A stretch of 64,000 nt of DNA from Chiloscyllium plagiosum (taxonomy: Eukaryota), in the NCBI RefSeq assembly GCF_004010195.1, contig NC_057719.1, positions 1,045,945-1,109,944 of the forward strand. The letters are read 5' to 3'. Positions within the stretch are counted from its first letter, which is position 1. Each line of letters begins with the position of its first letter. This document shows, in pieces, positions 1 to 64,000 of this stretch. The position numbers and the translations under genes were made by a program. The notes beneath the pieces were generated by a model. It made no database searches. It saw only the letters and a list, made by a program, of their open reading frames with translations, and was not told where the DNA came from.

Positions 1-420
1 TGGAGCTACTGGGCTTGTATACCCTTGAGTTTAGAAGGCTGAGAAGGGATCTGATTATTAAAGGATTGGACACTCTGGCAGCAGGAAACATGTTTCCGCT
101 AATGGGTGAGTCCCGAATCAGAGGACACAGCTTAAAAATACGGGGTAGACCATTTAGGACAGAGATGGGGAGAAACTTCTTCACCCAGAGAGTGGTGGCT
201 GTGTGGAATGCTCTGCCCCAGAGGGCAGTGGAGGCCCAGTCTCTGGATTCATTTAAGAAAGAGTTGGATAGAGCTCTCAAGGATAGTGGAATCAAGGGTT
301 ATGGAGATAAGGCAGGAACAGGATACTGATTAAGGATGATCAGCCATGATCATATTGAATGGTGGTGCAGGCTTGAAGGGCAGAATGGCCTACTCCTGCA
401 CCTATTGTCTGTTGTCTTTA
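1..420 (+). mobile_element. CR1/HER1 LINE 3' fragment
   Basis: RRLRRDLI..TRGHSLKI..RNFFTQRVV..WNALP..FKKELD is the CR1 ORF2 C-terminus, followed by the typical 3' UTR. Confidence 0.9.
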
Positions 421-432
421 TCTCTAAAGTGC

Positions 433-746
433 AGATAGAGGCCATTTGGCCCATCGAGTCTGCACCAACCTTCTGAGGAGTACATCTCCCGTAACCCCAC
501 ATTTCCCATGGCTGATCCCACTAGCCTACGCATCCCTGGACACTATGGGCAATTTCCCATGGCCAATCCACCTTAACCTGCACATCTTTGGACTATGGGA
601 GAAAACCGGAGCACCTGGAGAAAACCCACACAGACACGGGGAGAATGTGCAAACTCCACACAGTCAGTTGCCCTGAGGCTGAAATCAAACCCGGGTCCCT
701 GGCGCTGTGACGCAGCAGTGCTAACCACTGAGCCACCATGCCGCCC
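433..746 (-). mobile_element. HE1-type tRNA-derived SINE
   Basis: Reverse strand reads GGGCGGCATGGTGGCTCAGTGGTTAGCACTGCTGC..TGTGTGGAGTTTGCACATTCTCCCCGTGTCTG, with a CR1-like tail. Confidence 0.85.
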
Positions 747-852
747 CTATTCTGCATTGCTTATTCAAAGCTAAGGAAGTCTGAGCTCTCAGTTATGAGT
801 ATATTCATGGCAAAGGCATCACAGCTCATTGTCCAGGAACTGAGAAGAAGTA

Positions 853-1237
853 TAGAGTTGTACAGAAACAGACCTTTCAATCCAACCCATCCATACTGAC
901 CAGATATCCTAAATTAGTCCCACCTGCCAGCACCCGGTCCATATCCCTCTAAACCCTTCCTATTCATATACCCATCATGAAGCCTTCTAAATGATGTAAT
1001 TGTACCAGCCTCCACCATTTCCTCTGGCAGCTCATTCATTACGCGGACCACCCTCTGCATGAACAAGTTGCCCCTTGGATCCTTTTTAAATCTTTCCCCT
1101 CTTACCATAAACCTATGCCGTCTGGTTTTGGTCTCCTGTACACTGGGGAAAAGACTTTGTCTATTTATCCTATCTGTGCCCCTCATGATTTTATAAACCT
1201 CTATAAGGTCACCCCTCAGCCTCCAATGCTCCAGGGA
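853..1237 (-). mobile_element. CR1 LINE 3' fragment
   Basis: ORF 914..1186 encodes CR1 C-terminal motifs (NLFMQRVVR..NELPEE..GLEGYGP). Confidence 0.85.
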
Positions 1238-2272
1238 ATTAAGCAGTTAAGTGAAATTTTCAGATTGGACAGGGAGAAACATTTGATTCACAGTTACATA
1301 TTGGTGTTGGGGAGTAAAAAGGATTTTGTTTTTGGTGTGTTTTGAAATATTTCAAACTGGGTTATTTTTAAATAGCTCGTCTTTTTCTCTTGTTGTTAAT
1401 TTTGCATAATAAACTTGCGCCATGTTAAAAATTAGCAGAATAAAAGTGATCTATCGAGCTAGGTTTTGTTCTGGGATCTGCCTTATCCAGTGGTTCATCA
1501 ACTGGGATCCAGACAGGAGTCTAAAGAACCTTCAGTTTTCCTGCAGCAATTCTTCACCGTGACCAGAGAGTACCAGCAGCAATCTTCCTAATATCTGACT
1601 CTGGCAATGCTGGTGAAGAGAGTGAGGCCAGAGAGTGAGCAGGGCTATTGTCATATTTTCGAGGAGAAAGTGAGGTTCCAGGTGAATTTGAGGTTGGGGT
1701 GGAAGATGTTAGTGGCTATTGTCATATTTATTTGCTCACGGCTGGATCCTCTGCTCATTTCCCCACTGCACAGTGTCCTGTACTGTGTCCTGTTCAGTTG
1801 ACCATTGGAGCTTTCCATTTTCAACTTCAATGAATTATGTGTTGTTGTTGCCAGTGGGTTATGTCTGCATCTCCTGCTTACCTGAACCCCCACCCCAACA
1901 CTGGTGACAGTTTTACTGTAACCAAAGCAGCCTCCTGATTCCAAACACCTCTGATCCAATTCTGATGGAGAGACACTGGACTCGAAATGTTAACTTTGCT
2001 TTCTCCCAACAAATGAGTTTCCCCAGCAGTTTCTGTTTTTGTTTCAGATCTTCAGTTTTTGTTTTATATTTTGTCTCTGATCAAGTCTCCTATTAACTTG
2101 CCTTGCACTAAGGGGAATGAGTGTAAATGCGAGTCATTTATGTATGGTTCCACCATTTAAAATGTAGTCTCTTCGTAATATGAAATACTGAAAATCCAAA
2201 GTGTGGATACTCTTGATACTGAGCTGTTGCTGTGGTTGGTAACTGTCACATTTTTTTTCCTCTACCTTACAG

Positions 2273-2348
2273 TCTGAAAAAGGTTGAAATTATCCAAAGG
2301 TGCAGAGAGCTCCTGCAAGACTGGAAGCCAGGTGGTTTGTTTGACTGA
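2273..2348 (+). CDS. Candidate terminal coding exon of an unidentified upstream gene (LKKVEIIQRCRELLQDWKPGGLFD*)
   Basis: Strong acceptor ttttttttcctctaccttacag; only one frame stays open; non-repetitive downstream sequence with AATAAA at 2504-2509. Protein not recognised. Confidence 0.35.
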
Positions 2349-3664
2349 GAACCTCCATGTGGTTAGAGCCATGTAGCAATACTGATTCTGCCTTACCATA
2401 TTGTGCCTGATTGATGGTATGCAAGTACAGTCAATAGCAGAAATTATAAAGCACACACTGACAATCAAAAATTCATACTGCTGTCACAACTTCTCAAAGT
2501 CTAAATAAATAATGAGTGTGACAGCTTTCCCCTAGATCATGTTGGTTTCAGTGTTTACACGCGCACACACACACAGTCTCTCTCTCTCTTCCTCCAACTT
2601 CTACATGTGATGCCTTTTTAGTTTCAAAAAAGATGAACATTAAAGGAACTGGGTTCCGTTCTGACACCCCACATCAGATCGGAGAGCTCCTGTCAGATTT
2701 CCCATGCTGTGTGACAGCACATTCCAGGCACTGACCACTCTCTGTGTAAAGAAACCTGTCTCTCACATCCCCTTTAAACTTCCCCATTTTACCATAAATC
2801 TATGTCTCCTAGTGATTGACATTTCCATCCTGGGAAAGAGGCTCCTACTGTCCATTCTATCTATGCCGCTCATCATTTTGTAAACTTTAAATTTCTAATA
2901 TTTAGCATCCATCATCTTATTGTTATTACTGATGGATTAAATTAGATTTTAAAAAAGATAAATATTGACCAAGAAAGGCTGCGGTGACCACCCGACCTCA
3001 GATTGAGGGAACTCTGGGAGACCCAATTGGAATAAAGGAAACCAGCTCCACTGAAATTACCATTTTATCCGAGTCAGCATCAAGAAATGTTTACTTCACT
3101 TCCCTGCTCTCTCCTCATCACGGAAAACTGGGCCTGGCGATAAAACAAATTGAGAAAATAACCGTTGATCAGCAAATTAGATAAACATTGCCACTGCTGA
3201 GGATACCAGTCAATAATAAACTGTGGTCCCTAGGTTAAAAAGCTAATTCCTCAAGGTCTTCAACTTCTTTATTCTTCCTGTCTGTACCAGACAATCCCTC
3301 CCTTTTAAACTTGTTGCCTGTGTTTGTGTGTGTGTGTTTAATAAACAATGCATGAGTAATAAAACTCTTTCTTATACATGAGAAAACCTGGTAATTAACT
3401 TCTCTGTTTTGAACTGGAAAACCACATTTCCAATTGCTTAAGAAAAGATGAGCTAAGTACCCATCCTCCCCTAGGTATTACATACTCATCTCCTTACTAA
3501 CACCCACCCATTTCCACATACTCCAAATCACTGGGCTTCAGCCATCTCTGTTCCACGTCCTGCTGGGATGCTCATTTATGCCTTTATTACCTCGACATGC
3601 GACTATTTCAGTGCAATCTTGACCGTGACAGACACACGCCAAGGGTGTGAGAGAATGCCTTTTT

Positions 3665-4220
3665 CATAATTCACTCACAGAATGAGTGTGTCATTGGATA
3701 GACCAGCATCTATCGCCCGTCCCTAATTACCCAGAGGCAGTTAAGAGTCACCCACATTGCTGTGGGTCTGGAGTCACATGTAGGCCCGACCAGATGAGAA
3801 TGGCAGTTTCCTCCCCTAAAGGACAGATGGGTTTTTCCCCTGACAATTGGCAGAGGATTCATTGTTATCATTAGACTCTTAATTCCAGGAGGCTTTTTTA
3901 AAACCAAAATCAAATTGTACCATCTGCCATGGCAGGATTTGAGCCTAGGTCCCCAGCACTTTACCTGGGTCTCTGGCTTAATAGTCCAGATAGTGCCACT
4001 AGACCATTGCCTCCTCTTGGAAATATATTGCCGTCTCTTCAGTGTCGCTGGGTCAAAATCCTGGAATTCCCTCCCTAAGGGCATTGTGGGTCAACCCACA
4101 GCAGATGGACTGGAGCAGGTCAAGAAGGCAGCTCACCCCTACCTTCTCAATGGGCAACTAGGGACGGGCAGTAAATGCTGGGCCCAGCCAGCGATGTACA
4201 ATGAGTCAATAAAAAGCTAA
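3665..4220. mobile_element. Second shark tRNA-head SINE (-, ~3665-4015) plus RTE-like LINE 3' end (+, ~4018-4220)
   Basis: The same SINE recurs at ~14480-14800 (+), ~31630-31940 (-), ~40230-40575 (-) and ~56645-56985 (+). The 3' piece gives FSVAGSKSWNSLP..KKAAHPYLL. Confidence 0.7.
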
Positions 4221-6207
4221 CTTGCCGCACGGTGACTGTGCCTTCAGCTGACTACTACCCAAACTCTGAGATTACCTCCCCTCACCCCGACAGCTCTCCA
4301 CCTCTCCTCCTTTCAGACACTGCACCAAGCCTAGCCCTTTGATCAGGCCTTTAGCCACTTGTCCTTCTGTGGCTTGGTATTAGATTTGATCTTGTAGTGT
4401 TCCTGTGGGGAACCTGACCAGGTTTTATGATGTGAAAGGTGCTACCTCAGTCCTTGCTCGATACTAACTCAGTTTGGTCTATGGGAGCTTGCTGTGTAAT
4501 TGGCTGCTCTAACTGTGCCAGTAAGCACTTTGCCAAGTGATTGGCAACGTCCTGAACTGCTGCTGTTTGTCAGTGAAATGCAACTTTTTCTTTCCTGCAC
4601 CTTTTACAGAAATGGCCAGGTCCTCTGGAAATTCTGACTCAGTACCTTAGCATTCTCACAGTAAACAAAATCTCAGTCACAGTGTGTTTTAATCTGAAAT
4701 GTTGTTAATTCACAGCCAGAGAGCACAGCTGCCTCAGGTTCTAACAGTGCCATGTGATGAAAGCCTTTTAATTTAACTCCCCTTCGACTGTATAACCATG
4801 AGAGATGCTACCTCAATGTAGCAGTTTGAAATTGATGTTGACAGTAAGTTGCTCATAACAAATACCACAGGAGAGACTTTTACGTAGAGCAACCATGATC
4901 TCATTGAATGACAGAGCAGACATGATGGGCTGAATGGTCTGCTTCTGCTGTTTTGTCTCATGGTAAGATCACTGCTCGAGCATGGCAGAGAACCAAGGCT
5001 AATGATCTGGAGTCACCAGTTCAAATCCCACCCCACTCCGGCAGCTAGTGGAATATAGAATTAAATTCAGTTAGTAAATCTGCAGTGTGAAATGAGTGCT
5101 GGTGACCATGTATTTATCTGTGGATCATCAATATCCTTCAGGAAGGGAACTCCGGCTGGTCTGGCTACATGTGAAAGACACGACGTGTACAAACCTCTAT
5201 TCAATTCCCACCACCAGGAAGCAAGGAAACACCCGAGTGGCCAGTGACAAGCAGTGCCCTTCACATCAAAGGGCAGTGCTGTGTGATCAAACAGTGAAGG
5301 GGAGGGTAGGGACTGAATCAAATGCACTGATCCAGGCCCTGCAGCTCCTGACAGACATCAGGGAAAAGTAGCCTGTCGCACTTGAGCCCGGTAGAACTTG
5401 AACCAGCAATGTTTTCATCCAAACTCAGATGTGTTGTCCATTATGCCACTGGCCCAGTGCACACAATCCAACTTTTCCTCTTTATTTTTCTTTTTTTTCT
5501 CTTTTGCTTATTTTTTCCCCAGCACCCATAACCCTTTTGGTTTTTTTCCTTTGTTTAACCCCCACACTACTGCCTAACTGTGGTCGTGCTTATTTTTTTC
5601 CCCAGCACCCATGTTGTGTGTGTGTGCAGGTGTGAGACACTGAGAGACACAAGGTGCACGAATCTTTATCCAATTTCCATCACCAGGAAGAAAGGAAAAC
5701 ACCCGAGTGGCCAGTGACAAGTAGTGCCCTTCACAAAAGGGCAATGCTGTGTGGTCAACAATCCAACTTTTAGAAAGGGAACACCAATTTGAGGTGAGAG
5801 GAGGGTGCTGATTAGTTGGTGTGGGGATGCAGCAGGAACTGAGAGCTGTCAGTCTCTGTGTGCACACAATCAGGTTCACATCTTCCTGGGTGCCTTTGTG
5901 ACACACAATGCCTGGAGACCTCATGGAAACCTTTTCCCTTTGAACCGGCAACTTGTATCAGGATCCCTGAATTCGTCATAAATGTTAAACTTGCTTCATT
6001 CACTATTGACAATTAATTATAGTTCTTTCACCTCCTGTTCCTGAGATGTGAGCAAGGTGAGGGGTTGGTCGTTGATGCAGGTTTGCTCTGGATCTTAGCT
6101 CAGGTCAGTGTTTTGAGTTAAAGATGGTGATTCTTTCCCACTGTGTGGCTGTATTTTACTTTCTCCTGTTCAATTCACAACTGAAGCTGCTGAGGAAGAT
6201 TGTGCCA

Positions 6208-6648
6208 ACAGACAATAGGTGCAGGAGTAGGCCATTCTGCCCTTCGAGCCAGCACCACCATTCATTATGATCATGGCTGATCATCCTCAATCAGTATCCT
6301 GCTCCTGCCTTATCCACATAACCCTTGACCCACTATCCTTAAGAGCTCTATCCAACTCTTTCTTGAAAGTATCCAGAGACTGGGCCTCCACTGCCTTCTG
6401 GGGCAGAGCATTCCACACACCCACCACTCTCTGGGTGAAGAAGTTTCTCCTCAACTCTGTTCTAAGTGGCCTACCCCTTATTTTTAAACTGTGTCCTCTG
6501 GTTCTGGACTCACCCATCAGCGGAAACATGCTTGTTGCCCCCAGGGCATCCAATCCTTTAATAAATCTTTTCTGAACCCTTTCAAGTTTCACAACATCTT
6601 TCCGATAGGAAGGAGACCAGAATTGCACACAATATTCCAACAGTGGTT
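6208..6648 (-). mobile_element. CR1 LINE 3' fragment with internal deletion
   Basis: ORF 6287..6640: EYCVQFWSP..LERVQKRF joined directly to ..RNFFTQRVVGVWNALP. Confidence 0.85.
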
Positions 6649-6929
6649 TGCCATTTGAGTACGTGACAATAAAGCTAATTCAATTCAAACTCCTCCATGC
6701 TCCAGCTTTCTGCTGCCTATAAGGTGAAAATAGATTTGATTGGAGGCTTTCTTTTATGGAAAAGACTAGAAGGGGTCAGAGTTCAAAGAGAAACAGTATT
6801 CCATTTACTATTGGGACGAGGAGGAGATTTTCTTCACAAATGGGTTTTGTAACTCTGCAGCATTCTGTCTCTGACCGCAGGGGAGGTTGGACCACTGAGC
6901 ATTTTGACTTCGGCAAGATACGCAATTCA

Positions 6930-7885
6930 TAGAATCCTTAGTGTGGAAGCAGACTGTTCAACCTACCGGGTCCACACTGACCCTCCGAAGAGCATCCCAC
7001 CCAGACCCAGTCCACCCGACCCTACATTTCCCCTGGCTAATCCACCTAGCCCACATATCCCTGAACACTACTGGGCAATTTCCCATCCATCCTAACCTGT
7101 GCATCTTTGGACTGCGGGAGGAAACTAAAGGACACCCACATAGACACAAGGAGAATGCCTGTACGGGGTTTGCACAGTCACCCGAGGGTGGAATCGAACC
7201 ACTGTGACTGAAGTGCTAAACAAGTGTGAGGTAATGTATTTAGGCAAGTCTAATCCTAGAGTGAATTATACAATGAACGGAGGAGCCTTGGGAAAAGTTG
7301 ATGAGCAGAGAGATCTGGGAGTGCAGGTCCATTGTACCCTGAAGGTTGCTGCACAGGTGGATAGAGTGGTCAAGGAGGCATGTGATATGCTTGTCTTCAT
7401 CGGACGGGGTATTGAGTATAAGAGCTGGCAGGTCTTGTTAAAATTGTACATGATGGTTTGGCCGCATTTAGAATACTGTGTACAGTTCTGGTCGCCACAT
7501 TACCAAAAGGATGTGGACGCTTTGGAGAGGGTGCAGAGAAGGTTTACGAGGATGTTGCCTGGTGTGGAAGGTGCTAGTTATGAAGAGAGGTTGAGTAGGT
7601 TAGGTTTGTTTTCACTGGAAAAAAGGGGATGGGTGGGACCTGATTGAGGTTTACAAAATCATGAAGGGTATAGACAGGGTGGATCGAGACAAGCTTTTTC
7701 CCAGGGTGAAGGATTCAATAACAAGAGGTCATGCTTTCAAGGTGAGAGGTGGAAAGTTTAAGAGGGATACACGCGGCATGTACTTCACACAGAGGGTGGT
7801 GGTCCCAAGAAGAGGCAGGCACTGTAGATTCATTTAAGATGTGTCTGGACAAATGCATGTGTAGGTGGGGAGCAGAGAGGCACAC
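6930..7885. mobile_element. HE1 SINE (-, ~6930-7205) abutting a CR1 ORF2 fragment (+, ~7215-7885)
   Basis: ORF 7204..7647: NKCEVMYLGKSN..RDLGVQVH..HLEYCVQFWSPHYQKD. Confidence 0.85.
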
Positions 7886-8244
7886 GATGGTCAAACAGCT
7901 GTGTTCTGGTCCTCACACTCTGGTACATGCTGTTCTTTGTGAACTATCTCTTTCACTCGGCAACCTCTCATTCACCTCAAATATAGGGTCTGACTCCTTC
8001 CTCACCAGTACTGACGGAGGTCTGCAGCCTTGTTCCTCAGAGAAACAGACAGAGAGCCCTGGGCAGGGTCTATTCGGAGGTGGATGGTGCTGCACTGACA
8101 GTCCCGCTGACAGTACTGATAGCTGTAAAGGTACAGAATTCGTCAGCTAGCAGGAGCTGGATTATCCATCAAAATCAGCCAAACCACCCTTTCAAAACAT
8201 GGACAGTCTGCAGGTTGCTGATCGTGACCATTTCCTGAATCTCC

Positions 8245-8455
8245 CCCATCCCTGAGCTTCTCATCCCCGGGCTCCCCCTCCCCGGACTCCCCATTCCGGG
8301 ACGCCCCATCCCCAGACACCCCATCCTGGGACTCCCCATCTCCAGACTCCCTGTCCCTGAGCTCCCCAACCCCGGACTCCCCAACCTGGGACTCCCCATC
8401 CCAGGGCTGCCTGTCCTGGGATACTCCGTCCCCGAGCTCCCCATCCCGGGACAGC
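8245..8455. repeat. Degenerate 15-bp minisatellite (GGACTCCCCATCCCG-like)
   Basis: About 14 units seen directly; they produce repetitive translations in several frames. Confidence 0.8.
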
Positions 8456-8956
8456 CCATAATGCGACTCCACAGTCACCATCCATCTTTCACTTAATGCT
8501 ACAATCAGCACACACGTGTCACCAACGCTGGAACTGCAATGCCCCAACCACAGGCAAAAATCACAAGGTGACTGAAAACACCAGACAGCACACCTCCCAA
8601 TCTGCACCCATGGTGCAGTCCTCACCCACGGTGCAGTCCTCACCAAGGTGCCTACTGGATAGTGTATACCAGGCCCAGGGACTCACCTACACTCCCCACA
8701 TTTATCCCCAAACATAATCTCAACACCTCATATCAGGGCAAGGTCACCAATGTGGGGTCTGCACCGTGTTAATTATATCTGCCCTCAATCAGTTCCTGAC
8801 ACACGAGAAGAAGAGCAGGCAGCTAGTATCAGACCGCTCTCTTGAGAAACTCAGTCTCTCAGGATCTGTGATGAGAGAAACAAAGTTAATATTTCAGGTC
8901 TAAATCCAATAATAGAGTGCTGTCGGAAGGTCCATAGTAAAAAGGCACCGCTGGGT

Positions 8957-9965
8957 TGGAGGGTCAGCGCTGAGGGAGTTGGCACTGTCAGAGGGTCAGT
9001 GCAGAGGGAGTGGGCATTGTCGGAGGGTCAGTGCTGAGGGAGTGGGCACTGTCGGAGGGTCAGCACTGAGGGAGTGGGCACTGTCGGGTCAGTGCAGAGG
9101 GAGTGGGCACTGTTGGAGGGTCAGTGCAGAGGGAGTGGGCACTGTCGGAGGGTCAGCGCTGAGGGAGTAGGCACTGTCGGAGGGTCAGCGCAGAGGGAGT
9201 GGGCACTGTCGGAGGGTCAGCGCAGAGGGAGTGCCGCACAGTTAGAGGATCAGTGCAGAGGGAGTGCTGCACTGTCGGAGAGTCAGTGCTGATGGAGTGG
9301 GCACTGTCGGACGGTCTGTGCTGATGGACTGGGCACTGTCAGAGGGTCAGTGCTGAGGAAGTGCCGCTCTGTCAGAGGATCAGTGCTGAGGGAGTGCTGC
9401 ATTGTCGGAGGGTCAGTGCTGTTGGAGTGGGCACTGTCGGAGGGTCAGTGCTGATGGAGTGGGCACTATCGGAGAGTCAGTGCTGATGGAGTGGGCACTG
9501 TCAGAGGTTCACTTTAGGCAGGTGAGTGCTGAGAGAGTGCCGCACTGTCGGAGGGTCAGTGCTGACGGAGTGCCACACTGTCAGAGGGTCAGTGCAGAGG
9601 GAGTGCCACACTGTCGGAGGGTCAGTGCTGAGGGAGTGCCACTCTGTCGGAGGGTCAGTCCTGAGGGAGTGCCACTCTGTCGGAGGGTCAGTGCTGAGGG
9701 AGTGCCGCACTGTCGGAGAGTCAGTGCAGAGGGAGTGCCGCACTGTCGGAGGGTCAGTGCCGAGGGAGTGCCGCACTGTAGGAGGGTCAGTGCTGAGAGA
9801 GCGCCGCACTGTCGGAGGGTCAGTGCTGAGGGGGTGCCGCACTTTGGGAGGGTCAGTGCTGAGGGAATGCCACACTGTCGGAGGGTCAGTGCTGAGGGAG
9901 TGCCACTCTGTCGCACGGTCAGTGCTGAGGGAGTGCCGCACTGTCGGAGGGTCAGTGCTGAGGAG
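8957..9965. repeat. 33-bp tandem repeat (GGAGGGTCAGTGCTGAGGGAGTGCCGCACTGTC)
   Basis: About 30 units seen directly; the CRRVSAEGVPH-type ORFs are by-products. Confidence 0.95.
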
Positions 9966-9969
9966 CAGG

Positions 9970-10240
9970 TGTCAGCCCCTTCAGGAATGGGACCCCCTAC
10001 CCCAGTGAGGGTCAGCTCCTTCAGGAGGGGGAGGGGGATCCCATACCCCAGTGAGAGTCGGCCCCTTCAGGAGAGGGAGGGAGACCCCATACCCCAGTGA
10101 GAGTCAGCCTCTTCAGGAGAGGGAGAGGGACCCCGCACCCCAGTGAGAGTCAGACCCTTCAGGAGAGGGAGGGGAACCCCGTGCCCCAGTGAGAGTCAGC
10201 CCCTTCAGGAGAGGGAGGGGGACCCCATAGCTCAGTGAGG
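9970..10240. repeat. 46-bp satellite array 1
   Basis: Unit ACCCCGTACCCCAGTGAGRGTCAGCCCCTTCRGGAGAGGGAGGGRG, about 6 copies. Confidence 0.95.
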
Positions 10241-10500
10241 TTTGCAGGTATCTGCCCATTATCATCCTCTGTGGACAGTTGCACAAACTCAGAAATTGAA
10301 CAGCAACTAATTCCTAAACAACACACCATCTGGACAATTGCCTACTCGCTGTTGGTGAATTAAGTGTAGGATTTGTTCTGAAATCGTCACCATAGCTGTG
10401 AATGCCATTTAAAATGGTGTGATGTTGTGAGATTAGAAATGAACCAGTGATTCCTGTTAAAAAAAAATCCATGATCAAGCTTCTGCCTTCTTGTATCCAC

Positions 10501-12300
10501 TGTAACGAGGTCAGACAGGTGGTCCTTATGGAGTCTGAGTTCCCTGACTGGGGCTGTTAACCTGGTCCAATCAGGGAGCCCTGGCTGACAGATGTAAACA
10601 GGAGTGTGTTTCAAAAAAATAGAATCTCCTCAATTCAGATGACTATTAAAAAGTATATGAAAAATGTTGTCCAATATTCTGTTCACTCTAAGGGAGCTGG
10701 ATCAGCGCCAGGGACTCTCCACGTGTAAGTAAAAGGGGGACTTGGTGATGGGGTTACCAGCCTCTGGGATGTTATTTCAGTGGCAATGTGGAAAAAGCAC
10801 ATTCCCAAAGAAATTCACTCGCAACAGCTGTCTCTGAGTTGAGGGTAAGCATTCCTGGCGTCATGCTGTTATTTGGGAAGCCTGACTCATTCAATCCTCC
10901 GGTTGAAGACTGGGGCCAGTGAGTAGGAAGATTGTGTTGGTTTTTTCTGGGCTTTGGGGCAGATGAAAAACAACGAGTAATTCTAACAGCGTTTGGTATG
11001 CTTTCCTTTATTGGTCAGAGTATTGAGTACAGGGGTTGGGAGGTCATGTTGCGGCTGTACAGGACATTGGTTAGGCCACTGTTGGAATATTGTGTGCAAT
11101 TCTGGCCTCCTTCCTATCGGAAAGATGTTGTGAAACATGAAAGGGTTCAGAAAAAGGGTTTACAAATTTGAAACTTGAAAGGGTTTACAAATTTCTTGCC
11201 AGGGTTGGAGGATTTGAGCTACAGGGAGTGGTTGAACAGGCTGGGGCTGTTTTCCCTGGAGCGTCGGAGGCTGAGGGGTGACCTTATAGAGGTTTACAAA
11301 ATTATGAGGGGCATGGATAGGATAAATAGGCAAAGTCTTTTCCCTGGGGTCGGGGAGTCCAGAACTAGAGGGCATAGGTTTAGGGTGAGAAGGGAAAGAT
11401 ATAAAAGGGACCCAAGAGGCAACTTTTTCACACAGAGGGTGGACGGGTATTGAATGAGCTGCCAGAGGATGTGGCGGAGGCTGGTACAATTGCAACATTT
11501 ATAAGGCATTTGGATGGGTATATGAATAAGAAGGGTTTGGAGGGATATTGGCCAGGTGCTGGTAGGTGGGACTAGATTGGGTTGGGGTATCTGGTTGGCA
11601 TGGACGGGTTAGACCGAAGGGTCTGTTTCCATGCTGAACATCTCTATGACTCTATGACAGCTTATTGACCCACAGCCTTTTTGGTTATTAGGAACCTTAA
11701 TGTTTCCTGAGCCCCCAGATGCTAAAATGTTTCAAGAGTTGACCGACTTAGATAAAGAATATCATGACCCCAAGCCTCCTGTAATTCTGAGACACTATCA
11801 GTTTTCCTCAGCAATTCAGGAACCAGAGAAATCCATATTGGGATTTTTGACTGATGAAGGTGACTGGCAGAGGAATGTGACTTTGGTTTAACCTTTAATG
11901 AGATGCTGAGAGACCGTTTTGGTAAGTGGGATTAATGATGTAACCATGCAAAAGCACCCAGTAGCTGATGCTTATCTGGCTTTACTCACTGGAAAATGTG
12001 GCAAGCAGACCACAGGTTGCACGGTATTCCGATGGAAGTGGACACTCTCAGCAGGCTGACTGAGTTTGGGGAAGGCCACTGGAGTGAAGGCAATTGCATG
12101 GTGTCATTCAGCACTGAACCCATCAGCCCACAGTAAAACCCTAACACCAAGCCAAGCCTCAGGTAAACGGTTCAACGTCTCTTCAGGATCCAGGCCAGCA
12201 AGCCATGGTAGTTGCTGCTGGTATGTGGACGTGAGACAGCAAAGGAATCTCACTGGACCTAAAATGGAGGAAGAGAGCTCATGGGCTGGTGTGTGCGTTT
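10501..12300 (+). mobile_element. Decayed Gypsy-type LTR retrotransposon (5' LTR ~10501-10779 plus gag) interrupted by a CR1 3' fragment (~10991-11655)
   Basis: TGTAACG..TTTCA then GTGGC PBS-like start. Gag-like MLLFGKPDSFNPPVEDWGQ* from 10863 continues after the CR1 as FPEPPDAKMFQELTDL..DPKPPVILRHYQF..NEMLRDR..GIND. ACAGC is repeated either side of the CR1. Confidence 0.75.
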
Positions 12301-12689
12301 ACCTCTGATTGACAGCATCCGCGGTTCTTTCGGAGTTCACTGCCTCGAAGCCTTGGCCGCCTGAAGAGGAGAATGAATTTCTTCCAAGATGTTCCGAGCA
12401 CAAGAGACAACCTACTGTGCATTACACGCTGCCCGTATCACAGGCAGATTTGGAGGAAGCTGAAATTGCTGGGGAATCTCAGTGGGTCTGGCAGCATTTA
12501 GAGACTCTCCATAATTTCTGTTTTTGTTTGTTTCAGATCTCCAGCATCCGCGGTCCTTTGTTTTATATTCACTGGCGTTTATGGTCTTGGTTCGGGGCCT
12601 GGGACAAGGCAAATACTAAAATAATCCACCTGCTTTCCTTCAAAGTAGTGCCGTTGAGTTGTTTATATCCATCTGAAACAGCAGGTAGA

Positions 12690-13300
12690 ATAGAAACGCA
12701 GAAACATAGAAGATAGGAGCAGGAGGAGGCCATTCGGCCCTTCGAGTCTGCTCCGCCATTCATCATGATCATGGCTCATCGTCCAACTCAATAGCCTAAT
12801 CCTGTTTTCTCCCTTTGGTCCCATTCACCCCCAAGTGCTATATCTGGCCACTCCAATGTTTCGTCATCAACTACTTCCCATAGTAATGAATTCCACATTG
12901 CATCTATTGCATCCTCTGCACCCGATGTGGCCTCCTCTCGTCCAACTCAATAGCCTAATCCTGTTTTCTCCCTTTGGTCCCATTCACCCCCAAGTGCTAT
13001 ATCTGGCCGTTCCAATGTTTCGTCATCAACTACTTCCCATGGTAATGAATTCCACAGGCCCACCACTCTCTGGGTGAAGAAGTGTGTCCTTATCTCTGTC
13101 CTAAATGGTTCACTCTGAGTCTTCAGACTGCAACTCTAGTTCTGGACACACCCACCGTCGGGAACATCTTCCCCTCATCTACCCATTTGGAATTTTATAT
13201 GTCTGTATTAAATTCCCTGTCACTCATCTGAACTCCAGCCAAAACAATCCTAACTTCGTCAATCTCTCCTCATTCGTCAGTCCAGCCATCCCCAGAATCA
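12690..13300 (-). mobile_element. CR1 3' fragment with an internal ~120-bp direct duplication
   Basis: Typical CR1 tail (AGAAGATAGGAGCAGGAGGAGGCCATTCGGCCC); ~12778-12897 is repeated at ~12938-13056. Confidence 0.75.
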
Positions 13301-13800
13301 NNNNNNNNNNNNNNNNNNNNNNNNNNNNNNNNNNNNNNNNNNNNNNNNNNNNNNNNNNNNNNNNNNNNNNNNNNNNNNNNNNNNNNNNNNNNNNNNNNNN
13401 NNNNNNNNNNNNNNNNNNNNNNNNNNNNNNNNNNNNNNNNNNNNNNNNNNNNNNNNNNNNNNNNNNNNNNNNNNNNNNNNNNNNNNNNNNNNNNNNNNNN
13501 NNNNNNNNNNNNNNNNNNNNNNNNNNNNNNNNNNNNNNNNNNNNNNNNNNNNNNNNNNNNNNNNNNNNNNNNNNNNNNNNNNNNNNNNNNNNNNNNNNNN
13601 NNNNNNNNNNNNNNNNNNNNNNNNNNNNNNNNNNNNNNNNNNNNNNNNNNNNNNNNNNNNNNNNNNNNNNNNNNNNNNNNNNNNNNNNNNNNNNNNNNNN
13701 NNNNNNNNNNNNNNNNNNNNNNNNNNNNNNNNNNNNNNNNNNNNNNNNNNNNNNNNNNNNNNNNNNNNNNNNNNNNNNNNNNNNNNNNNNNNNNNNNNNN
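13301..13800. other. Assembly gap (other gaps at 17182-17194, 41848-41887, 49089-49476)
   Basis: Runs of N. Confidence 1.
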
Positions 13801-13955
13801 TCTTGACTGTAATGTTGACGTGGATGGAGCAGGACAGATTGTTGGTGGTCATCACCCCCAGGAACTTGGCGTACTCGACCATCTCCATCTCGGCGCCATC
13901 GATACAGACAGGGTCATGTCCTCCACTCTGCTTCCTGGAGCCGATGACCAGCTCA
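13801..13955 (-). mobile_element. Rex1/Babar-like LINE RT fragment
   Basis: ELVIGSRKQ..PVCIDGAEMEMVEYAKFLGVMTTNNLS resembles the post-RT KELIVDFRK..KFLGV.I...LSW motif. Confidence 0.65.
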
Positions 13956-14904
13956 CCGCTGCTCATGTGTCTCAGTGATGGGGGAGGGGGAGGGGGTCAG
14001 ATCCCTGTGAGTGGGCAGCCACATCCTCCACTTTATAACAGCAAACCAAATCTCATCACCTTCACCGAAGGCAATCTGCAAAACCACACACACATTAAAA
14101 CCTGTTAATTAAGTGCTGTGTAAAACTCAGAGTTGGTGACTGTGTGTTCTGTAATGGCGGGTGTTTATTGAGCAGAATTTATATTTGGACAACTTGCTGC
14201 GAAAAATTCTTTCCTAACCATTCGAGAATACTTTACATTTTCTCATCTTTTTGACACTTCCCAGAGACAGACGGTGACTTTATTAGAAATTCAGTGGTTG
14301 TTGATTTTGGAGCAAATCTCATATCGGTTTTGCATGCACAGCAAGATCCCAGAGCTAAGCAGGAAATCTGGTTAATGGACATCGAGTGAGGCACTTTGTA
14401 AATAAAAATGAGAGGGACACAGCAAGATAAAACCCACCAAGTCTACTTCCCTCAGTCAATGGGGCAAGGTTCACTCAGTACGGGTGGTATTATCACTGGC
14501 CTGTTAATCCAGCGACCCTTGGAACATTCTGCGGACGTGGGTTTGAGTCCCAGCACAGCAGATGGTGAAATTTGAATTCAGTAAAAATCTTGAAATACGA
14601 GTCTAATGATGACCATGATTGCTGATTGTCAGAAAAACCCACCTGGTTCACCGATGCCTTTAGTGAAGGAATCTGCCATCCTTACCCGGTCTGGCCTACT
14701 CATAACTCCAGACCCACAGCAACGTGGTTCACTCTTAGTTAAGAGTCTCTGGGCTATAAATGCTGCTCCTGTCAGTGACAGCCACGTCGCACCAGAGAAT
14801 AAATAGGCCATGCACATCACATCAGCTTTTCTCTGCGTTTGTGTGATTCTGACGGTGTCCAGTATGGCTCAAGGAAACAATCCCCTCCCTGACCAGATCA
14901 TTGG

Positions 14905-15130
14905 AACCTCAGGCCCCATTCCAGACATGTGACATGGATAGAAGCCAGGGTGACCCTCCAAAACAGCTTTGAGGGAACGTGACACTGTCAGAGGCACCAT
15001 CTTTCAGATAGTACATGAGACTGAGAGTCCTCCTCATTAAGGATCCCACCAGGACATTTTGAAAAGGAGCAGCAGGTGTTTCCTCAGAGCCCTGATCAAT
15101 ATTCATCCCCCAACGGTTTTCACAAACGTA
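14905..15130 (+). mobile_element. Degraded Deu-domain SINE (SacSINE1/AmnSINE1-related)
   Basis: GAGGGAACGTGACACTGTCAGAGGCACCATCTTTCAGAT..AAGGATCCCA..TTTGAAAAGGAGCAG..CCCTGATCAATATTCATCCC resembles the recalled Deu core. Similar 3' parts occur near 4480, 56400 and 61320. Confidence 0.55.
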
Positions 15131-15149
15131 GAGGTCATCTGGTCATCTG

Positions 15150-16230
15150 GACCCCATAGCCCAGTGAGGGTCAGCCCCTTCGGGAGAGGGAGGGAGACCC
15201 CGTACCCCAGTGAGGGTCAGCCCCTTCGGGAGAGGGAGGGAGACCCCGTAACCCAGTGAGGGTCAGCCTCTTCGGGAGAGGGAGGGAAACCCCGTAACCC
15301 AGTGAGGGTCAGCCCATTCGGGAGAGGGAGGGAGACCCCGTACCCCAGTGAGGGTCAGCCCCTTCGGGAGAGGGAGGGAGACCCCGTACCCCAGTGAGGG
15401 TCAGCCCCTTCGGGAGAAGGGGGGGACCCCGTACCCCAGTGAGGGTTAGCCTCTTCGGGAGAGGGAGGGAGACCCCGTACCCCAATGAGGGTCAGCCCCT
15501 TCGGGAGAAGGGGGGGACCCCGTAGCCCAGTGAGGGTCAGCCCCTTCGGGAGAGGGAGGGGGTCCCTGTACCCCAGTGAGGGTCAGCCCCTTCGGGAGAG
15601 GGAGAGGGACCCCGTACTCCAGTGAGGGTCAGCCCCTTCGGGAGAGGGAGGGGGACCCCGTACCCCAGTGAGAGTGAGCCCCTTCGGGAGAAAGAGGGAG
15701 ACCCCGTACCCCAGTGAGGGTCAGCCCCTTCAAGAGAGGGAGGGAGACCCCGTACCCCAGTGAGGGTCAGCCCCTTCAAGAGAGGGAAGGAGACCCCGTA
15801 CCCCAGTGAGGGTCAGCCCCTTCAGGAGAGGGAGGGAGACCCTGTACCCCAGTGAGGGTCAGCCCTTTCGGGAGAGGGAGGGTGACCCCGTACCCCAGTG
15901 AGAGTGAGCCCCTTCAGGAGAAGGAGGGAGACCCCGTACCCCAGCGAGGGTCAGCCCCTTCAGGAGAGTGAGGGAGACCCCGTACCCCAGTGAAGGTCAG
16001 CCCCTTCAGGAGAGGGAGGGGGACCCCGTACCCCAGTGAGTATCAGCCACTTCGGGAGAGGGAGGGAGACCCTGTACCCCAGTGAGAGTCAGCCCCTTCA
16101 GGAGAGGGAGGGGGACCCCGTACCCCAGTGAGAGTCAGCCCCTTCAGAAGGGGGTGGGGGACCCTGTACCCCAGTGAGAGTCAGCCCCTTCAGAAGGGGG
16201 AGGGGGACCCTGTACCCCAGTGAGGGTGAG
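15150..16230. repeat. 46-bp satellite array 2
   Basis: About 23 copies of the same unit, same orientation as array 1. Confidence 0.95.
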
Positions 16231-18469
16231 CACCATCAGCGTCTCGGAAGGGAGCTGTATGTTGCCAAAGTATGATAAACAATTAGTAATTTGATGAAAT
16301 GCTGAGTGACAGACCTGGAAGCATCTGCTCTGTAGAATCGAACATTAATTCATCATCCTCCTCCTTTATTAATTCTCACTGGGCATCGGGAGAATTTGTG
16401 ATGAATTTGTTGGAGTTGTGTTTGGGGGAATGCAGTGTTTCAGACAGCTGTGTAATATCCGTATGCTTCTTCGTGTTGGTTTGGAACAGCAGTGTGCTGT
16501 CGATCACACGTGGTTGGTATCAGAGGCGAGCTGTCAGGGTGGGAGGTCCTGGACAGAGCTGGGGAAAGGAGTGTCTGCACAGAGCCTTGCAGAGATCGCT
16601 GAGAGTGTGAACGGAATACTCGTGTGGGCTCAGCAATACGGTGAGTTACAACTGTACCTGGAAATGTCAACGATTTCATTAATGGCATTGTGTACTCTGA
16701 CATCTCTGAATATTTTTTACTTCTATATAGGCTTCATCCATGTATATCATTTACATTATCCTGTTTTCTATATTTATCCACAGCATGTAAATTCTCAACA
16801 TTCTGATATCGTCTCTATCGTTTCTGAACTGTAACATTCTGCCATTCATGCTCCTGTATTTTCTCTGTATGTGCAACATCTCTCCACTTTTTACACACGC
16901 TGTCCCTCTGAATCCTCAGTCTATTGTATCAAACCTGTATTATCTGTCTGGTCAGGGTTACTTTTACACTTCCATCTGCTTCCAGTGTGTGTGTGTCTCA
17001 CAGCCAATTCTGACGTTTTGTATGTCTGTTTTCCACTACACTGTCTCATTAAACGTATTTGCCTCTATCCTGCTCTCCCTGATTTCTCCTGGTGCCCTTT
17101 CTCACTGTCTCTCTATCACTCTTGACTCTGTTTTCCTTTCTCTTTTCTTACCTCTCTCCCTCTCTCTCTCTCCCCTTCCCTNNNNNNNNNNNNNNTCTAT
17201 CTCTCCCCCTCCCCCTCCCCCTCTCTCTATCTAGTGATCGTGCTGATACAGCACTAACTCTGTGGCTGGAAGGTTTTAGTGGCTGCTAGAGAATCGAACC
17301 AGTTGCACTGACTGTGATGGTTGGAAACTCCTGTAACTTTAAAAAGGTAACAACCAACACAATTCAATAGATGAGGTTCCACCTTCTTTCTGTAGCAGAT
17401 AGCTGTTAGTGCTGGGTGCTGGTGTTGAGAGCTCTCCCCTCTGAATCCCACAGGAACAATGATATTACTTTACTGGGGGATTATCGGGGTCGATGCTGGG
17501 GTGGGTATTGTTTCTCCTTGTGGGGGATTGTGGTACGAAGGGGCACATTGTAAAAGTCAGATGCCCCCCCACCCCCTGACAGCCTGCCCCAGATTGAAAT
17601 GGGGAGATGTTTCATCTCTGATGCAGTGAATCTTTAGAATTGTCTACCCCAGGGAGAGATGGGTGCAGAGGGTGGTGGGGGGGGGGGCTTTATCAATGAA
17701 AATATTCATGATCCATCATCAATGGGGAAGTCAAGGGAGAGTGGAATTGAAGGTACAATTAACTCAACCATGGTGTTAATGAAAGATAGCAGCTGTCTCC
17801 GAGGGGTGGGGTAGGGGGGTACTAATGGTCTAATCCTGATCCTATTCCTTATCCTGTTACAATTCCAGGAGCTGTGAAGAGGCCATTCGTTGGGGGTGGA
17901 GGGGTGCGGGGGGGGGGGAATGAAGGTGGTACAGGAGACACCCAAGCAACACACCTTGCTGAGACACCTCCATTGGTCAAAACCCTGCGTACACTCACAC
18001 AGTGTCTTTGTCCCCCAATCTCGGTGACCCAGTGGGAATGGGGTAATTGAGGAGTGAGGTGAAAACCCAGACTCCAGCGGAGATGGTTGTGGGGAGGTGC
18101 ACGGGTTTAAAACCACGGCCAGTTGAGAAATAGAGTGTTTGGGTAGTAACTGGAGGGACACAGAGAAGGGGAAGAGAATATTAAAACAGCAAGGGCAGGG
18201 TGTGACCCATAATCTGCAATGGGACCTTTCAAAAGGGACTTGGGTAAACGCTTAAACAGGAGAATTTCTCAGAGCTGGGAGGGACAGAGTAGGAGTGGCG
18301 GCTAATTATCAAGCTCTTTAAAAGAGCTTGCACAAAGACAATGGGCAGAATGGCCTTCCCACATGTTGTAGCCTTCCTCCATAAACAGTGTGGTCTTGTT
18401 TCAGCAGCTCCATCCATTCTGTTTGCTTCATCAAAGTCTCCTTATTGACTTAATGTTCATTCAGAGTTA

Positions 18470-19530
18470 GTTAAAAATCACACAACACCAGGTTGTAGTT
18501 CAACAGGTTTATTTGGAAGCACTAGCTTTTGGAGCGCTGCCCCTTCACCAGGTGGTGGTGGAGAATACGACTATAAAACACAGAGTTTGAAGCAAAAGAT
18601 TACAGTGTCATCCAACTGAAATGATATATCAAACAAACCCAGATTGTTGTTAAGTCTTTCATCTTTTAGAATGGGCTGCAGGTTTTGGTTCAATAATATG
18701 TACATCTCAGAACTTCTTTCAAGTTACATTCTCAAGATAACTTAAGGTTTTATTTAAAAAAAGGTGACATCTCACTCAGACAATGTATTAAAGGTGTGAG
18801 GTGAGAGTCTGTCTGTATCCCAATCTTGAGCCAGACTGGTTCTATTTCCAAGGTTGAATTTATAAATATTACATGGATTGTCTGCCTGCAGATTCTGCAT
18901 TTTTTGAGCAGAATAGAATTTATCTGCAAATATAAATTCACCCCAAAGACTTGTGTGTGTGTGTGGTGTGTGTGTGTGCGTGTGCCTGAGAGGGAGAGAG
19001 AGAGTGTGAGTGTGTGCATGTGAGTGTGAGTGTGAGAGTGTGTGTTTGTGTGTGTGCGTGCTTGGTAGAATGTGTGTATGAGTGTGACAGAGTTTAAGCC
19101 TGTGAGAGGGTGTGTGCTTGACTGTGAGTGTGGAGGGTGTATATCTGTGTGTCCGAGAGAGTGTGTGTATGAGAGGTGTATGTGTGTGCGCGTGTGTGTG
19201 CGTGCGTGTGCGCACTGGTGTGCGTGTGCGCACGCGTGTGTGTGTATATATGTGTGTATGCATGCACATGTGTGTATGCGTGTGTGCGTGCACACATGTG
19301 TGTACGCAAGCACGCGGGTGTGTGTGCGTGTGCAAGCGTGTGTGCGCGCGCGTGCGTATGTGTGTGTACACGCGCGTGTGTATGTGAGTGTGAGCGTGTG
19401 TGTGCGCGCACGTGTGTATTGTGTATGTGTGTGCATGCGGGTCTGAGTCTATAGTGTAGTGGGGTCGTCTGTAGTGTGACATGACCCCAAGGTCCCAGTT
19501 GAGGCCATCCCCATGAGAACCAGAACCTTC
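18470..19530 (-). mobile_element. Penelope-like element 3' part with long (TG/CG)n low-complexity tract (~18952-19440)
   Basis: The terminus AAAAATCACACAACACCAGGTT.. is shared with 53187-54004; TPHTFNTL/HGLN-like endonuclease tail and degenerate hammerhead core on -. Confidence 0.6.
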
Positions 19531-19764
19531 CCATTATTCTCATTTGCAAAGTTGAACTGTGTTAATTTTCAGTGCCCAGCAGGGTGACGACTCACAATTC
19601 AGCTACTTCTGCGGCGGTGTTAATGGATTCAAAACAATTTAAATACCTCACTGTTTCATGAATTTCACGGAGATAGAGGGGGCGAGCTGTTAGCGACAGC
19701 ATCTGGACTGAGTTAAAACCAGACCAGCAGAGGCAGGCTGGACTCTCTCTGTGTTTCAACCCCA

Positions 19765-20385
19765 GCTCTCTTTCTCTCTCTCTCACACTCTCTCTCTCTC
19801 CCTCTTCTCTTAACTCCCCTTCTCTCTCTCCCATATCGCACTCTGTGTGTCTCTGTCTCTCTTTCTCACTCCATCTCCCTCTGTCTCTCTTTGTCTCTCA
19901 CATTTTGTCTCTTTTCCTTTATCTCTGAACATCTCTCCCTCTCTTGTGTCTGTGTGTGTGTCTGTCTCTCTCCCACTGTGTCTATTGCTCTCTCTCTGTC
20001 TCTTTATAAGTGTGTCTCTCTCGTGTATCTCTGTCACACTGTCTCTCCCTCTTTATCTCTCTCTTTTTCCTTCTCTCTCTCTGTATCTCACCCCCTCTCT
20101 CGTCTTTCTCTGTTTCATTCTCTCATGTGTCTCTATCTCTTTCTTTCTGTCTCTCTCTTTCTCTCATGTGTCTCTCTTTCCCTCTGTCTTCCTTTTCTTC
20201 TCTGTCTCTCTCTCTTTCTCCTTCTCTGTCTATCTATCTGTCTCTCTTTGTTTCTCTGTCTCTCCTGTTTCTCCCTCTCCTTTCTCTCTGTCTCTCTCTC
20301 TCTCTCTTCCCATCTCTCTCTCTCTCTCTCTCTCTTTCTCTGTCACTCCCTCTCTCTCTTACTCTCTCTGGCTTCTCTCTGTCTC
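19765..20385. repeat. (CT)n-rich low-complexity tract
   Basis: Seen directly; similar tracts at ~28220-28500 and ~57310-57520. Confidence 0.95.
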
Positions 20386-20984
20386 CTTGTGGAAGCTGTT
20401 CCTTAAGGATGAGAAACAAGTTTCACTGTTGAACATTCCCCAACCCCTGCAAGGCTCCATATTTGGCATTGATCGGGGGAGGGGGGAGCTGATGAAGGTT
20501 TCCCTGGGGGACAGCTGCCCAGGGACAGGGTGGTGGGTCATGGGTCATAAGCAGCGAAGCTGAAAGAGCCAATGATTAATCAAGCAGTCGGAATTGTAAT
20601 AATCCGGACCGTCTGGGGACAGTAAGTATCAAAATGTGTGCCCCATGAGATGTAGGCCATTCAGCCCATCGAGTCTGCTCTTCCATTCAATGAGATCATA
20701 GCGGATTTGATAACCCTCAAATCTACTTTTGTTTCAAAAATCATTCATCTAATGGGGTGGGGGAACATGTCTTGCCCCTCTGTAGTTGCTCACAGGGCAG
20801 TTAAACATTGACCATGCTGCTGTGGGATTGGTGTCACATATAGACCAGACGCAGAGCTAGTTGGAGGGTTATCGGAAGCTGGCAGGAGAGTGGAGTTGAG
20901 GCCAAGGTGAGCTCAGCTGGGATTGTATTGAATGGTGGGCTAAATGACCTCCTCCTGCCTGTGGTTATTACCTTCCCTAAAAGG

Positions 20985-23900
20985 TGTTTCCAGACTGACA
21001 CATTTCCCTGTATCCCATGCCTCCATACTTTCTGAATGAGCCTGCCATGGGGAACCTTATCAAACATGTTGCTAAAATCCATATACACCACATCCACTGC
21101 TCTACCTTCATCAATGTATTTTGTCACATCCTTGTGAGGCATGACCTGCCCCTCACAAAGCCATGCTGACTATCTCTAATCAAACTATGGCTTTCCAGAT
21201 AATCATAAATCCTGTCTCTCAGAATCCTCTCCAATACTTTGCCCACCACTGATGTAAAACTGACAGGTCTAAAATTCCTAGCATTATCCCTATTCACTCT
21301 CTTGAACACGGGAATAACATTTGCCACTCTCCAATCATCTGGTACTACTCCAGTGGACAGTGAGGATGCAAAGATCATCGTCAAAGGCCAGCAGTCTCTT
21401 CCCTCGCTCCCCATAGTAACCTTGGTTATATCCCTTCTGGCCCAGGGGACTTATCTATCCTTATGTTTTCAAACTTTTCAGCACATCCTCCTTCCTAACA
21501 TCAACCTGTTTTTGATTGTTTCATGCTGATCTCAGAAACAGCAAGGTCCCTCTCAGTAGTGAATACTGAAGCAAAGTATTCATTAAGGACCTCCCCTACT
21601 TCCTCCAACTCCAGGCACAAGTTCCCTCCTCTATCCCTGATCGGCCCTAGCCTCAGGTAAAAACAATGACTGCAGATGCTGGAAACCAGATTCTGGATTA
21701 GAGTGGTGCTGGAAGAGCACAGCAGTTCAGGCAGCATCCGAGGAGCAGTAAAATCGACTTTTCGGGCAAAAGCCCTTCATCAGGAATAAAGGCAGAGAGC
21801 CTGAAGCGTGGAGAGATAAGCTAGAGGAGGGTGGGGGTGGGGAGAGAGTAGCATAGAGTACAATAGGTCAGTGGGGGAGGGGATGAAGGTCCTCTTGTTC
21901 CTCACATAAGTGTGGAATGCCTGAGGGTTTTCCTTCATCTTATCCACTAAGGCTTTTTCATGCTCCCTTCCCACTCTCCTCAGTCCATTCTTCAATTCCT
22001 TCCGGGCTATCTTGTAACCCCCCTCTAGACCCCTGTCTGATCCTTGCCTCCTCAACCTTAAGTAAGCTTTCTTCTTCCTCGTGATTTTCCACATCTCTTG
22101 TCATCCCTTTACCCTGCCATCCCATCCTTGCCTCAGTGGGACAAACCTGTCCAGCAGTTGCAGCAAGTGCTCCCTCAACAACCTCCACATTTCTGTCCCG
22201 CATTTCCCTGAGAACATCTGTTCCTGTTATGACACGGGGTAAACCCCCCCGTTAACTTAAACCGGCAACACAGAAAAAATTTATCCTGTGCAGTAATCTG
22301 TGAAAATTCAAGAGATCAAGAATTATCCCAAAGTTCACTGTTTAAAGTAAAAATTAACAACTTTATTTTTACTTAAAAGTCTAACAGAAAATTATTAACT
22401 AACAACCATTTACAATGCCTTTCTCGTCGATTCTCCTGTTCCCTAGATGCTGCCTGACCTGCTGCGCTTCTCCAGCAACACATTTCCATCTCTGATCTCG
22501 AGCATCTGCAGACCTCATTTTCTCTTCTAACCTATCTTTTACTTGCCTTTCTATAATACTGGTCAGATAAAACCCCCAATTAGATTTATCAAAGTATTCA
22601 AATTTCAAAACCAGCCAGCTGTCGAATCTTCTCTTTGTATCTTCCTCTGTCTTCTTTCCTTCTTCTTAGGGATTTCTGTTTCACAGGTCATTGATAGATA
22701 AAGGTACCTTTAAGAGAGCTATTCTGTGGGCAGTCAATACCTGCTGGTGGCTTGGCAGCTCTCCCCTAACTGTTCAATTTTCCCAGTCTTATACCCCAAA
22801 GCAATGGATCATTTCATGGGTCTTAATATTGCCAAAATATCAAATTCAAACTTGATTGTAATTTGGTATCTTGGGGTATAATTTAAACTGATTGGCTGAA
22901 TTTGAATTTGATTTGTTTTTTCTCATAGCATCCTTGGTACTGCTAGCTGCTGGACCAAACATTACATTGTAAATTTTCCAGTACTCTCTGTGCCTCTCTA
23001 ATTCCTTCAACTCTCTTAAAGGTACAGTACACCCACATCTTCATAACAGTTCCCAATTTAGGTGCAGCAGTTCCTGCCTAATAGCATAGTAATTCTGCCT
23101 CCCCCAATTAAATACATTCCCATACCGTCTGCTCCTATCCCTCTCCATAGTACAGTAAAGGTCAGGGAACTGTGATCACAATCACTGAAATGCTCTCCCA
23201 CCAAGAGCTCTGACTCCTGACTTAGTTCGTTGCCAAACACCAAATCCAATATGACCTCCTCTCTCGTCGGACTATCTACATATTGCATCAGGAACCCTTC
23301 CTGTTGTCACCTGACAAAAACTGCTCCATCCAAACTGTTTGAACTAAGGAGGTTCTGATCAATATTAGGGAAGTTAAAGTCACCATGACAACAACCCTGT
23401 TACTTCTGCACCTTTCCAAAATCTGCCCCCAATCTGCTCCTCCCTGTCTCTGCTGTTATTGACACGTGACTTAGAATCATAGAGTTATAGGGATGTACAG
23501 CACGGAAACAGACCCTTAGGTCCAACCCGTCCATGCCGACCAGATATCCCAACCCAATCTAGTCCCACCTGCCAGTACCCGGGCCATATCCCTCCAAACC
23601 CTTCCTATTCATATACCCATCCAAATGCCTTTTAAATGCCTTTTGTGGGCGGCACGGTGGCCCAGTGGTTAGCACTGCTGCCTCACAGCGCCAGAGACCG
23701 GGGTTCAATTCCCCCCTCAGGTGACTGACTGTGTGGAGTTTGCACATTCCCACCGTGTCTGCGTGGGTTTCCTCCGGGTGCTCCGGTTTCCTCCCACAGT
23801 CCAAAGATGTGCAGGTCAGGTGAATTGGCCATGCTAAATTGCCCGTTGTGTTAGGTAAGGAATAAATGTAGGGATATGGGTGGGTTGCGCTTCGGCAGAG

Positions 23901-24455
23901 CGGTGTGGATTTGTTGGGCCGAAGGGCCTGTTTCCACACTGTAAGTAATCTAATCTAATCTAATCTAAATGTTGCAATTGTACCAGCCTCCACCACATCC
24001 TCTGACAGCCCATTCCCCACACACACAATCCTCTGCATGAAAACGTTGCCCCTTAGGTCTCTTTTATATCTTTCCCCTCTCACCCTAAACCTATGCCCTC
24101 TAGTTCTGGACTCCCCCATCCCAGGGAAAAGACCTTGTCTATTTACCCTATCCATGCACTCATAATTTTATAAACGTCTATAAAGTCACCCCTCAGCCTC
24201 CAACGCTTCAGGGAAAACAGCCCCAGCCTGTTCAGCTTCTCCCCATAGCTCAAATCCTCCAACTCTGGCAACATCCTTGTAAATCTTTTCTGAACCCTTT
24301 CAAGTTTCACAACATCTTTCCGATAGGAAAGAGACCAGAATTGCAAGCAATATTCCAATAGTGGCCTAACCACTGTCCTGTACAGCCACAACATGACCTC
24401 CCAACTCCTGTACTCAATGCTCTGACCAATAAAGGAAACATACCAAATGCCTTCT
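20985..24455 (-). mobile_element. Fragmented CR1 ORF2 copies with nested insertions (Penelope ~21655-21890, solo LTR, HE1 SINE 23647-23967)
   Basis: RT motifs AVDVVYMDFS..FDKVPH, VPDDWRVANV..NFRPVSFTSVVGK..QHGF, plus endonuclease-region PTREEVILDLV. Confidence 0.85.
22225..23048. mobile_element. Solo LTR-like insertion with 5-bp TSD
   Basis: Ends TGTTATGA..TCATAACA (8-bp inverted termini), flanked by GTTCC at 22220-22224 and 23049-23053, splitting a CR1. Contains a Penelope fragment at ~22418-22530. Confidence 0.8.
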
Positions 24456-25938
24456 GTGCCAGGCTAGTTCTAGCCATGTTATTGCCAGCTGGGTATCAAT
24501 GAGTTTGTTTTTCTTGGTGAATAGCCTCAGATTGACAACTGAGAGGTAACCACATAGATATGTTTAAGGTGATGACGGGTTTATAGGGAGTGAGTACAGA
24601 CATAGAGATGACAATCAGACAGTCTAGATTATAGTTGAGTGTGCCTATTCCTGATGAAGGGCTTTAGCCCGAAACGTCGATCCTTCTGCTCCTCGGACGT
24701 TGCCTGACCTGCTGTGCTTTTCCAGTACCACACACTCGACTCTAATCTCCAGCATTGCGGTCCTCACTTTCTCCCTGTCTAGGTTATAGACAGAGTAATG
24801 AAAGTCAGTGTGCCATTTCTCCTCTTGTTAGCTTGCTGCTCCTGCCTGTCTACTTTCATTGGCTGGTGTAACACAGACATTCAGGTCTCTTTGTAGATCC
24901 ACACTTCCCAGTAGATCACTATTTAAATAATACTCTGCTTTCGCTGTGTTTCACACGGAAGTCACACTTAATCACATTGTGCTGTATCTGTCACATGTTT
25001 ATCCACTCACTCACTTGTCTAAATCACCTGAAGCCTCCTTGCACTCTCCTCACAATCCCACCCACCAAACTTGTGTCGTTGGCAAATTTGGAATGTTGTA
25101 TTCAGTTCCCTCATCCAGGTCATTGATATAAACCATGAGGAGCTGGGGCCCAAGTACTGATCCCTGTGGAACCCCACTCGTCACTGCCTGTCCAACCAGA
25201 AAAAGACCCATTTACACCCACTCTCTGTTTCTGTCTGAGAACCAATCCTCCATCCATGATAAAATATCACCCCTGATCCCATCTCCCTCCCCCACCCCCT
25301 GTGCGTTAGCTTGGTCCACCAACCTCTTATAGGGGACCTCTTCAAAAAACCCTCTGAAAATCCAGATCCACCACATCCCTTATCCACTCCATTAGTCACA
25401 TCCTCAGAAAAACACTGCAGGAAAATTGCTTAGCATGAATTGCCTTTCATAAAGCCAGAAAGACTCAACAATAACTTTCAAAAGGAATTGAATTAACATT
25501 GAGAGGGAAAGCAGCCCAGAGTTTTCGCTGAGGAGGTGGGAGTATTTGGAATGGGCACAGATATGATGGGTCGAGTGGCCTGTTGCTGTGCTGTAGAATT
25601 CCTAGGTACCATTGGCTGGTGTGACTGTCTGTCTTTGGGATGTTCCATTGAAAGGTCATTAAGCTGAGACATCAACCTAGTCTCTCTCTCCACAGAGCTC
25701 CTCCAGCAATCTGCCTTTTATTTCAGGTTTCCAGTTCTAAGCCGTGGTCTTAATGTTGTACTAAGTGACCATTCTTTTTCCAGGTCTGAGATTAAACGGA
25801 AAGTGATCACTGATCAGAGAGATGTTAACGTGTGTCTGGGGTAGATGAGAAAACCCCCCTCAGGGTGTGACCATAACCTGAAATTGCGGTGAAGGTACAA
25901 GCCAGATGGAGGTGACTATCCCATAATCCTCAGCTGTC

Positions 25939-28053
25939 ATGAACAAGTACAAGGCAAAGACTGGATTGGTGAGGAAGCTAACCAGAGGAGGCCCTCCCAA
26001 GTTATTCCTCATGAAAACCAAGAAAGGAGATCATCCAAAGGGAAGCCAAGGCGGGATGGAGGGCAATTGCAGGTTTCGGAGGAATCAGGCTGGAGTGACC
26101 ACCTCTGACCTCCAGGAGGATGAGGCAACTGGAGCCTGGACGAGGGGCAACCGTTCTGAGGTTCCCAATGTCTCAGCGTGGTCCATGACCCCAGGGATTG
26201 ATGATTCAGTCTTTGAAGAGAGTGTGGCGAGTGGATATCCAGGAGAGGAAGATGAAGGAAAGGTGTGTCATTCCTCACTGAGCAAGCCCGGGGTCAGAGG
26301 ACAGGAAGGCCCCCTGATCCAGGCCCCTGTCAAACACGGAATCAAATCGGGGAAGGGAGCGAGAGTGAGAAGGAAGAGGTGGACCAAGGGAGTGAGGGGG
26401 TCAGGCACTGCCTGGAGATCTCTGATCTGTGTGAAGAAAACGAGACAGCACCAAGAGGAGGAGGAGGAGGAGGAAGGGTCTCCGAATGGTCAGCGAGTGG
26501 CTCAGACTCTGATCAAGGCTGAGAGGGAGGGCCGGAGCTGCCTTCCTGCACAGATAGCTGAGTGTCAGGGAGACGTTCCTGGACCCCCCTGGCACAGTAC
26601 TGCAGGCTGCGACTCGAACCTCTCCTCACCAAGAGGGCCTGGCCTCAGTGCTCAAGCCCAGGAAGATCCCAGTGAACCCAAAGCAGCCCTCCAGGAAGGG
26701 GAACCGGAGTTTCAGAGATCGGGCAGTCGCTCCAAGCTGAGGAGAAGGTCCAGCGGCTGGGCTTCCTTCAGGTACCTCATGAAGTCGAGAAAGGACTGGA
26801 GAAGTTTCGCCGAGAGAAACACTGATCTCTCAGGCAGCCAGAACCAGTCGGAGACCGGAATCCTACCGGATTCCCAGGAATCTGAACTAACTGCCTCATC
26901 CGACTCAAAGGCATCGCTCAGAAAGCAAATCGGAGAGGAGGGAGACCGGAGTCCAAGTGAAAATTCCGAGGCAGCTGCCTATTGCTCAAGTCCCCCACAT
27001 GCAGATAATGAAACCCTTCATTCCCAAACGGTGGCCGTGTCACTGAATAAGCACCAAGATCCTTCAGTACCAGATGCCTCTAAGGATTCCCAGGCTGAGA
27101 TCCACTGGGACAGGGTGGAAGAGAGAGTCATGATCAAAGGATCTCCCCCAGCAACATCTCAGGATGAGGTGGAGCTTTCCAATGACAATGGGCAAGAGAC
27201 ATTGGTTGATAGCAGACAAGATGGCAGCCAGTGGTCATGTGACTTTGAGTTTGTGCCATTGATACCACAGGGAATGCAATGTGAGATTGGCAGTGCCAAA
27301 GTAAACCCATCTTACCCTCTGGGCACTGATGGGTTTCCAGGTCATTTACAGGAAAAGTTGACTCTAGATGCTTTAGGACCTGTTATCGAGACAGAGAGAC
27401 AAGAGCTGGCGAGGGGAATGCAGTCTGATTCCAGACTCGCTCCAATAGAACGTGCTGATTTGCAAAGGCCAAGCACCATTCTGTTGCAATCACTCCCATT
27501 GACAAAGGAAGAAACATCCCCAGAGCCATTGACCATTGAGAAGGCTGCACAGAATCCAATCCAGGAGTCAGCTGAACAGCAATGGTGCAATCTCACTGAG
27601 TTAAGCATCAGGAAGACCACAAATCCTGGCTGCTTCTCTCCAAATGGTAACACTAAGCAAGTACAAGATGTGCAGGTGGGTGCGACTGGGACATCACTGG
27701 GATTTATTGAACAAGGAATAAACATTGTTAGAGCCACTGCTCCCCCCGACTGTGGCTCTGTCCGTTCCCCCAGCTGCTCTGAGGAAGATGTTACTGCTGG
27801 ATGTCAAGGTCATCACCGTGTGAATTGGGATGGCTTGTCAGAGGAGGGGTGCTGGGCAGCAGATGGGCAAGGAGACACTGACCCTCTGAGTGATGTTGTT
27901 CCTGGAGCAGGGAGCCAGGAGGCAGCCTTACTTCACACAGCCTCCTGTATTGTGCAGTCAGCGATGCAGGCTGCAGTGGAGCAAGTGGCTGGAGAAACTG
28001 CGATGACAATCCTTCCAGAAAACTGTCCCCTGTCGGAACCTCGGGATTCATAG
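25939..28053 (+). CDS. AKAP5: A-kinase anchoring protein, AKAP5-like (single coding exon, 704 aa)
   Basis: Low-complexity protein with WSK-type basic motifs (TAWRSLICVKK, SGWASFRYLMKSRK) and a C-terminal PKA-RII-binding amphipathic helix ALLHTASCIVQSAMQAAVEQVAGE. Convergent with ZBTB25, as AKAP5 is in mammals. Acceptor attctttttccag at 25783; in-frame TAA at 25924 precedes the ATG. Confidence 0.75.
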   Translation: MNKYKAKTGLVRKLTRGGPPKLFLMKTKKGDHPKGSQGGMEGNCRFRRNQAGVTTSDLQEDEATGAWTRGNRSEVPNVSAWSMTPGIDDSVFEESVASGYPGEEDEGKVCHSSLSKPGVRGQEGPLIQAPVKHGIKSGKGARVRRKRWTKGVRGSGTAWRSLICVKKTRQHQEEEEEEEGSPNGQRVAQTLIKAEREGRSCLPAQIAECQGDVPGPPWHSTAGCDSNLSSPRGPGLSAQAQEDPSEPKAALQEGEPEFQRSGSRSKLRRRSSGWASFRYLMKSRKDWRSFAERNTDLSGSQNQSETGILPDSQESELTASSDSKASLRKQIGEEGDRSPSENSEAAAYCSSPPHADNETLHSQTVAVSLNKHQDPSVPDASKDSQAEIHWDRVEERVMIKGSPPATSQDEVELSNDNGQETLVDSRQDGSQWSCDFEFVPLIPQGMQCEIGSAKVNPSYPLGTDGFPGHLQEKLTLDALGPVIETERQELARGMQSDSRLAPIERADLQRPSTILLQSLPLTKEETSPEPLTIEKAAQNPIQESAEQQWCNLTELSIRKTTNPGCFSPNGNTKQVQDVQVGATGTSLGFIEQGINIVRATAPPDCGSVRSPSCSEEDVTAGCQGHHRVNWDGLSEEGCWAADGQGDTDPLSDVVPGAGSQEAALLHTASCIVQSAMQAAVEQVAGETAMTILPENCPLSEPRDS

Positions 28054-28759
28054 TGGATGCATGAGGAGTGTGAGCCAGACAACGGCAGAGTTCAAACCTC
28101 AACTGGTTTCATGTTTAACAACAAAATCTTCGCTCCTCCCATTGCAAATCTTCACTCCTCTCTCTCTGTGACAATGCTCTCTCAAAATGACAGCTATTCA
28201 GCCAGGAAACCTGCACCCTCTCTCTCACTCCCTTGACCACTCTCTGTTTCTCTTTGCCCTGACCACGCTCTCTCTCTCTCTCACTGCCTTGACCACACAC
28301 TCTCTCTTCCCCTCTCACTCTCACTCTCTCTCAATGCCTTGACCACTCTCTTCCCCTCTCTCTCTCTGCCCTGACCACACTGTCTCTCTCTCTCTCTCAC
28401 ACACACTCACACTTTCTCTCTCTCTCTCTATCCCTCTGCCTTGACCATTCTCTCCCTCACTCTGAGCCGTGACCACTCTGTCTCTCTCGCTGTCCAGCCT
28501 GAGTAAGACAGTCTCTGAGGTGCCTCTCTCCTTGTTTCCTCCATCACCCTCCCCCACACATTATCCTCCCTCACACTCAGTTACCCGACTGACACTCAGG
28601 ACGAGGTGACATACTGAGAGGTGTTTTCACTCGAGCCAATAGGATTGTCTCTTGGCTGTGGTGGAGACTGAATGGCCACCTGAATATTGCATGAGAAAGT
28701 GAAAGTAACTCTCGTTGAAACATCACTTCACCTCAGTGAGAAGACGTAGTGTTGAGTTT

Positions 28760-29270
28760 CTTGAGTGTTGCCTGGATGGGTGCAGCTCCAACAACACTCA
28801 AGAAGCTCGATACTATCCAGGGTCAAAACAGTCACTTGATTGGCACCACTTCCACAAATATCTACTCCCTCCACCACTGACGCTCAGTGGCAGCAGTGTG
28901 CACTATCTACAAGATGAAACATTTGCTAAAGGTCCTTAGACAGCACCTTCCAAACCACTTGAGAAGGTGGGGGTGAGCTGCCTTCTTGACCCGCTGCAGT
29001 CCATGTGCTGTGGGTTGACCCAAAATGCCCTTCGGGAGGGGATTCCAGGATTTTGACCCAACGACTGTGAAGGAACGGCGATATATTTCCAAGTCAGGAT
29101 GGTGAGTGGCTCGGAGGGAACTTGCAGGGGGTGATGTTCCCATGTATCTGCTGCCCTTTCCCTTCTAGATGGAAGTGGTTATTGGTTTGGAAGGTGCTGC
29201 CTGAGGGTCTTTGGTGAGTTTCTACAGTGCATCTTGTAGATGGTACACACTGCTGCTACTGAGCGTCGGT
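28760..29270. mobile_element. RTE-like LINE 3' fragments in both orientations
   Basis: HHRRSVAAVCTIYKMHC and FTVVGSKSWNPLP motifs; the same family occurs at ~50800-51300 and ~63570-64000. Confidence 0.7.
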
Positions 29271-29602
29271 GATGGGGGTGTGCTGTGGGCAGGGGGTTGG
29301 CGTCATTCTTGTGGGAAAGATCATTTCTTCTGTTTGTTTTGGAAGGTGTTGCAGATTTCCTGGAGCTGGATGCATCCAACTATCCCTCCCTCTGATTCCA
29401 GCATCTGTGCACCGACTACATGTGACCAGTGACTGCAGTGGCCTGCAGATGTCACCCATTATAATAATCATTGACAACAGGTTTGCTCGGGGAAAAGACT
29501 CTCCAGTCCCAGGCTTCTCACCAATATCCACATCCCAAGAATAAACTTTGAAAATGCCTGGTCACTCAGTGCTAGACTAGACATCCTCCTGTGATAGATG
29601 AA

Positions 29603-29935
29603 GGGAAGGCATGGTGGCTCAGTGGTTAGCACTGCTGCCTCACAGCACCAGGGATCCAAGTTCGATTCCAGCCTAGGCCACTGTCTGTGTGGAGTTTGCA
29701 CATTCTCCCTGTGTCTGCGTGGGTTTCTTCTGGGTTTTTTGGTTTCCTCCCACAGTCCAAAAATGTGCAGGTTAGGGTGAATTGGCCAGGCTAAATTGTC
29801 CAAAGTGTTCAGGGTGTGTCAGTCAGGGATAGATGTAGAAAATGGGGAATGATTGGGTGGAGTACTCTTCAGAGGGTCAGTGTGGACTTGTTGGGCCAAA
29901 AGGCCTGTTTTCACACTGTAGGATTCCATAATTCT
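29603..29935 (+). mobile_element. HE1-type SINE
   Basis: GGCATGGTGGCTCAGTGGTTAGCACTGCTGCCTCACAGCACCAGGGA head; further copies at ~31952-32237 (-), ~32528-32830 (+), ~48475-48830 (-) and ~52165-52415 (+). Confidence 0.85.
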
Positions 29936-32900
29936 ATAAAAGAGAGATTGGAACACACAAATCTCAAACCCATGTCTCCTATACCAACCTCCCCTCCTGC
30001 CCAGGTACCTCTGTCTCCCTTCACTCTGGTGGTGTCTGGGGCAGGGAGAGCTGTTGGTGCTCTGACTTGGGCAGGTTTCATTCACCCAGGGACAGCTCCC
30101 TCTTGATGGTTGTTCATGCCAAGATGAATTGCAGATCTCACTCCCTATCTCAAACAGGATTGTCCCAGAGTGGCATCCAGAGGTGATTTTAATTGAAACA
30201 CATCAGATCTTGAGGGGACTTGACTAGGTGAATGTAAAAATGATGTTTCCCCTTGTGGGAGAAGCCAGAACTAGAGGGTCATTACTTAAAAATGAGGAGG
30301 TTTAAACCAGAGAGGAGAAAACATTATTTTCTTCAGAATTTCCTTCCCCAGGAGGCAGTGAGTACAGAATCTGTATGTATTTTGAAGGCAGAGGGAAATA
30401 GAATCCTGATTACCGAGGGGAATGGAAGATTGTGTGGAGGAATATAGAGCTGGGATTAAAATCAGATCAAATGGCGGAGCAAGCTCGAAGGGCCGAGTGG
30501 CCTATTGTTGTCGGTATGAACTGCTCTGAGAATTTAGCCAGTGACGGGTCTGTTTCCTAAACTGTTGGCAGTAGTTTATGTCTCAGTGAATGTCGAACTG
30601 GCTTGAAGGGCTGAGAGGCCTCCTCCTCCTTCTATGGGGATTTTTTAATGATGGCCTGATCTAGGGAGGATGGGGAGCTAGACTTGGTGATCACTAACCC
30701 TGAGGCAGAAACTCTGTAATGCCTGGGATAATTATCTGTTGCTTCATGGTGACTTAGGCCTTCAGTCCCGAAACAAAATAACATTAATGCTCAGAATTTA
30801 CACCAGTCCCAGGTAGTTGTCCACTTGCCTGCTGCTGATATAAGCCTGGAATCAAGTCTTCAATAGATCACGACTCCTGACCTTCCAGGATTGACTTCTC
30901 TGACTTCTAGGTTATTGTCCTCTCAGTCTATAATCTCAGTTATTCCAGAACCTTCCAAATCATTGTCTCTTGTGCAAATTCATAAACTCATCAGATACCA
31001 TGGGCTCACATTCATTTGAAAAGTCGGATTTGGTATTCCTTCAAGCTCTGAAGCTTAACTCAAGCCAGAAGGTCTAAGTTAGATGGTGATTGAGAGGATG
31101 AGATGTAGATAGAGGGAGACTGTTTTCTTTGGTCAGGGGGAGGAAGGGGTTTGGGTGTGGACGTTGGAGTGTAATGGCTTAGAGGTGAGGTCAGGAAGTC
31201 TTTCAAGGGGCAGTGAAAATTTGGAATACTCTTCCCTCAAACATCTGGAGAAACCAGGAGTTCATTGGAAACCTCAAAACTAAGCCTGACCAACCTTAGT
31301 GCAAGTGTGTTTTGGTATTGATACTAACGGAGGCGCTGAGATCATGTTATCGATCAGCCAGGGTCTGATATCCAATCTGAGAGTGCGGTCTTCATTGGAT
31401 AAGGAACAACGGTAGGGAAATGGAGTTAAGGTACATCTCAGCCGTGACCTGAATGCTCCAACAGGATTAAGATCTGATCTTTCCGATCTTAAATTCCTGG
31501 ATGACCTTTACAGAGTATTGTCACACATTCCTCTCCAGAGAAACCATCACAGGGACATTACTGCAATTGCTTCTTCAGTCCCATGGAGATCAATTCACAG
31601 CCTCAACACATCTCTTGACTTTTTAAAAATTCATTCACAGGATGAGAACGTTACTGACCAGGCCAGCATTTATTGCAGATCCCTAATTACTCAGATGACA
31701 ATGGAGAGTCAACCACATTGCTGTGGGTCTGGAGTCACGTGTAGACCAGCCTCGGCAAGGACAGAAGATTTCTTTCCCTAAAAGACGTTAGTGAACCAGA
31801 TGGGGATGTATGACAATTAGCATTGGTCATCATTAGAATGTTAATGCCAGATTTTTATTAAATTCAAATGTCACTATCTGTCATGGCAGGATTCAAACCC
31901 AGGTCCCCAGACCCTGGTTTTCTGGATGAATAGGCAAGTGATAAGGAGAGATTAGATTCCTTACAGTGTGGAAACAGGCCCTTTGGCCCAACCAGTCCAC
32001 ACCAACCCTCCGAAGAGTAACCCATCCAGAATCATTTCCCTCCTAACACTAACGCTATGGGCAATTTAGCATGGCCAACTCACCTGACCTGCACATCGTT
32101 GGATTGTGGGAGGAAACCGGAGCACCCGGAGGAAACCCACGCAGACACAGGGAGAATGTGCAAACTCCACACAGACAGTCACCCGAACCTGGGACCCTGG
32201 TACTGTGAGGCAGCAGTGCTAACCACTGAGCCACCATTCTAATAGCAGCAGGACATCACCTTAACCTTGTGTGACCTCCTGGTGATTTGACTTCTCCGGT
32301 GTGTGATGGTGAAAGTGACACTTCAATGTGTTTACAAAGATGGCAGCTGTGGCTTGAGGTTTGATTCTTTCATATTCCTATGTCCAACTCCACCCAGGAG
32401 GTGTCAGTCATCGGTACAATTACATCTTTATCTCAAATGACAGAGAAACATCAGCCAATTGTCAGGGAATGTCTAACAATCCTCAGTAGAACCGAGAAAC
32501 AAATTTTTTTTTATTGGTTAGAAATTTGGGGTGGCACGGTGGCACAGTGGTTAGCACTGCTGCCTCACAGCGCCAGAGACCCGGGTTCAAATCCCACCTC
32601 AGGTGACTGACTGTGTGGAGTTTGCACATTCTCCCTGAGTCTGCGTGGGTTTCCTCAGGTTGCTCCGGTTTCCTCCCACAATCCAAAGAGGTGCAGGTCA
32701 GGTGAATTGGCTATGCTAAATTGCCCGTAGTGTTAGATGTAGGGGGTATGGGTGGGTTGCGCTTCGGCGGGTCGGTGTGGACTTGTTGGGCCGAAGGGCC
32801 TGTTTCCACACTGTAGGTAATCTAATCTAAAATAAACAACAGTTGTCATTGAAGGAATCTCTCACAGAGACAGCAAGCAATGAGGAAGGCAAATGGAGCA

Positions 32901-35900
32901 TGAGCCTTTATTATAAAGGGATGGGGTTTTAGACAAAGTCTTACTGTAATTATTTCAGATTTTGTTGAGGTGACTCCTGGAATAGTGCCAGGACTGTCCT
33001 ATGGAGAGATTGGACAAACTGAGCCTGGATTCACTTAAAATTCCAAAAGAATGCGAGGTGATCTCATTGAAACCTACAAATTACTTCAAGGGATAGACAG
33101 GGAAGTTGCAACTGTTGACGCTGGATGGGGAGTCTAGAACCAGGGGGAACAATTTATTAATAAAGGGGATGTCACTTTGGTCTGAGATGAAGAGAATTTC
33201 TTTTACTCAAAGGGTTGTGTGTCTTTGGAATTCTTTACCACAGGGGGCTGCGGAGCTCAGTCTTTGAGTCTGTATAAGATAAAGCATGATAGATTTCTGA
33301 TTACCAGTGATGCACTGAGTAATGGGAATGGGGTGGGGAAAAAGCATGAAGTGTTCAATCAGCCGTGATTACGGTGAGTGGTGGGATAGGTTCAATGGAC
33401 TGAATGGCCTACCCCTGTTCCTACATTAAAGGAAGGGTTTTTTTTTCTTTTTAATTAGATTTATTAATGTTACTTATCAGAGTACAGTGAAAAGCTTTGT
33501 TTTGCGTGCAGTACAAGCAGATCATAACATACAAAGATCATGGAGTGATTGAACGCGGCGAGGAATACAATGTTCGGCCAGAGAAAGTGCACAAAGAGCA
33601 GGGTCAACATTAGATTTGAAATTTGAGAGGTCCATTCAGAAATCTAATAACAGCGGGAAGAAGCTGTTCTTGAACCTGTTGGCATGTGCATCTTTTAAGC
33701 TTTTGCCTGATGGAAGAGGTTGGAAGAGGTCTTTGATGATGTTGGCTGGGCTGCCTTTCCAAGGCAAAGAGAAGTGTAGATGGAGTCAATGGGATGGACT
33801 GAGCTGTGTTCACAACCTTCAGTGCTTTCTTACGGTCCTGGGCAGAGCAGTTTCCGTACTAAGCCATGATGCATCCAGATAGAAGGGTACACAAATACTC
33901 ACAGATGGCAAAGGCTCACGAGGTTGATCCCAGAGATGAGGGAATTGGCCCATGAAGGATCAAATAAACAGGGGCCAGATTCTCTCCAGAGGGGTGAGCA
34001 GTAATCTCAGTGAAAATGATACAAAACCAAGTGGGGTAGATAGGAAAGGTTGTTTTACATTAGTCAAGATTTAAAAGATGGGATCAGGATAAGGAGTCGG
34101 TCATTTAGAACTGAAATAAGGAGAAATTTCTTCGAAGGGTTGAGAATCTTTCGAATTCTTTACTCCAGAGAACTGTGAATATATTCAAGAAGAAAACAAG
34201 AGAATTTTGGGAATGATGGAATTTAGGAATGAATTGGAAGGGTGAAGTTGGAGTCTATGTTACTGTTAGCAGAGCAGACTATCTCTCCCACTGCTGCAGT
34301 TATTTCTTGCTCTTAAAATCATCCACCACCAAGAGAATTTCATTTCATTCCCGAATCGAGACCCGAAACAAGTTTGAGGGGAAAGGTTTGCAATGCTGAG
34401 TTGTTTGTTCAGCAGTGTGGTTGACACAAGGTCCTGGGCTGATTGTCTAACAGAATAAAACACAAGCTATTCTTGTTGCTGCACTTTTAACGTAATAAAT
34501 TCTGATTCATCAAATTTGTTGGAATTGATGGTTTTATTTTAGGACAAGGAGAAAAACAAAATAATTCCCAGTATTTACCAGAACACATGAAGCCAGGGCC
34601 AGGAGTTCAGAGCTGTCTCTATTGTGTTTAATAGTTTAGGTTTCTACCCACACTCAACGTGACTGACAAATGAAACACCACACACACAATTTAATATTCT
34701 TCTGCCCACAATAGTTGACTCCAGACCTGATGATCAATGATTTACATTAAGTCATCAATAACTTTTTAATCTTGCAAACATCCTTCTCTTTTTCAAATCT
34801 TCTGTAGTCAGCTCTTGCCTAAAGAAAACCCTTTTACACCCACTGTCTTTGCAGAAAGAGTGAAGGTCCCATATTCTATCCTCTATAAAGTTGAGCGCGT
34901 GCTCACCTCTGCTGTCCATGTCCTCCCTCAGAGTACATCATCTTCCCACCTCGGCCTGCGCTTGCTGACCTACCACAGTGAAATGAGGATTTTAATTTCA
35001 CACTCTAGTTTTCCAATCCCTCAATGGCCTTGCTTTCCCCCTATCACAGAACTCCTCAAACTCCGATCTTACGAGCATTCCTGATTATTCTGCATTGACC
35101 ATTAACCTCAGTCTTCCAGCTCCCGGGGCCAGAGGTTCTGGAATTAAATTCCCAAACCTCTCCAGCTCATTTTTCTCTGACAGCTGGTCCTTAAAAAACC
35201 AATCTCTTTCCCCAACCTGTCCTAATATTTCCTGAGGTTATACAGCATGGAAACAGACTCTTCAGTCCAACCAGTCCATGCCAAGCATAATCCCAAACTA
35301 CAAGCAAAAACAGGTGCTGGAAAAACTCAGCATTTGTGAAGAGATATCAGAATTAACAGTTCTGAGTAATTCTGGACCCAAACAGTTCTGGACCCAAAAT
35401 GTTAATGCTGATTTAGAACATAGAAGAATACAGCACAGTACAGGCCCTTTGGCCCACAATGTTGCACCGATCCAAGTCCCCCTAACCTACACTAGCCCAC
35501 TATCCTCCATATGCTTATCCAATGCCCGTTTAAATGCCCATAAAGAGGGAGAGTCCACCACTGCTACTGGCAGGGTATTCCATGAACTCACGACTCGCTG
35601 AGTAAAGAATCTACTCCTAACATCTGTCCTATACCTACCACCCCTTAATTTAAAGCTATGCCCCCTCGTAATAGCTGACTCCATACGTGGAAAAAGGTTC
35701 TCATGGTCAACCCTATCTAAACCCCTAATCATCTTGTACACCTCTATCAAGTCACCCCTAAACCTTCTTTTCTCCAATGAAATAATCCTGCTTTGCTTTT
35801 CCAGCATCAGCACAGGCTGGTGGCTCTCACTCCACCTTCTCTCTTCTGCAAGGTATTCTTCAGATATTCTTTGAGGCTCGTTACAGCAGATATTATGGAT

Positions 35901-36349
35901 TTTCACACATTAAAAGTTTCATGACCACTTTCTGGTTAGTAGGCATGGATATGTAAAATCAGATGATGGGCATCACATTTACTAGCTGCGTGTTAATAAG
36001 AGACATGGCAATCTGTTAATTGCCAAACTGATTGTTGGCAATTAACAGATTTCACTTTAGTCTAGATTAGAGTGGGGCTGGAAAAGCACAGCAGGTCAGG
36101 CAGCATCCGAGAAGCAGGAAAACCGATGTTTCGGGCAAAAGCCCTTCATCAGGAATGGAGGATTTCACTTAGCAGAGGCATCCAGACCTGCTGCCCTTTT
36201 CCAGTAACTTCTGTTTTTGTTCCTGATTTACAATATCCACAGTTCTTCTGGTTTTAATAATCCCAAACTAAACTAGACCCACCTGCCTGCTCCTGGCCCA
36301 TATCCCCCTAAACCTTCCCCAATCATCTTATTCAAAGGTCTTTCACATT

Positions 36350-36800
36350 GTAAATGTAGTCACATCCACCACTTTCTCGGGAAATGTACCCACATCCACC
36401 ACTTCCTCAGGAAATGTACCCACATCCACCACTTTCTCGGGAAACGTCAACATACCCACAACCACCACTCCCTCAGGAAGTGTACCCACATTCACCATTT
36501 CCTCGGGAAATGTCAACATACCCACATCCTCGAGAAATGTCAATGTACCCACATCCACCACTTCCTCAGGACATGTCAACATATCCATATCCACCACTTC
36601 CTTGGGAAATGTCAACGTACTCACCTCCACCACTTTCTTGGGAAATGTACCCACATCCACCACTTCCTCGGGAAATGTCAACGTACCCACATCTCCCACG
36701 TCCTCGGGAAATCTTCCCACATCCACCACTCCCTCAGGAAATGTACCCACATCCACCACTTCCTCGGGAAATGTCAACGTACCCACGTCCACCACTTCCT
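36350..36800. repeat. 30/36-bp tandem repeat (GGAAATGT[CAACGT]ACCCACATCCACCACTTCCTC)
   Basis: About 13 units growing out of an adjacent CR1 3' end (36268-36370). Confidence 0.85.
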
Positions 36801-38574
36801 TGTGAGATCAGTGTCAAATCCTACTGGATAACACACTTGTAAAGCACCTTGAGACATTTTGACATATTTGGAAGTGCTTTATAAATTCAAGTTTTCTATG
36901 TCCTTACTCCTTTGTGTCAGCCTCCACGCATCTATTGCTCCTTGGTAATATCCAGATATCTAGTGTCCAGCCAATCAGACATCTTATAATAGCAAAATAC
37001 TACAACTGCTGGAACTGAGGGTACTGTAGAATTGGTATTGTATCAACAATATCTCACATATATAGTCACAAATATTTACAAATCACAAGTGTTATAGTGC
37101 AGAATGAAGCCACTCAGCCCATTGTGTGCAGTTCTATTCCCTAGTGCCAATCTCCTGCTTTCCCCCATCCCTGCACACCATTTCTATCCAAATAACCATC
37201 CAATGCCCCTCTTGAATGCCCTCAACTGAACCTGCCTCCACCACATTTCCAGGCAGTGGGTTCCCCACACCCAAACTACTCACTGGATTAATTTTATTTC
37301 TCACATCACCCTTACTTTGTTTGCACATCACTTTAAACCTACATCCTCTTGTTCTTGTGACTTTCACAAGCAGAAACAGCTTCACACTATCTACACTGTC
37401 CAGCCCACTCATGATTCTGAAAGCCTCAATCAGATCGCCTCTCAGCCTTCTTCGCTCCAAGGAGAGCTGTCCCACATTACTGAATTTGTTCATTCCTGGA
37501 ACCTTTCCTCATAAACCTTTCCTCAACTCTTTCCAAACCTTCCTATAGTGTGGTGTCTACAGCTGTACACACTCCGGCTGAGGTTAAACAAGTGTCTTGT
37601 ACAAGTTCCACATCACCTCCTCGCTCTTGTATGCTATGCCCCTATTACTGCTCGCTCCCCCTATCCTGCCTCCTTCAATGATCTGTGCATATATACACCC
37701 ACCTCCCTCTGCTCCTGCACACCCTTTAGAATTATATGCCCTATTTTATATTGTCTTTCAATGCTCTTCTGACCAAAGTGCATCATTCACACTACTCTGC
37801 GATCACCCTAACCTGCCAACTCCACCAACTTGCTGATGCCCTTCTGGAAGGCAGAGTTGCAATGGCAACACAATTCCCTGAAAGCTCCCCTCCAGGAGAT
37901 ATAGAATCCTGAGGTGGAAATATATTGGTGATCCTTCGCTGTCACTAGTTTGAAATCTTGAATCTTCTCTCTAACAGTGTTGTGGTTGTATTGACACCCA
38001 AAGACTACAGTGGATCAAGAAGGCAGCTCACTACCACCTATTCCAGGGCAACTTGGGACAGGAGTAAGGTTAGCCCAGCCAGCAATACCCACAGTCTCAA
38101 GTGAGAACAATCAAACCGCACTTGAATGAGCGGTTTTTAGGTAGGATCTTTCTGGTCACTGCTCCTGATCCCTCAGACTTTCAGTGCAGATTTTCTTTCA
38201 AGGTGACATCAAATTTGCGAACTGCTCATGTTGCATTAGCACAGAAGCAGCTCAGGACTCAACAAGTTCAGGCATCTGGATTACTGCAGCAGGAACATAA
38301 CCACAGCACCAGCAGTTCTAAATGCACATGGATTACTGAGCGTATGTTTGGATCCACATTCCCAAGTTTAACAAGAGTGACTCCATTTGCGTTATCAATG
38401 AGAGGAGACTGCACATGCAGAGCTAACAGAAACATTGAAAAATTAGAGTCAATGACTGTGCTCCTCTGTAGGGTACACAGTACTGATTTCCACAAATTTC
38501 AACCTCCCATGGAGTCATTAACTCTTCTAGTCTCGTTGGAAATGCTCAATAAATTACCCTCATTACATAATAGA

Positions 38575-39980
38575 ACATATAGAACATAGAAAAGTGCAGC
38601 ACAGAACAGGCCCTTTGGCCCACTATGTTGTGCCGAGGATTAATCTTAACGTAAAATAAAATAACTTAACCTACACACCCCTCAACTCACTGCTATCCAT
38701 TTGCATGTCCAGCAGTTGCTTAAATGACTCTGCTCCCACCACCATGGCTAGCAACGCATTCCATGCATTCACAACTCTCTGCATAAAGAACCTACCTCTG
38801 ATGTCTCCTTTATACCTTCCTCCTAATATCTTCAAACTATGATCCCTCGTACCAGTCAATCATGCCCTGGAGAAATGTCTCTATTGACTCTATCCATGCC
38901 TTTCATTACCTCGTATACCTCGATCAAGTCTTCTCTCTTCCTGCTCTCCAGAGAGAAAAGTCCGAGCTTAGTCAACCTCTCATCATAAGGCAAGCCCTCC
39001 AGTCCAGGCAGCATCCTGGTAAACCTTCTTTGCACCCTCTCCAAAGCCTCCGTATCTTTCCTATAGTAGGGTGACCAGAACTGGACACAATATTCCAAGT
39101 GTGGTCTTACCAGGGTCTTGTAGAGCTGCAGCAAAACCTCGCGGCTCTTAAACTCGATCCCCCTGTTAATGAAAGCCAAAACACCATGTGCTTTCTTAAC
39201 AATCCTATCCACTTGGGGCAACTTTAGGGATCCACATCAAGATCCCTCTGTTTCTCCACACTGCCAAGAATCCTGTATTTAATCCTATATTCACATTCGA
39301 GTTGGACCTTCCAAAATACATCACTTCGCATTTATCCGGGTTGAACTCCATCTGCCATTTCTCAGCCCAGCTCTGCATCCTGTCTATGTCGCGCAGCAGC
39401 CTGCAATAGCCCTTGATACTATCAACGGCACCTCTAACCTTTGTGTCATCTGCAAATTTACTAACTCACTCCTCAAACTCCTCATCCAAGTCATTTACAA
39501 AAACTACAAAGAGCAGAGGCCCAAGAACAGAGCCCTGTGGGACCCCACTCAACACTGACCTCCAGACAGAATACTTTCCATCTACAACCACCCTCTGCCT
39601 TCTGTCAGCCATCCAATTCTGAATCCAGACAGCCAACTCTCCCTATATCCCATACTTCCTGACTTCATGAATGATCCTACCATGGGGAACCGTATCAAAT
39701 GTCTTGATGAAGTCCACATACACCACATCCACTGCTCGACCATCGTCGACCTGTCTTGACACCTCCTCAAAGAACTCAATAAGATTAGTGAGACATGACC
39801 TGCCCCTCACAAAGTCACGCTGACTGCCTTTAATCACACTATGCTTTTCCAAATAGTCATAAATCCTATCCCTCAGAATTCTTTCCAAAACTTTGCTGAC
39901 CACAGACATAAGACTGACTGGTGTGTAATTTCCAGGGATTTCCCTATTACCCTATTTGAAAAGAGGAACAACATTCACCT
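38575..39980 (-). mobile_element. CR1 LINE, ~1.4-kb 3' portion (RT plus tail)
   Basis: [42 protein letters not shown] region; HLEYCVQFWSP; frameshifted. Confidence 0.9.
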
Positions 39981-40825
39981 CCTTCAAACTTCAGAATTAC
40001 TTCCCAGCCGAATCTTCAGCCTGGAAAAAAACTACTTTTATTCTGTGGCATTTCAATATTCTTTTTCACATCACAGAAGCGCTTCACAGGAGGCTTCCAA
40101 GCACTGAGAATGTCACCTAGACAGGGGACGAAACGTCTGCAACACAAATTCCCAGCTAGGCCGACAGAACCACAACAACGAGCACCCGAGCTACAAATCT
40201 CACAAATTTTGAATATTCTTTTTCTTTATTCATTCACGGATAAGGGCGCAGCCAGCTAAACCAGCATTTATTGCCCATCCCTGATTGCTCAGAGGGCAGT
40301 AAGGAGTCAATCAGATTGCTGTGGGCCTGGAGTCACATGTAGACCAGACCAGGTAAGGTCCGCAATTTCATTTCCTAAAGGATATTAGTGAACCAGTTGG
40401 GTATTTCCCCCCTGACAATCAGCAATGGATTTATGGTCATCATCAGACGTTTTTTCCCATTGAATTCAAATTCCACCAGCTGCCGTGGTGGGATTTGAAC
40501 CCACATCCCCAGAACATTACCTGGGGGTCTCTGGATTAACAGTCCAGCAATAATACCACTAAGTCATCACTTTCGCTTGGACATAGGATAAAATTCCCAG
40601 ATTTAAACACTCTTTAGGAAAACGAAAATCGGTATCTATTTTAATTGAATATAAATCAGTTATTTCCCTGTCGGAAAGATAAACTGAAGCAGTGAGGTAA
40701 CTAACTTCCTGTGTGATTTGTCACTTACCTGTTTACTGACATCACCATGCTCATCAACCCTGGCCTGGCACTGCATCAACACTGGGAAAAGAGAAATCAC
40801 ACCACAACAATGACCTGTACCCAAG

Positions 40826-43800
40826 TGAGTCAGCCCCTTCAGGTGGGGGACCCCGTACCCCAGTGAGAGTCAGCCCCTTCAGGAGGGGGACCCCGTACCC
40901 CAGTGAGAGTCAGCCCCTTCAGGAGGGGGACCCCGTACCCCAGTGAGGCTCAGCCCCTTCAGGAGGGGGACCCCGTACCCCAGTGAGGCTCAGCCCCTTC
41001 AGGAGGGGAACCCCGCACCCCAGTGAGGCTCAGCCCCTTCAGGAGGGGGACCCCGTACCCCAGTGAGGCTCAGCCCCTTCAGGAGGGGGACCCCGTACCC
41101 CAGTGAGGGTCAGCCCCTTCAGGAGGGGGACCCTGTACCCCAGTGAGAGTCAGCCCCTTCAGGAAAGGGAGGGAGACCCCGCACCCCAGTGAGAGTCAGC
41201 CCCTTCAGGAAAGAGAGGGAGACCCCATACCCCATTGAGAGTCAGCCCCTTCAGGAGAGGGAGGAGGACCCCGTACCCCATTGAGAGTCAGCCCCTTCTG
41301 GAGAGGGAGGGGGAACCCCGTACCCCAGTGAGAGTCAGACCCTTCGGGAGAGGGAGGGGGATCCTGTACCCCAGTGAGGGTCCGCCCCTTCAGGAGAGGG
41401 GGGGAGACCCCGTACCCCAGTGAGGGTCAGCACCTTCTGGAGAGGGAGGGGGACCCCATACCCCAGTGAGGGTCAGCCCCTTCTGGAGAGGGAGGGGGAC
41501 CCCATACCCCAGTGAGGGTCAGCCCCGCCAGTAGAGGGAGGGGGACCCCGTACCCCAGTGAGGGTCAGCCCCTTCGGGAGAGGGAGGGGGACCCCGTACC
41601 CCAGTGAGGGTCAGCCCCTTCAGGAAAGAGAGGGAGACCCCATACCCCAGTGAGGGTCAGCCCCTTCAGGAAAGGGAGGGAGAGCCCATACCCCAGTGAG
41701 GGTCCGCCCCTTCGGGAGAGGGAGGGGGAACCCCGTACCCCAGTGAGAGTCAGCCCCTTCGGGAGAGGGAGGGGGACCCCATACCCCAGTGAGAGTCAGC
41801 CCCTTCAGGAGAGGGAGGGGGACCCCATACCCCATTGAGGGTCAGCCNNNNNNNNNNNNNNNNNNNNNNNNNNNNNNNNNNNNNNNNTACCCCAGTGAGA
41901 GTCAGCCCCTTCGGGAGAGGGAGGGGGACCCCATACCCCAGTGAGGGTCAGCCCCTTCGGGAGAGGGAGGGGGACCCCATACACCAGTGAGGGTCAGCCC
42001 CTTCAGGAGAGGGAGGGGGACCCCGTACCCCAGTGAGGGTCAGCCCCTTCGGGAGAGGGAGGAGGACCCAGTACCCCAGTGAGGGTCAGCCCCTTCAGGA
42101 GAGGGAGGGGGACCCCGTACCCCAGTGAGGGTCAGCCCCTTCAGTAGAGGGAGGGGGACCCCATACCCCAGTGAGAGTCAGCCCCTTCGGGAGAGGGAGG
42201 GGGACCCCATGCCCCAGTGAGAGTCAGCCCCTTCAGGAGAGGGAGGGAGACCCCGTACCTCAGTGAGAGTCAGCCCCTTCAGGAGAGGGAGGGAGACCCC
42301 GTACCCCAGTGAGAGTCAGCCTCTTCAGGAGAGGGAGGAGGACCCCGTACCCCAGTGAGGGTCAGCCCCTTCAGGAGAGTGAGGGGGACCCCGTACCCCA
42401 GTGAGGGTCGGCCCCTTCAGGAGAGGGAGGAGGATCCCGTACCCCAGTGAGAGTCAGCCCCTTCAGGAGAGGGAGGAGGACCCCGTACCCCAGTGAGGGT
42501 CAGCCCCCTCGGGAGAGGGAGGGGGACCCCGTACCTTAGTGAGGGTCAGCCCCTTCAGGAGAGGGAGGGACACCCCGTACCCCAGTGAGGGTCAGCCCCC
42601 TCGGGAAAGGGAGGGGGACCCCGTAACCCAGTGAGAGTCAGCCCCTTCAGGAGGGGGACCCCGTACCCCAGTGAAGGTCAGCCCTTTCAGGAGAGGGAGG
42701 GGGACCCCATACCCCAGTGTGAGTCAGCCCCTTCAGGAGAGTGACCCCGTACCCCAGTGAGGGTCAGCCCCTTCAGGAGAGGGAGGGAGACCCCGTACCC
42801 CAGTGTGAGTCAGCCCCTTCAGGAGAGTGACCCCGTACCCCAGTGAGAGTCAGCCCCTTCAGGAGAGGGACCCCGTACCCCAGTAAGGGTCAGCCCCTTC
42901 TGGAGAGGGAGGGAGACCCCGTACCCCAGTGAGAGTCAGCCCTTTCAGGAGGGAGGGGGACCCCGTACCCCAGTGAGAGCAGCCCCTTCAGGAGAGGGAG
43001 GGAGACCCCATACCCCTGTGAGAGTCAGCCCCTTCAGGAGAGGGAGGGGGACCCCATACCCCAGTGAGAGTCAGCCCCTTCAGGTGAGGGAGGGGGACCC
43101 CGTACCCCATTGAGAGTCAGCCCCTTCAGGAAAGGGAGGCAGACCCCGTACCCCTGTGAGGGTCAGCCCCTTCAGGAGAGTGAGGAGAACCCCGTACCCC
43201 AGTGAGAGTCAGCCCCTTCAGGAGAGGGAGGGGGACCCCGTAACCCAGTGAGAGTTAGCCCCTTCGGGAGAGGGAGGGAGACCCCATACTCCAGTGAGGG
43301 TCAGCCCCTTCAGGAGAGGGAGGGGGACCCCGTACCCCAGTGAGGGTCAGCCCCTTCAGGATAGCGAGGAGGACCCCGTACCCCAGTGAGAGTCAGTCCC
43401 TTCGGGAGAGGGAGGGAGACCCCGTACGCCAGTGAGAGTCAGCCCCTTCAGGAGAGGGAGGGGGACCCCGTACCCCAGTGAGAGTCAGCCCCTTCAGGAG
43501 AGGGATGGGGAACCCATACCCCAGTGAGAGTCAGCCCCTTCAGGAGAGGGAGGGAGACCCCATACCCCAGTGAGGGTCAGCCCCTTCAGGAGAGGGAGGG
43601 GGACCCCGTACCCCAGTGAGAGTCAGTCCCTTCAGGAGAGGGAGGGGGACCCTGTACCCCAGTGAGAGTCAGCCCCTTCAGGAGAGGGAGGGGGAACCCC
43701 GTACCCCAGTGAGCGTCAGTCCCTTCGGGAGAGGGAGGGGGACCCTGTACCCCAGTGAGAGTCAGCCCCTTCGGGAGAGGGAGGGGGACCCGTACCCTAG

Positions 43801-44588
43801 TGAGAGTCAGCCCCTTCAGGAGATGGAGGGAGACCCCGTACCCCAGTGAGAGTCAGCCCCTTCAGGAGAGGGACCCCATACCCCAGTGAGAGTCAGCCCT
43901 TTCAGGAGAGGGAGGGGGACCCCATACCCCAGTGAGTGTCAGCCCCTTCAGGAGAGGGACCCCATACCCCAGTGAGAGTCAGCCCTTTCAGGAGAGGGAG
44001 GGGGACCCCATACCCCAGTGAGTGTCAGCCCCTTCAGGAGAGGGAGGGAGACCCCGTACCCCAGTGAGGGTCAGCCCCTTCAGGAGAGGAGGGGGACCCC
44101 ATACCCCAGTGAGAGTCAGCCCCTTCAGGAGAGGGAGGTGGACCCCGTACCCCAGTGAGAGTCAGCCCCTTCAGGAGAGGGAGGTGGACCCTGTACCCCA
44201 GTGAGAGTCAGCCCCTTCAGGAGGGAGACCCCGTACCCCAGTGAGAGTCAGTCCCTTCAGGAGAGGGAGGGGGAGCCCCGTACCCCAGTGAGGGTCAGCC
44301 CTTTCAGGAAAGGGAGGGGGACCCCGTACCCCAGTGAGAGTCAGCCCCTTCAGGAGAGGGAGGGAGACCCCGTACCCCAGTGAGAGTCAGTCCCTTCAGG
44401 AGAGGGAGGGGGAACCCCATACCCCAGTGAGAGTCAGCCCCTTCAGGAGAGGGAGGGGGACCCCGTACCCCAGTGAGAATCAGCCCCTTCAGGAGAGGGA
44501 GGTGGACCCCGTACCCCAGTGAGAGTCAGCCCCTTAAGGAGAGATAGGTGGACCCTGTACCCCAGTGACAGTCAGCCCCTTCAGGAGA
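40826..44588. repeat. 46-bp satellite array 3 (~3.8 kb, roughly 80 units, first ~8 units 40 bp)
   Basis: Same unit and orientation as arrays 1 and 2; contains a gap. Confidence 0.97.
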
Positions 44589-44718
44589 TTTGAGACAAAT
44601 AAAGCTGTATAACTCAATGAATGGATTTGTCTGAAAGCCCTAGATGTGTAATGAATCTGTTATTGAGAAACTTGCTTACTGCAATAAATAAATCAAAAAC
44701 AATGAAAATTATGTTTAA

Positions 44719-44724
44719 TTTATT
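44719..44724 (-). terminator. Putative polyadenylation signal of the ZBTB25-transposase transcript
   Basis: AATAAA on - strand ~730 nt after the stop, followed by T/GT-rich sequence (ttttcattgtttttgattt). Confidence 0.5.
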
Positions 44725-45449
44725 TTCACTTTTAAAATCCATCTACCGTTTCAAAAAAAAAACACATACTAAAAGAAAGTTACAAATTGATGAATTCAAT
44801 GTCTTATTTCTACTACAGTTCTCAGAAGCACTGCTGAATTCAGCTTTCAGTTTGACCAACACAGTGCATGGGGGCTCAGAGCTGCTGTGTGTTGGTTCAA
44901 AGCTCTGTCCAGCTGTCATCGCCTCCTCCACACACCTTCCATCCCTCAATCACTTCCAGGTGTCCATATCCATGGGCGGCCAGCTGGGTACAGGTTACAG
45001 AGAGCACCGTGAGTAAAGTTCCCCGGATATGGCTGTGTGGCCAACACGAGAGAGTGTCTATCCAACCGCACCAAGTGAGATCTGGGCAGTGTCTCCCTGT
45101 GACACAGATCATTTGGTAACGTTCAGAGTCTGATATCACTCGAACTGAGGGAGGAGGATTCTGAACATCAGTTGTGTGGGACCTGAAGTGTTAACTCTTT
45201 TCCCCCTCTGTCCACTGATGACGCTAGCTGCTGAGTTTCTCCAGCATTTTCTGTTTTTGTTTGAGATCTGTAGCGATTTCAGGTACTTTGCTGGCAGCCA
45301 GGAGTAGGGTGTGTCTGAAAAGTTCTTTGTCGAACTACAGTGAGCTGCTGAACACATTGCGAGACAGGGAAAGGACTGGGGAAGGCCTCAGCAGGAACTC
45401 CCTCTGCCCTGGAGGTTATATACACCCGGGGTTCCGAGGCTCCAGACTC

Positions 45450-47965
45450 TCAATCGCAGAGGCTGTCGTCCGAGTCACTGTCCCCGTCCAGGGGAAGCTG
45501 CAGAACGCTCACAGCCTCGTCCAGCTCCTGTTGTAGCTGCTCCAGGTCCTGCTCACTCGGGAGGCACACATCCGGCGTCTCTGAGGAACATGACTCGGCT
45601 GCTTCCTCCCACTTGCCGGAGGGCAGAGGGGGCTTCTCCTGCACCGAGGACCCCACTCCCCCAGCGAACCGGCGACGCCTCTGCTGCAGGAACAGGAGCG
45701 CCGCCTCCTGGACAACCTGAGAACAGTCGGCGGTGCCAAACTCGGGCCCGTTGACACTGATGTGCATGAGGCTGTTGAGGAGCTGAGTGCTGGGCTCGGT
45801 GAGGAAGAAGCGGCTGCCTCGGAGCCGGGCAGTGATCCTCCGGAGAGCCCCTAGGCCGCGCTCGGACCAGCTGTTGGTGATGGGCATGGAGAGGGAGACC
45901 TCTGCCAGGGGCAGGAGGGCAGCACACGATCGGTGCAGCTCACTCTTGAGGGTGAAGAGTCGGCGGAGGCACCACTCAGTCACAGTCACCCGGGTATCGG
46001 TCAGCACCGAGTCCGGCACATTGTTCTTCCAGGTGTGCAGGTCGAACTTGAGCTTGGCCCACTCCCCGAGGAGCCGGGTTAGCTTAGTCTCTCCACCCTC
46101 TGCTTCCCGGTAGAAGTGGGCGGCCAGTGCCCGCATCTCGGGCTGACCGTACTCGGCAAAGTCCGCCGACTCCGGTGACGGCACCAGCAGTGGGTTGAAG
46201 ATGGAGAAAGCGGAGACCAGTGGCAAGGACGCTCCAAACCTGCGCTGCAAGTCGGCCTTGATAGCTGTCACGTAGGCGTCGAGCAGGGAGCACAGCTCGG
46301 CCTCTTGCTCTGGGCTGGGTGGCGGCAGACCAGCTGAGGCCAGGCGCCCAGAGGGCAGGAGGTCGGCCTGGAGCCTGCTCAGGGCCTCCCTGGAACCTGC
46401 CGCCTCGTTCAGCTTGTAGACGGTGTACTTGATGGAAGGCTCCAGGGTGAAGTAATTCACCGTGCCCTTGCGAAAGACCTTGCTGAGGCCAGCCAGGATG
46501 GGAGAGACTTCCTGCAGGATGTAGAGGGCCCCAGCAAAGCGCACGCTCCTCAGCTGGGTCACTAGGCCACAGGCTGTAGCGTCGGCCTGCTCCAGCTGGC
46601 TCAGGGCCTGCAGTAGGGCTGCGTAGTCGTTGTAAGCCCCTTCCACTGAGGCCTGCAAGGAAAGCCGTCTCCTCCGGCAAGCCCTCTTCAGCCTACGCAG
46701 CAGAGCCGCCTTCAGCCGCCCGCTGGGCAGGGCCTTCTCCAGCCTGACACTGAGGTAGGCCTCAGCCAGGACTGGGCACTTCTCCAGCAGCTCCCACAGC
46801 TGCTCCAGGTAGGATTCCACCCTGAGGAGGTAGCGACAGTCCGGGCAAGACGAGGCTCCCGCCAGCATCAGGCGGTGACACAGGCAGTGGAAGGCGATGA
46901 GGGACGGGTTGAGTTCCTGCAGCCTGGTGGCCACCCCAACACGCTCCGAGGTCATGACCTCGCCACCGTCAGTCACCAGTGAGGCCATACGCTGGACAGG
47001 CAGCTCCAGCCGGGCCATGGTGCGGCTGATCAGTCCAGCCAGCTCCTCAGACGGGTCAGTCTCCGGGCTGAAGCGGGCGGCCTGCACGAAGAGGAAGCTG
47101 GTCGACACCTCGGCCGTCTTGGGGTCGACGTACTGGACAAAAGCCATCAGGGCGGCTGAGTCCTCAGCCTCAGCGCCTGGGCAGCCAGTCACCCGGTCGC
47201 ACAGCAGGCCATAGCAGCCGGCCTGCCTGACCCGAGCCACCAGGCGGTTACGGATCACCTGCCCCAGCGAGACAAACACCTCACGCAGGGTGTCCGGTCG
47301 GCGGAAGTGGGTGGCCCCTTTCAGGCCGGCCTCGGCTAACAGCCTCAGCACTGACAGCAGCTTGGCAGTGGGCAGCTCCTCGCGGGCTAACCAGTAGGCA
47401 GCCAGGAAGAGCGCGTGGAGAGCCGCGCCCTCCTCTTTCTCCTTCTCCGCCATCTCCCTCTCGGACATACGGCCAGTCAGCTCTGCGTGCACTGCAGCCG
47501 CGTGCTGCTGAGATTCGGCATGGACCTGCAGCGCTGACTTCTTGTAGCGGACGGCAGGAGTGCCGTTGAACACCTTGGTCTTGTTCTGCTTGTTCTGGGT
47601 GTCGTGCCGGCGGCACAGGTAACAGTACATACCCTGGCCCTCTTCGTACAGCAACCAGTAAATACCCGTCCGCTCGCAATACGTCAGGTCCCTGTCCGAC
47701 AGCCACTTGTGAACAAACTTGTCTCCCCTCCTGTAGTCAGGCTGCACCCGCTCACAGGCCAGCCGCTGGCATTTGTAGTGGGCGTGAACCTGTGCTGAGT
47801 CATACTGCGCAAAGACCTCACGGAATGCAGCCTCCAGCTCCGCGACCTGCCCGTCCTGGCTCTCGCTCGCCTCCTGCTGGTGTTTGCCAGAAGGCAAGTC
47901 CTCCCCTCCTGCTGGCTGAAACAATGACGATGGCGACGGGCTGATGCAGTCAGCGTCAGGAGAAT
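45450..47965 (-). CDS. Domesticated hAT-transposase-derived exon (C17orf113/ZNF862-like: TTF-type zinc finger, RNase H-like DDE core, hAT C-terminal dimerisation region); predicted terminal exon of ZBTB25
   Basis: Intact 843-codon ORF. Motifs: KW..YWL..MYCYLC..H-x4-H (TTF-like finger), LLCD262, VTD338GGEVM, HC366LCH369RL, PITNSWSE707RG..LRRI..RLR, LMHISVNGP (numbering from ORF 45450..47981). First ATG is only at residue ~118, inside the finger. Acceptor ctcac..tgcctttgtgtgtcttgtcctgtag|AT is phase 1. Confidence 0.88.
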
Positions 47966-48922
47966 CTACAGGACAAGACACACAAAGGCAACACCGTGAG
48001 TATCACCGGAAAATATCCGGGAACAGCAGGAAGGAGTTGCCTGCTCTTCCACCAACGATGTTTGGATTGTATTCCCTGTCACATCTTACCTCAAGGAATA
48101 ATGGAAGAATTGTCTTATCACAGGGTTACAGGGCGCGACAGGGTATACGGAGGGAGGATGCTACCCCCAAAATGGGTAGAAAATCACGGGACAAAGTTTC
48201 AGAATTAAGGGTCAGACCATCTTGGAGTAAAATGATGAGAAACCTCTTCACTCAGAGAGTGGTGAACTTCAGAAATTCTCTACCCCAAAAGGTTATGGAA
48301 GCTCAGTCACTGAAGAAGTTCAAGACAGAAATGGATATGTTTCTCCTTTTTAAAAACAAAAAGCAACAAAGGGACAGTGCACGTAAACAGTGTTGAAATG
48401 GAATCGCGGCAATTATCGCATTGAACGGCTGAGTGCACTCAAAGGGCTGAAGGGCCTCACCTGTTCGTATTTTATAGAATCCCTACAGTGCAGGTAGAGG
48501 CCACTCAGCCTATCGAGTCCATACTGACTCTACGAAGAGCATTCTACCCACCTCCCCTACCCTATCCCTGTAACCCTGCATTTCCCGTAGCTAAACCACC
48601 TAGCCTGCATGCCCCTGTACACTATGGGGCACTATGTACACTATGTACACTAGCTTAATCAATCCACCCTAACCTGCAGGTCTTTGGGCTGTGGGAGAAC
48701 CAGACTATCCAGACAAGGGGAGCACATCCAAACCTGCTCGCACATCCAAACCTGCTCAGACAAGGGGAGCACATCCAAATTCCACACAGAGAGCCACCCA
48801 AAGTTGGAATCGAACCTCTCCCCCTGGCGATTTTTGAACGGTCAGCAAGTTGATTACCAAACAGGCCAAGAACAATCCTATTAGAGACAAAAAAAACTCT
48901 GCAGATAGTGGATTCCACAGTA

Positions 48923-49088
48923 GACAGGCAGGAGGCTGGAGAAACACAGCAAGCCAGGCAGCATCAGGAGGGACAGGCAGGAGGCTGGGGGAACACAGCA
49001 AGCCAGGCAGCATCAGGAGGGACAGGCAGGAGGCTGGGGGAACACAGCAAGCCAGGCAGCATCAGGAGGGACAGGCAGGAGGCTGGGG
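48923..49088. repeat. 49-bp tandem repeat running into a gap
   Basis: GACAGGCAGGAGGCTGGGGGAACACAGCAAGCCAGGCAGCATCAGGAGG, 3+ copies; resembles a Penelope terminus. Confidence 0.8.
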
Positions 49089-49476
49089 NNNNNNNNNNNN
49101 NNNNNNNNNNNNNNNNNNNNNNNNNNNNNNNNNNNNNNNNNNNNNNNNNNNNNNNNNNNNNNNNNNNNNNNNNNNNNNNNNNNNNNNNNNNNNNNNNNNN
49201 NNNNNNNNNNNNNNNNNNNNNNNNNNNNNNNNNNNNNNNNNNNNNNNNNNNNNNNNNNNNNNNNNNNNNNNNNNNNNNNNNNNNNNNNNNNNNNNNNNNN
49301 NNNNNNNNNNNNNNNNNNNNNNNNNNNNNNNNNNNNNNNNNNNNNNNNNNNNNNNNNNNNNNNNNNNNNNNNNNNNNNNNNNNNNNNNNNNNNNNNNNNN
49401 NNNNNNNNNNNNNNNNNNNNNNNNNNNNNNNNNNNNNNNNNNNNNNNNNNNNNNNNNNNNNNNNNNNNNNNNNNNN

Positions 49477-50095
49477 CCGGTTGGTGGCAGGGAGGTGTGG
49501 AAGGGAGGGGGAGGGGCTGGGAAGGGAGTTGGGGGATGGGAAGGGAGGTTATTTGGAATTAGAGAATTCAATGTTGAGTCTCAAGGCTGTAGGCTGCCCA
49601 GGCAGAAGATGAGGTGTTGTTCCTCCAATTTACACTGTGGTTCATTGTGGCAACCGACGAGGTCAAGGATGGTCACATCAGAAAGGGAGTGGGAGGGGGA
49701 ATTGAAATGGGCGGTGACTGGGAGGTCCGGTCGGCCTCTGTGGGCTCTGCCGAGATGCTCGGCCAACCGTCCCCTAAGTTTACGTTCAGTCTCCTCGATG
49801 TAGAGAAGACCACAGCGGGAGCACCTGATGCAGTAAACTAGGTTGGAGGAGAGACAGGTGAACCTCTGTCTGACATGGAAGGGCTGTTTGGGGCCCTGGA
49901 TGGAGGTGAGGGCGTTTGGTGTGCTGACAGGTTTTGCATCTTTTCTGGTTGCAGGGGAAGGTACCCAGGGGGTCAGTGGGGGGAGGGGGTTGGTTAGTGG
50001 GGAGGGTGGCACAAACCAAGGACTGGCAAAGGGAACAGTCCTTGCGGAAGGCAGAGAGGGGTGGGGAGGGGAAGAGGTTCTTGGTGATGGGGTCT
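49477..50095 (-). mobile_element. Penelope-like element, GIY-YIG endonuclease fragment
   Basis: GTFPCNQKRCKTC..FTCLSSNLVYCIRCSRCGLLYIEETERKLRGRLAEH..VTAHFN..LEEQHLIFCLGSLQP; frameshifted. Confidence 0.9.
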
Positions 50096-50111
50096 AGTTG
50101 AAGTTGGTGGA

Positions 50112-50792
50112 GTACATGTAAATCCTGTCCCTCAGGATTCCCTCCAACAACTTGCCCCCCACCGATGTCAGGCTCACTGGTCTATACTTCTCTGGCTGGT
50201 CCTTACCACCTTTCTTATATAGTGGCACCACGTTAGCCAACCTCCAGTCTTCTGGCACCTCAGCTATGACTGTCGACAAATATCTCAGCAAGAGGCCCAA
50301 CAATCACTTCCCTAGCTTCCTAGAGTTCTAGGGTCCACTTGATCAGTTCCTGGGGATTTATCCACTTTAACACGTTTTAAGAAATCCAGCACTTCTTCCT
50401 CTATAATATGTACATTTTTTATGATGTCACCATCTATTTCCCCACATTCTGTATCTTCCATGTCCTTGTCCACAGTAAACACTGATGCAAAATACTTGTT
50501 TAGTATCTCCCCCGTCTCCTGTTGTTCCATACATAGGCTGCCTTGCAGATCTTTCTGGGGCCCTATTCTCTCCCTAGTTACCCTTTTGTCCTTAATATAT
50601 TTATAAAATCCCTTTGGATTCTCCTTAATGCTGTTTGCCAAAGCTATCTCATGTCCCCTTTTTGCCCTCCTGATTTCCCTCTTAAGTATACTCCCACTAC
50701 TGCCTTTATACTCTAAGGATTCACCCGATCTCTGCTGTCCAAAACTGACATATGCTTCCTTCTTTTTCTTAACCAAAGCCTCAATTTCTCTA
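50112..50792 (-). mobile_element. CR1 ORF2 internal fragment
   Basis: IKENPKGFYKYI..LNKYFASVFT..KSPGTD..VPEDWRLANVVPLYKKG..YRPVSLTSV. Confidence 0.9.
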
Positions 50793-53186
50793 GATTGAGC
50801 TAACTTTGTGAACTGTTGCTGTAGGTAGGAGCATCCACAAGCCCTTTGGGAGGGAATTCTAGGGTTTTGACTCAGCAATACTGAAGGAATGGCGAAATAC
50901 TTCCAAGTCAGGATGGTGAATGGCTCGGAGGGGAACTTGCAGGGGGTGGTGTTCCCATATATCTGCTGCCCTTGTCCTTCTAGGTGGAAGCAGTCATGGG
51001 TTTGGAAGGTGCTGTCTGAGGGTCTTTGGTGAGTTTCTGCAGTGCATCTTGTAGATGGTACACACTGCTGCTACTGAGTGTTGGTGGTGGAGGGAGTGGG
51101 TGTTTGTGAATGCGGTGCCAATCAAGTGGCTGCTTTGTCCTCGATGGTGAAAAACTTCTTGAGTGTTGTTGGAGCTGCCCCCATCCAGGCAAGTGGGGAG
51201 TATTCCATCACACTCCTGACTTGTGCCTTGTAGATGGTGGTCAGGGTTTGGAGTCAGGAGGTGAGTTACTTACTACAGGATTCCTTGTCTTTGACCTGCT
51301 CTTAGAAGCATAAAATCCTTACAGTGTGGAAAGAGACCATTCAGCCCATAGAGACCACACTGACACTCCGAAGACCATCCTGCCCAGACCCAAACCCCCT
51401 ATCCTAACCCCGTAACGCTGCATTTCCCTCAGCTAACCTTGTACCATCGGTATTTTTATGGCAAGTCAATGCTGAAGACTCTGACAGTAACATTGTCTGT
51501 AAGGTTTGGCTCCGTGTGTTGGACCATTGCACACTATTGCTCGACTAGTCCGAGATACAGCTCTCCCAGTTTTGACCTTAGCCCCTAGATAATGGTCAGG
51601 AGGGTTTACAGAGTGATAGGGCTGAGGTTGCTGTTGGCGTGCCCAAGCTTAATGCCAATGGCCAGTCCAGTTTCATTTCTCTGTTTAGATTTTGTAGCGC
51701 TTTGATGCAACTAAGTGACCAAGTAACGATAATCAAGCACACTCGTCATTCTTACCACCACTGAGACAAGCATTCAATTCTAGATTATTCAGTGAATTTA
51801 AATTTCACCAGCTGCTGAAGGCACAGGAGCAGCAGTAGGCCATTCAGCCCATCAAGTCTGCTCCACCAATCAATAATATCATGACTGATCTGATATCCTT
51901 TAACTTCACGTTTCTGCCTTTCCCTCTCTTGGTTCCCTGAAAAATCTGTCTATCACAACCTTGACCATAGTTAACGACCTGGCCTTGGCACTCCTCAGCA
52001 GCCAAGAATTCCACAGATTCAATCCCCTCAGAGAAGAAATTCCTCAACTCGGTCTTACTGTGAGATGATGCCTTCTGGTCCTAGAAACTCCCACAAGCAG
52101 AAAAACCTTTCTGCATCTACCTTGTCAAGCTCCTTGTAAAGAGTCATTACACCCGAAATGTCAACTCTGCACGTTCTCCCGTATCTGCATGGATTTCCTC
52201 CGGGTGCTCCAGTTTCCTCCCGCAGTCTAAAGATGTGCAGGTCAGGTGGATTGGCCATGATAAATTACCCCATAGTGTTCAAAGATGTGTAGGTTAGGTG
52301 CTTTAGCCATAGGAAATGCGTTGATAGGTAGGGGAATGGGAATGGGTAGATGCTCTTCAGAGGGTTGGTGTGGACTAGGGCCCTAATGACCTTCTTCCAC
52401 ACTGTAGGGATTCTAAGAAATTTCTCTCCACAGATGCTGCCACACTTTCCAGCAATTTCTGGTTTTGTTGTTAAGAATTTTGTATATTTCAATAAAATGA
52501 CCTCTCTTTTTCTAAACTCCAATGAGTACAGGCCAACCCACTCAATCCCTCCACATGAGAGTTCCTCCATCCCTGGGAACAGCTGCGTGACCCTTCTCTG
52601 GTCTGCCTCCAATGCCAATGTATCTTTCACAAATAATGGGTCCAAAACTGTCCACAATATTCCAGTTGAAGTCTAACTGACGCCTTGTATAGCTTTAACA
52701 AGACCTCTCTGTTTTTATACTTCACTCCCTTTTAATGAAAAGCCAACATTCCATTTGTCTTACCCGTAACCTGCTGAGCTTGGACATTAACCGTCTGAGA
52801 CTCATGTGCAAAGACTCCCTAATTAATTTGTGCTGTAGCTTTCTGCAAATCACCCCCCAGTTCAATTATATTCTGCTCCTCTATTCTTCCTGTCGAAGTA
52901 TAAAACATCACATATCCCACACTATATTCCATCCACCTGCTTACTTACCCTGCCTTTCTCCCTCTATTAACTGTGAGTCATCTTCACCTTCCCACCTGCT
53001 GTTGTGTCATCTGCAAATCTGGTGATAGCATATTTTACCCTCCGAGCCATTAAAACATTTTAGAAACAACTGTGGCCCCAACACTGATTTTTATGGATTC
53101 TGTCCTGAAAACGTCCTCTTTATCCCAACTATGTCTTCTGTTAATTATGATGTGGAGGTGCCTGCGTTGGACCGAGGTGGGCACAA

Positions 53187-54004
53187 TTAAAAATCACACA
53201 ACACCAGGTTATAGTCCAACAGGTTTAATTGGAAGTGCAAGCTTTCAGAGTGCTGCTCCTTCGTCAGGTAACTAGTGGGGCAGGATCACAGGACACGGAA
53301 TTTTAGTAAACGATTAAAGTGTCATACAACTGATGTGATGTATAGAATTAACCTAGATTGCTGTTACGTCTTTAATCACTTATAATGGGGATGCAGATTT
53401 CAATCAATTCTTATGTAAATTTCAGAACATCTTTCAATTCACAGTCCCGAGATAACTTAAGGTTTTATCAGTATATAAATAAAAAATACTTCAGCTCAGA
53501 CAATGCATTAAAGATGTGAGGTTAGAGTATGTTCAATTTGCAAAGTAGGAATTTATAAAATGTCACACAGACTGACCGCCTACAGATTGTGTGCTTTTTG
53601 AACAAAATAGAATGTACCTGCAAATCTGCAACTGCAAGCTCAAAGTTGGAATACAGACAGACTCTTACCTCACATCTTTAACTCATTGTCCGAGTTGAGA
53701 TGTCACTTTTTTTATATACTCATAAAACCTTAAGTTATCTCGGGACTGTGAATTGAAAGATGTTCTGGAATTTACATAATAATTGATTGAAATGTCAATC
53801 CCCATTCTAAGTGATTAAAGATGTAACAGCAATCTAGGTTTGTTCAATATATCATATCAGTTGTATGACACTTTGATCTTTTACTATAATCTCTGTGTCC
53901 TACGATCCTGCTCCACTAGCTACCTGATGAAGGAGCAGCGCTCCAAAAGCTTGTACTTTCAAATAAACCTGTTGGACTATAACCTAGTGTTATGTGATTT
54001 TTAA
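53187..54004. mobile_element. Penelope-like termini in inverted arrangement (~340-bp arms)
   Basis: ~53187-53530 is the approximate reverse complement of ~53665-54004; degenerate hammerhead CTGATGAAGGAGCAGCGCTCCAAAAGC at ~53924. Confidence 0.75.
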
Positions 54005-55360
54005 CTTCTATGAATTAGCCAGCTCTCAGGCCGTACTAACTTAAATAGGAGAAAGTGAGGACTGCAGATGCTGGAGATCAGAGCTGAAAATGTGTTGCTG
54101 GATAAGGGCAGCAGGTTAGGCAGCATCCAAGGAGCAGGAGAATTGACATTTCCGGCATAAGCCCTTCTTCAGGAATGAAAGAGGGGCTTATGCCCGAAAC
54201 GTCGATTCTCCTGCTCCTTGGATGCTGCCTGACCTGCTGCGCTTTTCCAGCAACACATTTTTCAGCTCGTACTAACTTAAGTCCTCAGCTTGAAGTGGAG
54301 GGATACAGGGCTCAGAAAACAACCAGATGCCCAGGCTGCCTGTGTGGGAGAGCAGGCCATTAGTTATCGCTGACTTAAGGCAGGCCTTAAACGATAGGGA
54401 AATGTTAGGAATTACGCAGAAGCTGCCAGCAGCAAGAACAATCAATGCATTCGGAGTCAAACATTGCAGAGAGTTTATCTAAATAAACCCACAATCAGAT
54501 AACCAAAAACATAGTTAAAGGTAAGTTTTAAAGAATGTGTTAAAGAAGCATTCCAAGAGGCAGAGGAAGAGAGAATTCTCGATAAAAAAACAAAGGAACT
54601 GTGGATACTGTAATCAGAAACAAAAACAGAAGTGGCTGGAAAAGCTCAGCAGGACTGACAGCACCTGTGAAGAGAAATCAGAGTTATTGTTTGAGGCCCG
54701 GTGACCCTTCCTTGGAACTCAGTTCTCTCTATAGATGCTGCCAGACCTGCTGAGCTTTCCCAGCTATTTCTGTTTTTGTTTCCATGTTAAGAGAAAATTC
54801 TAGGATTTGTGACACAAGTAACCAAAGGCACAGCTGCCAATGGTGCAGTGAATAGAATTACGGGATGCTGTCATTAGAAGACTCAGCAATAAAGTTTCAG
54901 CTTTGATCTCCAGCGTCTGCAGACCTCACTTTCTCCACAAGTAACCAAAGGCACAGCTGCCAATGGTGCAGTGAATAGAATTACGGGATGCTGTCATTAG
55001 AAGACTGGACATACATTTCGGCGAGTTGAGAGGCTGGAGACGATCACAGAGATCAGGAGGGATGTGAACTTGGAGAGGTCAGAGAGCGAAGGAATGCAGG
55101 TTCTACCTGGAGAACAACCGGCTGTCTTCAGGTATGGGACCCAAAGCTCAGGATTAGCTGAGGTCCTGGCGGATGTGGAGTTTCAACCAGTGCAGTTCAC
55201 AGCCAGCTCCCCCCCACACCCATCCCCCATCTCACTATCAAGTGACCCTTACCCCAGCCCCAAACACTAAAACCATTCGTTGCCCCTCAGGCTCTTCTTA
55301 GCTCCCCTACAGCCGCAGCCCCTCCCCATTGCTCAAGCCCCAGGCTTTTCAGACACTCAC

Positions 55361-56232
55361 GGCCACAGACACTGCAGGCAAACTTCCTTCGCTTGGCAAT
55401 GCCAAAGCTGCTGGAGGTCTCGACCGTATCCCCGCTGGCATCAATGGTCAGCGTCAAGGCAACTGGAGGCTGCTCATCCAGGCTGGTACTGTCCTGTTGG
55501 TCGAGTGGTGAGAGGAGGGGCTCAGTCCCCGAACTCTGGACCCCCTCGGGTTTCTCTGCCTCCTCGCCGGGCTCCGAAGGGTCAGCGAAGGTCCGGCTCT
55601 GTGAGGTGATCCCATGGGGGAGCGCTCCACTGGCGTGAGAGTACAAGTGATCGCGCAGACTGCTCCGCACGCTGAACCGCTCTCCACAGTAGTGGCACGA
55701 GTAGAGTTTATGGTGTTTGCCCCGCTTGAAGTTGAGGCCGGGGACCTGCAGCCCAGCTGAGGGTCCGCCCCGGGAACCCGCCGACAGGTTCTGGCTGTGA
55801 TCGTCCGACACTAGCTGTCCAGCAGAGTCCTGGCTGCTAGCCGTGATCACCGGGGCGCGGGCGTACCGATGCTCGGGGATGTTGGACGGCACACCAACTG
55901 ATACTTGGCAGAGTGGGTCTGCGCCCTGGCTCGACGCGCCACTCCGACTGCTGGAAGGCTGGAGGTCCCTCACGGTCAGCTTCTGGGAGCCAGAGATCTG
56001 GATGCCGTACAGGTTGGGCGACTGCAGAGGCAGCACGTCAGGATGCTGGACGAAGACCTGCCCAGCGTGGCCCGCCTCATGGACCAGGTTGTAGGCATGC
56101 AGGAAGCGGATGCCCTCCTCCAGGCGGTTTGGATCCACGGGCTGTTTCGGACCTTTGCCTGTGTACATCAGGTGCAGCAGGTAGCTGAAGATGTCTGGCT
56201 GTATGTCCACTGGCTGGACCTTGATATAGTCG
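55361..56232 (-). CDS. ZBTB25: ZBTB25 coding exon 2 (rest of BTB, C2H2 finger 1, first half of finger 2)
   Basis: Acceptor ttctgttttgcccgacag|C restores [53 protein letters not shown] and CHYCGERFSVRSSLRDHLYSHASGALPHG match ZBTB25 rather than ZBTB2. Ends KRRKFACSVCG-C|GTGAGT (phase 1). Confidence 0.9.
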
Positions 56233-57449
56233 CTGTCGGGCAAAACAGAAGCCAAAGAGTTAAACTCCCGCTGCGCGCTCTCTTCAAAACTTACTCCAAA
56301 AGCGTCAACCCACACCATCACACCGGAGACACCAAACAGAGAGAGGTCAAACCAAACGCCTCAAGTGGGTGTAAGAGAACAGACCGCTGTGATTTCAATG
56401 CAGAGCAGCGTTCTCTCTGGTGTCCTAGCCTCAGTCTTACCATCAACCAGGATAATCAGGCCCCTGTCATATCGCTGGATGGGAGGTTGCTGTGCACTAA
56501 GCTGTTGACTACATTTTCTTCCTGTGACGCACATTGGGATGGCGTGGAATCGTGAAACTGCTTTGGAAATGCAGGCTTTGCAAAGTGATAGTCGTCTTTG
56601 TCTCAGTGGACATAGCTTGATCCCTCATTAAAGCGACACAACTAGGGGAGGGCATGGTCTAGTGGTATTATTGCTTTATTGTTAACCCAGAGACCCAGCT
56701 AATGTTCTGGGGACACTGGTTCAATTCCGCCAGATGGTGGAATTCAAATTCAATAAAAATCTGGAATTAAGAATCTAATGATGACTATGTTCATTGTCGA
56801 TTGTCAGAAAAACTCATCTGGCTCCCTGATGTCCTTTAGGGGAAGAAAATCTCAATCTTCTACGGTCTTGCCTGCATGTGACTCCACACCCACAACAATA
56901 TGGTTGACTCCTAACTGCCCTCTTGGCAATTAGGGATGGACAATAAATACTGGCCTGGCCAGCCTCATCCCGTGAATGAATAAAAATTGGAGGTGGGCCA
57001 ATCTAGAGCCACTGCTGCGTATCAGACCATGTGGAGTAAGAGGGCGCCCGGGTGGTGACTTGTATCAGCTCAGAAATTGAACCTATGCCATGGGGCTGCA
57101 TCGAAAGCCAGTCATGCAGCTAACTGCTCCCATACTGGAACAGTTCAAAGCAGCAGTCATTGTCCTGCCAAATAGGGCAGTAGGATAGGGCAGCACTTAG
57201 TCAGGTATTAGACAAATAAACTCAGGATTTAGAAGCTGGGGATGTAAGGGTAGCCTCCAACCCCAAACTAACCAATAACAGAATGAGGAAGAGATCAAAG
57301 GTGAGGGAGATGAAGGGAGGGAGAGAGACAGGCAGAGAGAGACAGGCAGAGAGAGCGAGAGAGAGACAGGCAGAGAGAGAGAGAGAGAGAGACAGGCAGA
57401 GAGAGACAGACAGGCAAGCAGAGAGAGAGAGGGAGAGAGACGGACAGGC

Positions 57450-57480
<31 letters not shown>

Positions 57481-57535
57481 AGAGAGAGAGAGGGAGAGAG
57501 ACAGACAGACAGAGGAAGAGATAGATGTCTCTTAC

Positions 57536-57708
57536 CTTGACTGATGAATAAAAATCATTTTGAAGTAATTGGAAAATGCAGCCAGCACTGATCGATGAGC
57601 TTTAAAGTGAATGTCCCCAACTGCAACGGTGCAGTCACACAGGAAACCAAACTCCCTCTGGATATTCAACTGTTGCAGCAGCACCAGTCCATGATTAGCT
57701 ACATCCAT
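57536..57708 (-). CDS. ZBTB25: ZBTB25 coding exon 1 (N-terminal half of BTB/POZ domain)
   Basis: [57 protein letters not shown] closely matches the ZBTB25/ZBTB2 N-terminus. ATG at 57708; acceptor tcctacag 9 nt upstream (exon starts 57717); donor AG|GTAAG at 57536/57535; 173 coding nt, phase 2. Confidence 0.93.
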
Positions 57709-58468
57709 GATGCAGCTCTGTAGGATACAACAAAGGCTGATTAACAATCCACTTCTGTTGGCTAGAGGCTGCAGCATACCCTGGAACACAGCAACTCTGG
57801 TACTGGGGCAAGGACTGGGGGGTAGAAGGTTAAATCTCACCACAACAATACAATTTGTAAAACTGATTTCTACAATATCATCTTCAAAAGTCAGTACAAT
57901 CAAGATGCAGCCCGACTGCGACAGAGTACAACAGCTTCACCAGAATCCTTCAGATTCCAGAACCTCCTGTCCTTATCCAACCATCCAAACTCTGACCTCC
58001 ATTCCTTAGTAGTACCCAGTTAACCCTCAACTTCCCTCTGGAACAGGCAAATAAATCCTGGCACTGCCCACAGCACCACAGTCACAGAATTGTACAGCAT
58101 GGAAGCAGACCCTTTGGTCCAATTCATCCATGGCGACCAGATATCCTAAATTAATCTAGTCCCATTTGCCAGCACTTGGCCCATATCCCTCTAAACCCTT
58201 CCTATTCATGTACCCATTCAGATGCATTTTAAATACTGTAATTGTACCAGCCTCCACCACTTCCTCTAGCAGCTCATTCCATACACGCACCATGAAGAAG
58301 TTTCCCTTTCGGTCCCTTTTAAATCCTTCCCCTCTCACTTTAAACCTATGCCCTCTGGTTTTGGGTCTCCCTAACCTGGGAAAAACGCCTTTACTATCCA
58401 CCCTATCCATGCCCCTCATGATTTTATGAAGCTCTATAAGATCATCACTCCAATGTTCCAGAGAAAAT

Positions 58469-58690
58469 AGTTGAAACTTTATTGCTGGAACAGCACAGCA
58501 GGTCAGGCAGCATCCAGGGAACAGGAGATTCGACGTTTCGGGCACAGGCCCTTCTTCAGGAATTCCTGAAGAAGGGCCTGTGCCCGAAACGTCGAATCTC
58601 CTGTTCCCTGGATGCTGCCTGACCTGCTGTGCTGTTCCAGCAATAAAGTTTCAACTTTGATCTCCAGCATCTGCAGACCTCACTTTCTCC
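58469..58690. mobile_element. Young Penelope-terminus insertion containing a perfect 188-bp palindrome, inside a CR1
   Basis: 58469-58656 is self-complementary about AATT (58561-58564); TCCAGAGAAAATAG is duplicated at 58457-58470 and 58688-58701. Confidence 0.85.
58562..58597 (+). ncRNA. Minimal type I hammerhead ribozyme motif (Penelope-associated); mirror copy on - at 58528-58563
   Basis: ATTC-CTGAAGA-A-GGGC CTGT GCCC-GAAAC-GTC-GAAT: stem I ATTC/GAAT, core CUGANGA/GAAA, stem II GGGC/GCCC, palindromic ACGU stem III. Confidence 0.7.
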
Positions 58691-58740
58691 AGAGAAAATA
58701 GCCCAGTCTATTCAGCCTCTCCCTATAACTCAAATCCTCC

Positions 58741-60820
58741 TGATAAAGTATTGGGGAAATAATAGCTAAATCCTCCATTTTGTAAGTCTCCTTTTTGTGA
58801 TAATAACTTGCCTTTTAAAATGGCTAAGCACAGTGACCATGAGAATGGAACAAGGACTGCATGAATCCTGGCATAAACCAGTCAGTGAAGGAACAGACAA
58901 GGACAGAGAAAAAATGCATTAGATTCTGGTGACTTTGATGACATTGGGGGGTGAAAATGTGTTGCTGGAAAAGCGCAGCAGGTCAGGCAACATCCAAGGA
59001 GCAGGAGAATCGACTTTTCGGGCATGAGCCCTTCTTCAGGAATGAAGGAATTTACTTTGGGAGCAGAAGGTTTTCATGCTGACACTGTTTTGTCTCTGGG
59101 AAAGCGACCAAGACGATCTAAACATCTCAATGCCTTTTTGTATTTGGCTTATCAAAGTGCCCAAATGATGGGAAAAGTTGGGTATGTGCTCAACTTTTGC
59201 CACCCGATTCACAGGGGGTTATCCCTCTTTAGCCTCTCTCTTTTAGCTGGCCTGAGGTGGCCAAACAACTAATACGCTGGACCTCCTGGGATAAAATTGA
59301 GCAATGGCAGTCAGTAGGTATGAAATGACCCTGGTCTGGGATTGGTAGCAATCTGGCTACAACAGATCCCATATACCCCCTTTCCTGGTAGTCCTTAATA
59401 ATACTATTAATGACATTATTTGTTTTAGTAAAAATGGGAGCATCTCTAGTGGCTTATATATGGGGACTAGTCGATGCTGTTTAACTATCCCATGGATTGA
59501 ACCAAACCAAAATTTAACTAAATTTGGTTATTTTCTGTTTGATTGGTCCTCTGTTCTTAACAGAACATCACGGTCCCTTTAGAAGGGCCCTAATTCCAGG
59601 GCATGGAAAGATGGATATTCTGGCCTAACCGCCTATAACGGCACCTATTTTGTTTGCGGGTTCAAGGCCTACCCATGGCTCCCCTCAAACGAATGGGGAT
59701 CATGTCATATCGGGTATGCGGTTCCCCTTATTCGGGTTTTAGACAGGTTGCCTTCACCTCCGAGGATGAAGAGGTACCTCCCTGATCTTCTCATGTTTAT
59801 TGGGATGGATCCCCCCCACTGGCATTCATTGACAGGGAACCAAATTAGGTAGATTAAGAATAATACTGGAAATTGTCGCCAATAATACTGCAGATACCAT
59901 GACTAATATCATGCTGATATGGTCGCGATCAGGACAGTGACCCTTCAGAATCATTTGGTCTTGGACTTTCTACTAGCTGAGGAGGGTGGCCCTTGTGCAT
60001 TGTAGGAAAGGAATGCTGCACCTACATTTCTGACAGATTCTCCCCAGGCACATTAGCCAGGAGGTCCAGAAACTTAATGTAATGGATCATGATAAGATCA
60101 GTAGTTTTACTGGATGGTGACCATTTAAAGGTCTCTTTGGGAGTATTGGTGGCATTTCTTTTTCATTTTGGGACTTTATTACTTAATGTAATTGTCTGCA
60201 TTCTTGCATTCAAATGCTTATGGTCATTGATATCTTGATTGCTTTTGTCGTAAACTTTAGGAATGGCCCAGTTGATCATGAAATGATCAAAAGGAGGGAA
60301 TGATAAAGTATTGGGGAAATAACAGCTAAAATTCTCAATTTTGTAAGTCTCCTTTTTGCAATAATAACTTGCCTTTTAAAATGGCTAAGCACAGTGACCA
60401 TGAGAATGGACCAAGGAATGTATGAATCCTGGCATAATCAAGTATCTGTCTGTTTCCCAAACAGGTGCTATAACGGAATATTGATTGTAACCTAGGTATT
60501 ATCTCAGTGATGCAAATAACACCACATTAACAGTATTGTTTATTTTGTGTGAGAAACAACACTAATGTATGAATTACCTCAAGAGAACCTAATTAAGACT
60601 AGAAGCATTATATGGTGGGAATCAGAGCAAAATGATATGATTACGCAAAATAAGGGTACAAATTATGCTGCCACTTTAAGATTTTGAAATGTTTTGAGCT
60701 TATTCAGGGTCATCTCTTTGATACCCTGAGTTTTGCTAATTGATCTGCCAGCCGGCCCGATAACAATAAAAGAGTGCTATTTTGCAACCTTCAAGAGGTC
60801 CGAGAATTTTTAAATTTACA
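58741..60820 (+). mobile_element. Deleted endogenous retrovirus: truncated 5' LTR, decayed gamma-type env, PPT, full 3' LTR (60301-60820)
   Basis: TG..CA ends with CTCC/CTCT 4-bp TSD splitting a CR1. 58741-58876 matches the start of the 3' LTR. PPT AAAAGGAGGGAA. Env motifs GTYFVCG..AYPWLP..WGSC, furin site RMKR, LQNHLVLDFLLAEEGG and C..GKECCTYI; frameshifted. Confidence 0.88.
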
Positions 60821-61290
60821 CTCTAACCCTGGCAACATCCGTATAAATCTTTTTTGACCCCCCTCAAGTTTAGCAGCATCCTTCTTATAGCAGGGAGACC
60901 AGAATTACACACAATATTCCAAAAGTGGCCTAACCAATTTCCTGTACAGTTGCAAAGTGACTTCCCAACTCCTATACTCAATGCACTGACCAATAAAGGA
61001 AAGTGTACCAAACGCCTTCTTCACTATCCTATCTACCTGTGACTCCACTTTCAAGGGACCATGACCCTGCATTCAAAGTCTCTTTGTTCAGCAACAATCC
61101 CCAGGACCTTCAGATTAAGTGTATAAGTCCTGCCCTGATTTGCCTTTCCAAAATGCAGCATCTCTCATTTACCTAGATTAAACTCTAACTGCCACTCTTT
61201 GGCCCATCGGATCAAGGTCCTGTTGTACTCGGCAGTAACCTTCTTCGCTGTCCACTGCACCTCCAGTTTTGGTGTCATCCGCAAACGTGC
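60821..61290 (-). mobile_element. CR1 fragment (continuation of the copy at ~58085-58740)
   Basis: CR1 sequence resumes exactly after the ERV (aaatcctcc|aaccctggcaacatcc). Confidence 0.85.
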
Positions 61291-61654
61291 TGTTCCTGGT
61301 GCGAGTACCCCAGGGTTACTCCTTTGAAGAGGAGCAGGGTATTCTCCCCTTGTGCTGGGACCCCTTCATCAAAATCGGTTGACTGCACTTCAAAATGACT
61401 TCTGAAAACTGTTTGGGAGATTGTGCTAGGTGCTACAAAGATGCAATGCTGTCTTTGTTTACAGTAAAGGAAAGGAAGTTAGGAGTATACCATTGGTTAT
61501 ACAGATATAGGAATCAGCAGCCCACTCCAACATTCAGTAAAATCACTGCTTACCTGGTTTGTGATTTTTATTCCACTCTGCTGTCTGCCACCCCCCCACC
61601 CAATGGTGCCATTGCTCAAGGGTTGATAGAGCCACCACACAGTTCACTACACAA

Positions 61655-62190
61655 GAAAGTGAGTACTGCAGATGCTGGAAATCAGAGTCAAAAAAAGAGT
61701 GGTGCTGGAAAAACACACCAGGTCAGGCAGCATCTGAGGAGCAGGACAGTCGACATTTCGGGCGTAAGCCCTTCATCAGGAATGTTGGGGGTTTGGGAAG
61801 GGGGCTGAGACATAAATAGGAGGGTGAGGCTGGGGCTGGGGGGGGGGGGAAGGTAGTTGGTTTCCTCATCTCTCCTCCCCCCACCTCATCCCAGATCCAA
61901 CCCTCCAACTCGGCACCGCCCTCTTGAATTGTACCACCTACCCATCTTCCTTTCCACCTTTCCTCTGCACCCTCCTGCCCGACCTATCACAATTAATCCC
62001 CACCTTCATCTACTACTGCCTTCCCAGCTACCTGCCCCACCAGCCCCACCTCCAATCTCCCATTTATCACTCAACCCCCTTCTCCGCCCCAACATTCCTG
62101 ATGAAGAACTTATGCCTGAAATGTCAACTCTCCTGCTCGTCGGATGCTGCCTGACCTGCTGTGCTTTTCCAGCAACACACATTTCAACAC
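61655..62190. mobile_element. Inverted Penelope-terminus pair
   Basis: The - copy (~61655-61860) and + copy (~61862-62190) each carry a CTGATGA..GAAA hammerhead-like core. Confidence 0.7.
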
Positions 62191-64000
62191 AGTTCACTAC
62201 AGAGTGACCTTGTTTTATTAGAAACTTGTGCATCAAACTATTACCTTACAAGCCTGTAGTCACTAAACTAGAGAAATGCTCCTGTGTACTGAGTGAACCA
62301 GTAGCTGGGTGACAAGCTAGAGTCGGAAGCAGTGTGTCAGATGTATACGAGGGCACCAGCATCTGTGAACTACAGTGCGGGGGTTGGGCAGATTGCCATG
62401 AGAAATTGGTTATTCAATTCAACTTCTGTTAAAAATCATTCTTACAGATATACACATGACACCAGGTTTCACTGCTCATTCCTTGGTTTTATCAGACTGA
62501 GCAGCTTGCTCAGTCAGGTCAGTGGGCAGTTACTAGTCAGCCGCATTGCACAGGAGTCACATGTAGGTCAGACCAGTTCAGGGCTGCAGATTCCCTTCCT
62601 AAAGAATATCAGTGAATCAGGTGGGTTTTTAATAACAATTCAACAGTTTTCATAGAATCCCTACAGCAAGGAAAGAGACCATTTGGCCCATCAAGTCTGC
62701 ACCATCTCTCTGAAGAGCATTCCATCCAGACTCAGCCCCCCCCCCCCCCCCAAGCATCCCTGTAACCTCACATTTAGAGCTAAAGAGGCTTACAGCATGG
62801 AAACAGGCCCTTCAGCCCAACTTGCCCATGCTGCCCAGTTTTCACAATTAAACTAGTCCCATTGTCTAAAACAATCAGAGGTAAAACAAGCAAAGGGTTG
62901 CAATCCTGCAAATAAAAGCAACTGCACCCACGCCCCCAGCAACTCACGCATCAATTTCTATCAGTTGCTGCTGTGGTTACCTCTGGCTGTGTGGTGAGAT
63001 TCAATAAGCCCCATTTCGAAGGGGCTGAGAAACCACATTTTGAGTGCTTGCAGCTAGTACATATTGGTTCAGGGAGCTGTGCATGTAATTATACCACACA
63101 ATGTTAAACTCAACCCAGAATCTCTTCCTCCCCCCCCCAATGATGGCCAGACTAAAACCCACCTAAAACTTGACTGCTGTAAAGTTTGCTCTAGTTAAGG
63201 GAGGGGGTGGCAGCTTACTGGGGTCAGCCAGAATGCAGGTTTGAGATTACAATCATACTGAATCACAGGGCAACTAGAGCTGCTGAATGCCTGTGCTCCT
63301 CGGTAAGGCCACAACAATTGTTAAGTCTTTACCCTTCATCGCCTCAGGGCTCTCTGAACTCCAAGTTGACTTCCGACCCCATACACTGTTCTCCATTGCA
63401 GACACAAGCAGTTTTCACTTCTGCGACATGGTAGGACTCAGCTCCTGTCTCAGCTCAGCTGTTGCTGAAACCCTCATTCCTGTCTCCTTTAGCTCCATAT
63501 TACTCCAGCACTTCCCCAGCTGCTCTCCAATGCCCAACTCCAAACTCTCATCAAACATACCGCAGCAATCCTTGCATGGGGTGAAGCTAATAAATTTGTG
63601 GATGTGGTGCCAGTCAAGTGGTCTGCTTTGTCCTGAATGCTGTTCAGCTTCTTGAGTGTTGTTGGAGCTGCACCCATCCAGGGAAGTGGGAAATATATTT
63701 CATCCCACTCCTGGCTTGTGCCTTGTAGATGCTGGACAGGTTTTGGGGAGTCAGAATGTAAGTTACTCATTGCAGTATTTCTAGCTTCTGACCTGCTCCT
63801 GTGGCCACAGTATTTGTACGACGAGTTCAGCGCAGGTTCAGGTCCACGGTAACTCCCTGTCGAGATGCTTGAAATCATCCAGGACAAAGCAGCCACTTGA
63901 TTAGCACCACATCGACAAGCATCCACTCCCTCTATCACCGACACAGTGTGTACCATCTGCAAGATGCACTGCAGAAACTCACTGATGATCCTCAAACAGC

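Follow-up and report, generated by a model that had tools for sequence, protein, structure and literature searches.

Why does the ZBTB25 gene of the shark Chiloscyllium plagiosum end an exon in the middle of its second zinc finger, and how did the transposase exon that follows come to be joined there? An earlier note on this DNA had placed a splice donor inside that finger and took the donor itself as the means by which the transposase exon was captured. The question was addressed within the window, a stretch of 64,000 nucleotides (assembly GCF_004010195.1, contig NC_057719.1, positions 1,045,945 to 1,109,944, renumbered from 1), and by comparison with ZBTB25 proteins of other vertebrates. The features concerned are the following, a slash marking a splice boundary here and throughout:

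57536..57708, minus strand: ZBTB25 coding exon 1, the N-terminal half of the BTB domain, with a phase-2 GT donor at its end; the joined coding sequence equals model P0021 (0 mismatches)
55361..56232, minus strand: ZBTB25 coding exon 2, carrying the C-terminal half of BTB, a linker, finger 1, a basic patch and the CxxCG half of finger 2; contig pieces stop at 55361
55635..55703, minus strand: intact C2H2 finger 1 (Pfam zf-C2H2, E = 2e-4, under the curated cut-off; 20 of 23 columns invariant across 16 cartilaginous fishes)
55362..55376, minus strand: orphan CxxCG of finger 2 (C344, C347, G348)
55355..55361, minus strand: phase-1 splice donor C/GTGAGT inside finger 2, from the joined frame and the contigs
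55326..55360, minus strand: start of the intron, probably what erosion has left of the second half of finger 2, and a codon short of the bony-vertebrate length (modest significance)
55287..55289, minus strand: read-through stop codon, with the first polyA-like hexamer ~1.9 kb downstream
47966..55360, minus strand: intron 2, 7395 nt including 388 N, 3' end TGTAG, from the joined frame
45450..47965, minus strand: terminal exon, a hAT-derived transposase of ~838 codons, which starts with AT so that C+AT encodes His349
47475..47657, minus strand: zf-C17orf113 (TTF-type) zinc finger of the transposase part (Pfam PF25431, E = 1.9e-9, over the cut-off)

The three exons were joined by script and gave a BTB–zinc finger–hAT protein of 1186 aa, in which host domain and transposase domain share one reading frame. 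This frame is identical to the Chiloscyllium plagiosum model XP_043552827.1 ('zinc finger protein 862-like'). The joint of exon 2 and the transposase exon is already predicted in databases, where it is filed as 'ZNF862-like'. The donor at 55361/55360 is in phase 1 and its partner acceptor reads tgtag/AT, with the exon running from 47965. The AG at 47967-47966 is the sole one that follows a pyrimidine tract in the matching phase; a further acceptor at 47917 (ttcag) was dropped, being in the wrong phase.

Use of the donor was followed in four sequence runs compared over 45000-56600. Three of them (X1, X5 and X6) are assembled contigs of presumed RNA origin, with the intron flanks skipped. Record 2 of X1 contains 55361-56234 at record positions 185-1058 and 45745-47965 at 1059-3279, an exact joint with no letters between. 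The same joint is found in record 17 of X6 (exon 2 at 183-1056, transposase exon at 1057-3789), while a piece of X5 record 15 terminates at 55361. The joint is thus present in 2 of the 4 runs and the donor end is seen in a third (probable RNA). The raw-read run X20 (single-cell polyA, 2% read) had zero depth over exon 2 and is silent on isoforms. An independent contig of 3605 nt (P0008) carries a whole fusion ORF of 1178 aa. The splice donor is functional, and the transposase exon is joined by splicing in these probable-RNA contigs. The position claimed for the donor was thereby borne out by the joined frame, by P0021 and by contigs X1 and X6; its hexamer, given in the earlier note as GTAAGT, is GTGAGT.

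No read-through contig was found in the X1 or X6 runs, in which assembly loses rare isoforms. Read depth in the bin spanning the donor (55062-55448) is what the exon share by itself would give in X1 (4.24 vs 4.23) and X6 (5.68 vs 5.68), and in X5 the depth past the donor is slightly above it (2.37 vs 1.98). The proposal that the fusion is now the main isoform holds in so far as the spliced form is the one seen in contigs; its exclusivity, which we infer, is tempered by the small excess in X5. The fusion is likely to be effectively the sole product in the shark.

Two other parts of the window were noted. Upstream of the ZBTB25 coding start, 58768-60443 is bounded by a pair of 115-nt direct repeats that lie 1561 nt apart and are 92% alike, and the broken frames between them look env-like by motif alone. 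A Pfam search with one ORF within this repeat pair gave no match; the pair is possibly a decayed LTR element. On the plus strand, 25927-28053 is a single ORF of 708 aa with no Pfam match, which presumably resembles AKAP5, a neighbor of ZBTB25 in mammals.

Reading through the donor on the minus strand (55394-55287) gives K-R-R-K-F-A-C-S-V-C-G-R-E-C-L-K-S-L-G-L-E-Q-W-G-G-A-A-A-V-G-E-L-R-R-A-stop, a CxxC with no His pair behind it, as had been described. The H-x3-H expected 12 residues past the CxxC is absent from the spliced and the read-through form alike, and the read-through frame stops 25 codons past the donor. Finger 2 is therefore no C2H2 finger in either form. The human ZBTB25 finger 2 given for comparison was right, as in the primate proteins P0219 and P0238, and so was the ZBTB2 finger CTICGRKF, which is found in mouse ZBTB2 (PMC8350017, supplement 5).

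The exon that replaces the finger end was examined by profile and structure. A profile search among solved sequences returned Hermes only (E about 7e-5), and the ten best Foldseek matches to the transposase model were all Hermes (E 1e-8 to 1e-6). AlphaFold, run with an alignment of 69 rows, modelled the transposase part well, with a Hermes-like RNase H fold, an insertion domain and a C-terminal region. The D, D, E triad is kept in 7/7 sharks and CxxH in 6/7; the triad is changed in rays, in the chimaera (E to D) and in lobe-finned forms (first D to G). The tryptophan of the RW motif, present in 14/14 relatives, is found in 0/15 vertebrate proteins. In Hermes this tryptophan is needed for hairpin formation. 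Terminal inverted repeats were sought between the 2.5-kb flanks of the gene (the 5' flank being partly N), and no 12-mer inverted match was obtained. The last exon is a domesticated hAT domain, and the transposase part is likely not a working transposase.

In a FastTree analysis with 14 relatives, the 15 vertebrate transposase domains formed one clade (support 1.0) that splits into cartilaginous and lobe-finned members, and the open frame is kept across all 15, in keeping with conservation of the transposase part under constraint at an orthologous locus. The nearest relatives are 33-41% identical, and one of them clusters with a bivalve protein. Rays have D/E swapped and have lost CxxH, and their proteins are far more diverged than those of sharks: the catalytic core is under unequal constraint in the two groups. 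A close relative of the shark transposase is joined to an unrelated host-like N-terminal region in a model of the bivalve Solemya velum (P0189), which may be a second fusion or a model artefact.

How far the fusion extends was judged from the matches to the transposase, 13 of 14 of which also have a ZBTB25 part (sharks, rays, chimaera, coelacanth). The break inside the finger lies at the same place in all 16 cartilaginous fishes compared, among them sharks, rays and a chimaera. The residue after CxxCG is H in 14 of the 16, Y in the electric ray Narcine and R in a catshark read-through model. The read-through models start R-E-F in the catshark and R-E-S in the chimaera, which is consistent with the same C/GTGAG donor. 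In Narcine (P0016) the protein enters the transposase exon (C-G-Y-S-A-E), passes into tandemly repeated peptide and stops after 460 aa, a possible loss of the transposase or a mis-assembly.

Bony vertebrates, whose long isoforms are known as gene models alone, join the same exon elsewhere. Coelacanth and lungfish have paired models, a short one reading H-T/G-K and a long one reading H-T/D; a newer coelacanth annotation has separate proteins of 436 aa and 705 aa instead of the fusion. Two caecilians have full fusion models, one with the joint H-K/D, and in the model of the caecilian Geotrypetes (P0202) the short-isoform tail is mostly retained and the transposase exon is reached from a third donor further down. 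Residues 378-456 of a gar protein (P0203) pass by H-T/D into a recognisable but shortened transposase start, which, read from this one sequence, is a fusion caught decaying in a ray-finned fish. The bony set comprised 94 of 95 proteins, P0289 being left out because it has no finger 2, and came from a search covering word-sharing relatives of 406-1294 aa. The transposase start is present in 5 of the 94, and the bichir, frog, reptile, bird and mammal matches within that search were short forms only. Many mammalian models (P0204-P0239) diverge directly after H-K (to A, G, E, V and others), with no transposase exon found; this suggests that the old donor may still be used for other exons in mammals.

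The bony donor would be a G/GT-AAR in the T-G-K linker, after an intact finger, 17 codons (51 nt) downstream of the shark donor and in the same phase. The first codon of the joint is D (G+AT) in bony and H (C+AT) in cartilaginous forms, which implies one common ag/AT acceptor. Four bony lineages reach this acceptor, in this phase, from a donor past an intact finger. The capture therefore had no need of the shark donor and is an event far older than the shark; the mechanism put forward in the earlier note is, in that form, unsupported. The His pair of finger 2 is intact in 93/94 bony proteins. Mouse ZBTB2 likewise has a complete finger, followed by an H-T-G-K-P linker (PMC8350017, supplement 5), so the T-G-K linker is older than the fusion. 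From bony ZBTB25 and the paralog ZBTB2 taken together, the complete finger 2 is judged to be the ancestral state, and the fusion is likely older than the split between cartilaginous and bony vertebrates. No fusion was found in jawless fishes that could serve as an outgroup for polarity.

These comparisons argue for a takeover: the in-finger donor replaced an older donor 17 codons downstream, and the rest of the finger became intron and has been eroding since. We give this order of events a probability of roughly 60%. A hAT element would have inserted downstream of ZBTB25 in the ancestor of jawed vertebrates. A latent G/GT-AAR donor in the T-G-K linker behind finger 2 would have spliced to it, so that it served as an alternative final exon and the gene made a short isoform and a long one, a pair that the models of coelacanth and lungfish appear still to display. 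A donor in the same phase, at the codon that follows CxxCG (C/GT), would have prevailed before the chimaera/elasmobranch split, and as it uses the old acceptor, the transposase frame was preserved. The His half, the old donor and the short-isoform tail, freed from constraint, would then have decayed, and this decay would explain why read-through now meets a stop so soon and the fusion is effectively the sole product. The shark protein is predicted to be a BTB-dimerising regulator that binds DNA through finger 1 and transposase-derived domains, and not a transposase.

The order may also have been the reverse. The ancestor could have had CGT-AAG-TTY (R-K-F) after CxxCG, a latent donor that would do no harm in a terminal exon and that captured the transposase alone or beside the downstream donor; bony fish would later have silenced it (CGT to CAT and the like), saving the finger, and cartilaginous fish would have retained the donor at the finger's cost. 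The paralog ZBTB2 does have R-K-F, so C/GT may be ancestral, and all three cartilaginous read-throughs begin with R. Histidine is the commonest residue at this site in bony ZBTB25 (71/94, with H-K-F in 51), and a single change separates its codon CAT from CGT, namely a CpG transition, which runs more easily from CGT to CAT. Donors into the transposase acceptor are also labile, as the Geotrypetes model illustrates. Against this order, R-K-F itself, on which the earlier note had relied as the ancestral reading, occurs in 0/94 bony ZBTB25 proteins: R is found in 17, only before T, A, M or G, and the early-branching lineages have F, Q, L or V. An extra loss would be required in bony fish, and the downstream donor suffices for capture with no finger sacrificed. 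We consider this sequence of events possible but unlikely.

The takeover also makes the intron start a former finger, and the earlier note had based this on the KS-x-x-LE that follows the donor. In the shark this motif stands one codon early relative to the bony-vertebrate finger, and an alignment needs a 3-nt deletion. The remnant was tested against a profile of ten bony lineages; the DNA test was anchored at the donor, with the donor hexamer unscored and one gap optimised in both observed and null sequences. In this one species, the best alignment with the 3-nt deletion gave P = 0.004-0.02 over 30 nt, 0.06-0.11 over 12 nt and 0.006-0.11 over 42 nt. The donor may have moved into the finger while the bases behind it are unrelated, replaced or fully randomised, so that KS-x-x-LE is a chance match. 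The one-codon gap is post hoc, significance is lacking in the DNA test over 12 nt and marginal over 42 nt, and the over 400 million years available for decay are long for a neutral remnant. Catshark and chimaera, which entered the test as read-through protein models (P0015, P0017) and not as DNA codons, gave P = 0.03 and P = 0.10-0.11 in the Chiloscyllium plagiosum register (combined 0.014), with support limited to codons 4-6; codons 7-12 gave P = 0.28 and 0.42, and the three cartilaginous read-throughs have just 2-3 of 11 residues in common. Chance is nevertheless improbable as the full explanation. The protein test on Chiloscyllium plagiosum gave P = 0.003-0.004 when the register was optimised for the null as well, and the three species together, register optimised and under a shared-ancestor null, gave P = 0.005-0.04, while three other registers, including the ungapped one and a two-codon gap, scored at chance. 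The literal motif occurred in 0 of 40,532 windows of 22 codons, a rough guide to rarity only, since the stop-blind expression missed the site itself or its frame.

A 51-nt in-frame deletion of the His half from the exon, with the ancestral donor kept, would account for the shared phase and acceptor at a single stroke. The intron start would then be the short-isoform tail (G-K-P-Y-R-Y...), and it matches the tail profile at chance only (P = 0.68-0.92 for DNA, 0.12-0.71 for protein). Ten tail queries found no tail remnant in intron 2, and the exon-2 matches of P0188 and P0282, two queries that began at finger 1, do not count as such. We regard such a deletion as very improbable. On the takeover, the shark intron start is probably eroded finger sequence, as the earlier note proposed, with thin support (P = 0.003-0.04 in the better tests) and with the spacing one codon short.

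The two cysteines left in the exon behave differently from their surroundings. C344, C347 and G348 are invariant in 16/16 cartilaginous fishes, and the preceding linker has 3 invariant columns of 72. A dead half-finger would not be expected to keep C344 and C347 in this way. The shift of the donor might have been a gain, the orphan CxxC binding zinc together with the His made at the joint (C+AT) and ligands from the transposase exon, or forming a Cys4 hook with the CxxC of the other BTB subunit; we hold this to be doubtful. If true, a new clasp would couple the BTB dimer to a transposase body that is still D-D-E in sharks, and splicing would have turned a DNA-reading finger into a structural clasp, locking a 450-million-year-old fusion that most tetrapods lost. 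Conservation of the CxxCG may have plainer causes, such as a splice-enhancer or a nuclear-import constraint. In the AlphaFold model residues 260-382 have low confidence, and 344-348 alone are near pLDDT 50. An Atlas search with finger 2 returned generic C2H2 clusters.

The ZBTB25 fusion belongs to the known class of host-transposase fusion (HTF) genes, for which Cosby et al. (bioRxiv 10.1101/2020.05.07.082677) describe KRABINER, SETMAR and CSB-PGBD3. In their account some lineages have the short isoform beside the fused one, and the fusion turns into the sole form with age. As in those genes, the ZBTB25 transposase sits on its own exon, captured by splicing, and isoforms coexist in some lineages. 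Unlike the genes of that main text, in which BTB and ZBTB have 0 mentions, the shark gene has BTB and C2H2 as its host part. It also differs from the HTF genes described there in an age greater than that of tetrapods and in that the end of the parental isoform can be traced to a visible step, a donor on the host side that lies inside a finger; among bony lineages some retain both forms, some a truncated exon, and others show the short form alone. Literature searches, which covered few subscription papers, found no report of a ZBTB25–transposase fusion, and ZBTB25 is not mentioned in the accessible part of PMC9004415.

The shark fusion shares its zinc finger (PF25431) and hAT fold with domesticated hAT proteins of the ZNF862 / C17orf113 type, under whose names it is filed; by BTB and fingers the gene is ZBTB25, and the likeness is one of domain and database name. 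With the transcription factors ZBTB25 and ZBTB2, as described in PMC8350017, it has in common the BTB domain, finger 1, the basic patch and the CxxC. Mouse ZBTB25 heterodimerises with ZBTB2 through BTB (PMC8350017). In the shark, unlike these factors, finger 2 is cut and the short C-terminal tail is swapped for ~838 transposase-derived residues. The change also resembles intronization, or an alternative 5' splice-site shift, as treated in PMC9612004: coding sequence becomes intron through a cryptic site, likely with a phase of alternative splicing. It differs from intronization as described there in that only the donor moves (51 nt, in frame), an existing intron is lengthened, a structured domain is cut and the outcome is fixed class-wide.

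Host-transposase fusions are thought to begin as minor splice variants, yet one seldom sees the step by which the parental form is lost. ZBTB25 offers several fates of one ancient capture: both isoforms in the coelacanth and lungfish models, a full fusion in those of caecilians, a stub in gar, nothing but short forms among the frog and amniote matches, and in cartilaginous fishes a fixed fusion whose finger is cut. A familiar human gene would thereby have an unrecognised transposase past, and in mammalian models the position of the old donor is still a branch point. What the unchanging orphan cysteines of the cartilaginous fishes do is a direct biochemical question.
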